A stretch of 6,567 bases of DNA, taken from a virus. Its lineage: Duplodnaviria; Heunggongvirae; Uroviricota; Caudoviricetes. The stretch is from the IMG/VR virus record IMGVR_UViG_2681813316_000019, positions 1 through 6,567 of that record, one strand, 5' to 3'. Shown here one piece after another: positions 1-6,567 of this stretch. Positions within the stretch are counted from its first letter, which is position 1, and the number at the start of each line of letters is the position of its first letter. The position numbers and the translations under genes were made by a program. A model generated the notes under the pieces. That model was not told the DNA's origin. It saw only the letters and a program-made list of their open reading frames with translations, and ran no database searches.

Positions 1-140
1 CTATCGGCGAAGGTGAGTTGATGGCTCATGATGTCCCTCTGGGATGCGCTCCGGATGAATATGATGATCTCATATCAGGAACTTGTTCGCACCTTCCCTA
101 ACTAACACTACGTTTCACACAGCAATTACATGGAAATAAC

Positions 141-488
141 ATGACTATCAAAGCGACTGACATAGAGATTCTTCATCGTTATGCTGAAGGGGTAATGGAA
201 CGTTCTAACCATCATGCAAAAAATGTTGGTGCAGCCGCTCTTACATTGCTAGGAGGTGTTATCTGGAAAGCCCTGCCCGGATCAATCGAGATAAGAACGT
301 ATAACGGAAGTCTTGCAAATATGGTGTGGTGGCAAAGCGAAAGAACATTAAAAAATTATGCAATCTCATACAACCATAATTCATGTGAAATTGAAATGAG
401 AGATGAATCAGTCAAAAGTGCTGTATTATTTAGCATTTCCAACGAAACCACTCCAGAAAAAATATTATCACAGCTTTCTGAGCTTTAA
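141..488 (+). CDS. Hypothetical protein (115 aa), family not recognised; oriented opposite to the adjacent replication operon
   Basis: Intact ATG-initiated ORF 141..488 from the ORF track. Hand count of sample lines gives roughly 40% G+C against about 50% in P/O. No motif I can assign. Sits beyond the 3' end of P where lambda has ren/nin genes, but on the other strand. Confidence 0.45.
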   Translation: MTIKATDIEILHRYAEGVMERSNHHAKNVGAAALTLLGGVIWKALPGSIEIRTYNGSLANMVWWQSERTLKNYAISYNHNSCEIEMRDESVKSAVLFSISNETTPEKILSQLSEL

Positions 489-493
489 TTAAA

Positions 494-511
494 GGCGGTG
501 CTAACACCGCC
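494..511. terminator. GC-rich hairpin (GGCGGTG-CTAA-CACCGCC) between the convergent ORF 141..488 and gene P; possible bidirectional terminator
   Basis: Perfect 7-bp inverted repeat with 4-nt loop seen directly. On the minus strand it is followed by TTTAATTAAA (partly U-rich); on the plus strand the tail is not U-rich. Placed between two convergent genes. Confidence 0.35.
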
Positions 512-692
512 CATACCATTACTCCACATCTTACGCAACTTGATAATTATGCTCTATTAAATACCCACAATATTTCATCAATGCATGGGTCAGCTACAAA
601 ATGTTTACCGTGGTAATTCCTGTTTTCGCAACATCTCAAAAGAACAATAAACACTGTATTTCTTCAAGTAACGAAGAATCTTTCTTTGCCCG

Positions 693-1394
693 TCATACAC
701 TTGCTCCTTTCAGCCCAAACTTAGCTTTGATTTCTGCGATCTTCGCCAGAGCCTGTGCACGATTTAGAGGTCTACCGCCCATAACAGGAAGTTGTTTTAC
801 TGGTTCAGGTATCGTCTCACCACGGTTAATTCGCGCTGTCATACAGGTCAGTTCATCGGCAGCCTTGCGCCGTAATTCCGCGTCAGTCAGCGCATTGGCC
901 CGCATGTTCTGGTACAGGTTGGTAACCAGCCAGTAGTGCGCGTTTGATTTCCATGGATAAGACTCTGCATCCGGATAAAGGCCACGCTTCCGGCAATACT
1001 CGTAAACCATATCAACCAGCTCGCTGGCGTTTGGCAGCCCGGCGTTAACGGATGCTTCTTCCCGGCACCAGGCGACAAACTGCCCGGGTGATGGCAGGAA
1101 TGGTCGATTCTGCCGACGGGCTACGCGCATTCCTGCGTTAACCTGTTCCATTGTGGTGATCCCGTTTTCCCGGAAAGCCAGAACCCACTGGCGGCGGATT
1201 TCGTTCAGTTCGTTCTGGTCACGGTTAGCCAGGCTCGCCGGGAAAGTTGCCAGTAACTGGCTGAACACACCGTTGATGATCTGCGCTACCTGCTGTACCT
1301 GCGGCTTTTCGTCGTACTGTTCCGGCATGTTGTTGGCGATCCGGCGCATCTGCTCACGGTCAAAGTTAACCATCTGTGCGGCGATGTTTTTCAT
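693..1394 (-). CDS. P: Replication protein P (DnaB helicase loader), lambda-type
   Basis: 233-aa translation matches phage lambda P as I remember it almost residue for residue along its whole length (MKNIAAQMVNFDREQMRRIANNMPEQYDEKPQV...AKIAEIKAKFGLKGASV). ATG at 1392-1394 overlaps the TGA stop of the upstream O gene (ATGA). Confidence 0.95.
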   Translation of the reverse strand: MKNIAAQMVNFDREQMRRIANNMPEQYDEKPQVQQVAQIINGVFSQLLATFPASLANRDQNELNEIRRQWVLAFRENGITTMEQVNAGMRVARRQNRPFLPSPGQFVAWCREEASVNAGLPNASELVDMVYEYCRKRGLYPDAESYPWKSNAHYWLVTNLYQNMRANALTDAELRRKAADELTCMTARINRGETIPEPVKQLPVMGGRPLNRAQALAKIAEIKAKFGLKGASV

Positions 1395-2320
1395 AAATCC
1401 ACCCCGTAAATCCAGTCAGTGTTTGTCAGGTCGAGTTTTGATTTTCCGGTTGTCACGCCAGCCTGTTGCTTGTTACGGTTGATTTCGAGTTGGGTCCACT
1501 TGTCGCGGAGTTTGGCCGGACTCAGCACGTTACCGGACCAGAAGTTGTCCTGGCATGCCCAGCGGAACAGCACGCACATGTCGCGGTGGTTACGTCCGTC
1601 ACGTTCACGCATCAGGCGGATATCGTTAGCCCACCCTGCAAAATTCGGTTTTCTGGCTGATGGTGCGATGGTCTTCACCATGTCAAACATCCACTCTGCG
1701 GCGGTCAGGTCTTCTGCTGTCCCCCACTTGCTGCCGCTCTGAATCGCAGCATCCGGTTTCACCACAGGAAGGTCGTTTTCTGGCTGGTCAGAGTATTCGC
1801 CAGAATTCTCGGACGAATAAGGTTTTATATTGTCTTTTGTTAGTTTGTCTTTTGTGTTTACCTGATTCGGGTAAGTGCCTTTACCTGATTTGGGTAAACT
1901 TTTCTTACCTGATTCAGGTAAATTTACCTCTTTCAGGTAAACTTTATTTTTCTTACCTGATTCGGGTAATGTTGACCATTCACTGACCACATTATTAATG
2001 CCGATATTCCGCCCGCTCTGAATAAAAATCCCACGCTTTACCAGAACACTTTTTGCAGCAGAACACTTGTGCGGCAATATCCCGGTCAACTCGGAAAGTT
2101 GCTCGTTGCTCACCCAATCCAGTTTTTTATTAAAGCCATATGTTTTGCGCATGACAGCCAGGAAGACCAGAAGCTGGTGCTGTGTTAATCCGGCCAGCAT
2201 CACAGCTTCCAGCAACTCATTTGCAATGCGCGTATAACCATCATCGAGATCTGCCACGCGCGGCTCCTTTTGTGCCACATCCGGCACTGGAAAATTGAAT
2301 ATCTCAGCAGTGTTTGCCAT
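1391..2320 (-). CDS. O: Replication initiator protein O (origin-binding); C-terminal domain lambda-like, N-terminal DNA-binding region divergent
   Basis: C-terminal about 60 aa (RDMCVLFRWACQDNFWSGNVLSPAKLRDKWTQLEINRNKQQAGVT...LDLTNTDWIYGVDL) matches lambda O closely; the N-terminus MANTAEIFNF resembles lambda O MTNTAKILNF. Start chosen at the ATG at 2318-2320 because it is preceded by GGGAGGAATT (strong SD). The ORF-track extension to 2410 adds 30 residues with no RBS and would overlap the upstream gene. Iterons lie inside the coding region, as in lambda. Confidence 0.9.
   Translation of the reverse strand: MANTAEIFNFPVPDVAQKEPRVADLDDGYTRIANELLEAVMLAGLTQHQLLVFLAVMRKTYGFNKKLDWVSNEQLSELTGILPHKCSAAKSVLVKRGIFIQSGRNIGINNVVSEWSTLPESGKKNKVYLKEVNLPESGKKSLPKSGKGTYPNQVNTKDKLTKDNIKPYSSENSGEYSDQPENDLPVVKPDAAIQSGSKWGTAEDLTAAEWMFDMVKTIAPSARKPNFAGWANDIRLMRERDGRNHRDMCVLFRWACQDNFWSGNVLSPAKLRDKWTQLEINRNKQQAGVTTGKSKLDLTNTDWIYGVDL
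1858..1969. repeat. Origin of replication: five 17-bp iterons (consensus TTACCTGATTCGGGTAA, arms TTACC/GGTAA) inside gene O, with an AT-rich segment at about 1806-1857 on the O-downstream side
   Basis: Seen directly: copies start at 1858, 1881, 1905, 1924 and 1953, each an imperfect palindrome TTACC-N7-GGTAA. The flanking segment 1811-1860 is strongly A+T-rich. Architecture matches ori-lambda (iterons then AT-rich region within O), but the iteron sequence is not the lambda one. Confidence 0.8.
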
Positions 2321-2406
2321 AATTCCTCCCGCAATGAGTGCGTTACGATTTGCACCTGAAAGTCGGCTCTGTTCCCGCAGACCGGCTTTCGCCATTTCTG
2401 AGCCTG

Positions 2407-2952
2407 TCATATTGCCCCCAACATGGTGGTAACCATCGCCATCAATGGACCAGCCAGATCCGGGTCCACACGAAACATCGACACAATACCTTCACTAATT
2501 TCCTTCAGTTTCTGGTGGCGTGGTGCGTTGAGAATGACTGCCTGTTTTGCCTCACTGAGTTCCTTTTCCATTTCAGCCAACCTAGCCATGAAGCTATCCT
2601 GCTCAACCAGGTAACCGCGATATTCCAGCGGTAGTACCGCTAGAATTGCCGGGGTCAGTTCACGCACGTTATTTCGGTATTTTTCAGAATCGAATTTGTT
2701 ATCGAGGAAGCGGAACAGCTTCTGGCGTGCACGGCTGACATCATCAGGGAAATCGATGGCGCCGCCGCCCTGCTCCCGATACTCATTCACAATGAGTGTG
2801 GCAACGACATCCTGATTATCTTCAGCCGACCAGGCGCGGACGGCATCACGGATTTTTTCGTGGCCTGGCACCTGTTTTGTTTGAGAACGATTTATCACCG
2901 CAGTCGGGCTAAATCCGCTAGTCTGTTGGTATGTAAGTGGTTGCATAGTCAT
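2407..2952 (-). CDS. YdaT-like protein at the cII position (function uncertain)
   Basis: 181-aa ORF immediately downstream (24-bp gap) of the Cro-like gene and upstream of O. Segments NEYREQGGG and TPAILAVLPLEYR resemble the Rac-prophage YdaT family as I remember it, which is why I call it YdaT-like. True start may be the second ATG (2944-2946), which has better spacing to an AAGG. Confidence 0.55.
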   Translation of the reverse strand: MTMQPLTYQQTSGFSPTAVINRSQTKQVPGHEKIRDAVRAWSAEDNQDVVATLIVNEYREQGGGAIDFPDDVSRARQKLFRFLDNKFDSEKYRNNVRELTPAILAVLPLEYRGYLVEQDSFMARLAEMEKELSEAKQAVILNAPRHQKLKEISEGIVSMFRVDPDLAGPLMAMVTTMLGAI

Positions 2953-2976
2953 TGCCTTATCAGTTAACGCCGCAGT

Positions 2977-3204
2977 TTAGGCGGCAGAATTACTCGCGTT
3001 AAACAATGGTGCGAGGTCGGGACGAATATCTGCTGGTTTAATCTTTCCACCAGTGGCTGAGACAATTTTCATTACATAGCGGGCATCAATTCCGCCACCG
3101 TGTAGCCAACGCCAAACTGTGGGTTGGGCTACACCGCATAGATCTGCCAGTCGTTTTTGACTACCTGTAATACTGATTGCGAGTTGAATGGTTTGATTTG
3201 TCAT
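2977..3204 (-). CDS. Cro-like small HTH regulator (YdaS-like)
   Basis: 76 aa from the ATG at 3202-3204 (the ORF-track start at 3210 is a TTG). HTH segment GSQKRLADLCGVAQPTVWRW and the downstream IRPDL motif resemble YdaS/Cro-type regulators. Divergent from the repressor gene across a 110-bp operator region. AGGA lies 8 nt upstream. Confidence 0.75.
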   Translation of the reverse strand: MTNQTIQLAISITGSQKRLADLCGVAQPTVWRWLHGGGIDARYVMKIVSATGGKIKPADIRPDLAPLFNASNSAA

Positions 3205-3314
3205 TATCAATTCCTATTGGTATTGCAATGAATGAATAATAGCAATGCGTATTAATCCAAGTAATAGCAAAACGTGTTTTGACCATCAATACGCAAGCGT
3301 ATAAATTAAAACTT
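3205..3314. promoter_or_regulatory. Divergent immunity control region (OR-like): repeated operator motif TAATAGCAA(T) and candidate PR and PRM promoters
   Basis: TAATAGCAAT at 3237-3246 and TAATAGCAA at 3262-3270, plus a related palindromic ATTGCAAT at 3222-3229. Candidate PRM on plus strand: TTGAC(C) 3279-3284, about 16 bp, TATAAA 3300-3305, placing the transcription start at or just before the repressor ATG at 3315. Candidate PR on minus strand: TTGATG (plus coords 3284-3289), 17 bp, TATTAC (3261-3266). Promoter hexamers are by eye, not scored. Confidence 0.55.
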
Positions 3315-4007
3315 ATGAAAAAAGAAACTCTTGCTGATCGCTTAAACCTAGCGATGGAACAATCTGGAATGTCTCAAGGCGCTCTTGCAAAGGCGTCTGG
3401 CGTAGCTCAACCCACAATCTGGAGACTGACAAGCGGCAACGCGCGCGGCTCAACAAAAATTGTTGAAATAGCTAATGCATTGGGTGTTCGAACAGAATGG
3501 CTCTCATCAGGCATAGGCCCGATGAGAAATGACGGTCAACAATCAGGGAAGCCTGCTGTCAGCCATTCAAAATACTTCAAGATTGACGTTCTTGATATAG
3601 AAGTCAGTGCCGGGCCGGGTGTAATCAACCGTGAGTTTGTAGAAGTTCTACGCTCGGTTGAGTACTCGTTTGACGATGCTCGTCACATGTTCGATGGCAG
3701 GAAGGCGGAAAATATCCGCATCATTAACGTGCGTGGTGACAGCATGTCAGGAACGATCGAACCAGGTGATCTTCTGTTCGTTGATATCACGGTTAAATCT
3801 TTCGACGGTGATGGTATCTATGCGTTTCTGTATGACGACACAGCCCATGTAAAGCGCCTGCAAATGATGAAGGATAAGCTGCTGGTTATCTCTGATAACA
3901 AGAGCTACTCACCGTGGGACCCGATCGAGAAAGACGAGATGAACCGGGTATTCATCTTCGGGAAAGTCATCGGAAGCATGCCGCAGACGTATAGGAAGCA
4001 TGGGTAG
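3315..4007 (+). CDS. CI-type prophage repressor: N-terminal HTH_XRE domain plus C-terminal LexA-like S24 peptidase (autocleavable, SOS-inducible type)
   Basis: HTH MSQGALAKASGVAQPTIWRLTSG; candidate Ala-Gly cleavage site in EVSAGPGV; catalytic Ser motif VRGDSMSG and Lys in AHVKRL, as in LexA and lambda CI. Start set at the ATG at 3315 (MKKETL...); the ORF-track start at 3279 is a TTG. No SD precedes 3315. Confidence 0.85.
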   Translation: MKKETLADRLNLAMEQSGMSQGALAKASGVAQPTIWRLTSGNARGSTKIVEIANALGVRTEWLSSGIGPMRNDGQQSGKPAVSHSKYFKIDVLDIEVSAGPGVINREFVEVLRSVEYSFDDARHMFDGRKAENIRIINVRGDSMSGTIEPGDLLFVDITVKSFDGDGIYAFLYDDTAHVKRLQMMKDKLLVISDNKSYSPWDPIEKDEMNRVFIFGKVIGSMPQTYRKHG

Positions 4008-4118
4008 TGAAGGACGTGTCAACTCTATTTTGTAAGCTATCCAGACTCACAGTTGCAGATCGACGAGTAACTTACATACAGCACAAAAAAACAATATGCG
4101 AGTGCTTTTAGACTAGAC

Positions 4119-4133
4119 TTACCATAATGGTAA
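4119..4133. promoter_or_regulatory. 15-bp palindrome TTACCAT-A-ATGGTAA overlapping the first ATG of the toxin-like gene; candidate operator for the module
   Basis: Perfect 7-bp arms seen directly. Resembles the ACCT-N-AGGT type palindromes bound by MqsA-family antitoxins (from memory). Position at the 5' end of the three-gene module. Confidence 0.35.
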
Positions 4134-4537
4134 CAAGTATGATTCTTAGCAGATATGTGGGAACTCCTCCCCGTGATGGCGAGGACAGAAAGATTCAAGG
4201 TGGTCCGCTTTATTTAGATATCATTGATTTGATTGATGAATGTGACACACTGCCTTGGACTAAACGGTGTATCAGGGATGTTCAATCGCTTTCTTTAGAT
4301 GCAGATGACATCAAATCTATGGTGATAAAAGCAGTCACTAAAGGGAGATTTCTAGGTTCAGAATGGTGTCAAGGCAGTAAACCAGGTGTATGGGCAGCTT
4401 GTGATGCTTATAGCTTTGAGCACTCATTTTGGTGCCAAGCTATGCATAAAGAACTTAATAACGAGTTCTACATTAAATTTTTTGTAAACATTACTGGCAA
4501 TGTAGTGCTTACAGTATCTCTTCATCTCTCTAATTGA
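4127..4537 (+). CDS. MqsR-like toxin (RelE-superfamily mRNA interferase fold), putative toxin of a TAC module
   Basis: 136-aa ORF. C-terminal half (DDIKSMVIKAV...WCQAMHKELNNEFYIKFFVNITGNVVLTVSLHLSN) aligns by eye with E. coli MqsR (DFYKSMTT...YLKITVIHDVLIVSFKEK). Toxin-first gene order matches mqsR-mqsA. About 25 N-terminal residues are extra; an alternative start is ATG 4139. No clear SD. Confidence 0.55.
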   Translation: MVTSMILSRYVGTPPRDGEDRKIQGGPLYLDIIDLIDECDTLPWTKRCIRDVQSLSLDADDIKSMVIKAVTKGRFLGSEWCQGSKPGVWAACDAYSFEHSFWCQAMHKELNNEFYIKFFVNITGNVVLTVSLHLSN

Positions 4538-4561
4538 GTGATGATAAATGAGGATTTTTAT

Positions 4562-5149
4562 ATGAGAAACAACAACATATGTCCAGTTTGTGGTGTAGGT
4601 CATCTCACCGTGGAGATGGAGTATGATGATGTTACTTATAAAGGGGAAACAAAAAATCTCCCAATAAGGTTTTCTGTGTGTGATCAATGTGGTTCGGAAA
4701 CTGCCACACCAGTCGATTTACGAGAAAACAAACGAATTTTCAATGAATACAAAAAGTCTATCGATGGACTTTTAACAGGAAAAGAATTAAAAAAAATTAG
4801 AACTGAAGTATGGATGATAACCCAGCAAAAGGCATCCTCTATATTTGGTGGGGGGCCTAAGGCATTTTCCAAGTATGAATCTGATGATGTCATTCAATCA
4901 GAAGCAATGGATAAACTGATGCGTTTAGCAGCAGAAGTTCCTGATGCATTCAAAAGGTTACGGGAATTATCTGGCGAAATCAAAGTTGAAAGAACAGTCT
5001 CATCATCTAAATCTTTACCTATATGGAAATCTGAAGCAAAAGCACAATTTGAAAACGATGATCAGGGATTTGACAGCAAATCACCAGCCCAAACAAAAAT
5101 GAATCAAACATCAATAAAGATAAAAACTGTTGCTAAGCGGGTAGCATGA
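4562..5149 (+). CDS. MqsA-like antitoxin: N-terminal zinc ribbon (CPVC...CDQC) plus HTH_XRE domain, with a C-terminal extension of about 55-60 aa
   Basis: ICPVCGVGH...CDQCGSE resembles the MqsA Zn-binding domain (MKCPVCHQGE...YCVHCEE). ITQQKASSIFGGGPKAFSKYESDD matches the MqsA HTH region LTQKEASEIFGGGVNAFSRYEKGN. Start placed at ATG 4562, preceded by GAGGA with a 7-nt spacer; the ORF-track start at 4538 is GTG. The protein is about 65 aa longer than E. coli MqsA, mostly at the C-terminus. Confidence 0.75.
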   Translation: MRNNNICPVCGVGHLTVEMEYDDVTYKGETKNLPIRFSVCDQCGSETATPVDLRENKRIFNEYKKSIDGLLTGKELKKIRTEVWMITQQKASSIFGGGPKAFSKYESDDVIQSEAMDKLMRLAAEVPDAFKRLRELSGEIKVERTVSSSKSLPIWKSEAKAQFENDDQGFDSKSPAQTKMNQTSIKIKTVAKRVA

Positions 5150-5649
5150 TGAATGAACTTCTTAGATCAGCAATAGACGCATTATCAATAATGCATATCA
5201 ATATCAGAGAATCTAACTTTGCTTTTTCTGAAGGGTATAATAGCTTTAACTTCAACAGCATAAATAAGCAAACACAATCATTTCGTAAGATAAAAAAAAT
5301 CGAAGCTATTGAATTAGTAAGTGACGATGACTCATTAAAAAATGAGCTATATTACTCTTTTCACTACTCAGTTGGGCTTAGATTTATTGCAAAATCCGAA
5401 GAAACATCTAAAGACGAAAATGATGTTGATACAATTTTTTCTATAGAAGCAATTTTTGAGGCGATATATCGCTCAAAAAGAGAATTATCTAAAGAAGAGT
5501 TAGAAGAATTTGCTAAGCAAAATGTAGGTTTTAATGTATGGCCTTTTTGGCGAGAGTATGTTCAAAACAGCACATCCAGAATGGGAATTACTACAATAGC
5601 TATACCATTCTTTAAATTCAATAAATCAGACATACCTTCATTAGATTAA
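5146..5649 (+). CDS. SecB-like chaperone, putative third component of a TAC module
   Basis: 167 aa. C-terminal segment FNVWPFWREYVQNSTSRMGITTIAIPFFKF matches the conserved SecB segment [34 protein letters not shown]; IFSI and an acidic central region also align. Start ATG overlaps the antitoxin stop (ATGA at 5146-5149), suggesting translational coupling. Hand-counted G+C on one sample line is about one third. Confidence 0.6.
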   Translation: MMNELLRSAIDALSIMHINIRESNFAFSEGYNSFNFNSINKQTQSFRKIKKIEAIELVSDDDSLKNELYYSFHYSVGLRFIAKSEETSKDENDVDTIFSIEAIFEAIYRSKRELSKEELEEFAKQNVGFNVWPFWREYVQNSTSRMGITTIAIPFFKFNKSDIPSLD

Positions 5650-5663
5650 ATTCAAATATAACT

Positions 5664-5690
5664 CCCGGCTACCGTGCCGGGTTTTCTTTT
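5664..5690 (+). terminator. Rho-independent terminator ending the repressor-side operon (t_imm equivalent)
   Basis: CCCGGC-TACCGT-GCCGGG hairpin (6-bp GC stem) followed directly by TTTTCTTTT, 15 bp after the stop of the SecB-like gene. Confidence 0.8.
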
Positions 5691-5780
5691 GTCCCCTCCC
5701 CTCATCACACACCGTTCAAAAAACCACCACGACCTCACTTCAGTTATCGCTATGCGATGCAAGTCACAAAATTAATTCTT

Positions 5781-5860
5781 TTTGCTATCAAACATTTAAT
5801 ATCAAAACACATCAACTAATAGCAATAAGTATTGATATCACCAATAGCAATAGCTATTAT
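5781..5860 (+). promoter_or_regulatory. OL/PL-like region: operator motif copies shared with the OR region, overlapping a candidate sigma70 promoter for the leftward early operon
   Basis: TAATAGCAAT at 5817-5826 (exact 10-mer also at 3237-3246), AATAGCAAT at 5843-5851 adjoining palindrome AATAGCTATT (5849-5858), and reverse-oriented TTTGCTAT at 5781-5788. Candidate promoter: TTGATA 5832-5837, 17-bp spacer, TATTAT 5855-5860, with operator copies in the spacer. Confidence 0.55.
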
Positions 5861-6137
5861 CACCATATCGCAACAACACAACGATACGGCAACCACCTGA
5901 TTCACCGTTGCGATGACCGCTTAGATCCGCAGCTTGAATTTCAGCAGGCTTCGGGGAGTGCGAGGGATGAAACGGACGCGTGAACGTCGGTGTGACCAGC
6001 TGAAATCAACTCAACATTTCATACCTTAGTCGCTTCAACGAGGCGGCTTAGTTATGACAACCGGCGGCCATCCACCGCCTGAATACGCGCAGAAGTCTTT
6101 ATATGTTCAGCAGCCCAGCTTACGGGCAGGAGTTTTT

Positions 6138-6344
6138 ATGGTTCATCAACATTACGGAACGCAGACCGTTAATCGCGGTGCGGTCATGCCAGGAATGCTG
6201 GTCAAACGCAAAGATGGTACCTGGACTGCATCAGCTAATTTACGCGGACGACTTTATCTGCATCGCGGCATTGAGCGCACTTATACCCGTGACTTGCTCG
6301 TGGAAGTTTTTCTCGACGGACGCGGTAACGGCCTCAATCACTAA
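6138..6344 (+). CDS. Hypothetical small early protein (68 aa from ATG 6138), upstream of gam
   Basis: ATG 6138 is preceded by AGGAG with a 5-nt spacer. The frame is open back to 6030 (ORF track starts it at ATG 6054, 96 aa). Composition looks protein-like. No family recognised. Confidence 0.35.
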
Positions 6345-6419
6345 TCCCCTTTCCTGTTTTCCTAATCAGCCTGGCATTTCGCGGGCGATATTTTCACAGC
6401 CATTTTCAGGAGTTCAGCC

Positions 6420-6567
6420 ATGAACGCTTATTACATTCAGGATCGTCTTGAGGCTCAGAGCTGGGCGCGTCACTACCAGCAGATCGCCCGTGAAGAGAAA
6501 GAGGCAGAACTGGCAGACGACATGGAAAAAGGCCTGCCCCAGCACCTGTTTGAATCGCTATGCATCG
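6420..6567 (+). CDS. gam: Host-nuclease (RecBCD) inhibitor Gam, 5' portion only (continues past window end)
   Basis: Translation [49 protein letters not shown] matches the lambda Gam (GamS form) N-terminus as I remember it, with one conservative difference. AGGAG lies 7 nt upstream of the ATG. The window ends at 6567 inside the gene. Confidence 0.9.

What the first reader, a model, noticed from the sequence alone, without database searches (positions are those of the whole stretch)
141..511. Opposite-strand AT-rich ORF beyond P with its own hairpin: possible moron of unknown function
Where lambda has ren and the nin genes co-oriented with P, this window has about 200 bp of non-coding DNA, a GC-rich hairpin, and a 115-aa ORF on the other strand with lower G+C than the replication genes. 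I cannot assign a family. Independently oriented, compositionally distinct genes in this position are often lysogenic-conversion or exclusion cargo.
Basis: inference. Interest (0 to 1): 0.35.

Follow-up and report, generated by a model that had tools for sequence, protein, structure and literature searches.

The report
Prophage cargo gene of integron-cassette family
The opposite-strand ORF next to the phage replication gene P is a real, conserved, stand-alone cargo gene of a known but functionally uncharacterised protein family (Pfam PF18315, first seen as a Vibrio cholerae integron cassette), so the finding is a fairly ordinary prophage "moron" whose biological role remains untested.

Summary
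There is a 115-aa ORF at 141-488 (+), convergent with P (693-1394, -). A perfect 7-bp G+C-rich hairpin sits at 494-511 and 181 bp of non-coding DNA follow. ORF G+C is 38%, against 54% for P and 49% for O.

- Pfam PF18315 VCH_CASS14, E 4e-19.
- PHROG 5959.
- PDB 3IMO, E 9e-17; the AF2 model matches it at TM 0.78.

The family has 465 clusters at 50% identity and spans many phyla. Members are almost always stand-alone proteins of about 113 aa with no conserved partner gene. They occur as single integron cassettes, next to integrases or defence genes, and opposite-strand in the nin region of Citrobacter and E. coli lambdoid prophages. dN/dS is at most about 0.1.

The module is in 181 of 5426 complete E. 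coli genomes, whereas this P type is in 3170.

3IMO's ligand pocket and its polar entrance (Y14, R21, N60) are conserved. The most likely mechanism is therefore binding of a small amphipathic ligand. The role in the lysogen is unknown.

Three nuances:
- The hairpin's T-rich tail lies on P's strand, not the ORF's.
- In this window an IS5 sits 41 nt upstream of the ATG, cutting off the native upstream DNA.
- This allele has S93 at a near-invariant Gly.

The parts
1..96 (-). Left end of an IS5-family element (IS5D type). The InsH transposase start codon is the complement of 27-29 and the gene reads leftwards, away from the ORF.
   Evidence: 100% identical over 1-101 to IS5D insH in phage RCS47. 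window:3-29:- translates to MSHQLTFAD. Homology to IS-free relatives starts at 97.
97..100 (.). CTAA, the IS5 target site at the junction, 41 nt upstream of the ATG.
   Evidence: Alignment with O26 11368 and with L003, the same prophage at 99.95% identity without IS5. That CTAA is the known IS5 target is my own knowledge.
101..140 (+). What remains of the native 5' leader, with the Shine-Dalgarno GGA at 132-134.
   Evidence: Sequence. A purine-rich motif sits 6-8 nt before the ATG in all enterobacterial homologues. The candidate native extended -10 (TGCTATATT) lies left of the IS5 junction in L001/L003 and is absent from the window.
141..488 (+). 115-aa ORF, a PF18315 (VCH_CASS14) family protein. 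This allele carries S93 (A417) where the family and the other E. coli copies have Gly.
494..511 (.). Perfect 7-bp G+C-rich stem with a 4-nt loop, 5 nt after the stop codon. The T-rich tail (TTTAATTA, complement of 486-493) is on the minus strand and overlaps the ORF stop codon.
   Evidence: G+C-rich hairpins of different sequence directly follow the stop codon in L016, L018, L019 and L027. The L016 hairpin was scored as a minus-strand terminator.
512..692 (.). A+T-rich non-coding spacer that travels with the ORF module. The mosaic boundary with the P-containing segment lies at about 683-692.
   Evidence: No ORF longer than 35 aa and no Rfam match. Relatives that lack the module align only from 683 onwards. 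105-692 is found intact in 181 genomes.
693..1394 (-). Replication protein P (context; convergent with the ORF).
   Evidence: PF06992, E 8e-62; RefSeq annotation of relatives.

Best explanation
Bases 97-692 are a single-gene accessory module of the moron type, dropped into the variable slot just downstream of P in a lambdoid prophage.

The product:
[quoted passage not shown] The prototype is a homodimer.
- The most likely mode of action is binding a small amphipathic ligand rather than working with a partner protein. The ligand's polar or acidic head would be held by Tyr14/Arg21/Asn60, with the invariant His24/His25/His79 nearby. Its tail, up to about 15 A long, would lie in a buried hydrophobic pocket.

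Transcription:
- The gene is read on its own, against the direction of the phage early-right operon.
- The G+C-rich hairpin directly after its stop codon marks the boundary between the two convergent transcription units. By the position of its T-tract it mainly stops transcripts coming from P before they run antisense through the gene.

What is shown and what is inferred:
- Shown: real gene, family membership, fold, conserved pocket residues, stand-alone mobility, presence/absence polymorphism.
- Inferred: ligand binding by this protein, expression from the prophage, the direction in which the hairpin works.
- Unknown: the benefit to the lysogen. Phage exclusion or defence is the leading candidate only by context.

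In this window an IS5 insertion 41 nt upstream of the ATG has removed the native upstream DNA, so this copy may be silent or differently regulated.
For: Family and fold:
- PF18315, E 3.8e-19, 69 bits against a cut-off of 26.7. PHROG 5959, E 9e-80. PDB 3IMO, E 9e-17.
- The AF2 model (pLDDT 78) matches only 3IMO, at TM 0.78.
- 3IMO is a dimer with a deep hydrophobic pocket holding an unidentified linear ligand, with acetate bound by Arg21/Tyr14 at the entrance (PMC3548836).
- Of its 20 pocket residues, 12 are identical here and 7 of the other 8 stay hydrophobic (the eighth is A22S). Y14, R21 and N60 are kept.
- Across 117 diverse members these positions are 79-100% hydrophobic. Y14 is kept in 109/117, R21 in 99, N60 in 112, H25 in 111 and H79 in 106.

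Selection: dN/dS at most about 0.1.

Stand-alone mobility:
- 465 clusters, almost all 105-125 aa.
- 150 immediate neighbours in about 75 loci from many phyla share no conserved partner.
- It is a single cassette between VCR repeats in V. cholerae, with different neighbours in two strains.
- It lies alone on the opposite strand in Citrobacter prophage nin regions.

Polymorphism: 181 genomes carry the module, all full-length and at least 99.3% identical, against 3170 with this P type. Relatives have ren-like and emrE genes there instead.

Hairpin.

IS5.
Against: - No experiment on any family member shows a ligand, an activity or a phenotype. The ligand in 3IMO was never identified and could be a crystallisation artefact.
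- Consensus promoter scans are not above chance in the window or in the IS-free relatives. The candidate extended -10 overlaps the start of a divergent small gene in the Citrobacter loci, so its conservation may reflect coding.
- The hairpin lacks a canonical U-tract on the ORF strand, and in L027 on either strand.
- No homologue is found in any of 50,697 deposited phage genomes, so all enterobacterial copies may sit in defective prophages.
- The invariant His/His/His/Arg/Asn/Tyr cluster could equally mean catalysis.
Confidence: 0.55

Rival explanations
1. It is a single-gene anti-phage defence or superinfection-exclusion determinant, expressed from the prophage to protect the lysogen. Ligand binding would then be sensing or sequestration within that role.
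For: - Moron anatomy in a prophage accessory hot spot. In the IS-free relatives this slot also holds HEPN and an adjacent small protein, and a Bro-N/P22AR_C protein.
- Family members lie directly next to AbiU/AIPR in Serratia (35-nt gap) and DruA (55-nt gap).
- Other immediate neighbours include a TIR cassette of PDC-S35 type, SoFic-like Fic, ThsA_Macro, SduA_C and C5-methylases.
- Genes 3-5 kb away are mostly housekeeping.
- About 18% of V. cholerae integron cassettes of unknown function showed anti-phage activity when tested (bioRxiv 10.1101/2024.07.02.601686).
Against: - No hit to any of 5027 PADLOC models at E <= 1.
- The protein has no recognisable effector (nuclease, TIR, pore or similar) and no transmembrane segment.
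- Neighbourhood enrichment is what any island-borne accessory gene would show.
- Many loci have purely housekeeping or unrelated neighbours.
- The integron paper does not mention this family.
Confidence: 0.2
2. It is a counter-defence 'sponge' that the phage or mobile element uses to soak up a host immune signalling molecule.
For: - It is a small oligomeric protein of about 113 aa with a conserved buried pocket.
- It is carried by mobile elements and often lies beside signalling-type defence genes such as TIR and ThsA_Macro.
Against: - The pocket is hydrophobic and linear, up to about 15 A, which suits nucleotide-derived messengers poorly.
- The gene is oriented against the lytic early operon.
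- There is no homologue in 50,697 phage genomes and no BFVD structural match.
- It is common in chromosomal integrons and islands of non-phage origin.
Confidence: 0.06
3. It is a nucleic-acid-associated protein, for example a small DNA- or RNA-binding regulator or nucleoid-associated factor.
For: - At least four representative clusters fuse the domain to a Lys/Arg/Ala/Pro-rich, histone-H1-like basic C-terminal tail: P0131, P0136, P0139 and P0107. P0109 has a Pro/Ala-rich tail with a single KKKH patch.
- The 3IMO authors noted a strongly positive beta-sheet surface.
Against: - The E. coli protein has net charge -2 and the family median is 0.
- It has no tail and no known DNA-binding motif.
- The best-conserved residues line the internal pocket, not the sheet surface.
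Confidence: 0.08
4. In this particular window the gene is a silenced or decaying passenger. IS5 has cut it from its promoter, and the G93S change at a near-invariant glycine impairs the fold.
For: - IS5 sits 41 nt upstream of the ATG and its transposase reads away from the ORF.
- The only good -10-like element of the IS-free relatives lies left of the junction.
- Position 93 is Gly in 109/117 family representatives and in the O26 11368 copy, which differs from the window only at A417. Most of the 181 genomic copies show that same single mismatch at 99.8% identity.
Against: - The ORF is intact.
- The S93 allele also exists without IS5 in L003, which is 99.95% identical over 6.4 kb, so it is not tied to decay.
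- From my own knowledge, IS5 insertions upstream of genes can activate as well as silence them (bgl, flhDC).
- A weak TTCACA-17-TAACAT match remains at 114-142.
Confidence: 0.3

Closest known systems
Vch_cass14 (PDB 3IMO), founding member of Pfam PF18315, a Vibrio cholerae chromosomal-integron cassette protein (Sureshan et al. 2013, PMC3548836)
   Same: - Same Pfam family and same fold (TM 0.78), same length, stand-alone single gene.
- 12 of the 20 pocket residues are identical and 7 of the other 8 stay hydrophobic (A22 becomes Ser).
- The entrance triad Y14/R21/N60 and the HH...NH motifs are kept.
   Different: - Only 32% identical, with a 2-residue insertion after position 67.
- Carried by a lambdoid prophage with its own leader and hairpin, not as a promoterless cassette between attC (VCR) sites.
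- Three pocket positions change size or polarity: I15A, A22S, A37L.
Morons of lambdoid phages (Juhala/Hendrix concept; for example lambda bor and lom, or DLP12 emrE in this same post-P slot)
   Same: - An extra gene between genes that are adjacent in relatives.
- Different G+C, own orientation, flanking hairpin, patchy distribution.
   Different: - Promoter and expression in the lysogen are not demonstrated.
- The hairpin's T-tract faces the other strand.
- No phenotype is known.
Lambda ren and the nin-region genes
   Same: Same map position immediately after P. Relatives of this prophage have a ren-like wHTH gene there.
   Different: No sequence or fold relation, opposite strand, and not part of the pR operon.
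Single-cassette anti-phage systems of sedentary chromosomal integrons (bioRxiv 10.1101/2024.07.02.601686)
   Same: The same kind of vehicle (a small single-gene integron cassette) for part of the family. Defence genes are frequent neighbours.
   Different: This family is not among the reported systems, has no PADLOC match, and has no effector-like domain.

Membership tests
Pfam PF18315 (VCH_CASS14 integron cassette protein family) | Profile HMM score above the curated gathering threshold | tested here: met
   69.1 bits against a cut-off of 26.7, E 3.8e-19, covering profile positions 2-92 of 97. phmmer against 3IMO gives E 8.7e-17.
Pfam PF18315 (VCH_CASS14 integron cassette protein family) | Two-layer alpha+beta sandwich, helices alpha1-alpha2, then an antiparallel sheet, then alpha3 | tested here: met
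   The AF2 model has H5-22, H29-43, five strands and H105-113, with pLDDT 78. Foldseek matches 3IMO chains A-D at TM 0.73-0.81, prob 1.00, and nothing else below E 0.3. The short beta1 of the crystal structure is not called in the model.
Pfam PF18315 (VCH_CASS14 integron cassette protein family) | Deep hydrophobic pocket with polar entrance Tyr14/Arg21/Asn60 | tested here: met
   By sequence only. 12/20 pocket residues are identical, 7 of the other 8 stay hydrophobic (A22 becomes Ser), and the entrance triad is identical. The pocket geometry of the model was not measured.
Pfam PF18315 (VCH_CASS14 integron cassette protein family) | Homodimer through the helix faces; bound ligand | not testable with these tools
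   Only single-chain prediction was available, and there is no biochemical data for this protein.
Moron (autonomous accessory transcription unit in a prophage) | Extra DNA between genes that are adjacent in related phages, with patchy distribution | tested here: met
   Relatives sharing 683-6567 at about 98-99% identity carry a different post-P segment of ren-like wHTH and emrE. The module is in 181 genomes, against 3170 with this P type.
Moron (autonomous accessory transcription unit in a prophage) | Nucleotide composition distinct from the neighbouring phage genes | tested here: met
   38.2% G+C against 54.1% (P) and 48.7% (O).
Moron (autonomous accessory transcription unit in a prophage) | Own promoter | tested here: inconclusive
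   Consensus scans are at chance level. A TGCTAT(A/G)TT extended -10-like motif lies 51-69 nt upstream of the ATG in E. coli, L016, L018 and L027, but it overlaps a divergent ORF there, and in the window it is removed by IS5.
Moron (autonomous accessory transcription unit in a prophage) | Own terminator | tested here: inconclusive
   A strong hairpin lies 5 nt after the stop codon, and positionally equivalent hairpins occur in 4 other prophage homologues. However, the U-tract is on the opposite strand. The scan calls no terminator in the window and a minus-strand one in L016.
Moron (autonomous accessory transcription unit in a prophage) | Expressed from the repressed prophage | not testable with these tools
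   No transcriptome data are accessible, and no paper mentions the protein.
Integron gene cassette | ORF bounded by attC recombination sites within an array next to an integron integrase | tested here: not met
   In the window there is only the 18-nt hairpin, no attC-like long imperfect palindrome in 97-700, and phage genes on both sides in the IS-free relatives. By contrast the V. cholerae homologue lies between two VCR repeats.
Known anti-phage defence systems (PADLOC-DB v2) | Match to a defence-system protein model | tested here: not met
   No family at E <= 1 for the window protein, nor for an alphaproteobacterial member (protein 9).
Type II toxin-antitoxin pair | Conserved adjacent partner gene | tested here: not met
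   There is no recurrent partner among the neighbours of about 75 non-redundant loci; most neighbour clusters are singletons. The E. coli and Citrobacter copies are flanked by oppositely oriented genes.

The most novel reading that the evidence does not exclude
PF18315 is an unrecognised, phylum-spanning family of single-gene immunity-related modules, either defence or counter-defence. They would work by capturing a linear amphipathic small molecule, and they shuttle between integron cassettes, defence islands and prophage moron slots. This E. coli gene would then be a prophage-encoded representative that is easy to test in a model host.
Probability: 0.15. Interest if true: 0.6.

Novelty: new member of a known kind. 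Interest (0 to 1): 0.25.

Why it matters
The gene itself is not surprising. Prophages carry many such accessory genes, and this one already belongs to a Pfam family with a crystal structure.

Its modest value is as a lead. A structurally solved family of unknown function, found from cyanobacteria to myxobacteria, turns out to have a clade in E. coli, Citrobacter and Serratia prophages and islands, including EHEC O26/O157/O111/O103 strains. Genetics and phage-challenge assays are simple in these hosts.

If the gene affects phage resistance or another lysogen trait, it would give a first function to PF18315 and to a class of integron cassettes. For annotation, 'hypothetical protein' can be replaced by 'VCH_CASS14 family protein'.

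Tried and rejected
- NCBIfam and PADLOC scans of the protein: no hits.
- BFVD viral fold search: nothing below E 0.02, and TM at most 0.49. The PDB fold search gave only 3IMO; weak frataxin, LolA and RnlA hits had prob <= 0.23 and I rejected them.
- tblastn against 50,697 phage genomes: no match. Plasmids: only two alphaproteobacterial hits.
- The first genome-contig scan, with the close alignment, found nothing. The 117-sequence alignment was too diverse to derive patterns. A 19-sequence alignment worked.
- Rfam on 1-1000: only a chance-level IS009 hit at E 0.83. Small ORFs in the 181-bp spacer are all 35 aa or shorter and were not pursued.
- Promoter and terminator consensus scans in the window and in three of the four homologous loci were at or below shuffle expectation (L016 gave 5 promoter-like and 4 terminator-like matches, above its shuffles), so no promoter is claimed.
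- Fusion partners: one Clp_N fusion, one N-terminal repeat protein with no Pfam match, and basic low-complexity tails. These suggest nucleic-acid association but are too few to carry the argument.
- Conserved-partner hypothesis: rejected. The only recurrent immediate neighbours are tyrosine recombinases and a clade-restricted alphaproteobacterial set of a 165-aa unknown protein plus Fic.
- Integron attC reading of the hairpin: rejected.
- Literature: no paper holds WP_000152742. Only the 2013 structure paper names Vch_cass14. The integron-defence preprint does not mention the family.

Full report
**What is in the sequence**

The window is the immunity and replication region of a lambdoid prophage, read in reverse.
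- P lies at 693-1394 (-) (PF06992, E 8e-62) and O at 1391-2410 (-) (PF04492).
- A YdaT-domain gene sits in the cII position, followed by a cro-like gene and then a cI-like S24 repressor at 3279-4007 (+).
- The ORF of the finding is 141-488 (+), 115 aa. It is convergent with P and has a Shine-Dalgarno-like GGA 6 nt before the ATG.
- Five bases after its stop codon lies GGCGGTG-CTAA-CACCGCC (494-511), at -13.6 kcal/mol and z = -3.85. It is the only such stem in the window, against 0.46 expected.
- Next come 181 bp with no ORF longer than 35 aa and no Rfam match.
- G+C is 38.2% in the ORF and 37.7% in the spacer, against 54.1% in P and 48.7% in O.

Bases 1-96 are the left end of an IS5-family element.
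- They are 100% identical to IS5D.
- InsH starts on the complement of 27-29 and reads away from the ORF.
- Homology to IS-free relatives begins at the CTAA at 97-100.
- L003, an IMG/VR contig, is 99.95% identical to window 97-6485 and lacks the IS. It shows the pre-insertion state.
- No complete E. coli genome has this junction.

**The gene is real and belongs to a known family**

- The protein matches Pfam PF18315 VCH_CASS14 (69 bits, cut-off 26.7), PHROG 5959 (unknown function) and PDB 3IMO (E 9e-17). It has no NCBIfam or PADLOC match.
- An AF2 model (pLDDT 78) matches 3IMO at TM 0.78 and nothing else in the PDB or BFVD.
- An exhaustive profile search finds 465 clusters at 50% identity, almost all 105-125 aa and single-domain.
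- A genome scan finds members in Cyanobacteria, Myxococcota, Planctomycetota, Bacteroidota, Acidobacteriota, Nitrospirota, Campylobacterota, Actinomycetota and all the main proteobacterial classes.
- Among enterobacterial homologues dN is 0.17-0.30 while dS is saturated, which indicates strong purifying selection.

**How it sits in genomes**

Enterobacterial contexts:
- In E. coli the module (105-692) is single-copy and chromosomal. It is full-length and at least 99.3% identical in 181 of 5426 complete genomes, including O26, O157, O111 and O103 strains and others.
- By comparison, this P type is present in 3170 genomes.
- Relatives that share 683-6567 carry a ren-like wHTH gene and emrE after P instead.
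- In the IS-free E. coli copies, the co-oriented nin-type genes resume beyond the ORF: Bro-N/P22AR_C, HEPN, ybcN, ninE, rusA, Q.
- In Citrobacter the homologue (72-77% identical) again lies alone on the opposite strand in the nin region of Rac/Qin-like prophages, next to varying cargo.

Contexts elsewhere:
- In V. cholerae it is a single cassette between two VCR repeats, with different neighbours in two strains.
- In another integron it lies beside a TIR cassette.
- In several loci it sits just upstream of, and overlapping, tyrosine recombinase genes. In Serratia it lies 35 nt after an AbiU/AIPR gene, and in one locus 55 nt after DruA.

No conserved partner:
- Across 150 immediate neighbours from about 75 non-redundant loci there is no conserved partner. 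Most neighbour clusters are singletons.
- The recurrent Pfam families are integrase (6), Fic (3) and C5-methylase (2), with single cases of ThsA_Macro, SduA_C, AIPR, TIR, HipA and ArdC.
- Genes 3-5 kb away are mostly housekeeping.

The gene is thus a self-sufficient passenger of small variable islands.

**Likely mechanism**

- The 3IMO paper describes a homodimer. Each monomer has a deep hydrophobic pocket, up to about 15 A long, holding an unidentified linear ligand. A polar entrance (Tyr14, Arg21, Asn60) binds acetate (PMC3548836).
- Mapped through the phmmer alignment, 12 of the 20 pocket residues are identical in the window protein and 7 of the other 8 stay hydrophobic (A22 becomes Ser). 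The entrance triad is intact.
- Over 117 diverse members the pocket positions are 79-100% hydrophobic. The best-conserved residues are Y14, R21, H24, H25, N60, Y77, H79, G38 and G93.
- I therefore consider binding of a small amphipathic ligand with an acidic or polar head group the most likely molecular activity. Catalysis by the His/Arg/Asn/Tyr cluster is a close alternative. This step is inference; nothing has been measured for any member.
- The biological role is unknown. Defence or exclusion is favoured only by context and by the roughly 18% hit rate of unknown integron cassettes in a published screen, and it is not supported by any model match.
- A few members carry histone-like basic tails, which keeps a nucleic-acid-related role open.

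**The hairpin**

- As an intrinsic terminator it points the wrong way for 'its own' terminator. The T-rich run (TTTAATTA) follows the stem on the minus strand and overlaps the ORF's stop codon, while the plus strand continues CATACCATT.
- G+C-rich hairpins of unrelated sequence directly follow the stop codon in four other prophage homologues (L016, L018, L019, L027). The L016 hairpin was scored as a minus-strand terminator.
- The element therefore travels with the gene. It most plausibly insulates the gene from the convergent early-right transcript, and it may also stabilise the gene's own 3' end. Term-seq would settle this.

**This particular copy**

- IS5 lies 41 nt upstream of the ATG. The only decent -10-like element in the IS-free relatives is TGCTATATT, 56 nt upstream of the ATG. 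It is conserved as TGCTAT(A/G)TT in E. coli, L016, L018 and L027 but overlaps a divergent ORF there. In the window it is now on the far side of the IS.
- The window allele also has Ser at position 93 (A417). 109 of 117 family representatives have Gly there, as does the O26 11368 copy, which differs from the window only at A417. Most of the 181 genomic copies show that same single mismatch.
- The S93 allele predates the IS insertion, because L003 carries it without IS5.
- Whether this copy is expressed or fully active cannot be told from sequence.

**Verdict**

However, the family is assignable and already has a structure, so this is a new enterobacterial prophage member of a known, functionally uncharacterised kind. 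Interest is low to moderate. Its main value is that it offers a tractable E. coli entry point to the function of PF18315.

Noticed in passing
window 1-100: The end of an IS5D-type IS5 element is inserted at a CTAA, 41 nt upstream of the ORF. The transposase reads away from the ORF. No complete E. coli genome in the collection has this junction, while IMG/VR contig L003 is the same prophage (99.95% identical) without it.
   Followed up: yes
window 417 (codon 93 of the ORF): A417 gives Ser93 where 109/117 family representatives and the O26 11368 copy (which differs from the window only here) have Gly. Most of the 181 genomic copies show the same single mismatch. The same allele occurs in L003, so it predates the IS5 insertion.
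   Followed up: partly
window 4127-5649 (+): Three co-oriented low-G+C (30-39%) ORFs lie directly after the cI-like repressor, in the position of lambda rexAB: a 136-aa ORF with no Pfam hit, a 203-aa MqsA-family antitoxin (PF15731, E 2e-17), and a 167-aa ORF that RefSeq annotates as a SecB-like chaperone in a relative but that has no Pfam hit. Together they look like a toxin-antitoxin-chaperone type module that could be a prophage exclusion system.
   Followed up: partly
window 2407-2952 (-): The gene in the cII position carries a YdaT_toxin domain (PF06254, E 1e-29), as in Rac-type prophages, although the replication genes are lambda O/P type.
   Followed up: no
proteins P0131, P0136, P0139, P0109, P0107 (metagenomic family members): The VCH_CASS14 domain is fused to C-terminal tails in five clusters. 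Four (P0131, P0136, P0139, P0107) are Lys/Arg/Ala/Pro-rich and histone-H1-like; P0109's tail is Pro/Ala-rich with a single KKKH patch. P0159 fuses the domain to a Clp_N domain.
   Followed up: partly
L072, L077, L081, L090, L109 and related alphaproteobacterial loci (about 5001-6600): A clade-restricted arrangement. The family gene is followed, with overlapping stop and start codons, by an unknown 165-aa protein with no Pfam or PADLOC hit. In three of these five loci (L072, L081, plus L073, L074 and L076) a Fic-domain (SoFic-like) protein lies downstream; no Fic was found in L077, L090 or L109. This may be an operon.
   Followed up: partly
L022-L025 4206-6348 (Serratia marcescens) and L109 1853-4279: The family gene lies 35 nt downstream of, and co-oriented with, an AbiU/AIPR abortive-infection gene in Serratia. 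In an Acetobacteraceae MAG it lies 55 nt downstream of a full-length DruA (E 8e-291).
   Followed up: partly
L001 3588-5292 (E. coli O26:H11 11368, left of the ORF module): The same post-P accessory slot also holds a Bro-N/P22AR_C antirepressor-like gene and a HEPN-domain gene with an overlapping small partner. This slot is therefore a cargo hot spot in these prophages.
   Followed up: no

Follow-up and report, generated by a model that had tools for sequence, protein, structure and literature searches.

The replication initiator O of lambdoid phages has been a textbook example of two-domain design since the late 1970s (1978–79), together with an origin located inside its own gene and with intragenic hybrids that are viable. 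Phage 82 carries five repeats in its origin, ori82. The same principle of two domains and hybrid proteins is reportedly set out in a 2002 article by Wrobel and Wegrzyn, 'Evolution of lambdoid replication modules'. PMC6022878 presents the two-domain model along with hybrid O proteins made between lambda and 82 or phi80 (citing Furth & Yates 1978): ori specificity resides in the N-terminus and compatibility with P in the C-terminus, and crossovers within O generate functional hybrids. A role of the O C-terminal domain in P binding is described in the same source (PMC6022878). The lambda origin is made up of iterons and a 38-bp high-AT region (PMC3349717).

The window analyzed here is a stretch of 6,567 nucleotides, positions 1 to 6,567 of IMG/VR virus record IMGVR_UViG_2681813316_000019 (Caudoviricetes). 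It carries the features of a lambdoid O/P module, namely a PF04492 domain, five intragenic iterons where such modules have at least four, an A/T-rich region, and a lambda-type C-terminus with an overlapping PF06992 gene (Table 1). Its iterons and its N-terminal domain place it outside the ori-lambda specificity group (rep-lambda: lambda, 434 and 21), and it agrees with the module of Klebsiella phage GZ7 in N-terminal and iteron type but not in C-terminus or loader, the latter being lambda P in the window.

With a probability of about 0.88, the locus can be read as a working-type lambdoid theta-replication module composed of two exchangeable units whose junction would lie at the origin's A/T-rich core. 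One unit would consist of the N-terminal Phage_rep_O domain and five 17-bp inverted-repeat iterons, its putative binding sites; the other would comprise the lambda-type O linker and C-terminal domain and the P gene, and would recruit host DnaB. By analogy with lambda, dimers of the N-terminal domain would assemble on the iterons and distort the DNA, the adjoining A/T-rich core would open, the lambda-type C-terminal domain would dock P-DnaB, and host chaperones would free DnaB.

Anatomy of O and position of the breakpoint

Comparison with lambda by blastn gave a single match of 1175 bp with 94.9% identity, aligning window 1857..683 with lambda 39119..40293, where lambda 39119 is the base following lambda iteron 4. 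No DNA similarity to lambda 39034–39118 was detected in the window by blastn. In 60-nt windows along O, identity to lambda was 38–68% up to window 1841, then 88%, and then 92–98%. The initial annotation had described the gene as a mosaic with a discrete breakpoint, and this was borne out: alignment along O revealed a step change instead of uniform divergence from lambda, identity rising from about 40–60% to about 96–98% within a few tens of bases where the iterons meet the A/T-rich core (window 1857–1820). Its statement that P and the C-terminal part of O are nearly identical to lambda also proved accurate, with 227/233 amino acids and 667/702 nucleotides identical in P and 138/145 residues (95%) identical over O residues 165–309, a segment sharing only 17% identity with GZ7 O. 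The ATG of P overlaps the O stop codon as ATGA at 1391–1394.

Table 1. Coordinates of the features of the O–P module in the window.
Feature	Position	Strand	Basis or remark
Lambda-like block, spanning A/T-rich core, linker and C-terminal domain of O, P, and 10 nt past P stop	683..1857	(-)	blastn
P gene, 233 aa, coding for a DnaB helicase loader of lambda type	693..1394	(-)	Pfam Phage_lambda_P (PF06992), E=7.6e-62
O gene (replication initiator), 309 aa, origin internal	1391..2320	(-)	ORF list
O codons 167–309: linker and C-terminal (P-interacting) domain of lambda type	1391..1820	(-)	lambda comparison
Crossover interval, O codons about 165–167	about 1820..1833	(-)	sequence switch from GZ7/P22 to lambda
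A/T-rich core ACACAAAAGACA-AACTA-ACAAAAGA, presumed unwinding element	1833..1857	(-)	common to lambda, window, GZ7 and P22
Iteron 5, adjoining A/T-rich core	1858..1874	.	read as TYPNQVN
Iteron 4	1881..1897	.	read as LPKSGK
Iteron 3	1905..1921	.	read as LPESGK
Iteron 2	1924..1940	.	read as VYLKEVN
Iteron 1, extra copy, farthest from A/T-rich core	1953..1969	.	read as LPESGK
Phage_rep_O (PF04492) origin-binding domain of O	1976..2260	(-)	residues 21–115, E=7.4e-34, full profile length (Pfam)
Shine-Dalgarno GGGAGG (2325–2330), AATT spacer, O start codon (2318–2320)	2318..2330	(-)	read from sequence, conserved in GZ7 and K6

Residues 1–116 of O showed 48% amino acid identity to lambda O. Over residues 11–116, identity was 46% to lambda and 85% to GZ7, and P22 gp18 showed 52% against the N-terminal half; the records of 434 and 21 scored 46.2% against the query, equal to lambda. 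On sequence grounds, the Phage_rep_O domain of O in the window is assigned to a non-lambda specificity type. The alignments proposed for locating the breakpoint and its donor succeeded for the breakpoint (Table 1) but named no donor among lambda, 434 and 21, all of which have a lambda-type N-terminus. The closest relatives of the N-terminal half and the iterons were the Klebsiella phages GZ7 and 6 LV-2017 (about 80–85%). A PDB sequence search with O returned no relatives and thus no structural template for iteron recognition.

The first 10 residues of O, initially regarded as a piece derived from lambda, turned out to be closer to GZ7 (8/10 aa, 24/30 nt) than to lambda (7/10 aa, 21/30 nt), and on these first 30 nucleotides a second junction after residue 10 was rejected. 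The sole match to lambda 5' of the blastn block was a 23-nt island at 2257–2235, 100% identical, which corresponds to the codons of VADLDDGY. One reading of this island was a functional DNA element, but constraint on the protein explains it more simply, since the motif is kept in GZ7 and is nearly identical in P22 gp18 (VAELDDGY).

An O start at 2320 is supported by the conservation of the Shine-Dalgarno/start sequence, kept as GGAG(G/T)AATTATG among relatives, and by an in-frame stop 8 codons 5' of the start in the Klebsiella relatives. In the GenBank records of related phages O is annotated as a 339-aa protein from the upstream ATG at 2410, a form that these two features disfavor; it retains some plausibility because its start overlaps the ydaT stop as ATGA.

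Inside O, 3' of the N-terminal domain, lie five exact TTACC-N7-GGTAA inverted repeats (1858–1969), where 0.10 sites would be expected by chance; five were reached in 0/200 shuffles. The count of five, against the four iterons of the lambda annotation, had been given correctly from the start. These repeats do not conform to the lambda iteron consensus ATCCCTCAAAACGAGGGA. Iteron 1 coincides with 10 codons inserted in comparison with lambda O, and in GZ7 this copy is degenerate; the spacing of iterons 2–5 is 19/24/23 nt as compared to 20/24/23 nt for lambda iterons 1–4. A full-text search of the literature for four iteron strings found none of them. Across 106 IMG/VR loci and 4 reference sequences, N-terminal type and iteron type corresponded one-to-one for the five major types, and this co-variation justifies the earlier description of the iterons as matching the N-terminal domain. 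We infer that the iterons are bound by the N-terminal Phage_rep_O domain of O.

The A/T-rich core and the shuffling of modules

The A/T-rich core of the window, ACACAAAAGACAAACTAACAAAAGA at 1857–1833, begins at the base adjoining iteron 5, and the same core is found in lambda. In its general form, ACACAAAAGACA-N4-5-ACAAAAGA, it lies directly 3' of the last iteron in all four origin types, and the motif was present in at least 120 IMG/VR contigs. The window tracks GZ7/P22 up to ...ACAAAAGACAATA (1828) and lambda from TTATTCG (1820) onwards; similarity to Klebsiella phage 6 LV-2017 stops at window 1828 as well. The crossover maps to the end of the A/T-rich core common to the four origin types. 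Being conserved across otherwise unrelated origin types, the core can serve as a homology patch for recombination.

Shuffling of the flanking modules was observed in a sample of 106 IMG/VR viral contigs chosen for carrying the core motif. Combinations of left-hand and right-hand modules in these loci include lambda-type with lambda-type (30), window-type with lambda-type (26) and window/GZ7-type with GZ7-type (12), and the lambda-type N-terminus was also found joined to other right-hand modules, labelled u5 and u7. Similarity began or ended 0–16 nt from the core motif in 12/14 cluster combinations, a clustering of breakpoints that is supportive and not statistical proof, since the loci were selected by motif and locus pairs are phylogenetically non-independent.

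The chimeric O gene was present in 2242/5426 complete E. coli genomes (about 41%). A lambda-type C-terminus was found in 3213 complete E. coli genomes, 2242 of them with the chimera, and the window-type N-terminus was joined to a lambda-type C-terminus in 2242/2284. The rarity or direction that the initial annotation had implied for the chimera is not supported, for in E. coli genomes the lambda-type C-terminus is joined to the window-type N-terminus more often than to any other. The chances seem about even that the ~25-bp A/T-rich core, besides being the unwinding element, is a conserved universal joint at which enterobacterial temperate phages exchange modules combinatorially, at least five N-terminus/iteron types on one side and, on the other, several types of C-terminus and partner, which may be lambda P, a DnaC-type loader or a DnaB-type helicase, the chimera of the window being the most successful combination in E. 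coli. If true, this would provide a quantifiable case of a functional DNA element acting also as a module-boundary linker.

Alternative readings of the module

The contrast between the two halves of O could in principle have arisen in a single lambda-like gene, without recombination, if the N-terminal domain and the iterons had co-evolved fast while the C-terminus and P remained constrained. The N-terminal domains are indeed homologous (48% aa identity, one Pfam domain), and the A/T-rich core and the iteron spacing are conserved. Such uneven divergence is nevertheless very improbable: with synonymous sites counted in, nucleotide identity climbs from about 40–60% to 96–98% within tens of bases; in its nearest relatives the N-terminal half is joined to non-homologous C-termini and accompanied by other partner genes; and several left-by-right combinations exist, incongruence of the O halves having already been seen. 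Harder still to credit is the proposal that the five repeats are kept for an encoded peptide, as a protein repeat of the O linker, rather than as DNA binding sites. DNA repeat and peptide repeat had initially been taken as one and the same, and this applies to the three of five copies that encode LP(E/K)SGK. The remaining two carry the same 17-bp palindrome in another frame and encode unrelated peptides, (V/T)Y(L/P)(K/N)(E/Q)VN, and translation of the copies in two different frames indicates conservation of the iterons as DNA, not as peptide. Every copy is also an inverted repeat placed at the position and spacing of the lambda O-binding iterons, and iteron type co-varies with the type of the N-terminal DNA-binding domain.

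Granting that two units were joined at the core, the polarity of the event could be the reverse, with the window arrangement or its ancestor as the common form and lambda O as the recombinant that acquired a new N-terminus and iterons. The genome counts given above point that way, and lambda could equally be called the mosaic because the lambda-type C-terminus of E. coli genomes occurs most often in the chimera of the window. Prevalence gives no polarity, however, the lambda-type N-terminus also has its u5 and u7 combinations, and both forms are members of one combinatorial pool; we consider reverse polarity quite conceivable, at somewhat below even odds. A separate matter is whether a cryptic prophage has left the module at this locus as an inactive remnant. 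An IS5-family end occupies window 1–96, on the 3' side of P, and right after P an unrelated convergent ORF stands in place of ren, so this copy could belong to a prophage in decay; the early-left region resembles that of Rac, and Kil lies immediately 3' of the presumed pL. By contrast, the ORFs of O and P are intact over their full length and retain conserved signals, 5/5 iterons match the palindrome pattern exactly, and modules about 97% identical are carried in sequenced phage records, all of which make an inactive remnant unlikely, though well short of negligible.

Comparison with known systems

The O/P module of the window is real and was correctly read; as a prophage replication origin it is ordinary and widespread. 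It carries little weight as a discovery, the O design, the internal origin and the intragenic hybrids being long textbook matter. For annotation, it places the O start at 2320 and not at 2410, and allows the five iterons and the A/T-rich core to be marked. It also shows that lambda P is used by a second ori specificity class, one that is very common, offers a clean natural case of recombination at a conserved origin element, and could inform predictions of replicon incompatibility or exclusion between co-resident prophages.

The window shares with lambda the O–P order, the ATGA overlap, the origin inside O, and a near-equal iteron spacing followed by the same A/T-rich core; identity between the two reaches 95% in the O linker/C-terminus and 97% in P. 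Whereas lambda has four iterons of its own consensus and cII upstream of O, the window has five TTACC-N7-GGTAA iterons, an N-terminal domain 48% identical to that of lambda, and a YdaT-type CII equivalent as the upstream neighbor of O. The N-terminal unit travels with adjacent Rac-like immunity genes. A pO-like promoter match is present. An oop-like terminator, by comparison with lambda, is not evident: a terminator scan of 1700–3400 found none, and Rfam searches of the whole window gave no matches at E<=0.1 and hence no oop-like family. With no terminator in 1700–3400, the promoter match is what there is to suggest an oop-like antisense RNA.

In the Klebsiella phages GZ7, 6 LV-2017 and ST11-VIM1phi8.2, the N-terminal domain is 85% identical to that of the O protein of the window, and iterons of the same type occupy equal gene coordinates (381, 400, 424, 447) and are followed by the same A/T-rich core. 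Their first iteron is degenerate, unlike that of the window, the O C-terminus is unrelated (17–22% identity), and an IstB/DnaC-type AAA+ loader takes the place of P. P22 gene 18 likewise has a Phage_rep_O N-terminus (52%), TTACC/GGTAA-like half-sites in intragenic iterons and the same A/T-rich core; it differs in the shorter spacers within its iterons, in its C-terminus, and in its partner gp12 (gene 12), which is a DnaB-type helicase and not a loader.

The same chimeric O, five iterons and P, about 97–99% identical at the nucleotide level, are found in PhiR26_1, PhiR70_1, Lambda_4C10, 4A7, 1W, 3W, Perceval, Turner and others, and in prophages of about 41% of complete E. coli genomes. About 16 sequenced phages have the whole O–P module at about 97% identity, and for several of them an E. 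coli laboratory host is listed. Many deposited records of phages and of E. coli already contain this exact chimera in annotated form. In the PhiR26_1 group P is mostly followed by ren, in place of which the window has a different segment and the IS5 end; within O–P these records show only point differences, and the genes are annotated as encoding replication proteins O and P.

Discrete break in identity to lambda within O

A blastn comparison with lambda returned a single match of 1175 bp (94.9%; window 1857..683, lambda 39119..40293), starting one base past lambda iteron 4 and ending 10 nt beyond the stop of P, the DnaB helicase loader gene. Upstream of it, the sole matching piece was a 23-nt island (2257-2235) of VADLDDGY codons. 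Along the gene of the replication initiator O, identity in 60-nt windows stayed at 38-68% as far as window 1841 and then rose to 88% and to 92-98%, evidencing a discrete break and excluding uniform divergence. In the protein, identity to lambda was 48% for residues 1-116, 18% for residues 117-154 (encoded by the iteron stretch) and 95% for residues 165-309, and P was identical at 227 of 233 positions. The initial annotation had proposed a mosaic O in which a non-lambda N-terminus and iterons precede a C-terminus that, like P, matches lambda; this is upheld by the step in identity and by Klebsiella phage and P22 relatives carrying other C-termini. By contrast, its implication that the first ten residues of O are lambda-like was not sustained: they match lambda at 7/10 amino acids and 21/30 nt, versus 8/10 and 24/30 for a Klebsiella relative.

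An A/T-rich core, ACACAAAAGACA-N4-5-ACAAAAGA, lies directly after the last iteron and is common to all four origin types. The window tracks P22 and the Klebsiella phage GZ7 through ...GACAATA, to position 1828, where megablast similarity with Klebsiella phage 6 LV-2017 also stops, independently; it tracks lambda unbroken from TTATTCG, position 1820, downwards. Combined, these similarities place the crossover in the O linker at codons 165-167, window ~1820-1833. This linker has been described as flexible (PMC6022878).

Five exact TTACC-N7-GGTAA iterons were counted, all in a single stretch (0.10 expected; 0/200 shuffles reached five), which a repeat finder placed in one group with start-to-start spacings of 23, 24, 19 and 29 nt (+ strand). 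As lambda has four annotated iterons (39034-39118; iteron 4, 39101-39118), the initial count of five versus four was right. The further claim that DNA repeat and peptide repeat coincide is correct for iterons 1, 3 and 4, which read LPESGK, LPESGK and LPKSGK in the O frame, and fails for iterons 2 and 5, which are offset by two bases and read VYLKEVN and TYPNQVN; this shifted frame shows that conservation of the palindrome acts on the DNA. A literature search turned up no paper in which this iteron sequence is printed.

Recurrence of the break at the A/T-rich core

The core motif was scanned in IMG/VR, matching at least 120 contigs. Among the matches listed, 106 loci had 480-nt flanks, and left (N-terminus and iterons) and right (C-terminus) flanks were clustered separately. 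Left/right combinations were lambda/lambda (30 loci), window/lambda (26), window or GZ7/GZ7 (12), u2/u2 (12), u3/GZ7 (7), P22/u2 (5), u3/u3 (2) and lambda with each of two other right types (one locus each), u2 and u3 being further flank clusters; nine rarer combinations held the remaining 10. Among these same matches, pairs of loci sharing right and differing in left flanks became similar at a median of 0 to -8 nt relative to the motif's first base in 5/5 cluster combinations. Pairs sharing left and differing in right flanks ceased to be similar -16 to +16 nt (median) from its last base in 7/9, the two exceptions being a second break that lies ~277 nt deeper and an artefact of the clustering. 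When the left flank was split, N-terminal coding type and iteron type corresponded one-to-one for the five major types listed, whose palindromes are distinct (TTACC..GGTAA, the lambda type, GTCAC..GTGAC, TTAGC..GCTAA and TTTAC..GTAAA). Such clustering of breakpoints, in loci ascertained on the motif and compared as non-independent pairs, is supportive of the core acting as a general swap point.

In other Phage_rep_O-type genes (e.g. loci L006, L007 and L020), at least three further palindromes (TGTCAC..GTGACA, TTAGC..GCTAA, TTTAC..GTAAA) were seen upstream of the same core. A few IMG/VR loci among the matches listed combine the iteron type of the window (type 0) with N-terminal coding sequence from a diverged cluster, a hint that the N-terminal domain itself contains additional breakpoints.

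Of 5426 complete E. coli genomes, 2284 contained the N-terminus-plus-iteron segment (coverage of at least 80%), with the chimeric O gene in 2242 and the lambda-type C-terminal segment in 3213. With 2242 chimeras against 3213 lambda-type C-termini, the chimera is the setting in which E. coli most often carries the lambda-type C-terminus and P; these counts carry no direction of exchange.

Start of O and the surrounding early region

Related GenBank records give a 339-aa O from ATG 2410, overlapping the ydaT stop as ATGA. The start at 2320, assumed initially, is favoured by a conserved GGAG(G/T)AATTATG, by homology of the resulting N-terminus to lambda (MANTAE... versus MTNTAK...) and by an in-frame stop 8 codons upstream in both Klebsiella relatives, suggesting that the extra 30 codons (2321-2410, minus strand) are an annotation over-extension. 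A promoter-like sequence, TTGAAT-17-CATAAT with a TG upstream, is oriented antisense to O; its -10 hexamer overlaps the O start codon, which is where lambda has its oop promoter, pO. A stable 14-bp hairpin follows downstream (region z-score -3.0) and shows partial conservation in 6 LV-2017; at this hairpin neither a U-tract terminator nor an Rfam match was found.

In the ORF list, most genes of the window, which is a lambdoid early region, lie on the minus strand.

Features of the window
Feature	Position	Strand	Match or remark
IS5-family element end	first ~96 bases		abuts CTAA
Segment replacing ren	97-692		directly past P stop
Convergent 115-aa ORF	141-488	+	Pfam VCH_CASS14 integron-cassette family, E=3.8e-19; phrog_5959
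P	693-1394	-	Pfam Phage_lambda_P, E=7.6e-62
O	1391-2320	-	Pfam Phage_rep_O at residues 21-115, E=7.4e-34
A/T-rich core	1857-1833
Iterons	1858-1969
Promoter-like site	2295-2323	+
14-bp hairpin	2358-2390	+
YdaT-family protein, 181 aa	2407-2952	-
YdaS/Cro-type repressor	2977-3204	-
S24/LexA-type CI repressor	3315-4007	+
Three-gene cassette	4127-5649	+
 gene 1, 136 aa		+	no family match
 gene 2, MqsA-family antitoxin, 195 aa		+	TIGR03830, E=6e-33; ~60 aa longer than profile
 gene 3, 167 aa, weakly SecB-like		+	Pfam SecB, E=0.008 (below cutoff); PDB 5mtw_C 'SecB-like chaperone Rv1957', E=0.011
Kil/FtsZ-inhibitor ORF	6138-6344	+	phrog_294, E=1.5e-36
ea10-like gene, presumed start	6420		after Kil ORF

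The immunity and early-left genes (2407-3210, minus; 6138-6567, plus) are Rac-like and not lambda-like: Cro is of YdaS type, the CII equivalent is of YdaT type, and Kil is present. In some lambdoid prophages, YdaT has been documented to take the functional place of CII (PMC9986795, PMC5917428). No N-like antiterminator gene was recognised within the window. The three-gene cassette, which occupies the lambda rexAB position between cI and the presumed pL, is a candidate prophage toxin-antitoxin-chaperone (TAC) system. The segment replacing ren is, next to P, 99.8% identical in 181 E. coli genomes, O26 and O103 strains included, an arrangement absent from related sequenced phages. The IS5-family end is 100% identical to ISKpn26-type copies on >4000 plasmids and occurs at as many as 43 sites in a single E. 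coli genome.

Comparison with known replication modules

By analogy with the established lambda initiation model (PMC6022878, PMC3349717, PMC7466680), N-terminal dimers of O would bind the iterons, the A/T-rich region would then open, and the C-terminal domain would next recruit P-DnaB. A sequence search found no O structure. PMC6022878 and PMC3349717 credit Furth & Yates 1978, Moore et al. 1979 and Grosschedl & Hobom 1979 with the assignment of ori specificity to the N-terminus and P compatibility to the C-terminus, and with functional intra-O hybrids. Public records of phages and genomes already contain the exact O-P sequence, with its genes labelled O and P; the mosaic module is real, as initially interpreted, and ordinary. 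Phage 82 probably carries five repeats together with a C-terminus compatible with lambda, and the same two-domain principle was reportedly treated by Wrobel & Wegrzyn in 2002.

Iterons 2-5 of the window keep the lambda spacing (19/24/23 versus 20/24/23 nt). The additional copy lies farthest from the A/T-rich core and corresponds to a 10-codon insertion relative to lambda; in this it is similar to the extra iterons at the distal end in Stx phages (PMC7466680).

Only ~16 E. coli phage records have an N-terminus >90% identical, all being the same chimera. Next in similarity come Klebsiella phages (GZ7, 6 LV-2017, ST11-VIM1phi8.2 and others; ~80% nt, 80-85% aa), which share N-terminal type and iterons, at identical gene coordinates (381, 400, 424, 447), but differ in an unrelated C-terminus (17-22% identity). 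Downstream of its O, GZ7 encodes an IstB/DnaC-type AAA+ loader (Pfam), the corresponding gene of 6 LV-2017 being annotated DnaC. P22 gene 18 has an N-terminus 52% identical to that of the window and iterons with related half-sites, its partner being the DnaB-type helicase gp12, whereas lambda, 434 and 21 all have a lambda-type N-terminus (46%). Since the partners in the window, the Klebsiella phages and P22 differ, one N-terminus/iteron lineage occurs with three C-terminus/partner solutions, which is the signature of domain shuffling.

Follow-up and report, generated by a model that had tools for sequence, protein, structure and literature searches.

The early region described here raises the question of how transcription proceeds from a lambdoid pR promoter when the genes that follow it are packed so closely that no space seems to be left for an N-utilisation site and a terminator, and of what such packing says about N on the opposite arm. 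The window, by which we mean the whole 6,567-nucleotide stretch that was analysed (positions 1 to 6,567 of the Caudoviricetes record IMGVR_UViG_2681813316_000019), comes from a lambdoid prophage, of which it spans the immunity and early region; its pR operon is on the minus strand. We consider it probable, at roughly 0.8, that these genes form the early-right operon of a lambdoid immunity module of the phi80 type, carried by an N-less phage lineage. This reading draws on the identities of the genes, on the missing boxA, intrinsic terminators, rut-like C-rich RNA, put elements and N gene, and on the occurrence of the same architecture in sequenced phages. Listed along the path of the pR transcript, the features of the operon are:

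3205-3290, no strand assigned: oR operator with divergent promoters, pR leftward and pRM rightward in window coordinates, recognised by likeness to oL
2977-3204, minus strand: cro-like repressor gene of the YdaS family, 75 aa (PF15943, E 1e-14; phrog_35)
2969-2985, minus strand: GC hairpin GCCGC-CUAAACU-GCGGC of the junction cassette, whose loop contains the cro stop codon (2977-2979)
2953-2976, minus strand: cro-cII junction, 24 nt (30 nt if cII starts at 2946), with a Shine-Dalgarno (SD) sequence AAGG at 2955-2958
2407-2952, minus strand: phi80-type cII gene (YdaT family), 179-181 aa (PF06254, phrog_163)
2321-2406, no strand assigned: cII-O spacer, 86 nt, with the true start of O at 2320
2331-2402, plus strand: predicted oop/M3-like antisense RNA of ~70 nt, a hairpin with a weak U tail, proposed from fold, position and promoter, with approximate ends
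2295-2323, plus strand: pO-like promoter TTGAAT-17 nt-CATAAT, from a promoter scan, with TG before the -10
1391-2320, minus strand: replication initiator O, 309 aa (PF04492, E 8.5e-34; aligned with lambda O)
1853-1969, within O: five ori iterons of the TTACCTGATTCGGGTAA type
693-1394, minus strand: helicase loader P (PF06992, E 7.6e-62)

The gene that follows cro encodes a member of the YdaT family, as had been proposed from the sequence alone and as a profile search confirms: the match to YdaT_toxin (PF06254) spans residues 69-156 with an E-value of 9.7e-30 and 103 bits against a gathering cut-off of 21. The protein also matches phrog_163, a family described as "CII-like activator", at an E-value of 4e-67, and is 66.7% identical over its residues 3-181 to the genetically defined CII of phi80 and 52% identical to CII of HK639. 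A match to the crystal structure of YdaT from CP-933P (PDB 8BT1), in which a POU-like HTH domain precedes a tetramerising helix, is confined to residues 30-108, with an E-value of 0.0017, and a single-sequence AlphaFold model of the YdaT-type CII reached a pLDDT of 38, too low to use. The gene directly follows the YdaS/Cro-type gene, is itself followed by the replication genes, and runs divergently from the repressor gene; it is placed in the same way in phi80, HK639 and the 49 loci surveyed below. YdaS and YdaT have been described as Cro and CII equivalents, with YdaT of CP-933P binding an inverted repeat at the ydaS/ydaT junction and activating a PRE-like promoter, PRE933P (PMC8630535, PMC9986795). 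With 67% identity to phi80 CII and CP-933P YdaT established as a CII equivalent, the earlier description of this protein as one of unknown role is outdated (PMC8630535, PMC9986795). Neither a PRE-like promoter nor a YdaT operator was located in the window, and a scan of the window, phi80 and HK639 for an inverted repeat that could serve as the operator returned the GC hairpin as the only repeat in common.

We also considered whether the protein might be a diverged lambda CII and rejected this idea. No match to PF05269 was found at E-values up to 0.01, the hhalign probability against lambda CII was 0.3%, and the two proteins belong to separate PHROGs, phrog_191 for lambda CII and phrog_163 for the protein in the window. 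Judged by these profile comparisons, the YdaT-type protein is best described as an analogue of lambda CII and not as a detectable homologue.

The cro gene runs from an ATG at 3204 to a TAA stop codon at 2979-2977, and its product, 58% identical to Cro of HK639, has the same length of 75 aa in the annotation of Perceval and 4A7. The gene calls bear out the 24 bp that the sequence-only reading gave for the distance between the cro-like and YdaT-like genes; a second in-frame ATG of cII at 2946 has better SD spacing, corresponds to the RefSeq start in 4A7, and makes the distance 30 nt. The gap of about 250 bp quoted for lambda was too large, as the actual lambda cro-cII gap is 118 bp (38242-38359). 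That reading also held that nutR and tR1 have no place between the two genes, and every search agreed with it. Between 3210 and 690 the pR (minus) strand has no terminator-like hairpin of the intrinsic kind, and boxA (GCTCTTTA, with at most one mismatch) is absent from the minus strand between 690 and 3210 and from the plus strand after 5867. Neither a terminator nor a nut element was found inside the YdaT-like coding region, where they could have been concealed. A scan of the early transcripts for the phi80 nutL core gave no match, and the best local alignment between the pL leader and the pR transcript, which would reveal an element common to both, scored 21 against a shuffle mean of 21.2. 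A search of the whole window against Rfam at E-values up to 1 returned only a match to mir-26, which we rejected as spurious, since it falls on the ori iterons.

Sites for Rho and for put-type antitermination were sought in the same way. In the lambda pR transcript, the strongest window of C over G is the cro-cII gap, that is, the rut/tR1 region. No rut-like C-over-G stretch occurs in the untranslated pR RNA of the window, where both the junction and the spacer have at least as much G as C, and the top C-rich windows fall inside the translated O gene; as this is a reading of sequence only, Rho-dependent termination may still occur. For put RNA, a profile built from 31 distinct put cores collected from viral contigs recovered the controls HK022 putL, HK022 putR and HK639 putL at E-values that ran from 7e-22 through 3e-17 to 7e-13. 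The same profile detected no put RNA in the window (best E-value 21), gave E-values of 4.5 or worse for 4A7, Perceval and PhiR70_1, and found nothing in 22 kb of 4A7 nor in phi80.

The junction contains only the GC hairpin and a ribosome-binding site. The hairpin, which is present in the minimum free energy (MFE) structure, is found once where 0.01 matches are expected by chance, and the cassette is kept in phi80, HK639 and ~20 enterobacterial prophages despite their differing cro genes. Other instances lie at 4962-4978 of locus L005 and at about 12310-12326 of locus L004, the loop length varies from 5 to 8 nt, and in most other members the hairpin (GCCGC, 5-8 nt, GCGGC) is followed by CTAACCACGAAAGGGAAAGCAATG. 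It is missing from many YdaT-type loci, including L216, L218, L262 and all of those with gaps of 2-11 nt, and a covariation test was uninformative because the stems are invariant. Since the cro C-termini beside the cassette are unrelated to one another, the cassette may mark a module boundary or act on translation or on mRNA stability.

Downstream of cII, the proposal that ydaT is fused to O-P does not hold. The 339-aa ORF of O extends too far upstream: the alignment with lambda O begins at its Met31, which is the ATG at 2320 and is preceded by the SD sequence GGGAGG. The 86-nt spacer between cII and O carries an oop/M3-like unit. Its pO-like promoter has a -10 element that overlaps the start codon of O, like lambda pO, and aligns with the pO promoters of lambda, phi80 and HK639. 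The predicted oop-like RNA has positional and promoter homology to lambda oop and to the annotated M3 RNA of phi80 and HK639, and folds with an MFE of -25.9 kcal/mol (z -2.7). The spacer has room for a nut site, yet it appears to be filled by the oop-like unit and to lack one. In the records of PhiR70_1, Perceval, 4A7 and IdasGreatGrand the annotated O begins 30 codons too early, and this over-extension hides the oop-like RNA locus. The iterons at 1853-1969 make the origin unlike that of lambda, in keeping with the divergent N-terminal half of O.

On the opposite arm, the features that bear on the presence of N are:

3315-4007, plus strand: cI-type repressor gene with HTH and S24 peptidase domains (PF00717, E 1.5e-18; PF01381), annotated as a 693-bp CDS in related phages
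4127-5649, plus strand: three-gene insert that separates cI from oL, where lambda has rexAB
5770-5866, plus strand: oL operators and pL, with -35 TTGATA at 5832 and -10 TATTAT ending at 5860, from a promoter scan and operator repeats in common with oR
5867-6137, plus strand: pL leader of ~270 nt without an N gene, holding an arginine-rich 20-codon frame at 5967-6029
6138-6344, plus strand: kil, 68 aa, with which the conserved genes of the pL operon begin (phrog_294, E 1.4e-37; NF008465, residues 1-68)

The two operator regions resemble each other, with a 72% match between the 50 nt at 3237-3286 in oR and 5817-5866 in oL and with sites of the AATAGCAAT...TATT type repeated in both, and pL is the top promoter match of the window, at 10/12 in the promoter scan. 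Between pL (about 5832-5860) and kil (6138) there is no N gene. The arginine-rich frame at 5967-6029 (MKRTRERRCDQLKSTQHFIP, MKRTRERR...) is positioned where N would start and is presumably the frame that the sequence-only reading called N-like. In a comparison of 38 leader variants drawn from 74 related loci, GTG replaces ATG in 36 of the 38, the ATG being found only in the window and one other variant; the TAG stop codon is changed to CAG in about half of them; and indels of 1, 2 and 5 nt occur. With its start, stop and reading frame all variable and with no N-like profile match among the PHROGs, the frame was rejected as an N gene. Compared as DNA and by profile, the leader as a whole resembles no known N gene. 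When lambda N, phi80 N and HK022 Nun were used as the queries, tblastn found none of these three N/Nun types in 80 close relatives (flanks of up to 8 kb), and no N is annotated in the four early regions inspected, those of PhiR70_1, Perceval, 4A7 and IdasGreatGrand. Nor does the leader behave as a structured RNA: its fold has a z of -0.9 against shuffles, and its linked substitutions are not compensatory and give no covariation.

The start of kil is probably at 6138, as judged from the extent of the conserved protein, and 4A7 annotates kil as a 207-bp CDS; the start of gam follows kil within the window, also on the plus strand. The mini-frame at 5967-6029 is in frame with an extended kil ORF (6054-6344), and in Perceval the TAG-to-CAG change merges both into an annotated 139-aa "Kil", of which the conserved Kil is the last 68 aa.

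The window is not an isolated case. The region is ~95-99% identical, where aligned, in 16 phage genome records, among them PhiR70_1, 4A7 and Perceval (genus Bievrevirus), and several of the 16 list a laboratory strain, E. coli C or K-12 MG1655, as host. The cII gene and layout of the window occur in these 16 records and in 451 viral contigs. To place the junction in a wider context we surveyed 49 diverse YdaT-type loci, comprising one genome per bacterial species plus reference phages. The cro-cII gap measures 2-38 nt in 45 of the 49, and the only loci with boxA inside the gap are three in which it is long (52, 104 and 122 nt). One of them, the enterobacterial prophage locus L226, combines a YdaT-type cII with an exact lambda nutR (CGCTCTTA...GCCCTGAAAAAGGGC) in its 122-nt gap (5878-6001), and its left arm carries a lambda N gene of 88% identity (2626-2991). 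On the left arms of the surveyed loci, a phi80-type boxA is present in about a dozen, put in four, and neither in the rest.

These comparisons bear on the proposal that the short junction fits poorly with an N-dependent circuit. In the surveyed sequences a nut site does need an enlarged gap, which supports the reasoning of the sequence-only reading, and a circuit without N is indicated by the lack of an N gene and by an N-like frame that is not conserved. However, phi80 has N together with a 30-nt gap, and gaps of 2-38 nt are found in 45 of the 49 loci, so that the short junction is in itself no evidence against N. The tight junction is the default of the module and alone says nothing about N on the other arm. 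It is the ancestral state of the module and not a recent fusion.

The arrangement is already known, being a phi80-type layout that is present in annotated phage genomes. Phi80 has the order gene 30/cro, cII, M3 RNA, gene 15 and gene 14, with a cro-cII gap of 30 nt, a GCCGCC-N5-GGCGGC hairpin over the cro stop codon, an oop-like M3 RNA between cII and the O homologue, a pO -10 element over the O start codon, and a right arm without an annotated nutR; a literature search for a phi80 nutR returned nothing relevant. In contrast to the window, the left arm of phi80 has N, nutL (boxA TGCTTTTTA plus core) and tL1, and the O-P genes of the window are of the lambda type, with iterons of their own. HK639 resembles the window in its Cro (58% identical) and CII (52% identical), in a 29-nt gap with the same hairpin, in an M3-like RNA after cII, and in having no N gene, but it carries a putL-type antiterminator RNA after pL, whereas the window and its close relatives have no put match. 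The ydaS-ydaT pairs of CP-933P and Rac, cryptic prophages of E. coli O157:H7 and K-12, belong to the same Pfam families and occupy the same position between repressor and replication genes. However, their sequences are distant, as the limited 8BT1 match noted above shows, the operator described in the literature (TTGATT-N6-AATCAA) does not occur at the junction of the window, and those prophages are defective whereas the module in the window occurs in sequenced phage genomes. Lambda itself is built on the same logic, with a repressor, Cro, CII, oop RNA and O-P, and P and the C-terminal two thirds of O are nearly identical. It differs in a C-rich gap of 118 bp that holds boxA, boxB and rut sites, in having an N gene, and in its CII (phrog_191, PF05269), which is unrelated by profile to the protein in the window.

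We propose that the pR transcript would read, in order, cro (YdaS), the 24-30-nt junction, the phi80-type cII, the 86-nt spacer with its antisense RNA gene, O and P. Because nothing was found to stop it between pR and P, unmodified polymerase would be expected to reach P and to make cII, O and P once repression is lifted, with no N-gated delayed-early step on either arm. The YdaT-type CII would decide between lysis and lysogeny by activating a leftward promoter of the PRE type close to the cro/cII junction, in the way established for YdaT of CP-933P, and the oop-like RNA may modulate this decision.

The path beyond P provides the main counterpoint. In 4A7 (locus L007), a phage without N and without put, the pR strand between P and Q holds terminator-like hairpins at 12590-12615, 14664-14685 and 16120-16143, and a convergent esterase gene also lies in this interval. 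Because the route from P to Q crosses these elements, some antitermination or a separate Q promoter may exist, although none was found. Transcription of O and P could accordingly be unassisted while Q is reached by an undescribed mechanism outside the junction, candidates for which are rrn-type antitermination by host Nus factors, a new RNA made within the pL leader of 270 nt, or a promoter that serves the Q cluster separately. Besides the hairpins of 4A7, a sister immunity type speaks for this idea. Its cII and pL leader are the same as in the window, but its cI, cro and operators differ, and it occurs in 45 of the 80 close relatives (45 loci among L129-L207) and in six sequenced phages. Its cro-cII gap is an unstructured 69 nt (5432-5500 in locus L264) with a perfect rrn-type boxA (GCTCTTTAACAA), one copy per locus, and without a boxB hairpin, and this immunity type has no N gene. 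However, the immunity type of the window is without any boxA, and the leader that might supply a new RNA folds no better than its shuffled counterparts and lacks covariation. We therefore give this alternative an outside chance. Slightly more speculative is the stronger statement that the lineage as a whole (4A7, Perceval and PhiR-type phages, with the 451 viral contigs) may use an undescribed early antitermination route to Q. It follows from the same observation, that without N and put the pR transcript must still cross terminator-like hairpins and a convergent gene. The route might be a lone boxA that brings in the rrn-type Nus complex of the host, a candidate suggested by the sister immunity type, or a new cis element such as the GC hairpin cassette at the stop codon.

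The last of these candidates leads to the proposal that the junction cassette is a cryptic antitermination site, acting as a boxB-like target of some phage factor not yet recognised or as a cis-acting RNA by which polymerase is modified, and that the pR operon is antiterminated after all. The hairpin is far from chance (0.01 expected), occupies the position of nutR in lambda, is kept beside different cro genes in phi80, HK639 and ~20 prophages, and is replaced at the same position by unrelated hairpins in loci L247 and L237; the terminator-like sites between P and Q in 4A7 also speak for the proposal. However, no boxA accompanies it, no similar element follows pL, and its invariant stems lend no covariation support. 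Its 5' arm consists of the Ala-Ala-stop codons of cro, so that terminating ribosomes would melt the structure. It is also absent from many YdaT-type loci, and is retained both in a phage that has N (phi80) and in one that has put (HK639). Taken with these points, an antitermination role for the cassette seems quite improbable. Recent deletion of N and nutR from a prophage in decay, which would make the arrangement a defect, could account for an arginine-rich frame (MKRTRERR...) where N would start and for a left 682 bp that is unlike all sequenced phages and includes a convergent cassette gene. Such decay is very improbable, given that 16 phage genome records have this leader and junction and the genes in this order, that the leader resembles no known N gene as DNA or by profile, and that phi80 and HK639 have the short junction too.

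With the region read as the early-right operon of a phi80-type module in an N-less lineage, its main bearing is on annotation. YdaT-family genes beside cro are labelled "toxin" in RefSeq, yet they are phi80-type cII lysogeny regulators, and a tight cro-cII junction should not be counted as gene loss. The survey adds that the antitermination device of this module family (N/nutL, put, or none) is placed on the left arm, and that the right operon is usually without one unless the cro-cII gap is enlarged.

Two parts of the window are particular to this prophage or vary among its relatives. The insert between cI and oL encodes a 136-aa protein without a family match, an antitoxin of the MqsA family (TIGR03830, E 6.9e-33) and a protein of 167 aa that weakly matches SecB (E 0.008), and is closed by a terminator at 5664-5690. 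The whole (4127-5690) looks like a toxin-antitoxin-chaperone cassette, and the cargo at this position differs among phages of the same immunity. Downstream of P, positions 1-692 are unlike every sequenced phage; the left 682 bp, which differ from all of them, contain a convergent gene at 141-488 on the plus strand that replaces ren and belongs to VCH_CASS14, a family of integron cassettes (PF18315, E 3.8e-19). At ~489-512 lies a hairpin that is followed by UUUAAUUAAA on the pR strand, and pR transcripts in this particular prophage could, from the look of this element, stop there.

Follow-up and report, generated by a model that had tools for sequence, protein, structure and literature searches.

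The motif copies that recur in the two control regions of this phage DNA very probably are the operators of a lambda-type bistable switch. Comparison of the sites supports the view that each operator is a 16-bp pseudo-palindrome, AATAGC-N4-GCTATT, or 18 bp with the flanking T/A, and these sites are grouped at OR, between the divergent genes cro and cI, and at OL, ahead of kil and gam.

The window, by which we mean the whole 6.5-kb stretch of DNA that was analysed (6,567 nucleotides), is the immunity and early region of a lambdoid prophage. Its gene order is P-O-ydaT-cro <- OR -> cI ... OL -> kil-gam, with the following genes and intergenic regions:

693-1394, minus strand: replication gene P
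1391-2410, minus strand: O, with five ori iterons at 1853-1969
2407-2952, minus strand: gene for a YdaT-family protein, at the cII position (PF06254, 103.3 bits)
2977-3204, minus strand: cro, 75 aa, a YdaS-family HTH protein (Pfam PF15943, 54.6 bits, cut-off 30)
3205-3314: OR intergenic region, non-coding, bounded by the cro start (3204, minus strand) and the cI ATG (3315)
3315-4007, plus strand: cI repressor gene, 230 aa, with Pfam HTH_3 and Peptidase_S24 domains
4127-5649, plus strand: three cargo genes
5650-6053: OL region, non-coding, between the stop of the SecB-like gene and kil
5664-5681, plus strand: intrinsic-terminator-like hairpin, from a terminator scan
6138-6344, plus strand: kil, followed by the start of gam

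Among the cargo genes, searched with PADLOC and NCBIfam, the MqsA family is the sole solid assignment; the SecB-like protein gave a weak PD-T4-9_C match, and no match to the putative toxin was found in either collection. The hairpin at 5664-5681, which is also kept in phages Turner and PhiR70_1, would terminate the cI-cargo operon shortly before OL. An Rfam scan of the whole window returned just a chance miRNA match within the O iterons (E=0.35). Two identities considered for the PL leader (5867-6053) found no support: that of an HK022 put-like RNA, as no HK022 match was found in the phage collection, and that of a structured antiterminator RNA, as its folding energy does not improve on that of shuffled sequences (z=-0.15).

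The first-pass annotation had taken as the operator motif an exact 10-mer, TAATAGCAAT, at 3237-3246 and 5817-5826. Both positions were confirmed and both are non-coding, but the 10-mer is only part of the operator, since it comprises a single flank base, one of the two half-sites and three bases of the 4-bp centre; the half-site that it contains is the better-conserved half of the operators. The related copies listed with it, TAATAGCAA at 3262-3270, AATAGCAAT at 5843-5851 and ATAGCAAA, reversed, at 5781-5788, also have the right coordinates, but the last of them is weak and the list had missed OR3, the probable OR4 (3208-3225) and OL3. At OR there are three sites, beginning at 3237, 3262 and 3287, with a spacing of exactly 25 bp. 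At OL, 2.58 kb from OR, the sites at 5817 and 5842, separated by 25 bp, are strong, and those at 5797 and 5773 are degenerate. The sites are given below with their positions relative to the predicted promoters PR, PRM and PL and their scores in the position matrix (PWM) described further on:

3208-3225: probable OR4, CAATTCCTATTGGTATTG, at +5 to +20 of the predicted PR transcript; PWM score 17.3
3237-3254: OR1, TAATAGCAATGCGTATTA, core 3238-3253 at -9 to -24 of PR; PWM score 25.9, the top match
3262-3279: OR2, TAATAGCAAAACGTGTTT, core at -34 to -49 of PR and at -52 to -37 of PRM; PWM score 15.7
3287-3304: OR3, CAATACGCAAGCGTATAA, core at -27 to -12 of PRM; PWM score 18.4
5773-5790: weak distal OL site (OL4?), TAATTCTTTTTGCTATCA, which holds the reversed copy; PWM score 8.3
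5797-5814: OL3, degenerate, TAATATCAAAACACATCA, with only the left half good; PWM score 4.6
5817-5834: OL2, TAATAGCAATAAGTATTG, core at -49 to -34 of PL, overlapping the -35; PWM score 20.3
5842-5859: OL1, CAATAGCAATAGCTATTA, core at -24 to -9 of PL; PWM score 23.8

The first copy of the 10-mer falls within OR1 and the second within OL2. The most regular site is OL1, whose core (5843-5858), AATAGC-AATA-GCTATT, has perfectly symmetric arms and 0 mismatches to AATAGC-N4-GCTATT. OR2, 25 bp from OR1, has a core that adjoins the PRM -35 and is near-invariant across the nine loci compared, with a weak right half-site (6 of its 18 positions are self-complementary), and OR3, exactly 25 bp from OR2, is invariant in the nine loci. 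In Klebsiella and Raoultella loci the equivalent of the degenerate OL3, 20 bp from OL2, reaches scores of 16-22; at the position of the distal OL site (5773-5790) the sequence GCTATCA is kept in relatives, and the evidence for a site there is weak. The central 4 bp of the operators (AAT[GA]) are conserved in a single orientation, which a symmetric dimer does not require, so that this feature may reflect common descent of the sites instead of recognition.

A fourth OR operator at 3208-3225 is probable. Its PWM score is higher than that of OR2 and was obtained from a matrix without OR4 in its training, and all 8 relatives have a match at this position, -107/-106 from the cI ATG, with scores of 9.2-18.1; the Turner type likewise has a site abutting the cro start. 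Because the site spans the cro Shine-Dalgarno sequence, and its conservation could stem in part from the cro ribosome-binding site, we grade it as probable only.

Three promoters are predicted in the two control regions:

3236-3264, minus strand: predicted PR, -35 TTACTT (3264 to 3259), 17-bp spacer, extended -10 TGC-TATTAT (3244 to 3236)
3279-3307, plus strand: predicted PRM, TTGACC-17-TAAATT (or TATAAA at 3300-3305), from a promoter scan
5832-5860, plus strand: predicted PL, TTGATA-17-TATTAT, start near 5867, from a promoter scan (10/12)

PR, with a predicted start near 3229, was placed by hand from its extended -10 and by homology, its -35 being too weak for the automatic scan, which missed the promoter; the relatives have the same TGCTATTAT together with a TTGCTN -35 at the homologous position. 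The PRM hexamers are invariant in nine loci, and the predicted PRM start falls at or beside the cI ATG, so that the cI mRNA would have neither a leader nor a Shine-Dalgarno sequence. PL is the best-scoring promoter in the window and is conserved in relatives, and OR1 and OR2 are placed relative to predicted PR as OL1 and OL2 are relative to predicted PL. The operators overlap all three predicted promoters, PR, PRM and PL, a geometry consistent with their proposed function.

The enrichment of the motif at these two loci, anticipated in the first-pass annotation, was borne out in PhiR70_1, a complete 48.7-kb sister phage, where all four copies of the 8-mer core AATAGCAA lie in OR/OL and the 10-mer is found twice, once in OR and once in OL. 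For a search with the whole operator we used a symmetrised 18-bp PWM trained only on non-E. coli sites, taken from Klebsiella phages and from Kluyvera, Citrobacter and Raoultella prophages and chosen by position, not by score. The top seven matches of this matrix in PhiR70_1 (14.7-25.9) all belong to OR/OL, with the next match at 12.3, and a single match of at least 12 was found in 100 kb of host chromosome.

A phylogenetic footprint of nine loci from five genera placed OR1, OR2 and OR3 at -78, -53 and -28 from the cI ATG in all nine. Within the operator cores 45 of the 48 columns are invariant, compared with 13 of 34 outside the cores and with 3 of 24 once the PRM hexamers are set aside as well (Fisher p=5e-8). 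Since the nine loci are related by descent, the invariance of the cores is partly shared ancestry; the spacers have diverged, which speaks against shared ancestry as its whole account. An OL operator cluster lies 1.9-2.9 kb from OR in 8 of 8 relatives of the same immunity type. The lambda OR/OL logic that had been proposed for the two regions is supported by this footprint, by the clustering of the sites and by their geometry at predicted PR, PRM and PL, and each of its predictions that was tested at the level of sequence held.

The two proteins expected to act at these sites have closely similar DNA-binding helices. The string GVAQPTIWRL of CI (residues 29-38, encoded by 3399-3428) and the string GVAQPTVWRW of Cro (residues 24-33, encoded by 3106-3135) had been noticed as near-identical putative recognition helices, and this holds within a wider paralogy, given that Cro and the CI N-terminal domain share 40% identity over 48 aa (BLASTP, E=2e-8) and have H0-H6 of the recognition helix in common (AQPT[I/V]WR). 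In a phmmer search against PDB sequences the best solved structure for the CI N-terminal domain was the 434 repressor DNA-binding domain (1sq8, 2r63 and 1per; E 3e-6 to 1e-5, residues 6-67). The CI residues A-Q-P-T-I-W-R-L align with 434 helix 3, with 434 Gln28 kept, which indicates that the recognition helix had been correctly placed. CI also carries Ala99-Gly100, Ser143 (GDSM) and Lys180, the counterparts of the self-cleavage elements of LexA and lambda CI.

The operator sequence covaries with the CI and Cro helices, as expected of an immunity cassette. The module is 96-99% identical in coliphages PhiR70_1, PhiR68_2, PhiR30_1, 4A7, 4C10, D2, 1W, 3W and Perceval and about 75% identical to two Klebsiella phages, and no operator annotation was present in the relatives' records that were examined. 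Three to six copies of the motif core are found at 10 of 10 loci with the CI helix G[VI]AQPTIWRL, and the Cro helix GVAQPTVWRW is kept in nine of these ten, cro being frameshifted in the tenth (O157:H7). In contrast, the motif is present in none of three loci with the CI helix GVSQAAIQKI and the Cro helix [ED]VSQQAVYKW (phages Turner and PhiR34_1 and a Klebsiella grimontii prophage), which carry AACAAC-N4-GTTGTT sites at the equivalent places. The CI C-terminal domain of Turner and PhiR34_1 has 96% DNA identity to that of the window; in Kluyvera georgiana L011 the N-terminal domain and the motif are kept and CI is 56% identical overall. Between the window and Turner, only a block of about 90 bp at OL (approximately 5776-5866) is replaced, with near-identical flanks, and this is exactly the segment that holds the OL sites. 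The earlier claim that the motif defines the immunity specificity of the phage is therefore upheld by the immunity regions compared, in which the operators, the CI N-terminal domain and Cro are exchanged as one set (motif in 10/10 loci with AQPT helices and in 0/3 with SQAA/SQQA helices). The nine coliphages named above are sequenced temperate phages.

Both immunity types can also be read against the evolutionary code described for Cro proteins, which pairs Gln at H1 with A at +2, Ser or Thr at H3 with G at +5 (Ala with A) and Lys at H6 with C at +6 (PMC6649833). With 8-bp half-sites counted from the outside, the half-site A1-A2-T3-A4-G5-C6 of the window pairs with Gln at H1, Thr at H3 and Arg at H6, and the Turner type has the half-site A-A-C-A-A-C with Ala at H3 and Lys at H6. 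Both types thus fit all three coded positions, if Arg at H6 is counted as equivalent to Lys, which is an assumption, and the Thr/Ala switch goes with the change from G to A at +5.

Chance recurrence of an AT-rich 10-mer in two AT-rich intergenic regions has a negligible probability. Exact repeats of this length are common, with 56 repeated 10-mers in the window and 27 +/- 7 in its dinucleotide shuffles, and for this reason the exact 10-mer repeat was dismissed as evidence on its own; allowing up to two mismatches, there are 19 matches to the 10-mer, compared with 8.35 expected, a number reached in 1 of 200 shuffles. What rules chance out is the 8-mer core, with four copies in the window against 0.29 expected and a maximum of three in 200 shuffles, and its clustering, given that 1 of 200 shuffles contained an 8-mer whose copies, four or more, all fell within two segments of at most 40 bp, together with the PhiR70_1 count, the cross-genus PWM scan, the footprint and the covariation. 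The repeats might also be promoter elements, or relics of an OR/OL duplication, instead of protein sites. The reverse complement of TAATAGCAAT includes TGCTATTA(T), an extended -10, the PR -10 (TGCTATTAT, 3244 to 3236) lies inside OR1 and the PL -10 (GCTATTAT, 5853-5860) inside OL1, and a 50-nt direct repeat between 3237-3286 and 5817-5866, with 72% identity, suggests a common origin. We nevertheless consider such an account very unlikely, since OR2, OL2 and OR3 bear the motif away from the -10 of any predicted promoter, the sites are pseudo-palindromes at a fixed 25-bp spacing, the operator cores are invariant where the spacers have diverged, and heteroimmune phages have a different palindrome at the same positions, something that neither promoter similarity nor drift predicts.

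A further alternative is that the operators are real but serve only one of CI and Cro, or else some third factor, for example YdaT or a host protein. In its favour, Cro is a member of the YdaS family, a Pfam family other than that of the CI N-terminal domain, and the YdaT operator of CP-933P, TTGATT-N6-AATCAA (PMC9986795), has one copy with one mismatch at 3193-3210, on the cro start and beside OR. To this it can be objected that CI and Cro are paralogs with H0-H6 in common, that in the other immunity type both helices and the motif change in concert, and that in CP-933P the repressor and YdaS both footprint the same intergenic region (PMC8630535). As an explanation of the motif, the YdaT site was rejected, because the published site is a different sequence, absent at OR1-3 and OL1-2, with its one near-consensus copy outside OR1-3; the YdaT helices vary within the family. 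We regard this alternative as improbable.

Under the preferred reading, that of operators of a lambda-type switch, a CI or Cro dimer would bind the sites via the common HTH (A-Q-P-T-I/V-W-R). Because OR1 lies over the predicted PR -10 and OR2 over the predicted PR -35, CI bound there would silence cro, ydaT, O and P, and CI at OR2, abutting the predicted PRM -35, could activate synthesis of its own leaderless transcript. Since OR3 is situated between the predicted PRM hexamers, its occupancy by Cro or by excess CI would switch cI off. OL1 and OL2, placed like OR1 and OR2, would silence kil, gam, bet and exo. The weak right half of OR2 suggests cooperative filling from OR1, and the S24 domain with its Ala-Gly, Ser and Lys suggests that RecA-stimulated self-cleavage of CI would induce the prophage. 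Looping between OR and OL could also take part, and a given protein may prefer given sites, filling them in a set order.

There is a possible, if rather unlikely, variant of this switch with four functional OR operators and four at OL, a 4+4 layout of which CP-933P gives a hint, an AAT(G/A) centre used for indirect readout and a left operon without an N-type antiterminator gene. In such a variant the extra operator would lie on the cro ribosome-binding site, at +5 to +20 of PR, OL would have a matching distal site of the AATTCY type, and the repressor would block early elongation from PR besides initiation. The conserved, oriented AAT(G/A) centre would then tune affinity by indirect readout, as the operator centre does in 434 and P22.

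The likeness to lambda extends to the divergent cI and cro with three tandem pseudo-palindromic operators, to OR1 and OR2 over predicted PR, OR2 beside the predicted PRM -35 and OR3 within predicted PRM, to a second operator set at predicted PL about 2.5 kb away, beyond cI and cargo genes, and to a predicted leaderless cI transcript and a CI with an S24 self-cleaving domain. At OR the operators are spaced by 25/25 bp and at OL by 25/20 bp, compared with 24/23 and 24/20 in lambda. Among the differences, the operators AATAGC-N4-GCTATT are 16-18 bp long with the axis between base pairs, whereas those of lambda are 17 bp long and have their axis on a base pair; the Cro of the window, unlike lambda Cro, is all-helical and, as a YdaS-family protein, a paralog of the CI N-terminal domain; the cII position is held by a YdaT-family protein; there is no N gene between PL and kil/gam; and a probable fourth OR site lies on the cro ribosome-binding site.

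In phage 434, too, Cro and the DNA-binding domain of the repressor are paralogs whose recognition helices are nearly identical (PMC6649833). In both systems the outer four bp of the operator are strongly conserved (AATA...TATT here and ACAA...TTGT in 434) around a variable A/T-rich centre. However, the operator is AATA-N8-TATT here and a 14-bp ACAA-N6-TTGT in 434, and the helix is QPTIWR here and QQSIEQ in 434, from which we conclude that the immunity specificity differs.

The closest characterised system is the PaaR2-YdaS-YdaT switch of CP-933P, which was demonstrated by EMSA, footprinting and reporters (PMC8630535). Like CP-933P and Rac (RacR-YdaS-YdaT), the window has a YdaS-family protein at the Cro position and a YdaT-family protein at the cII position, and it resembles CP-933P in its predicted divergent PR and PRM with equally spaced repeats of about 18 bp and in a repressor gene predicted to be leaderless, a leaderless cI/paaR2 having been shown experimentally in lambda and CP-933P (PMC8630535). 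Four equally spaced inverted repeats were reported in CP-933P (PMC8630535), and four are probable in the window; CP-933P likewise has PL with OL1-3 past cargo genes, among them a toxin-antitoxin module (PMC8630535). In the window the repressor is a complete CI that includes an S24 autocleavage domain, in which PaaR2 may differ, and the cargo consists of an MqsA-type antitoxin and a SecB-like chaperone, not of paaA2-parE2. The CP-933P operator consensus GTTTAGTAA has no match in the window with up to one mismatch allowed, and the main YdaT site of CP-933P is at the end of ydaS (PMC9986795).

With N15 Cro the system shares an even-length operator with 8-bp half-sites and a Trp at H7 (PMC6649833). 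The ATAGC core of the half-site resembles the N15 consensus TTATAGCT/AGCTATAA, and the half-site follows the H1/+2, H3/+5 and H6/+6 correlations of the code of Hall and Cordes (PMC6649833). In N15, however, ATAGC is one bp nearer to the dyad, and the helix, QPTVWRW here, has Pro at H1, Ala at H3 and Gln at H6, with the coded positions differing accordingly.

A full-text search of the open-access literature found no paper with the operator 16-mer AATAGCAATGCGTATT, and the matches listed for the 10-mer were in unrelated papers, so that the operator specificity is apparently without prior description in that literature. The immunity specificity belongs to a kind of system that is thoroughly known, and in concept it adds nothing beyond the lambda, 434 and CP-933P paradigm. 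The defined operators would allow prophages to be assigned by sequence to this homo-immunity group, superinfection immunity and cross-repression among co-resident prophages to be predicted, and reporters or engineered switches to be designed. In addition, the pair formed by AATAGC with Thr at H3 and AACAAC with Ala at H3 offers a clear-cut illustration, drawn from nature, of the Cro/CI recognition code and could be used to test the code for CI besides Cro. The cassette, taken as cro-OR-cI N-terminal domain, is carried by 723 (13%) of 5,426 complete E. coli genomes, O157:H7 among them, and was also observed in inducible coliphages and in prophages of Klebsiella, Kluyvera, Citrobacter and Raoultella.

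In E. coli O157:H7 strain 7409 (L015, one of the compared prophage records), which carries the same immunity cassette as the window, the cro gene is frameshifted (7001-7223), but no such damage affects cI, OR or two strong OL sites, all of which are intact. This arrangement fits a decaying prophage in which the repressor and its operators are still kept.

Comparison of the same region in public records also pointed to likely annotation errors. The CDS annotated as 'Cro' in the sister phage PhiR70_1 (L001, PV340577.1, 7602-7727) is likely mis-annotated: it apparently matches a 42-aa ORF on the minus strand of the window (3161-3289) that spans OR, and the real 75-aa cro falls inside an unannotated gap of the record. 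In Turner and PhiR34_1, phages of the other immunity type, CI is probably annotated with the wrong start (L004, PP925837.1, 339-404), one that gives 22 extra residues overlapping their own OR sites; the true start is likely MKTTLSERL.

Within the window, the DNA segments coding for the putative recognition helices of Cro (GVAQPTVWRW) and CI (GVAQPTIWRL) form a 24-nt inverted repeat with 83% complementarity (3112-3135 versus 3399-3422). The third base is also identical in five of the seven identical codons of these helix strings, one of the five being a Trp codon, for which there is no synonymous choice. Either gene conversion involving cro and cI or simple codon preference could account for the repeat.

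Next to OR, the cro start codon is covered by TTGATTTGTCATTATCAA (3193-3210), which overlaps the fourth operator-like site and has one mismatch to TTGATT-N6-AATCAA, the operator of YdaT in the E. coli O157:H7 prophage CP-933P (PMC9986795). It could be a site for the YdaT-family protein encoded in the cII position. However, the candidate lies at the start of cro, whereas the main YdaT site of CP-933P is located at the opposite end of ydaS (PMC9986795).

No N-like gene lies between PL and kil/gam (window 5867-6137), its place being taken by an untranslated leader of about 190 nt, which is 95-100% conserved across 16 coliphages of both immunity types. The leader belongs to no Rfam family, has no match to HK022 put and folds no better than shuffled sequences.

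The remaining features of the window are the following:

1853-1969, within the O gene: five iterons of about 22 bp, TTACCTGATTCGGGTAA-like
4127-5649, between cI and OL: three cargo genes
141-488, left of P: ORF matching Pfam 'Integron cassette protein VCH_CASS14' (69 bits)

Each of the iterons is an internal palindrome, and together they are the lambdoid ori, as expected. The cargo genes occupy the slot that in lambda is held by rexAB. Among their products, a 136-aa protein had no family match, the second is an MqsA-family antitoxin (TIGR03830, 113 bits) and the third, named 'protein-export chaperone SecB' in RefSeq, is SecB-like, with weak matches to Pfam SecB and PADLOC PD-T4-9_C; the set looks like a toxin-antitoxin-chaperone module, whose putative toxin matched nothing in PADLOC or NCBIfam. 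The content of this slot varies among relatives: O157:H7 has a SIR2-family gene there and one Klebsiella phage a ParA-like gene, while in Turner the slot is nearly empty. The position of the ORF left of P is held by ren in PhiR70_1 and in the closest E. coli prophage. The best E. coli genome matches start only at position 683, so the stretch at the left end belongs to a different piece of the mosaic.

Follow-up and report, generated by a model that had tools for sequence, protein, structure and literature searches.

This locus raises the question of how a lambdoid prophage repressor is expressed when promoter-like hexamers almost touch its ATG and a Shine-Dalgarno (SD) sequence is missing. The whole stretch of DNA that was analysed (the window, 6,567 nt) is the immunity region of a lambdoid prophage. 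The original prediction placed a PRM-like promoter directly at the SD-less start codon and expected a leaderless mRNA like that of lambda cI. Support for this reading comes from the promoter score, the geometry of the operators, conservation, and mapped cases, and a PRM transcript starting at A3315 and translated from its 5'-terminal AUG is predicted with a probability of about 0.8.

Gene content of the immunity region

The genes and the terminator recognized in the window are as follows.
693-1394, minus strand: P gene.
1391-2410, minus strand: O gene.
2407-2952, minus strand: YdaT-type 'cII' gene, downstream of cro.
2977-3204, minus strand: cro-like gene of the YdaS family, 75 aa (Pfam YdaS_toxin, 9.6e-15), divergent from the repressor gene.
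3315-4007, plus strand: cI-type repressor gene, 230 aa, with a 434-like HTH (Pfam HTH_3) and an S24 autocleavage domain (Pfam Peptidase_S24).
4127-5690, plus strand: accessory genes in the rexAB position, coding for an unknown protein of 136 aa, an MqsA-family antitoxin, and a SecB-like protein, then an intrinsic terminator.
5664-5690, plus strand: the intrinsic terminator that ends the accessory module.
Past the terminator, plus strand: PL-like promoter, then a kil-like gene.

The solved structure closest to the DNA-binding domain of the repressor is that of the phage 434 repressor (1.6e-5; residues 7-66 aligned with its residues 4-63), and the Peptidase_S24 domain was matched with 1.3e-18. 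The Ala-Gly 99-100 cleavage site, Ser143, and Lys180 are invariant in 19 homologues, and the protein is predicted to be an autocleavable repressor of the LexA/CI type. The product of the YdaS-type cro has weak similarity to solved Cro-type structures. The SD of cro is AGGAA (TTCCT on the plus strand, 3211-3215), located 6 nt ahead of ATG 3204.

The accessory module matches TIGR03830 (6.9e-33), Pfam SecB (0.008), and PADLOC PD-T4-9_C (7e-4). No terminator was found between 4007 and 4127 in a scan of the window, and the three accessory genes are likely co-transcribed with the repressor. A promoter-like site on the plus strand at 2295-2323 occupies the position of the OOP RNA. The Rfam scan of the entire window gave nothing relevant, and folding of the PL leader (5867-6056) revealed no unusual structure (z = -0.5).

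Operators and divergent promoters

The intergenic region between the repressor and cro genes is 110 bp long and has a G+C content of 30%. The following elements were predicted there and near the PL-like promoter.
3236-3244, minus strand: PR-like extended -10 TGcTATTAT (PWM 7.4, rank 24).
3264-3259, minus strand: PR-like -35 TTACTT, weak, with a 17-bp spacer.
3238-3253: operator B (OR1-like), AATAGCAATGCGTATT, of the direct-repeat family, overlapping the PR -10 and spacer; centre at -69.5 from A3315.
3263-3278: operator C (OR2-like), AATAGCAAAACGTGTT, overlapping the PR -35 by 2 bp and adjoining the PRM -35; centre at -44.5.
3288-3303: operator A (OR3-like), AATACGCAAGCGTATA, covering the PRM spacer and the first 2 bp of the -10; centre at -19.5.
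5818-5860, plus strand: OL/PL-like region with the same motif and the same 25-bp spacing as at OR.
5818-5833 and 5843-5858: OL operators AATAGCAATAAGTATT and AATAGCAATAGCTATT, overlapping the promoter TTGATA-17-TATTAT (5832-5860).

The 16-bp operator motif is present three times in register, at 3238, 3263, and 3288, with a spacing of 25 bp, and the motif search returned 7 matches where 0.79 were expected. Only two clear sites are present at OL, where the best copy, AATAGCAATAGCTATT, displays the symmetry AATAGC-N4-GCTATT. In 20 unique relatives the operators are nearly invariant; TATTAT and TG of PR are also kept, with TTGCTT, TTGTTA, TTGCCT, or TTGCTA as the PR -35. The cro transcript is predicted to start near 3229 and to have a 25-nt leader that carries AGGAA.

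Three predicted operators thus lie between divergent promoters, each promoter is overlapped by an operator, and a second cluster lies at the PL-like promoter. As far as it can be read from the DNA, this arrangement is the tripartite layout of lambda OR, though with another DNA specificity. Both the repressor and the YdaS-type Cro would bind the 16-bp operators AATAGC-N4-GCTATT. Operator A, lying over the PRM spacer and -10, would mediate repression by Cro and negative autoregulation by excess repressor. Operator C, adjoining the PRM -35 and overlapping the PR -35, and operator B, covering the PR -10, would complete the logic of lambda OR.

Promoter and start codon of the repressor gene

The promoter elements predicted before the repressor gene are as follows.
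3279-3284, plus strand: PRM-like -35 hexamer TTGACC, identical to the consensus in 5/6 positions (promoter scan and PWM).
3302-3307, plus strand: PRM-like -10 hexamer TAAATT, with a 17-bp spacer (promoter scan and PWM).
3308-3314, plus strand: discriminator AAAACTT, 7 nt, fixed in length and variable in sequence.

In the original prediction TTGACC was paired with TATAAA (3300-3305). Reading of the sequence placed both hexamers and the ATG (3315-3317) exactly where they had been reported, but the spacer, given as about 16 bp, is 15 bp, and the upstream string GCGTATAAATTAAAACTT, given as 20 nt, is 18 nt long (3297-3314). The choice of the -10 hexamer had to be revised too. When configurations were scored by a simple sigma-70 weight matrix with a spacer penalty, and with frequencies after published compilations, TTGACC-15-TATAAA reached 5.85 bits (rank 77 in the window), whereas the well-spaced TTGACC-17-TAAATT reached 12.14 bits and was second among 65,320 configurations on both window strands. 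The top-ranked promoter of the window is the PL-like TTGATA-17-TATTAT. TTGACC-17-TAAATT was also the sole promoter-like site reported by the scanning tool on the plus strand of the intergenic region.

The sigma-70 -10 hexamer TAAATT ends 7 nt before ATG 3315, within a distance of 6-8 nt from the A of the start codon. An equally good promoter whose -10 was 5-8 nt away from the ATG arose in 21 of 20,000 dinucleotide shuffles of the intergenic region (p ~0.001), so the presence of a PRM-like promoter at the ATG is more than chance.

The claim that an SD is missing was confirmed. The best pairing with the 3' end of 16S rRNA within 22 nt upstream of ATG 3315 has only -0.1 kcal/mol, compared with -4.2 for cro, -6.6 for P, -8.4 for O, -6.4 for the SecB-like gene, and -7.3 kcal/mol for the kil-like gene. 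Ribosomes recognize a 5'-terminal AUG on leaderless mRNA, as shown for lambda cI, and for efficient leaderless initiation in E. coli the start has to be AUG and not GUG or UUG. The start codon is ATG in the window and in every same-immunity relative. Within its first 15 nt, the predicted mRNA is unpaired (mean P = 0.89) and rich in A, as in lambda cI and paaR2.

In a lysogen, sigma-70 RNA polymerase would use TTGACC-17-TAAATT as the maintenance promoter, equivalent to PRM, and transcription would start at A3315, the first base of the repressor AUG. An mRNA with this start would therefore have neither a 5' leader nor an SD. Its translation would proceed by the leaderless route, and the unstructured A-rich 5' end AUGAAAAAAGAAACU should help there.

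Two further observations concern the exact position of the start. The gap of 7 nt, against 6 in lambda and CP-933P, counts against a start at the A itself; transcription may start at T3314 instead, which would give a 1-nt leader. Some transcripts could begin at 3310-3313, directed by the overlapping TATAAA.

The start codon itself is annotated inconsistently. Among gene callers the lengths of the repressor are 211, 217, 230-235, or 241-255 aa, a disagreement which is to be expected because an SD is missing. PGAP calls ATG 3315 as the start in E. coli genomes, the reference annotation of BTP1 cI takes the TTG of the -35 hexamer, M19 is the start in many Salmonella records (211 aa), and in the record of Klebsiella phage 6 LV-2017 the start is about 200 nt too late. 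The open reading frame reaches back to 3243, and these public annotations could speak for another start codon, either TTG 3279 (a 242-aa protein, as in the BTP1 annotation) or an internal ATG such as M19 at 3369. This is very improbable. TTG 3279, the only start candidate upstream, coincides with the -35 hexamer and is not preceded by an SD (-0.2 kcal/mol), and the extension from it is not conserved as protein between immunity types. Of the internal ATGs, M14 has no SD (+0.6 kcal/mol) and M19 a weak one (-3.3 kcal/mol), and with a start at either the HTH domain would lose its helix 1. M1 (ATG 3315) is favoured as the protein start by alignments of the domains and by the conserved N-terminus, the motif M-K/Q/N-x-x-T/S-L/F-A/S-D/E-R-L from M1 being common to heteroimmune homologues.

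The part of the original prediction which stated that the hexamers are closer to consensus than those of lambda PRM holds for the -35, with 6.4 bits for TTGACC and 2.7 for TAGATA in lambda, but not for the -10, as TAAATT and TAGATT both score 5.8 bits. Given the near-consensus -35, it is plausible that regulation of the repressor differs from that in lambda. Tentatively, the near-consensus -35 and the discriminator composed fully of A and T could make PRM strong and independent of activation by the repressor; the amount of repressor would then possibly depend on negative autoregulation through the OR3-like site and on inefficient leaderless translation, and not on positive autoregulation.

Conservation and alternative explanations

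The same immunity region was found in 721 of 5,426 complete E. coli genomes (13%), including O157:H7 strains, UPEC 536, and LF82, and in coliphages PhiR70_1, 4A7, and Perceval. Klebsiella phages carry it at about 75% identity, and it is also present in the Salmonella P22-like phages ST104, SE1, ST160, and BTP1. The Sp9 prophage of O157:H7 Sakai was ruled out as a carrier of the repressor, its own repressor having 136 aa.

Alignment of 20 unique relatives from many genera revealed no variation in the -35, the -10, or the ATG, but heavy variation in the inter-operator spacer 3254-3262, in the 3 nt after the -35, and in the 7-nt gap between -10 and ATG. Of 102 metagenome contigs, 101 have the complete string TTGACC-17-TAAATT-7-ATG; their gap occurs in 14 sequences, each of 7 nt and with a pyrimidine at -1. 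No contigs beginning at the ATG, as transcript-like molecules would, were found among the metagenome matches, and the 102 matches served as conservation data. In all sources together, 16 distinct gap sequences were recognized, always 7 nt long and always with T or C at -1. In MASTER studies, start sites reportedly prefer a pyrimidine at -1 and a purine at +1. The constant pyrimidine fits start-site selection at the A of the ATG, as judged from the alignments.

It was considered whether TTGACC and TAAATT are merely flanks of the operators, with a coincidental likeness to a promoter, as the direct repeats reach 3 nt past the 16-bp core (19-nt family D1). However, relatives differ freely in the corresponding flanks of operator B (3254-3262) but not in TTGACC and AATT, and the OL operators have no flanks of the TTGACC/AATT type. 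Operator function does not explain the invariance of TTGACC and AATT (3304-3307), because TTGACC lies in the inter-operator spacer and AATT outside operator A. Moreover, heteroimmune relatives with unrelated operators have hexamers similar to -35 and -10 at the same distances from the ATG, which leaves a coincidence extremely improbable.

In these heteroimmune homologues the recognition helices differ and the operators are unrelated; the geometry of promoter and ATG is retained, with a gap of 6-7 nt and without an SD. The arrangement is TTGATG-17-TACATT-6-ATG in E. coli (L090), TTGATG-17-TAAATT with 6 nt to the second of two tandem ATGs in Klebsiella (L021), and CTGATA-17-TATGAT-7-ATG in Kluyvera and Klebsiella (L022, L035). 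Leaderlessness is not universal in the family, because a 76%-identical homologue (L020, with GGAGG) and many distant homologues bear a strong SD (-8 to -13 kcal/mol); judging from these sites, their mRNAs are presumably leadered. A large group of repressors with 40% identity (MNIGN, MKIGD) has TnnAAT 6-7 nt before an SD-less ATG and no canonical A at position 2 of the -10. The group was set aside as ambiguous on account of this position and is not used as support for the leaderless geometry.

A near-leaderless transcript directed by TATAAA (3300-3305), with a start at about 3310-3313 and a leader of 2-5 nt, is unlikely. The hexamer is identical to the consensus in 5/6 positions and is as conserved as TAAATT, since the two overlap. 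Nevertheless, its spacer is 15 bp, it has no key T at position 6, and its PWM score is 5.85 against 12.14 bits. Also, T3306 and T3307 are invariant though they lie outside TATAAA and outside the operator, and the pyrimidine that always precedes the A of the ATG agrees with a start there and not with a start directed by TATAAA.

It is quite unlikely that the repressor is made mainly from a leadered transcript, coming from an establishment promoter (PRE-like, activated by YdaT or CII) or from read-through, with SD-independent initiation on an AU-rich leader and with the hexamers not working as a maintenance promoter. Lambda and CP-933P do own a PRE-type promoter besides PRM (PMC9986795), a YdaT-type gene is located downstream of cro in the window, and the sequence upstream of the ATG is AU-rich. 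On the other hand, promoter scans revealed no promoter-like site on the plus strand between 2324 and 3278. Expression from PRE only would leave unexplained the invariant -35 and -10, the fixed 7-nt gap, and the expression in established lysogens, where CII-type activators are off. The same OR module occurs with either a YdaT-type or a lambda CII-type gene and is thus independent of one activator. Besides the transcript from PRM, a leadered one from establishment or read-through may well be made too, as in lambda.

Comparison with known leaderless repressors

In E. coli, leaderless mRNAs are rare but have repeatedly been seen at prophage repressor genes, as in lambda, CP-933P, Rac, and PY54. 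These examples would be joined by an immunity type that is widespread, with 721 carriers among 5,426 complete E. coli genomes besides BTP1 and its relatives. Recognition of the promoter also corrects the inconsistent annotation of the repressor start (the TTG in BTP1, Met19 in Salmonella, and the late start in the Klebsiella phage). The anti-phage genes downstream of cI, BstA in BTP1 and the MqsA/SecB-like trio here, probably share the repressor promoter; if so, its strength and regulation would set the expression level of defence genes in lysogens. The strings of the operators, the promoter, and the N-terminus were not found in the searchable literature, and no mapped 5' end for this immunity type was found in the accessible text.

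The window resembles lambda in the divergent cI and cro, in the three operators between back-to-back promoters, and in having no usable SD. An OR3-like site lies at about -19 over the PRM spacer and -10, an OR2-like site is beside the PRM -35, a gap of 6-7 nt separates the -10 from the A of the ATG, and the 5' coding region is A-rich. Accessory genes and a terminator are located between cI and OL/PL in both. AAAAAAGAAA is common to the 5' ends of the window's repressor gene, lambda cI, and paaR2. Lambda PRM, TAGATA-17-TAGATT, scored 9.48 with the same matrix and has a gap of 6 nt; the gap is 7 nt in the window. Operators are 16 bp long with 25-bp spacing here but 17 bp long and spaced 23 and 24 bp in lambda, where the centres of OR3, OR2, and OR1 are at -19, -42, and -66 from the PRM start, compared with -19.5, -44.5, and -69.5 from A3315. 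The window differs from lambda also in its 434-like DNA-binding domain, YdaS-type Cro, YdaT-type 'cII', and the extended -10 of PR with a weak -35.

In CP-933P, the start of PRM933P was mapped to the translation start by 5' RACE, and N-terminal sequencing confirmed that the mRNA of PaaR2 is leaderless (PMC8630535). PRM933P is TTGCTT-17-GATAAT-6-ATG with a pyrimidine at -1 and an A-rich 5' end, AUGCAAAAAAAAGAAA. CP-933P also has a YdaS/YdaT-type lytic arm and a toxin-antitoxin module downstream of the repressor. PaaR2, however, is a 15-kDa protein that was not matched in the PDB search with the window's repressor. CP-933P has GTTTAGTAA repeats as operators, with four inverted repeats, and an intergenic region of 97 bp, whereas that of the window has 110 bp. 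The YdaT of the window is only remotely related to that of CP-933P (E = 0.0017). A match with 1 mismatch to the CP-933P YdaT box (3193-3210) was rejected as a PRE-type site, as the window's YdaT is remote and the repeat is not kept in relatives.

The mRNAs of RacR (from PracR3) and PY54 cI were mapped as leaderless with a start at the AUG (PMC9638921, PMC4488713). Their operators are unrelated to those of the window. RacR has two additional leadered promoters, and PY54 cro is leaderless too, while the window's cro would have a 25-nt leader with an SD.

Salmonella phage BTP1 shares this immunity type. It has the same operators and the same TTGACC-17-TAAATT-7-ATG, and its repressor is 86-87% identical (as in ST104, SE1, and ST160). 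A defence gene is located downstream of cI in both, but BTP1 has a P22-like backbone, a lambda-type CII instead of YdaT, and BstA instead of the MqsA/SecB-like trio. According to the accessible text of the BTP1 paper, the cI-bstA operon is highly expressed in lysogens and has a single dRNA-seq start site; in this text the mRNA is not called leaderless and the start-site coordinate is not given (PMC7067206). The supplements of Canals 2019 contain no start-site table. Four peptides of the cI protein of BTP1 were detected (PMC6333337 S7 Table), and the CI of Perceval was 11-fold above the prophage background in LF82, as expression level only (PMC9928086). From the BTP1 sequence, the primary 5' end of cI (STMMW_03541 of S. 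Typhimurium D23580) is predicted at position 379527 of FN424405, minus strand, located 36 nt within the coding sequence as annotated (378838-379563). With such a start, the leaderless repressor of this immunity type would be a further example of the arrangement known from lambda, CP-933P, Rac, and PY54.

Repressor gene: composition, 5' coding sequence and annotated starts

The repressor genes of six coliphages match that of the window in the C-terminal two-thirds only, with 95-96% identity and a match boundary at window position ~3556 (query position 607). The boundary puts the recombination junction within the linker that connects the DNA-binding domain to the S24 domain. Immunity specificity is swapped as a module.

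The sequence AAAAAAGAAA directly 3' of the AUG is common to three repressor mRNAs, namely those of the window (3315-3329), lambda cI (L089) and paaR2 of prophage CP-933P (L092, 7311-7338), all of them leaderless or predicted to be leaderless. It could be an mRNA-level feature favouring leaderless translation, or it could simply reflect the lysine-rich N-terminal arms.

Annotation of the repressor start codon is inconsistent across the records (L140 1245-1283, L002 2013 and the sequence P0035). For Salmonella phage BTP1 cI (L140, NC_042346.1, 1245-1283) the TTG within the -35 hexamer is annotated as the start codon. The C2 CDS of Klebsiella phage 6 LV-2017 (L002, 2013) is annotated to start about 200 nt too late, and in many of the Salmonella records the protein has 211 aa and begins with Met19.

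Genes and signals downstream of the repressor

The rexAB position (4127-5649) is occupied by a module of three genes, followed by a terminator and operators:

4127-5649, first of three genes: 136-aa protein with no assigned family
within 4127-5649: MqsA-family antitoxin (TIGR03830, 6.9e-33)
within 4127-5649: SecB-like protein (Pfam SecB, 0.008; PADLOC PD-T4-9_C, 7e-4)
5664-5690: intrinsic terminator, end of the repressor operon
5818-5833 and 5843-5858: two OL operators at 25-bp spacing, downstream of the terminator

The module looks like a toxin-antitoxin-chaperone system and is possibly anti-phage cargo. Its first gene has no Shine-Dalgarno sequence, and the start of this gene is overlapped by a promoter-like site at 4114-4143.

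Both OL operators overlie TTGATA-17-TATTAT, the best promoter in the window and the PL equivalent; these two, rather than three, are the only clear sites found in 5664-5860. The interval from this promoter to the kil-like gene (5861-6053; kil-like gene: FtsZ-inhibitor family, 9e-16) contains no N-like ORF of at least 40 aa, whereas Salmonella relatives with the same immunity have an N gene at the equivalent position. The leader of about 190 nt upstream of the kil-like gene has no Rfam match, and its predicted structure is not unusual (z = -0.5).

PR, cro and the antisense promoter-like site

The -35 hexamer of PR (3259-3264, minus strand) is TTACTT in the window and TTGCTT, TTGTTA, TTGCCT or TTGCTA in the nearest relatives. 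The conserved G was lost through a single plus-strand C-to-T change, which may make the window's PR a weaker promoter. Two further elements lie leftward of PR:

2295-2323, plus strand: TTGAAT-17-(TGc)CATAAT, a promoter-like site located within the 5' end of O
2969-2985, minus strand: stem-loop GCCGC-CTAAACT-GCGGC, overlapping the cro stop codon just upstream of the YdaT-type gene

The promoter-like site faces the YdaT-type gene and points into its 3' end in antisense orientation; in lambda, the OOP RNA promoter sits at this position. An OOP-like RNA was reported in BTP1 (PMC7067206).

The repeat TTGATTTGTCATTATCAA at 3193-3210 spans the cro start codon and has one mismatch to the CP-933P YdaT box, TTGATTN6AATCAA; it is lost in more distant relatives. 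The YdaT protein of the window is only remotely related to that of CP-933P. The stem-loop at 2969-2985 stands where nutR boxB lies in lambda.

Follow-up and report, generated by a model that had tools for sequence, protein, structure and literature searches.

The window, by which we mean the whole stretch of 6,567 nucleotides analyzed here, was found by means of its open reading frames and domain searches to cover the immunity and replication functions of a lambdoid prophage (Table 1). The reading frame of the CI-type repressor is open from a TTG at 3279 and is annotated as starting from the ATG at 3315, and its homologs in the temperate phage PhiR70_1 and in strain PI7 are annotated as cI or as an XRE regulator. 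The intrinsic terminator belongs to the shared phage backbone and is retained in the sister phage Lambda_4C10 and other lambdoid phages. Beyond it lies a PL-like promoter with two TATCACC motifs (at 5836 and 5858), downstream of which related records carry kil, gam, bet and exo. The N-less leader following this promoter was checked for a put-like structured RNA, which was rejected, as the predicted fold did not exceed that of shuffled sequences (z -0.09), and an Rfam search of the whole window returned no credible match.

Table 1. Features of the window, with coordinates counted from its first nucleotide
Feature	Position	Strand	Remarks
Replication gene P	693-1394	-	
Replication gene O	1391-2410	-	
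YdaT-domain gene	2407-2952	-	
Cro-like YdaS/HTH gene	2977-3210	-	
CI-type repressor gene	3315-4007	+	left boundary of the slot; Peptidase_S24 67 bits, HTH_3 28.6 bits
Exchangeable cargo cassette	4009-5662		stretch missing from sister phage Lambda_4C10 (blastn)
Perfect 15-bp palindrome	4119-4133		TTACCATAATGGTAA; covers the first ATG of the toxin; candidate MqsA operator
MqsR-like toxin gene	4127-4537	+	136 aa from ATG 4127
MqsA-family antitoxin gene	4562-5149	+	195 aa; Zn ribbon, HTH domain, tail
Antitoxin C-terminal extension	4964-5146	+	residues 135-195, 61 aa; presumed chaperone-addiction (ChAD) element
SecB-like chaperone gene (MqsC)	5146-5649	+	167 aa; start overlaps the antitoxin stop (ATGA, 5146-5149)
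Intrinsic terminator	5664-5690	+	stem 5664-5681, CCCGGCTACCGTGCCGGG, then T-run TTTTCTTTTG; right boundary of the slot
PL-like promoter	5832-5860	+	TTGATA-17-TATTAT, 10/12 matches

The first-pass annotation had described three co-oriented, tightly packed genes between the CI-type repressor and the terminator preceding PL, and the located reading frames, terminator and promoter bear this out, as does the GC content, which is 0.30-0.40 over 4050-5700 as against 0.45-0.58 in the flanking phage genes. The span it had delimited, 4119-5690, begins with the palindrome that overlies the toxin ATG and closes with the last T of the terminator. Three antisense reading frames also occur within the module (4424-4687, 4684-4893 and 5133-5261); these are expected in AT-rich DNA and have no support as genes.

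The boundaries of the cassette could be defined by a blastn comparison with Lambda_4C10 (locus L013), which has the same repressor. Homology stops at 4008 (97% identity), one base past the repressor stop codon, and restarts at 5663 (95%), at the foot of the terminator. The same slot in Lambda_4C10 instead contains PDC-M11A (PADLOC E 2.9e-133) and PDC-M11B (E 6.8e-52), a PADLOC candidate system, which directly supports the view that this is an exchangeable slot for defense cargo and agrees with the earlier placement of the module at the position of rexAB. The same placement has been published for a sister toxin-antitoxin-chaperone (TAC) system, NT1F31 HigBAC (Mets et al. 2024).

The module is present with 99.5-99.9% identity in 18 of 5,426 complete E. 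coli genomes and, at the same position and with the same range of identity, in PhiR70_1, on which a literature search found nothing. An unannotated copy with about 74-75% identity was recovered in the Klebsiella phage 2b LV-2017. Among distant homologs of the toxin (35-57% identity) the order of toxin, MqsA and third gene is always kept, and all 10 sampled loci preserve the order toxin, antitoxin, chaperone. Several of these loci are lambdoid prophages with the module between the repressor and N or kil (L004, L006/7 and L008); others place it in a non-lambdoid Erwinia context (L005), next to BREX genes (L010), or with a type IIG restriction enzyme on one side and McrBC on the other (L011/12).

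Comparison with published material established which system this is. Table S8 of Vassallo et al. 2022 (PMC9519451) lists E. coli C496_10 primers for mqsR, mqsRA and mqsC together with a 'MsqRAC gene fragment'. All six published cloning primers match the window exactly (4139-4159, 4514-4537, 5132-5149, which is pBAD-mqsRA-R, 5146-5168 and 5627-5649), and the published fragment, which begins at window position 4039, is identical at 376 of the 379 nucleotides compared (99.2%), with one of the changes resulting in K46R in the toxin. The exact primers, together with only three differences in 379 nucleotides, imply that the window carries an allele of C496_10 MqsRAC. The genes also display the traits by which TAC systems are recognized, namely a linked toxin-antitoxin-chaperone order with a 4-nucleotide overlap and an antitoxin of canonical type with a C-terminal extension; MqsRA-type TACs had been defined earlier by Bordes et al. 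2016. We therefore consider it very likely that the window contains an MqsRAC anti-phage module, essentially the C496_10 allele, carried as prophage cargo downstream of the repressor and operating by a TAC mechanism. Accordingly, this is not a new system: C496_10 MqsRAC has been cloned and shown to be protective against T2.

The published work further shows that the toxicity of C496_10 MqsR is rescued only by MqsA plus MqsC, that the module protects MG1655 against T2 and not against T4, and that extra MqsC abolishes the protection (Vassallo et al. 2022, PMC9519451). These data agree with the proposals of the first-pass annotation of a chaperone-dependent TAC and of prophage-encoded defense. 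Fernandez-Garcia et al. 2023 (PMC10783111) observed a 2,100- to 5,000-fold reduction in T2 plaquing with the module expressed 'from its native promoter', and reported dormancy and persister formation with survival, in cooperation with McrBC, rather than cell suicide. The position in the prophage, the palindrome and the additional start at 4127 are described in neither of these papers on MqsRAC.

Of the three proteins the antitoxin is the most readily classified. Its reading frame is also open from a GTG at 4538 (203 aa), and the annotated start, ATG 4562, is preceded 7 nucleotides upstream by a GAGGA Shine-Dalgarno sequence. The protein matches TIGR03830 with 113.2 bits (cut-off 61.8) and PF15731 with 63.9 bits (cut-off 30), and the CxxC...CxxC cysteines of its zinc ribbon (C7, C10, C40 and C43) do not vary when it is aligned with E. 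coli K-12 MqsA. This alignment stops at residue 134, as the K-12 protein lacks the tail, and the earlier reading of an MqsA with an extra C-terminal tail thus stands. The tail contains W155, F163 and F170 and terminates in Val-Ala. Each of the nine TAC-linked MqsAs that were sampled bears a tail of 45-85 aa, in eight cases with a conserved Trp, and the enterobacterial ones among them end in Val-Ala or Ala-Ala. The ChAD concept, along with the aromatic and Val-Ala/Ala-Ala features of such tails, is taken from published TAC work, in which removal of the tail was shown to render Mtb HigA1 and NT1F31 HigA independent of the chaperone.

The third protein scores only 16.5 bits against the Pfam SecB profile (PF02556), under the gathering score of 26. 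Nevertheless, 5 of 18 members of its family match that profile (best E 1.9e-9), the family profile recovers the M. tuberculosis TAC chaperone Rv1957 (E 2e-7), and a structure model built with 11 sequences shows the SecB fold. Its best match in both structure and sequence is the TAC-dedicated Rv1957 and not a housekeeping SecB, and it is weakly similar to CmdC (PADLOC E 7e-4). The earlier assignment to SecB is hence upheld by the fold and by the match to Rv1957, whereas the protein's own sequence falls short of the Pfam cut-off; the ATGA overlap that had been noted is present.

The toxin is a different matter. Searches with the protein retrieved no match in Pfam, NCBIfam or PHROGs (at E <= 0.1) or in PADLOC, including no significant match to the MqsR family profile PF15723, and none of 50 homologs has a Pfam domain. 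Searches of PDB sequences with phmmer and with the family HMM were likewise negative, hhalign against E. coli MqsR gave a probability of only 2.9% (E 0.015), and Foldseek reported nothing significant. The protein does possess the three-dimensional fold of MqsR, and its gene lies upstream of an MqsA-type antitoxin by which, as published, it is neutralized. It is thus an MqsR-fold toxin of a family without profile annotation, whose kinship is detectable by fold only: the earlier assignment to the MqsR family is backed by the fold and not by any profile match. Lys56 and Tyr81 are essential in MqsR (Yu et al. 2022). In the one alignment available, which is of low confidence, Tyr81 is placed on the near-invariant Y115 (YIKF versus YLKF) and the essential Lys56 on Gly77. 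An RNase activity is assumed for this toxin in the literature, and we retain it as an assumption because of the missing sequence link to MqsR and the placement, in that low-confidence alignment, of Lys56 on Gly77. The invariant polar residues of the family include H133, D93, C92 and K117. The toxin keeps the MqsR fold but may perform catalysis via these residues instead of Lys56, in which case it may act on another target, or with another specificity, than MqsR does.

The start of the toxin gene coincides with the palindrome, which is found at the same position in nine of the ten loci, in front of which the upstream DNA is unrelated, and is degenerate in the remaining one (L009). Its core, ACC-N5-GGT, is spaced like the E. 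coli MqsA site AACCT-N3-AGGTT, and we predict it as a candidate operator for MqsA. Conservation of the palindrome accounts for the near-invariant Met-Val start of the protein and for a third codon that always begins with A; a second copy was not found above chance. The palindrome also holds a -10-like CATAAT (4123-4128). In four independent lineages (L006, L008, L010 and L011/12) a TTGACA or TTGAAA lies exactly 16 nucleotides upstream of the CAT(A/T)AT in the palindrome, and on the strength of this recurrent spacing the -10 element of a promoter under autoregulation very probably lies within the palindrome.

The window itself has no good -35 element for such a promoter, and a sigma-70 scan of 4008-4126 yielded no strong match. 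A match at 4114-4143 (TAGACT-18-TATGAT) was rejected as the promoter, since transcription from it would begin beyond both candidate start codons. The first-pass annotation had likewise seen no strong promoter in 4008-4126, which holds, and had suggested co-transcription with the repressor. The published construct contained 88 nucleotides of native upstream DNA in a low-copy promoterless vector, and the sufficiency of this segment argues against dependence of the module on read-through from the repressor. Such read-through may nevertheless occur, as no terminator-like site was found on the + strand of the gap between repressor and toxin.

With the -10 element inside the palindrome, transcription would be expected to start past ATG 4127. 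The enterobacterial subgroup has a second in-frame ATG (4139), from which the toxin is annotated and published (132 aa) and which was used in the toxic pBAD construct; the other lineages have none. A further reading, which we regard as unlikely, is that full-length toxin is tied to repressor read-through and, separately, that the catalytic set of the toxin differs from that of MqsR. If the first part were true, transcripts from the palindrome promoter would yield in E. coli only a near-leaderless, weakly translated toxin from ATG 4139, and in relatives without the second ATG only antitoxin and chaperone. Full-length toxin would then come solely from upstream read-through, here from the repressor gene, and its dose would be tied to lysogeny.

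The best-supported model is that of a TAC. Its mechanism is drawn by analogy with other TACs, and what we infer in it comprises the trigger, the toxin's action as a nuclease, the operator and the outcome in terms of death or dormancy. In the uninfected lysogen an MqsC tetramer would hold the disordered, aromatic-studded C-terminal tail of MqsA, keeping it soluble and undegraded, while the zinc-ribbon domain of MqsA would bind and block the MqsR-fold toxin and its HTH dimer would probably repress the module's own promoter by binding the palindrome that covers the start codon of the toxin. When a phage such as T2 infects the cell, one of its abundant products, probably a structural protein, would compete for MqsC. 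Titration of the chaperone would lead to loss of MqsA, and the toxin, probably an mRNA endonuclease, would stop translation, ending in abortive infection or in dormancy of the cell.

The alternative that fares best concerns this last step, and proposes that reversible dormancy in the form of persisters, rather than cell death by abortive infection, gives restriction systems the time to destroy the phage DNA. Survival of about 27-30% after T2, antibiotic-tolerant survivors and dependence on McrBC speak for it (Fernandez-Garcia et al. 2023, PMC10783111), as does the direct adjacency of a distant MqsRAC to McrBC-type genes in L011/L012. However, the persisters scored in that study made up only about 0.1-2% of the population, and the multiplicity of infection was 0.1 (PMC10783111); other TACs are described as abortive-infection systems. 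We give dormancy a real but less than even chance, and the two outcomes are not mutually exclusive.

A second alternative replaces the specific trigger by general shut-off of host expression, upon which a labile antitoxin would simply decay with no phage protein titrating the chaperone. The Val-Ala end of the antitoxin resembles the ClpXP degron of Mtb HigA1, and the literature searched reports no trigger for MqsRAC. Yet T2 is restricted and its close relative T4 is not, though both shut off host expression; extra chaperone abolishes defense; and related TACs sense lambda gpV directly via their chaperone. Titration of MqsC by a phage protein hence seems to us the better explanation, and shut-off as the trigger rather doubtful.

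Type II toxin-antitoxin modules classically stabilize mobile elements. The module might accordingly be mainly an addiction cassette that stabilizes the prophage by post-segregational killing, with defense arising incidentally because a plasmid over-expresses it; higBA on plasmid Rts1 is cited for such a role in the stability of mobile elements, and every defense result was obtained with a plasmid construct in K-12 and none with a lysogen. Against this, the construct was low-copy and promoterless with native upstream DNA and still reduced T2 plaquing by the several thousand-fold given above, the slot in sister phages houses other defense candidates, distant relatives reside in chromosomal defense islands, and the rarity of the module among complete genomes fits accessory defense cargo. 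We hence find it improbable that addiction is the main role, and retain defense as the preferred one. Finally, the RefSeq/PGAP name 'protein-export chaperone SecB' might suggest that the third gene is an ordinary SecB unrelated to the two upstream genes, which can be dismissed with near certainty given its closer match to Rv1957, its overlap with the antitoxin stop, its co-occurrence with toxin and MqsA in all ten loci and the published requirement for it in neutralization.

TACs illustrate that a chaperone of protein folding can double as a detector of phage proteins, and defense cargo of this kind is plentiful in the immunity regions of prophages. In this case a reading of the raw sequence recovered a real, experimentally validated defense system along with its genomic logic, which the RefSeq labels 'hypothetical protein' and 'protein-export chaperone SecB' under-describe. 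What remains new concerns details of regulation and catalysis: added for MqsRAC are exact cassette boundaries with the PDC-M11 swap, a conserved predicted operator/promoter over the toxin start that raises the question of start codon and transcript, and an MqsR relative recognizable by fold only whose catalytic lysine is possibly missing.

Among known systems, lambda RexAB is comparable in its position between cI and the terminator preceding PL and in a general role in prophage exclusion. RexAB is a two-protein system acting by membrane depolarization, and has no sequence or mechanistic kinship with the module, whose proteins show no match to RexA or RexB in Pfam, NCBIfam, PADLOC or PHROGs. 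The M. tuberculosis HigB1-HigA1-SecB(TA) system (Rv1955-Rv1957) uses other toxin and antitoxin families, is chromosomal and described as stress-responsive, and its chaperone is only about 16% identical to the one studied here. CmdTAC/PD-T4-9 is likewise a prophage-borne TAC whose defense is abolished by extra chaperone, but has an mRNA ADP-ribosyltransferase as its toxin, is located in a hotspot of P2-like phages and gives protection from T4.

A closer parallel is offered by E. coli NT1F31 HigBAC (Mets et al. 2024), a lambdoid prophage TAC that also occupies the rexAB slot directly downstream of the repressor and also defends against phages; its SecB-like chaperone recognizes aromatic residues in the antitoxin tail, as proposed here for MqsC. 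That the module might be this very system was considered and rejected, since the antitoxins differ in length, family and tail: that of NT1F31 is of the HigA type with 218 aa and a 96-aa tail (W128, F158, F188, Y214), and ours is of the MqsA type with 195 aa and a 61-aa tail (W155, F163, F170). The two also differ in the phages concerned: HigBAC senses lambda gpV and defends against siphoviruses, MqsRAC against T2. In comparison with E. coli K-12 MqsR/MqsA, which has neither chaperone nor antitoxin tail, the toxin has about 35 additional N-terminal residues, 18% identity over the aligned core and apparently no Lys56 (by the low-confidence alignment), and the predicted operator, with arms TTACCAT and ATGGTAA around a central A, differs in sequence from AACCT-N3-AGGTT. 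V. cholerae RC385 MqsRAC shares by description the combination of MqsR/MqsA with a SecB-like chaperone, and dependence on the chaperone, rather than defense, was what Bordes et al. 2016 studied and demonstrated there. The C496_10 MqsRAC is the same system as that in the window, from which it is separated by allelic differences only.

The start of the MqsRAC toxin gene coincides with a perfect palindrome, which was retained in nine of ten loci that carry this toxin-antitoxin-chaperone system or its homologues and whose upstream DNA is unrelated (Table). In four lineages a consensus -35 element lies exactly 16 nt upstream of the CATAAT within this palindrome. It is probably both the operator for the MqsA antitoxin and the -10 element. 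The start codon conserved across the family is the ATG at 4127, giving a toxin of 136 aa, and this differs from the annotated and published start, ATG 4139, which gives 132 aa. The conservation of Met-Val at the toxin N-terminus may have been caused by the DNA palindrome rather than by the protein.

Table. Positions of the palindrome and of candidate cargo genes in the window and related loci
Feature	Location	Strand	Description
Perfect palindrome TTACCAT(A/T)ATGGTAA	window 4119-4133		spans MqsRAC toxin start codon
Same palindrome	L003-L008, L010-L012		-8..+7 relative to toxin ATG
PDC-M11A/B	L013 2081-3497		353-aa protein and 125-aa ASCH-domain protein
AT-rich gene	window 141-488	+	ren position, downstream of replication gene P; orientation opposite to replication genes

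The sister phage Lambda_4C10 (L013) encodes the same repressor as the window and carries the PADLOC candidate system PDC-M11A/B in the identical slot; comparison of the two places the break points of this slot at window positions 4008 and 5663. The AT-rich gene at the ren position looks like another swappable cargo gene: it hits phrog_5959 at E 9e-80 and, with 69 bits, the Pfam integron cassette protein family VCH_CASS14, and the stretch is missing from the 18 MqsRAC genomes and found in 181 other E. coli genomes, O26 and O103 strains among them. Separately, bases 1-96 of the window have matches at as many as 43 sites in a single genome, with many plasmids among them, a pattern suggestive of an insertion-sequence end or another multi-copy element. 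The interval from the PL-like promoter to the kil-like gene (5690-6053) lacks an N-like ORF, and its 186-nt leader has no Rfam match and shows no more structure than shuffled controls (z -0.09); no means of antitermination is evident from the window.

A complete MqsRAC with about 74-75% DNA identity is present, without annotation, in the deposited genome of Klebsiella phage 2b LV-2017 (L003 4053-5569). In RefSeq records (e.g. the MqsRAC locus L002, 6132-7642) the PGAP annotation reads 'hypothetical protein' for the toxin and 'protein-export chaperone SecB' for the chaperone, and PADLOC 2.0 has no model for the whole of this validated defence system. Distant homologues of MqsRAC adjoin the BREX genes PglZ and BrxL in L010 (1-5485), and are flanked by a type IIG restriction-methylase and McrBC-type genes in L011/L012 (1-8432). 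The McrBC-type neighbor is notable because McrBC has been reported to cooperate with MqsRAC (Fernandez-Garcia et al. 2023, PMC10783111).

Follow-up and report, generated by a model that had tools for sequence, protein, structure and literature searches.

The antitoxin MqsA of E. coli K-12 recognises a motif of the 5'-ACCT-N3-AGGT-3' type in the mqsRA promoter (PMC4894380). Two such palindromes are present there, TAACCT-TTT-AGGTg and TTAACCT-TTT-AGGTTA. In P. putida, EMSA has proven the binding of MqsA to a single site, TTAACCT-GGA-AGGTTAA, located over the mqsR RBS; mutation of one arm abolishes binding and the sequence of the spacer is irrelevant (PMC5422877). The residues of MqsA that bind DNA are Asn97 and Arg101 (PMC5422877). 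The proven operators can be written together as (T)TAACCT-N3-AGGTTA(A), which holds an ACC-N5-GGT frame (PMC4894380, PMC5422877), in agreement with the original prediction that the MqsA family binds palindromes of the ACC...GGT type.

The toxin-antitoxin-chaperone system MqsRAC has been validated by experiment as a defence against phages, and its regulation was previously undescribed. For the module of E. coli C496_10, nearly identical to the one analysed here, neutralisation of the toxin was reported to need both antitoxin and chaperone, and phage defence was observed (PMC9519451). The MqsRAC fragment protects against T2 when carried by pCV1, listed as a promoterless vector (PMC9519451, Table S7/S8), and the published MqsR expression construct, which begins at the second ATG of the gene (4139 in our numbering), is toxic (PMC9519451). 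The subjects of the papers on MqsRAC and related TAC systems are toxicity, dependence on the chaperone, defence against T2 and persistence (PMC9519451, PMC10783111, PMC5105189). None of the three mentions an operator or palindrome; the word 'palindrome' is absent from PMC10783111 (Fernandez-Garcia 2023) and 'operator' from PMC5105189. In the searchable literature we found neither the sequence string of the palindrome described below nor a binding or reporter study of this antitoxin subfamily.

The mqsRAC module of the window and its antitoxin

The window, that is, the whole stretch of 6,567 nucleotides that was analysed, comes from the part of a lambdoid prophage that is devoted to immunity and replication. 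Its genes and the terminator that closes the module are the following:

693-1394, minus strand: P gene (ORF listing and Pfam scan of the window)
1391-2410, minus strand: O gene (Pfam Phage_rep_O)
between O and cI in the gene list: YdaT-family gene (ORF and Pfam scan)
after the YdaT-family gene and before cI in the list: cro-like gene (ORF and Pfam scan)
3315-4007, plus strand: cI-type repressor gene (Pfam Peptidase_S24 and HTH_3), co-directional with the module
4127-4537, plus strand: mqsR-like toxin gene, 136 codons for 136 aa, alternative start ATG at 4139
4562-5149, plus strand: mqsA-family antitoxin gene, 195 aa, with a Zn-ribbon (CPVC...CDQC), an HTH and a C-terminal extension of about 60 aa
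5146-5649, plus strand: mqsC, SecB-like chaperone gene (weak Pfam and PADLOC matches, PGAP name, primer match)
5664-5690, plus strand: predicted intrinsic terminator, end of the cI-mqsRAC transcription unit, with a 6-bp all-GC stem followed by TTTTCTTTT

In phage lambda, rexAB are carried as cargo between cI and OL. The window module occupies the equivalent place, downstream of cI and before the terminator and OL. No terminator was predicted between cI and the palindrome in a scan of 3900-5800, the first one being found at 5664, and cI is therefore a possible source of read-through transcripts spanning the toxin start.

The second gene of the module is, as judged by its sequence, a bona fide MqsA-family protein: it matches Pfam PF15731 MqsA_antitoxin over positions 3-131 of 131 (E 1.9e-17, 64 bits for a cut-off of 30), its residues 6-133 align to the MqsA structures 3GN5 and 3O9X, and PGAP names it 'MqsA family antitoxin'. 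It is longer than MqsA (195 aa vs 131 aa). The homology stops at residue 133, and the approximately 60 extra residues are presumed to form a chaperone-addiction element. The toxin, of 136 aa and with an N-terminal extension compared to K-12 MqsR, is less readily placed. It is hypothetical in PGAP and has no Pfam family at E<=0.01, the Pfam MqsR model giving no recognition, and an alignment of its family compared to K-12 MqsR with hhalign returned a probability of 0.4%; in our analysis it was assigned to the MqsR (RelE-like) fold. The third gene gives a weak Pfam SecB match (16.5 bits, below the 26-bit cut-off, E 0.0084) and a weak PADLOC match to PD-T4-9_C (E 7e-4), and is a 'protein-export chaperone SecB' in PGAP; the published mqsC primers match both of its ends.

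Published primers for mqsR, mqsA and mqsC match the three module genes (PMC9519451, Table S8), and window position 4040 is the first one matched by the synthetic 'MsqRAC gene fragment' (E. coli C496_10), which continues across the palindrome with few base differences. At the level of sequence, the window module is thus the published MqsRAC defence system of that strain. It is present in 18 of 5426 complete E. coli genomes. The MqsRA-TAC system of V. cholerae belongs to the same family: the toxin primer used for Vcho-TAC of strain RC385 begins with ATGGTAAATAAT, the same right half-site as in the window (Bordes 2016, PMC5105189).

The module resembles K-12 mqsRA (MqsA, 3O9X) in its toxin-first order, in the Zn-ribbon and HTH of its antitoxin and in a 6-3-6 inverted repeat with an ACC...GGT core. 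In contrast to K-12, where two sites lie about 27 and 60 bp upstream, a single site lies on the toxin start codon itself. The half-site is also different, TTACCA instead of TAACCT, and the residues equivalent to Asn97 and Arg101 are both lysines in our alignment. The locus of P. putida KT2440 (PP_4204) is closer in arrangement, with a single palindrome (17 bp) at the translation-initiation region of the toxin, but that palindrome overlaps the RBS rather than the start codon, has canonical ACCT/AGGT arms recognised by a protein that keeps N97 and R101, and belongs to a two-gene system.

The proposed operator in the window is not of the 5'-ACCT-N3-AGGT-3' type: it reads ACCA-N3-TGGT within TTACCA-N3-TGGTAA, and each half-site differs from the canonical one at 2 of 6 positions (2 and 6), the ACC/GGT core and the 6-3-6 geometry being the same. 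Across the family, the first of the two contact positions is Val in 65 of 74 proteins and Lys in the others, and the second is Lys in all 74; both sit in an otherwise conserved FGGGxxAFSxYE motif. The change of contact residues thus parallels the change of half-site, with the ACC/GGT core kept. We infer an MqsA sister subfamily with its own operator. The mode of binding is proposed by analogy with MqsA, for a half-site that is noncanonical and a protein that has other residues at both known contact positions.

Conservation of the palindrome at the toxin start codon

The element under study is the following:

4119-4133, no strand: palindrome and proposed operator, half-sites TTACCA and TGGTAA with a 3-bp spacer TAA

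Its sequence, TTACCATAATGGTAA, was described in the original prediction as a near-perfect 15-bp palindrome with 7-bp arms around a single central base. Arms and centre were as described, but the qualification 'near' is unnecessary: compared to its own reverse complement the sequence mismatches only at the central base (A), and it is otherwise perfect. The right arm contains ATG 4127-4129, which opens the toxin ORF (4127-4537), as had also been proposed. Taken alone, the palindrome is statistically unremarkable. Four palindromes of this class (7-bp arms, centre of 0 or 1 bp) occur in the window, where Markov shuffles give 1.1, and two of these four derive from iterons. Its significance comes from its conservation among relatives and not from its size alone.

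To define this conservation, one genome per species was scanned, which yielded 72 chromosomal loci among gamma- and betaproteobacteria. The toxin belongs to a small family of 28 clusters without Pfam domain, nearly all members of which start Met-Val, and the toxins of the 72 loci are only 32-47% identical to that of the window. In the window the toxin and antitoxin genes lie on the same strand with a gap of 24 bp, and their order is the same at 72 of 72 loci. The MqsA-like gene directly follows the toxin at every locus, whether or not a chaperone gene is present; the SecB-like gene is found in roughly the gammaproteobacterial half of the loci.

The motif [AT]ACCA-N3-TGGTA occurs at 71 of these 72 loci, once each and always at the toxin start codon. 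Over the 504 kb that they represent, 0.7-1.0 matches were expected and none of the 71 found lies away from a toxin start; a second strict site is thus absent from all 71 site-bearing loci. At the one exception (L059) the toxin gene is truncated at its 5' end, beside the apparent 3' end of a tRNA gene. Viral contigs gave the same picture, with the site in 18 of 20 and the remaining two cut by the end of the contig. Klebsiella phage 2b LV-2017 carries the identical 15-mer in a module that is 76% identical overall. The site thus accompanies the toxin-antitoxin pair in gammaproteobacteria, betaproteobacteria and phages, in about 90 related modules.

Column statistics over 70 non-redundant loci showed where the constraint lies. 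The non-coding left arm is invariant. In the coding part, codon 2 is always GTA, with A as third base in 70 of 70 loci, and position +7 is A in 68 of 70 although residue 3 varies. Information content is close to zero upstream of -13, where conservation ends. The spacer is variable (TAA 32, TTA 18, TCA 5, CCA 5, CGA 4 and others), except for its last base, which is A in 67 loci and G in only 3, as required for a start codon: at nearly all 72 loci this codon is made of the last spacer base and the TG of the right half-site. The symmetric partner of that base is freer (T 59, C 9, A 2). Selection acts here on the DNA sequence rather than on the protein. The few changes seen in the arms are one-sided (ATACCA...TGGTAA, TTACCA...TGGTAC) without any compensation, which favours recognition by a protein over pairing in RNA.

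We also examined which ATG starts the toxin, since both PGAP and Vassallo et al. (2022, PMC9519451) use the second in-frame ATG at 4139. An in-frame TAG at 4109-4111 rules out a start upstream of ATG 4127, and the loci of the TTGAC class likewise have an in-frame stop upstream of the conserved ATG. In 69 of 70 loci this ATG shares its frame with the invariant AACDAY motif, over ten different spacings. Moreover, both AGY and TCN codons are used for Ser8 across the loci, indicating that the N-terminus of the toxin is genuinely translated. These observations settle ATG 4127, inside the operator, as the family-conserved start, in conflict with PGAP and the published constructs.

A search for further copies of the palindrome had been suggested as a check. 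With TTACCANNNTGGTAA and up to two mismatches, two matches were obtained in the window (0.24 expected); the only one besides the palindrome itself, at 5015-5029, has two mismatches and is not conserved in the Klebsiella phage, and a second operator copy as in K-12 was rejected on that ground. Phage PhiR70_1, complete (48.7 kb) and carrying the module, has a single perfect site. Two other identities were considered and discarded. An end of a mobile cassette, be it a terminal repeat or an att-like site, would call for a partner copy, and there is none at the 3' end of any locus. The cI/Cro operators of the prophage appear to be repeats with AATAGCAA, located at 3238/3263 and 5818/5843 and unrelated in sequence to the palindrome.

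Taken together, the family-wide conservation of the site and the PF15731 match of the adjacent protein support the autoregulatory operator suggested originally, and we consider it very likely that the palindrome is bound by the module's own MqsA-family antitoxin, both from the sequences and by analogy with MqsA. A dimer of the C-terminal HTH domains of the antitoxin would bind the TTACCA and TGGTAA half-sites, 3 bp apart. Placed between a -35-like and a -10-like hexamer, the bound protein would exclude RNA polymerase and so exert negative autoregulation on the mqsRAC phage-defence operon. Binding, repression and promoter use are what we infer from the features observed, namely the site, its conservation, its fixed position and the identities of the proteins.

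Promoter geometry around the site

The two hexamers that enclose the palindrome are the following:

4114-4119, plus strand: -35-like TAGACT, its last base being the first base of the palindrome
4138-4143, plus strand: -10-like TATGAT, within toxin codons 4-6, predicted transcription start at about 4150

In a promoter scan, TAGACT-18-TATGAT (4114-4143) matches the consensus at 9 of 12 positions with the palindrome in its spacer, and is the only promoter-like match nearby. Matches to the consensus are not enriched in 3900-5800 as a whole (3 vs 6.0 in shuffles). No convincing promoter was found in the window upstream of the ATG, the best candidate, CTCACA-16-TAACTT, having a low score. When the E. 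coli module is compared with that of the Klebsiella phage, the longest stretch without a difference, 34 bp at 4113-4146, covers the predicted promoter.

Twenty-eight other loci carry TTGACT, TGGACT or TTGACA at the positions equivalent to TAGACT. When a -35-like hexamer is present at -13 to -8, TAnnAT is found at +12 to +17 in 29 of 31 loci, vs 6 of 39 loci without it (Fisher 3e-11, a value that ignores kinship among loci). In a second register, in about 11 loci, the -35 lies at -17 and AATAAT at +7 to +12. With these two registers together, a sigma-70-like promoter enclosing the site beats flank shuffles (p<0.05) in 41 of 70 loci. In a third, the centre of the operator itself provides a -10, CATAAT, with TTGACA or TTGACT 16 bp upstream. 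The remaining loci, about 29 of 70 and mostly betaproteobacterial two-gene forms, have no enclosing promoter and carry TAAAAT at -13 to -8. Promoter geometry thus varies within the family.

In each of the three registers the predicted transcription start falls 8-24 nt downstream of the toxin ATG (about 24 nt in the window, past both candidate start codons), so that the promoter would mainly serve antitoxin and chaperone. The antitoxin gene has a good RBS, GAGGA, at about 4550. A search beyond the predicted transcription start for a conserved alternative toxin start codon gave none. Transcripts for the toxin would then have to arise before this point, either as read-through, for which cI/PRM is the obvious source in the window, or at a weak promoter inside 4040-4126, and the bound antitoxin may also block these.

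The surroundings of the other loci were examined in the same respect. The nearest upstream ORF is co-directional in 58 of 71 loci, using a crude ORF criterion, and a terminator-like hairpin within 250 nt upstream is present in only 9 of 69. Among ten upstream neighbours scanned, four have a role in restriction-modification or restriction, three as type I S/M subunits and one as GmrSD.

From these data a model can be drawn up, which we put forward tentatively and hold to be possible rather than probable. The antitoxin would control a promoter having the operator in its spacer and its start 19-24 nt inside the toxin ORF. The controlled transcript would encode antitoxin and chaperone but no toxin, as the toxin start codon lies upstream of the transcript start. 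Toxin would be made only from upstream read-through, and antitoxin bound to the operator would act as a roadblock to incoming transcripts right at the first toxin codon, making the module a self-insulating cassette at any insertion site. The co-occurrence of the hexamers, the enclosing promoters of 41 loci, the third register and the end of conservation at -13 are consistent with this model, as are the co-directional upstream ORFs, the scarcity of upstream terminators and the translated toxin N-terminus (Ser8).

A partial precedent exists in K-12, where the promoters pA1 and pA2 inside mqsR transcribe the antitoxin only; they are constitutive and not under MqsA control (Fraikin 2019, PMC6918082). 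In both cases a promoter inside the toxin ORF gives antitoxin without toxin, answering the problem posed by a toxin-first operon. In contrast to the unregulated pA1 and pA2, the promoter predicted in the window holds an operator in its spacer and overlaps the first six toxin codons.

The published construct provides a further constraint. Since DNA from 4040 onward works in a promoterless vector, the regulatory signals should lie within about 90 bp of the site, and some toxin transcript must start between 4040 and 4127/4139, which argues against pure read-through. The same requirement suits another arrangement of the same operator, in which TAGACT (4114-4119) would be a -10, transcription would start at A4127, and the toxin mRNA would be leaderless with the operator over the start site. 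An ATG or GTG indeed occupies a fixed place in the site at all loci, with only A or G at +1; the left arm fills the Shine-Dalgarno space so that no Shine-Dalgarno is possible; TAGACT keeps the two critical bases, A2 and T6, and 7 nt separate its end from A4127; and 12 betaproteobacterial loci have TAAAAT, a good -10, at the TAGACT position. However, at least 24 loci with TTGACT, TGGACT or TTGACA lack A at position 2 and have instead a -35-like hexamer with TAnnAT 18 bp downstream, and in the window itself the DNA 16-18 bp upstream of TAGACT offers no convincing -35. A leaderless start is thus possible in the window and in the TAAAAT betaproteobacterial loci, but impossible in the TTGACT class, and as an account of the site we regard it as rather doubtful.

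Other readings of the palindrome and its meaning for the family

Three further readings do without the antitoxin. One of them had been raised together with the palindrome, as cross-talk with the phage replication protein O, because the outer arms TTACC/GGTAA are identical to those of five iterons of TTACC-N7-GGTAA type inside O, with a 5-bp rather than a 7-bp centre. These are the following:

1858-1874, no strand: O-gene iteron
1881-1897, no strand: O-gene iteron
1905-1921, no strand: O-gene iteron
1924-1940, no strand: O-gene iteron
1953-1969, no strand: O-gene iteron

The identity of the arms was confirmed in the window, and the palindrome could in principle be a stray or accessory binding site of O: its 5-bp outer arms match all five iterons, a coincidence with an a priori chance of roughly 1 in 1000 per palindrome. 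Nevertheless, the difference between centres of 5 and 7 bp changes both the spacing and the phase of the half-sites, and the palindrome, a single 6-3-6 copy 1.7 kb from O, shares neither the 17-bp dyad, nor the N7 spacing, nor the tandem array of the window iterons, which are of the lambdoid O/ori kind, dyad-symmetric and present in five tandem copies inside O. The site occurs where such iterons do not. Klebsiella phage 2b has the identical site with iterons of CATGTGCGG type; no iteron array was found in the 72 chromosomal loci searched, 71 of which have the site; a 99%-identical E. coli prophage copy (L080) has no such iterons within 5 kb; and the O-iteron region is present in 2406 of 5426 E. 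coli genomes, compared to 18 for the module. The site therefore goes with the toxin-antitoxin pair rather than with O, so the suspicion that the likeness is coincidental holds as far as sequence evidence goes, the site appears independent of O, and cross-talk finds no support; we consider binding by O very improbable.

The other two readings concern RNA and chance. The arms could pair in the mRNA, hiding the AUG and damping translation of the toxin, and an operon with the toxin first would profit from a low level of toxin translation. RNA folding of 4112-4140 indeed gave a hairpin of -4.1 kcal/mol, the 6-bp stem of which has a 3-nt loop and includes the UG of AUG. This hairpin is however weak (z -0.8), 41 of 200 shuffles folding equally well. 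The arms are kept in sequence beyond what pairing asks for, their one-sided changes show no covariation, and the three kinds of predicted promoter would leave the left arm untranscribed. The hairpin may thus add some translational damping but leaves the sequence-specific conservation unexplained, and as the conserved function it is improbable. That the palindrome has no function at all would fit the roughly 1.1 palindromes of such size expected per shuffled window, but not 71 occurrences for about one expected in 504 kb, at one position of one gene and with toxins only 32-47% identical; the probability of this is practically negligible.

The preferred reading, an operator of the module's own antitoxin, has several implications. 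The defence module itself was known; what is new is a probable MqsA-type operator of altered specificity fused to the toxin start codon. For the phage, the likeness to the O iterons can be set aside. The family-wide operator TTACCA-N3-TGGTAA, together with the residues that likely determine specificity, offers a test of specificity switching in MqsA-type HTH proteins. If the promoter geometry is true, it would represent a compact way for a toxin-first operon to hold antitoxin in excess. It would also make the module safe after horizontal transfer, which bears on the movement of defence cassettes between phages and chromosomes.

Start codon and protein of the toxin

The start of the MqsR-like toxin (4127–4537) is annotated differently by different sources. 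In E. coli PI7, PGAP places it at ATG 4139, from which the published pBAD-mqsR construct was also expressed (PMC9519451), while the annotation of phage PhiR70_1, which carries the module, corresponds to ATG 4127. Among the related loci, an ATG equivalent to 4127 is in frame in 69 of 70, and at least 90% of the family members begin with Met-Val. Family conservation and the PhiR70_1 annotation thus point to ATG 4127 as the toxin start, against the 4139 of PGAP and pBAD-mqsR. The form starting at 4139 is reportedly toxic (PMC9519451), and residues 1–4 are therefore dispensable for toxicity.

The 4127–4537 protein was recognised by none of the sequence libraries searched. Compared to MqsR, the family members are longer at the N-terminus by about 30 residues, and their invariant residues (P15, P27, Y29, T45, C48, W80, C81, AACDAY 90–95, K117 and H133) show no simple mapping to the published MqsR active-site residues.

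Variation among the chromosomal loci

In one group of chromosomal relatives, mostly from betaproteobacteria (L044–L075), no SecB-like third gene was detectable. These two-gene loci carry (C)TAAAAT at positions −13 to −8 from the toxin start in place of TTGACT, and TAnnAT at +12 to +17 is absent from them. These motifs suggest a different promoter arrangement, possibly with a leaderless toxin mRNA.

The palindrome is missing from a single locus (L059, 3950–4001), where the toxin gene is 5′-truncated, the match beginning at residue 29, and directly follows a sequence (...GGTTCAAGTCTCTCCGTTCGCACCA) that resembles a tRNA gene 3′ end. This junction could have been left by recombination or integration.

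The ORF closest upstream of the toxin, called with a crude criterion, is co-directional in 58 of 71 loci (among L004–L075). Ten upstream neighbours were scanned: type I restriction-modification specificity or methylase domains are present in three, and a fourth is a GmrSD restriction enzyme; the others include an intein-containing ribonucleotide reductase, an IrrE-like peptidase and a DUF4143 ATPase.

Further palindromes and cargo positions in the window

A degenerate copy of the operator with two mismatches (TTACCTATATGGAAA, 5015–5029) lies within the antitoxin gene. Since it is not conserved at the equivalent place in Klebsiella phage 2b, it is probably due to chance. A third palindrome with the outer arms of the operator and of the O-gene iterons, TTACCGTGGTAA (605–616, TTACC-GT-GGTAA), has a 2-bp centre and is placed intergenically, between the P end and the following ORF:

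141–488: ORF with a Pfam VCH_CASS14 match (integron cassette protein), E 3.8e-19

Only about 0.1 non-iteron TTACC-N(0–12)-GGTAA sequences are expected in the window. The iteron region itself (1780–2060) is widespread: among the 5426 complete E. coli genomes, 2406 carry it at a coverage of at least 80%.

Downstream of P, the window carries the VCH_CASS14 ORF where ren is annotated in PhiR70_1; this place is another swapped cargo position. As for the toxin module, the sequence AATAGCAA occurs four times against 0.38 expected, with two copies in the cI-cro intergenic region (3238–3270) and two just past the module terminator (5818–5850). These repeats are presumably the OR- and OL-type operators of the window's cI. 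The mqsRAC module therefore lies between cI and OL, the position corresponding to that of rexAB in lambda.

Follow-up and report, generated by a model that had tools for sequence, protein, structure and literature searches.

The segment at 4970..5146 on the + strand of the window (the whole stretch of DNA analysed here, 6,567 nucleotides) encodes a C-terminal tail of about 59 residues on an MqsA-family antitoxin. With high probability this is the chaperone-addiction (ChAD) element of MqsA in the toxin-antitoxin-chaperone system MqsRAC, and that assessment covers the explanation as a whole, including its mechanism. The tail (residues 137-195 of a 195-residue protein) lies beyond the MqsA fold, is predicted to be disordered, and is very probably the handle by which a SecB-like chaperone stabilises the antitoxin. 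A first-pass annotation had proposed the tail as a chaperone-addiction segment, and this proposal is supported by disorder prediction, by the coupled gene for a protein of SecB fold, and by the co-occurrence, co-variation and joint absence of tail and chaperone among relatives. Since this operon is MqsRAC, an E. coli anti-phage system that had already been published, the reading of the tail is correct but not new. In toxin-antitoxin-chaperone (TAC) systems a toxin-antitoxin pair is coupled to a chaperone that serves as infection sensor, with the antitoxin tail as the coupling element. This concept was established between 2016 and 2024 and stays unchanged by the present results. The main value for the window is the correct annotation of the cassette as the experimentally validated MqsRAC defence against phage T2.

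Identity and setting of the operon

All six of the cloning primers (mqsR, mqsRA and mqsC) used for mqsRAC of E. coli C496_10 were found to match the window exactly. In addition, 379 nt of the synthetic 'MsqRAC' fragment could be compared with window positions 4039-4417 and showed three mismatches, located at 4100-4101 (upstream of the toxin gene) and at 4263 (K to R in the toxin). The gene order of toxin, MqsA with tail and SecB-like MqsC is shared with the C496_10 operon. The C496_10 system comes from the work of Vassallo et al. (2022, Nat Microbiol; PMC9519451) and has also been used in a further study (PMC10783111). It was shown that MqsR toxicity is rescued only by MqsA together with MqsC, that phage T2 is the phage defended against by MqsRAC and that an excess of MqsC abolishes protection against T2 (PMC9519451). 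The operon was named here through the published primer sequences. The defence library gave no identification: the PADLOC models matched neither toxin nor antitoxin, and the chaperone gave a weak match to CmdC (E 7e-4), its only match in that library. A description of the operon as a further member of a known system type was rejected, since it is the published MqsRAC operon itself.

The cassette sits at the rexAB position in the immunity region of a lambdoid prophage. It ends at an intrinsic terminator (5664..5690, + strand; a 6-bp GC-rich stem with a run of T after it), the sequence of which is the same in lambda-like phages. A promoter scan gave fewer sigma-70-like sites than shuffled controls, and the sole + strand sigma-70-like site was rejected as the operon promoter for its overlap with the toxin start codons. 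The operon may be transcribed from the repressor promoter, as is the case for rexAB, or from within 4039-4126. An internal promoter or a separate role of the tail-coding DNA was rejected, as the scan gave no promoter-like site on the + strand within 4900-5200 and small overlapping ORFs at 4944-5102 (+) and 5133-5261 (-) were without support. In RefSeq the toxin, antitoxin and chaperone genes carry the labels 'hypothetical protein', 'MqsA family antitoxin' and 'protein-export chaperone SecB', respectively; in the PhiR70_1 record all three are given as hypothetical proteins and in the Klebsiella phage 2b record the region is without annotation.

The toxin gene, published as mqsR, is located at 4127..4537 (+), with the primers pBAD-mqsR-F and -R at 4139 and 4514-4537 respectively. 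RefSeq and the published primers place the start codon at ATG 4139, and the family-conserved N-terminus 'MV...' favours ATG 4127. Of 80 related loci, 73 have a homologous ORF of ~140-147 aa upstream of MqsA. The 'MqsR' label could not be verified from the sequence, as searches of the PDB and Pfam and a comparison by hhalign were without significant match. For homology to MqsR (PF15723), neither Pfam nor NCBIfam nor PADLOC gave a significant match to the toxin, and PF15723 was touched by two of 30 toxin family members at E of at least 0.04. PDB searches with the single toxin sequence and with the 30-member family profile gave no match, and hhalign of the toxin against K-12 MqsR returned a colinear alignment with a probability of 0.3%.

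The MqsA core and its tail

The RefSeq annotation starts the antitoxin at ATG 4562, giving a protein of 195 aa, with an in-frame upstream GTG at 4538 as an alternative that would give 203 aa. The folded MqsA core, consisting of a CxxC...CxxC zinc ribbon and a helix-turn-helix (HTH) domain, occupies residues 1-136 of the 195-aa protein (4562..4969, +). Matches to Pfam MqsA_antitoxin PF15731 (63.9 bits, cut-off 30) and to TIGR03830 (113.2 bits, cut-off 61.8) both cover residues 15-142 only of the 203-aa ORF. The 131-aa MqsA of E. coli (solved as 3gn5 and 2kz8) can be aligned with the 195-aa protein from residue 6 to residue 133, where it comes to its end. In an AlphaFold2 model made with a 110-sequence input the core has a pLDDT above 90 and its last helix spans residues 127-136. 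The four cysteines of the zinc ribbon are invariant in a 36-sequence alignment (A1).

All of these sources (Pfam, TIGR03830, 3gn5/2kz8 and AlphaFold2) place the end of the fold at about residue 133-136 of 195, in agreement with the earlier claim that the tail is without counterpart in the 131-aa E. coli MqsA. An extension of ~55 residues had been described and is real, although the true boundary lies ~4 residues farther upstream, giving a tail of ~59 aa at 4970-5146. The interval 4982-5149, originally given for the tail, also runs through the stop codon and into the next gene by 4 nt. Read in the antitoxin frame it corresponds to KVERTVSSSKSLPIWKSEAKAQFENDDQGFDSKSPAQTKMNQTSIKIKTVAKRVA followed by the stop codon, and these 55 residues carry the numbers 149-203 in the GTG-start ORF (203 aa) and 141-195 in the ATG-4562 protein.

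The tail is predicted to be disordered: in the AlphaFold2 monomer model residues 141-195 have a pLDDT of 45-55 and no secondary structure, which is an indirect sign of disorder. A PDB sequence search with the tail alone gave no match. Its description as low-complexity and charged holds only weakly. The charged fraction of 31% equals that of the folded domain, and the sequence entropy is 3.77 bits compared with 3.81-4.07 bits for windows of the domain. The tail is distinctive in its content of S, T, N and Q (33% vs 19%) and in its net charge of +5.

Orthologues keep the tail, at 41-51% identity compared with 72-86% for the domain, and dN/dS against the Klebsiella phage copy is ~0.38 for the tail and 0.07 for the domain. 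Retention in orthologues together with this dN/dS indicates that the tail is truly coding and under constraint. The lower identity and higher dN/dS relative to the domain would also be expected of a read-through extension or linker that has no function and precedes the chaperone gene by chance. This explanation is extremely improbable given that dN/dS in the tail is still below 1, that motif islands within it do not vary, that its C-terminal residue is conserved, and that its length is conserved too. Furthermore, Trp is enriched to a degree unusual in a disordered segment (see below) and the equivalent tail of the V. cholerae system (Vcho-TAC) has been functionally validated (PMC5105189).

The SecB-like chaperone MqsC

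The gene for the TAC chaperone, mqsC, is located at 5146..5649 (+) and is matched exactly by the primers pBAD-mqsC-F and -R. Its ATG overlaps the stop codon of mqsA (ATGA at 5146-5149), and on the basis of this overlap the translation of mqsA and mqsC is probably coupled. The suggestion that this next gene is SecB-like is confirmed at the level of the predicted fold. An AlphaFold2 model of MqsC (pLDDT 81.6) has the topology H-E-E-E-E-H-H, in keeping with the SecB fold and its antiparallel sheet of four strands against which a long helix packs, and a Foldseek search with this model gave as its best PDB match 5mtw (E 1e-7), the M. tuberculosis SecB-like TAC chaperone with a ChAD peptide. The SecB structures 1ozb, 1fx3 and 1qyn came next in the list (E 1e-5 to 1e-7), and SecB or Rv1957 accounted for every one of the top 18 matches (TM up to 0.77). 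The SecB sequence signature in MqsC is below cut-off (Pfam 16.5 bits, cut-off 26; NCBIfam 15.3, cut-off 143) and the precomputed SecB domain was present in none of 11 database homologues of MqsC. MqsC homologues are also found behind HigA-type and HTH_3 antitoxins, and the tails of those antitoxins also contain Trp, with -VA or -NA as their ends (ARVA, SQVA or WVNA).

Linkage of tail and chaperone among relatives

Co-occurrence of tail and chaperone was counted in 77 usable related genome loci. A SecB-like gene lies directly downstream of 62 of the 65 long-tailed MqsA genes and of none of the 12 short-tailed ones (Fisher p = 1e-11, from counts that are not phylogenetically independent). The tail is by this measure not a common chaperone-independent feature of MqsA, which was the outcome that the first-pass annotation had named as contrary to its proposal. 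The commonest arrangement of mqsA and the chaperone gene among the relatives is the ATGA overlap, and tail length ranges from 38 to 72 aa across the 62 SecB-linked loci. The tails are hypervariable, with a mean identity of 23%, and tail similarity is correlated with chaperone similarity when the antitoxin domain is controlled for (partial Mantel r = 0.40, p = 0.001). In three relatives the tail and the chaperone are jointly absent. In one of these (L068) the tail is missing, along with the 5' half of the gene for the chaperone, through a deletion of 375 bp, and in the other two (L009 and L023) the domain/tail junction is the exact point at which homology ends. Three long-tailed loci (L055, L080 and L057) are without a recognisable SecB-like neighbour; at L055, L072 and L080 a SecB-like character of the ORF downstream could not be established (Pfam empty, hhalign probability <=12%). 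A further locus (L001) has a tail of 15 aa with the chaperone gene ~150 nt downstream, and this short tail may be the result of a frameshift in the metagenome assembly.

Many type II antitoxins neutralise their toxin via a disordered C-terminal segment, which in the RelB and Phd types wraps the toxin. The MqsA tail could thus be a toxin-neutralising or toxin-binding arm of this kind, with the chaperone acting elsewhere. The toxin of the window exceeds canonical MqsR in length by ~40 aa and gave no significant match to MqsR, so that its binding mode could differ. In the solved MqsR-MqsA complex (PDB 3hi2), however, it is the N-terminal zinc domain of the antitoxin that binds the toxin, and this domain with its four cysteines is conserved in the window MqsA. 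Short-tailed MqsA relatives (for example at L012, L053 and L068) retain the same toxin family upstream, so that the tail is not needed for toxin pairing. The tail follows the chaperone rather than the toxin, and MqsC-like chaperones with similar tails are also found on unrelated toxin-antitoxin pairs. Taken against these observations a toxin-binding arm is very improbable.

It could also be proposed that the tail senses the phage directly, being for example bound or cleaved by a T2 protein, or that it is a regulatory appendage with a role in DNA binding or autoregulation, the chaperone then being a mere folding helper. The hypervariability of the tails would fit an arms-race interface, and the T2 trigger of MqsRAC is not named in the cited MqsRAC and TAC literature. 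Against this, the loss of MqsRAC defence on overproduction of the chaperone makes the chaperone look like the limiting sensor. In the HigBAC system the chaperone HigC is the target for which the phage structural protein gpV and the ChAD compete, and gpV does not bind the ChAD (10.1101/2024.02.24.581848). A chaperone-independent sensor would furthermore not predict strict co-occurrence and joint loss, and we consider a direct sensor or regulatory appendage improbable.

Motifs of the tail and a proposed mechanism

Residues 148-172 of the 195-aa antitoxin read KSLPIWKSEAKAQFENDDQGF. Within this region the Trp island L-P-I-W-K-S-E (residues 152-158; 5015..5035, +), with W155 encoded at 5024-5026, is the predicted main chaperone-binding motif. 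The pattern P-I-W-x-S is invariant in the six closest sequences, and Trp makes up 2.67% of SecB-linked tails compared with 0.32% of MqsA domains, an 8-fold enrichment. It is followed by an aromatic/acidic island, Q-F-E-N-D-D-Q-G-F (5045..5071, +), that contains F163 and F170. W155, F163 and D166 are invariant in close orthologues. It has been shown that aromatic residues form the chaperone contacts in the ChADs of M. tuberculosis HigA1 and E. coli HigA (PMC6377645; 10.1101/2024.02.24.581848), and by analogy the F163/F170 island is a putative chaperone contact.

The tail ends in an amphipathic, strand-like segment, S-I-K-I-K-T-V-A-K-R-V-A (5111..5146, +), which is the sole stretch of positive hydropathy in the distal tail. 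Both I-x-T and the final A are invariant, the last two residues being VA or AA in each of the six close sequences. The last dipeptide of the tail (Val-Ala, in K-R-V-A) is the same as that of the M. tuberculosis HigA1 degron. ClpXP degrons have been described at the Val-Ala end of HigA1 and at the Ala-Ala end of CmdA, and the terminus of the window tail is by the same token a predicted ClpXP degron. E. coli NT1F31 HigA is ClpXP-independent, and ClpXP dependence is thus not universal among TACs.

In the mechanism proposed here the folded MqsA core, with its zinc ribbon and HTH, would neutralise the toxin, and the disordered tail would destabilise the antitoxin when it is alone. The likely causes of this instability would be the Val-Ala ClpXP-type degron and the aggregation-prone amphipathic I-K-I-K-T-V. 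An MqsC tetramer, supplied by coupled translation at the ATGA, would bind the tail via the aromatic islands P-I-W155, F163 and F170 and shield it, and the toxin would stay neutralised. Infection by T2 would titrate the chaperone away, probably via a nascent phage structural protein, leaving the tail exposed so that MqsA would be lost and the toxin freed. The MqsC-binding residues of the tail, the Val-Ala degron and the trigger by competition are the parts of this scheme that we infer. The published dependence on MqsC is that of the whole antitoxin and the share of the tail in it is predicted from comparison; no truncation, pull-down or degradation assay of the MqsRAC MqsA tail is described in the cited MqsRAC and TAC papers.

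A more specific and rather doubtful possibility is that the tail is a three-part switch consisting of a Trp/Phe chaperone-docking motif, a variable spacer, and the amphipathic strand with its Val-Ala ClpXP degron. The docking motif (P-I-W-[KRH]-S-E...F..D) would in that case be a mimic of part of a nascent structural protein of T2, and tail and MqsC together would form a portable sensor module moving among MqsA, HigA-type and HTH_3 antitoxins (L083-L086). If the three-part switch and the mimicry of T2 were true, the T2 trigger of MqsRAC could be predicted from the sequence of the tail. The tail-chaperone linkage, the Trp enrichment, the VA/AA ends and the joint-deletion breakpoints at the domain/tail junction provide targets for mutagenesis of MqsRAC.

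Comparison with known systems

The antitoxin core shares its architecture of zinc ribbon and HTH with the K-12 two-component MqsRA (PDB 3gn5, 3o9x, 2kz8). K-12 MqsA, in contrast, is 131 aa long, ends where the window tail starts and is without a chaperone gene, and K-12 MqsR has no significant similarity to the window toxin by HMM or profile comparison.

The Vcho-TAC of V. cholerae RC385 and the window operon have toxins, antitoxins and chaperones of the same families, and in both the tail sets in after the last HTH helix, at the same junction. Residues 136-176 of the V. cholerae MqsA, when grafted on M. tuberculosis HigA1, redirect its chaperone specificity (Bordes et al., 2016; PMC5105189). 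A tail of the same family as that of the window has thus been shown to be a transferable ChAD. The published Vcho-TAC primers (junction LDKLMLD, toxin start MVNNAIN) have exact matches in two of the relatives analysed here (L050 and L052), and P0101, a close relative of Vibrio type, shares 46% identity with the window MqsA over 83% of its length. The V. cholerae tail, AGVERNIQTSWKNVAVVDFSSTARKTRIVASHELELEACY[VG], can be aligned with that of the window only at a Trp ~12-20 residues past the junction and at a basic/hydrophobic strand. It is 41-43 aa long and ends in -CYV or -CYG, whereas the window tail ends in -VA.

The ChAD of M. tuberculosis HigA1 is, like the window tail, a disordered C-terminal extension with a Val-Ala end, and it is recognised via aromatic residues by the SecB-like tetramer Rv1957 (Bordes et al., 2016; Guillet, 2019, PMC6377645; PDB 5mtw). 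Its core peptide EVPTWHRLSSYRG, with the core V-P-T-W-H-R, shares a P-x-W-basic...aromatic pattern with L-P-I-W-K-S-E-A-K-A-Q-F of the window, a likeness of 4-6 residues that is beyond statistical testing. The two antitoxins belong to different families (HigA and MqsA) and outside short motifs nothing can be aligned. Rv1957 is only ~14% identical to MqsC, though it is the best structural match. The earlier view that the tail is unlike HigA-type extensions therefore stands globally, as no alignment is possible, but does not extend to the shared P-x-W-basic and aromatic pattern or to the identical C-terminal Val-Ala. The systems also differ in setting, that of M. tuberculosis being a stress response system on the mycobacterial chromosome and that of the window a prophage defence cassette.

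Location on prophages or mobile elements and a role in defence are shared with the E. coli TAC systems HigBAC and CmdTAC (10.1101/2024.02.24.581848; Vassallo et al., 2022), the ChADs of which contain spaced aromatic motifs (Mets et al., preprint, 10.1101/2024.02.24.581848). It has been shown for M. tuberculosis HigA1 and E. coli NT1F31 HigA that deletion of the ChAD results in chaperone independence and that grafting confers dependence; for the V. cholerae MqsA residues 136-176 the evidence is from grafting only. HigBAC and CmdTAC differ from the window system in their toxins (the HigB RNase and the CmdT ADP-ribosyltransferase) and in their antitoxins. The HigA ChAD is 96 aa long with four aromatic motifs ~30 residues apart, compared with ~59 aa and aromatic residues spaced 8 and 7 apart in the tail of the window MqsA.

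Organisation of the cassette and its identity with MqsRAC

The antitoxin tail lies in a three-gene cassette within the window, which is the immunity region of a lambdoid prophage. The minus strand carries replication genes (693-1394 and 1391-2410), a gene in the cII position with a YdaT domain (2407-2952) and a cro-like HTH gene (2977-3210). The product of 2407-2952, labelled 'toxin YdaT domain-containing protein' in RefSeq, is 181 aa long and far larger than lambda cII. On the plus strand a gene for a cI-like S24 repressor (3279-4007) is followed directly by three closely packed genes and then a terminator (window 3279-5690). These encode the toxin (132 or 136 aa, from 4139 or 4127 to 4537), the MqsA-family antitoxin (195 aa from ATG 4562 or 203 aa from GTG 4538, to 5149) and a 167-aa protein, MqsC (5146-5649), whose start codon overlaps the antitoxin stop as ATGA. 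In lambda the same position is occupied by rexAB. The cassette is found at 99.8% identity in Escherichia phage PhiR70_1, between the repressor and kil/gam/bet/exo in E. coli PI7 and, at 75% identity and without annotation, in Klebsiella phage 2b LV-2017. Of 5,426 complete E. coli genomes, 18 carry it over 80% or more of the query, and it is chromosomal in all of them. Locus L083 (423-2714), with a chaperone homologue 47% identical to MqsC, has the same order of repressor, toxin, MqsA and chaperone; the observation on placement after the repressor also covers L081 (6216-8550). Inspection by eye of the AT-rich stretch 3' of the terminator (5790-5870) picked out repeated AATAGCAATA and TATCACC-like words (...ctaatagcaataagtattgatatcaccaatagcaatagctattatcaccatatcg...), which are possible leftward operators of the prophage.

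The operon has already been published: Vassallo et al. 2022 (PMC9519451) give, in their Table S8, the primers for E. coli C496_10 mqsR, mqsRA and mqsC, and also a synthetic 'MsqRAC gene fragment'. The gene-specific parts of all six primers occur without mismatch in the window (at 4139, 4514-4537, 5132-5149, 5146 and 5627-5649) and 379 nt of the fragment align to 4039-4417 with three mismatches. These differences, GA to AC at 4100-4101, 5' of the toxin, and A to G at 4263 (Lys to Arg in the toxin), may reflect strain variation or design edits for synthesis. The tail is very probably the chaperone-addiction element (ChAD) of this published toxin-antitoxin-chaperone (TAC) system, MqsRAC. In that study only the combination of MqsA and MqsC rescued cells from MqsR toxicity, MqsRAC protected against T2 and extra MqsC abolished protection (PMC9519451); the same construct was used in a second paper (PMC10783111).

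The toxin (4127-4537) had no match in Pfam, NCBIfam or PADLOC, or among PDB sequences, and no tie to MqsR was found by sequence, profile comparison being not significant. Its family is encoded in 73 of 80 loci with antitoxin-core relatives, and at about 140-147 aa its members exceed K-12 MqsR by some 40 aa. From the N-terminus of the family, 'MV(N)...VS.Y', ATG 4127 seems likelier to be the true start than the annotated and cloned ATG 4139. The identification of the downstream gene as SecB-like in the first-pass annotation is upheld by an AlphaFold2 model of MqsC (pLDDT 81.6), which has SecB topology and draws only SecB proteins among its top 18 PDB hits. First among them (E 1e-7, TM 0.64/0.76) comes 5mtw, in which the TAC chaperone Rv1957 of M. 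tuberculosis is bound to a ChAD peptide. The Pfam SecB model gave 16.5 bits on MqsC, below its cut-off of 26, and a precomputed SecB domain was present in none of 11 database homologues.

The C-terminal tail of the antitoxin

The first-pass annotation had described a low-complexity, charged tail of about 55 residues at 4982-5149 that extends beyond the 131-aa E. coli MqsA. Translation of this interval gives the 55 residues quoted there and a stop codon. The solved E. coli MqsA structures 3gn5 and 2kz8 cover residues 6-133 when aligned with the 195-aa protein and reach no further, and the Pfam MqsA_antitoxin and TIGR03830 models, both over their curated cut-offs, span residues 15-142 of the 203-aa ORF. 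An AlphaFold2 model of the monomer built with 110 homologues places the core above a pLDDT of 90, with its last helix at residues 127-136, and residues 141-195 at 45-55 without secondary structure; from this model the tail is predicted to be disordered. The family models, solved structures and break in pLDDT show that the extension is real, with about 59 aa at 4970-5146, and so begins some four residues upstream of the start first proposed. The description of its composition holds weakly: the charged fraction, 31%, equals that of the core and entropy is slightly below the core's, and there is an excess of S/T/N/Q with a net charge of +5. Set against the copy in the Klebsiella phage, the tail has a dN/dS of about 0.38, the core 0.07, the chaperone 0.06 and the toxin 0.15, figures that are approximate because dS is near saturation. 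The tail is constrained coding sequence, and that it is functionless read-through past the core is unlikely.

Linkage of tail and chaperone

In 80 genome loci encoding antitoxin-core relatives the tail was measured and the next gene classed by iterated HMMs seeded on MqsC homologues, plus Pfam. In the 77 with enough downstream sequence, a SecB-like gene lay directly downstream of 62 of 65 antitoxins with long tails (35 aa or more) versus none of 12 with short tails (Fisher p = 1.2e-11; loci not phylogenetically independent). The possibility, raised in the first-pass annotation, that such tails are common without a chaperone was not borne out. The 62 SecB-like genes start -25 to +14 nt from the stop codon, ATGA overlap being commonest.

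Long tails without a recognisable SecB-like neighbour occur in L055, L080 and L057. That the tail is a chaperone-independent sensor is unlikely given the co-occurrence and joint loss of tail and chaperone. A distinct family of 140-150-aa ORFs follows a long-tailed MqsA in L055 (4040-4462), L072 (2265-2699) and L080 (4051-4503). Its ending, ...QYVLVAQAFPLAMTxFRRELxSMGFxxxxLPLG, recalls the SecB C-terminal motif; Pfam gave no match and hhalign a probability of 12% or less to the MqsC family. These ORFs may represent a third, more divergent chaperone lineage. L057 (3501-4830) has a distinct fusion architecture, an MqsA relative with a 315-aa C-terminal extension in place of a short tail. In L001 (3501-4247) the tail has only 15 aa, yet some 150 nt further on, where the contig ends, a SecB-like gene begins. 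A frameshift or misassembly in this metagenome-assembled genome may account for this, or the TAC may be decaying.

Further support is independent of locus counts and comes from co-variation, joint absence and multiple antitoxin partners. Tails are hypervariable, with a mean pairwise identity of 23% (core 60%, chaperone 40%), and even so tail similarity follows chaperone similarity when the core is controlled for (partial Mantel r = 0.40, p = 0.001; 45 dereplicated loci). Compared with L052 (3916-4289), L068 (3905-4090) has a 375-bp deletion comprising the greater part of the tail and the chaperone gene's 5' half, so that the tail start is fused to mid-gene SecB-like sequence. L009 and L023, from two Rheinheimera isolates, retain just the mqsA core; it is 94-97% identical to the R. 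soli core (L019) and lies in another flanking context, and homology ends exactly at the core/tail junction (about 3908-3916). In these three close relatives of TAC-bearing loci, tail and chaperone have been lost together naturally. MqsC homologues (35-47% identity) also stand behind three kinds of antitoxin: an MqsA in L083, HigA-type dnstrm_HI1420 antitoxins in L084 (597-1489) and L085 (659-1551) and an HTH_3 antitoxin in L086 (2057-3010), chaperone identity with the non-MqsA partners being 35-41%. Their extensions each contain Trp and end in ARVA, WVNA or SQVA, the non-MqsA ones in WVNA or SQVA. Taken together these findings suggest that tail and chaperone act as a single mobile module that passes between antitoxin families, as proposed earlier by Bordes et al. 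(PMC5105189).

Proposed mechanism and comparison with known ChADs

The co-occurrence, co-variation and joint absence, with the chaperone dependence of the published operon, support the original proposal, and the tail very probably acts as a ChAD. In the account with the best support, the MqsA core would neutralise the toxin, and that the tail is instead a toxin-binding arm is unlikely given its linkage to the chaperone. MqsA alone would be unstable owing to its disordered tail, the probable cause being a Val-Ala degron and an amphipathic terminal strand. MqsC, co-translated, would bind and protect the tail via aromatic islands, and T2 infection would divert the chaperone so that MqsA is lost and the toxin acts. 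Neutralisation and MqsC binding are supported at system level by the published operon experiments and by homology; the residue-level assignments in the tail, the degron and the competition trigger we infer.

In the six closest sequences, whose tails are 41-51% identical to the window's, the invariant islands are P-I-W-x-S (W155), F163..D166, I-x-T within the terminal I-K-I-K-T-V-A-K-R-V-A and the C-terminal Ala, all six ending in VA or AA. In P0015 (E. coli, 109 aa) the tail is identical through ...SPAQTK and continues as NESNINKDKNCC, which looks like a frameshift that would drop I-K-I-K-T-V-A-K-R-V-A, due either to natural variation or to a sequencing error. Trp accounts for 2.67% of the residues in 41 dereplicated SecB-linked tails versus 0.32% in cores, and the first Trp usually lies 10-21 residues past the core. 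Many SecB-linked tails have a basic/hydrophobic strand (RPxLRVVSSS, KTRIVAS, IKIKTVAK), and in most the last residue is small and preceded by an aromatic or aliphatic one.

The core peptide of the M. tuberculosis ChAD is EVPTWHRLSSYRG, with W108, R110 and Y114 held in chaperone pockets (PMC6377645), the E. coli HigA ChAD has spaced aromatic motifs, and the Val-Ala end of M. tuberculosis HigA1 and the Ala-Ala end of CmdA are ClpXP degrons. The L-P-I-W-K-S...F and K-R-V-A end of the window's tail resemble these, a likeness too short for statistics that may serve as a lead. Bordes et al. 2016 (PMC5105189) counted MqsRA among three TA families with SecB-like chaperones, remarked on the variability of TAC antitoxin C-terminal extensions and showed that chaperone specificity is redirected when M. 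tuberculosis HigA1 receives a graft of V. cholerae MqsA residues 136-176. Since their Vcho primers match L050 and L052 exactly, this validated ChAD comes from the same toxin, antitoxin and chaperone families as the window's, and it begins at the same junction as the window tail.
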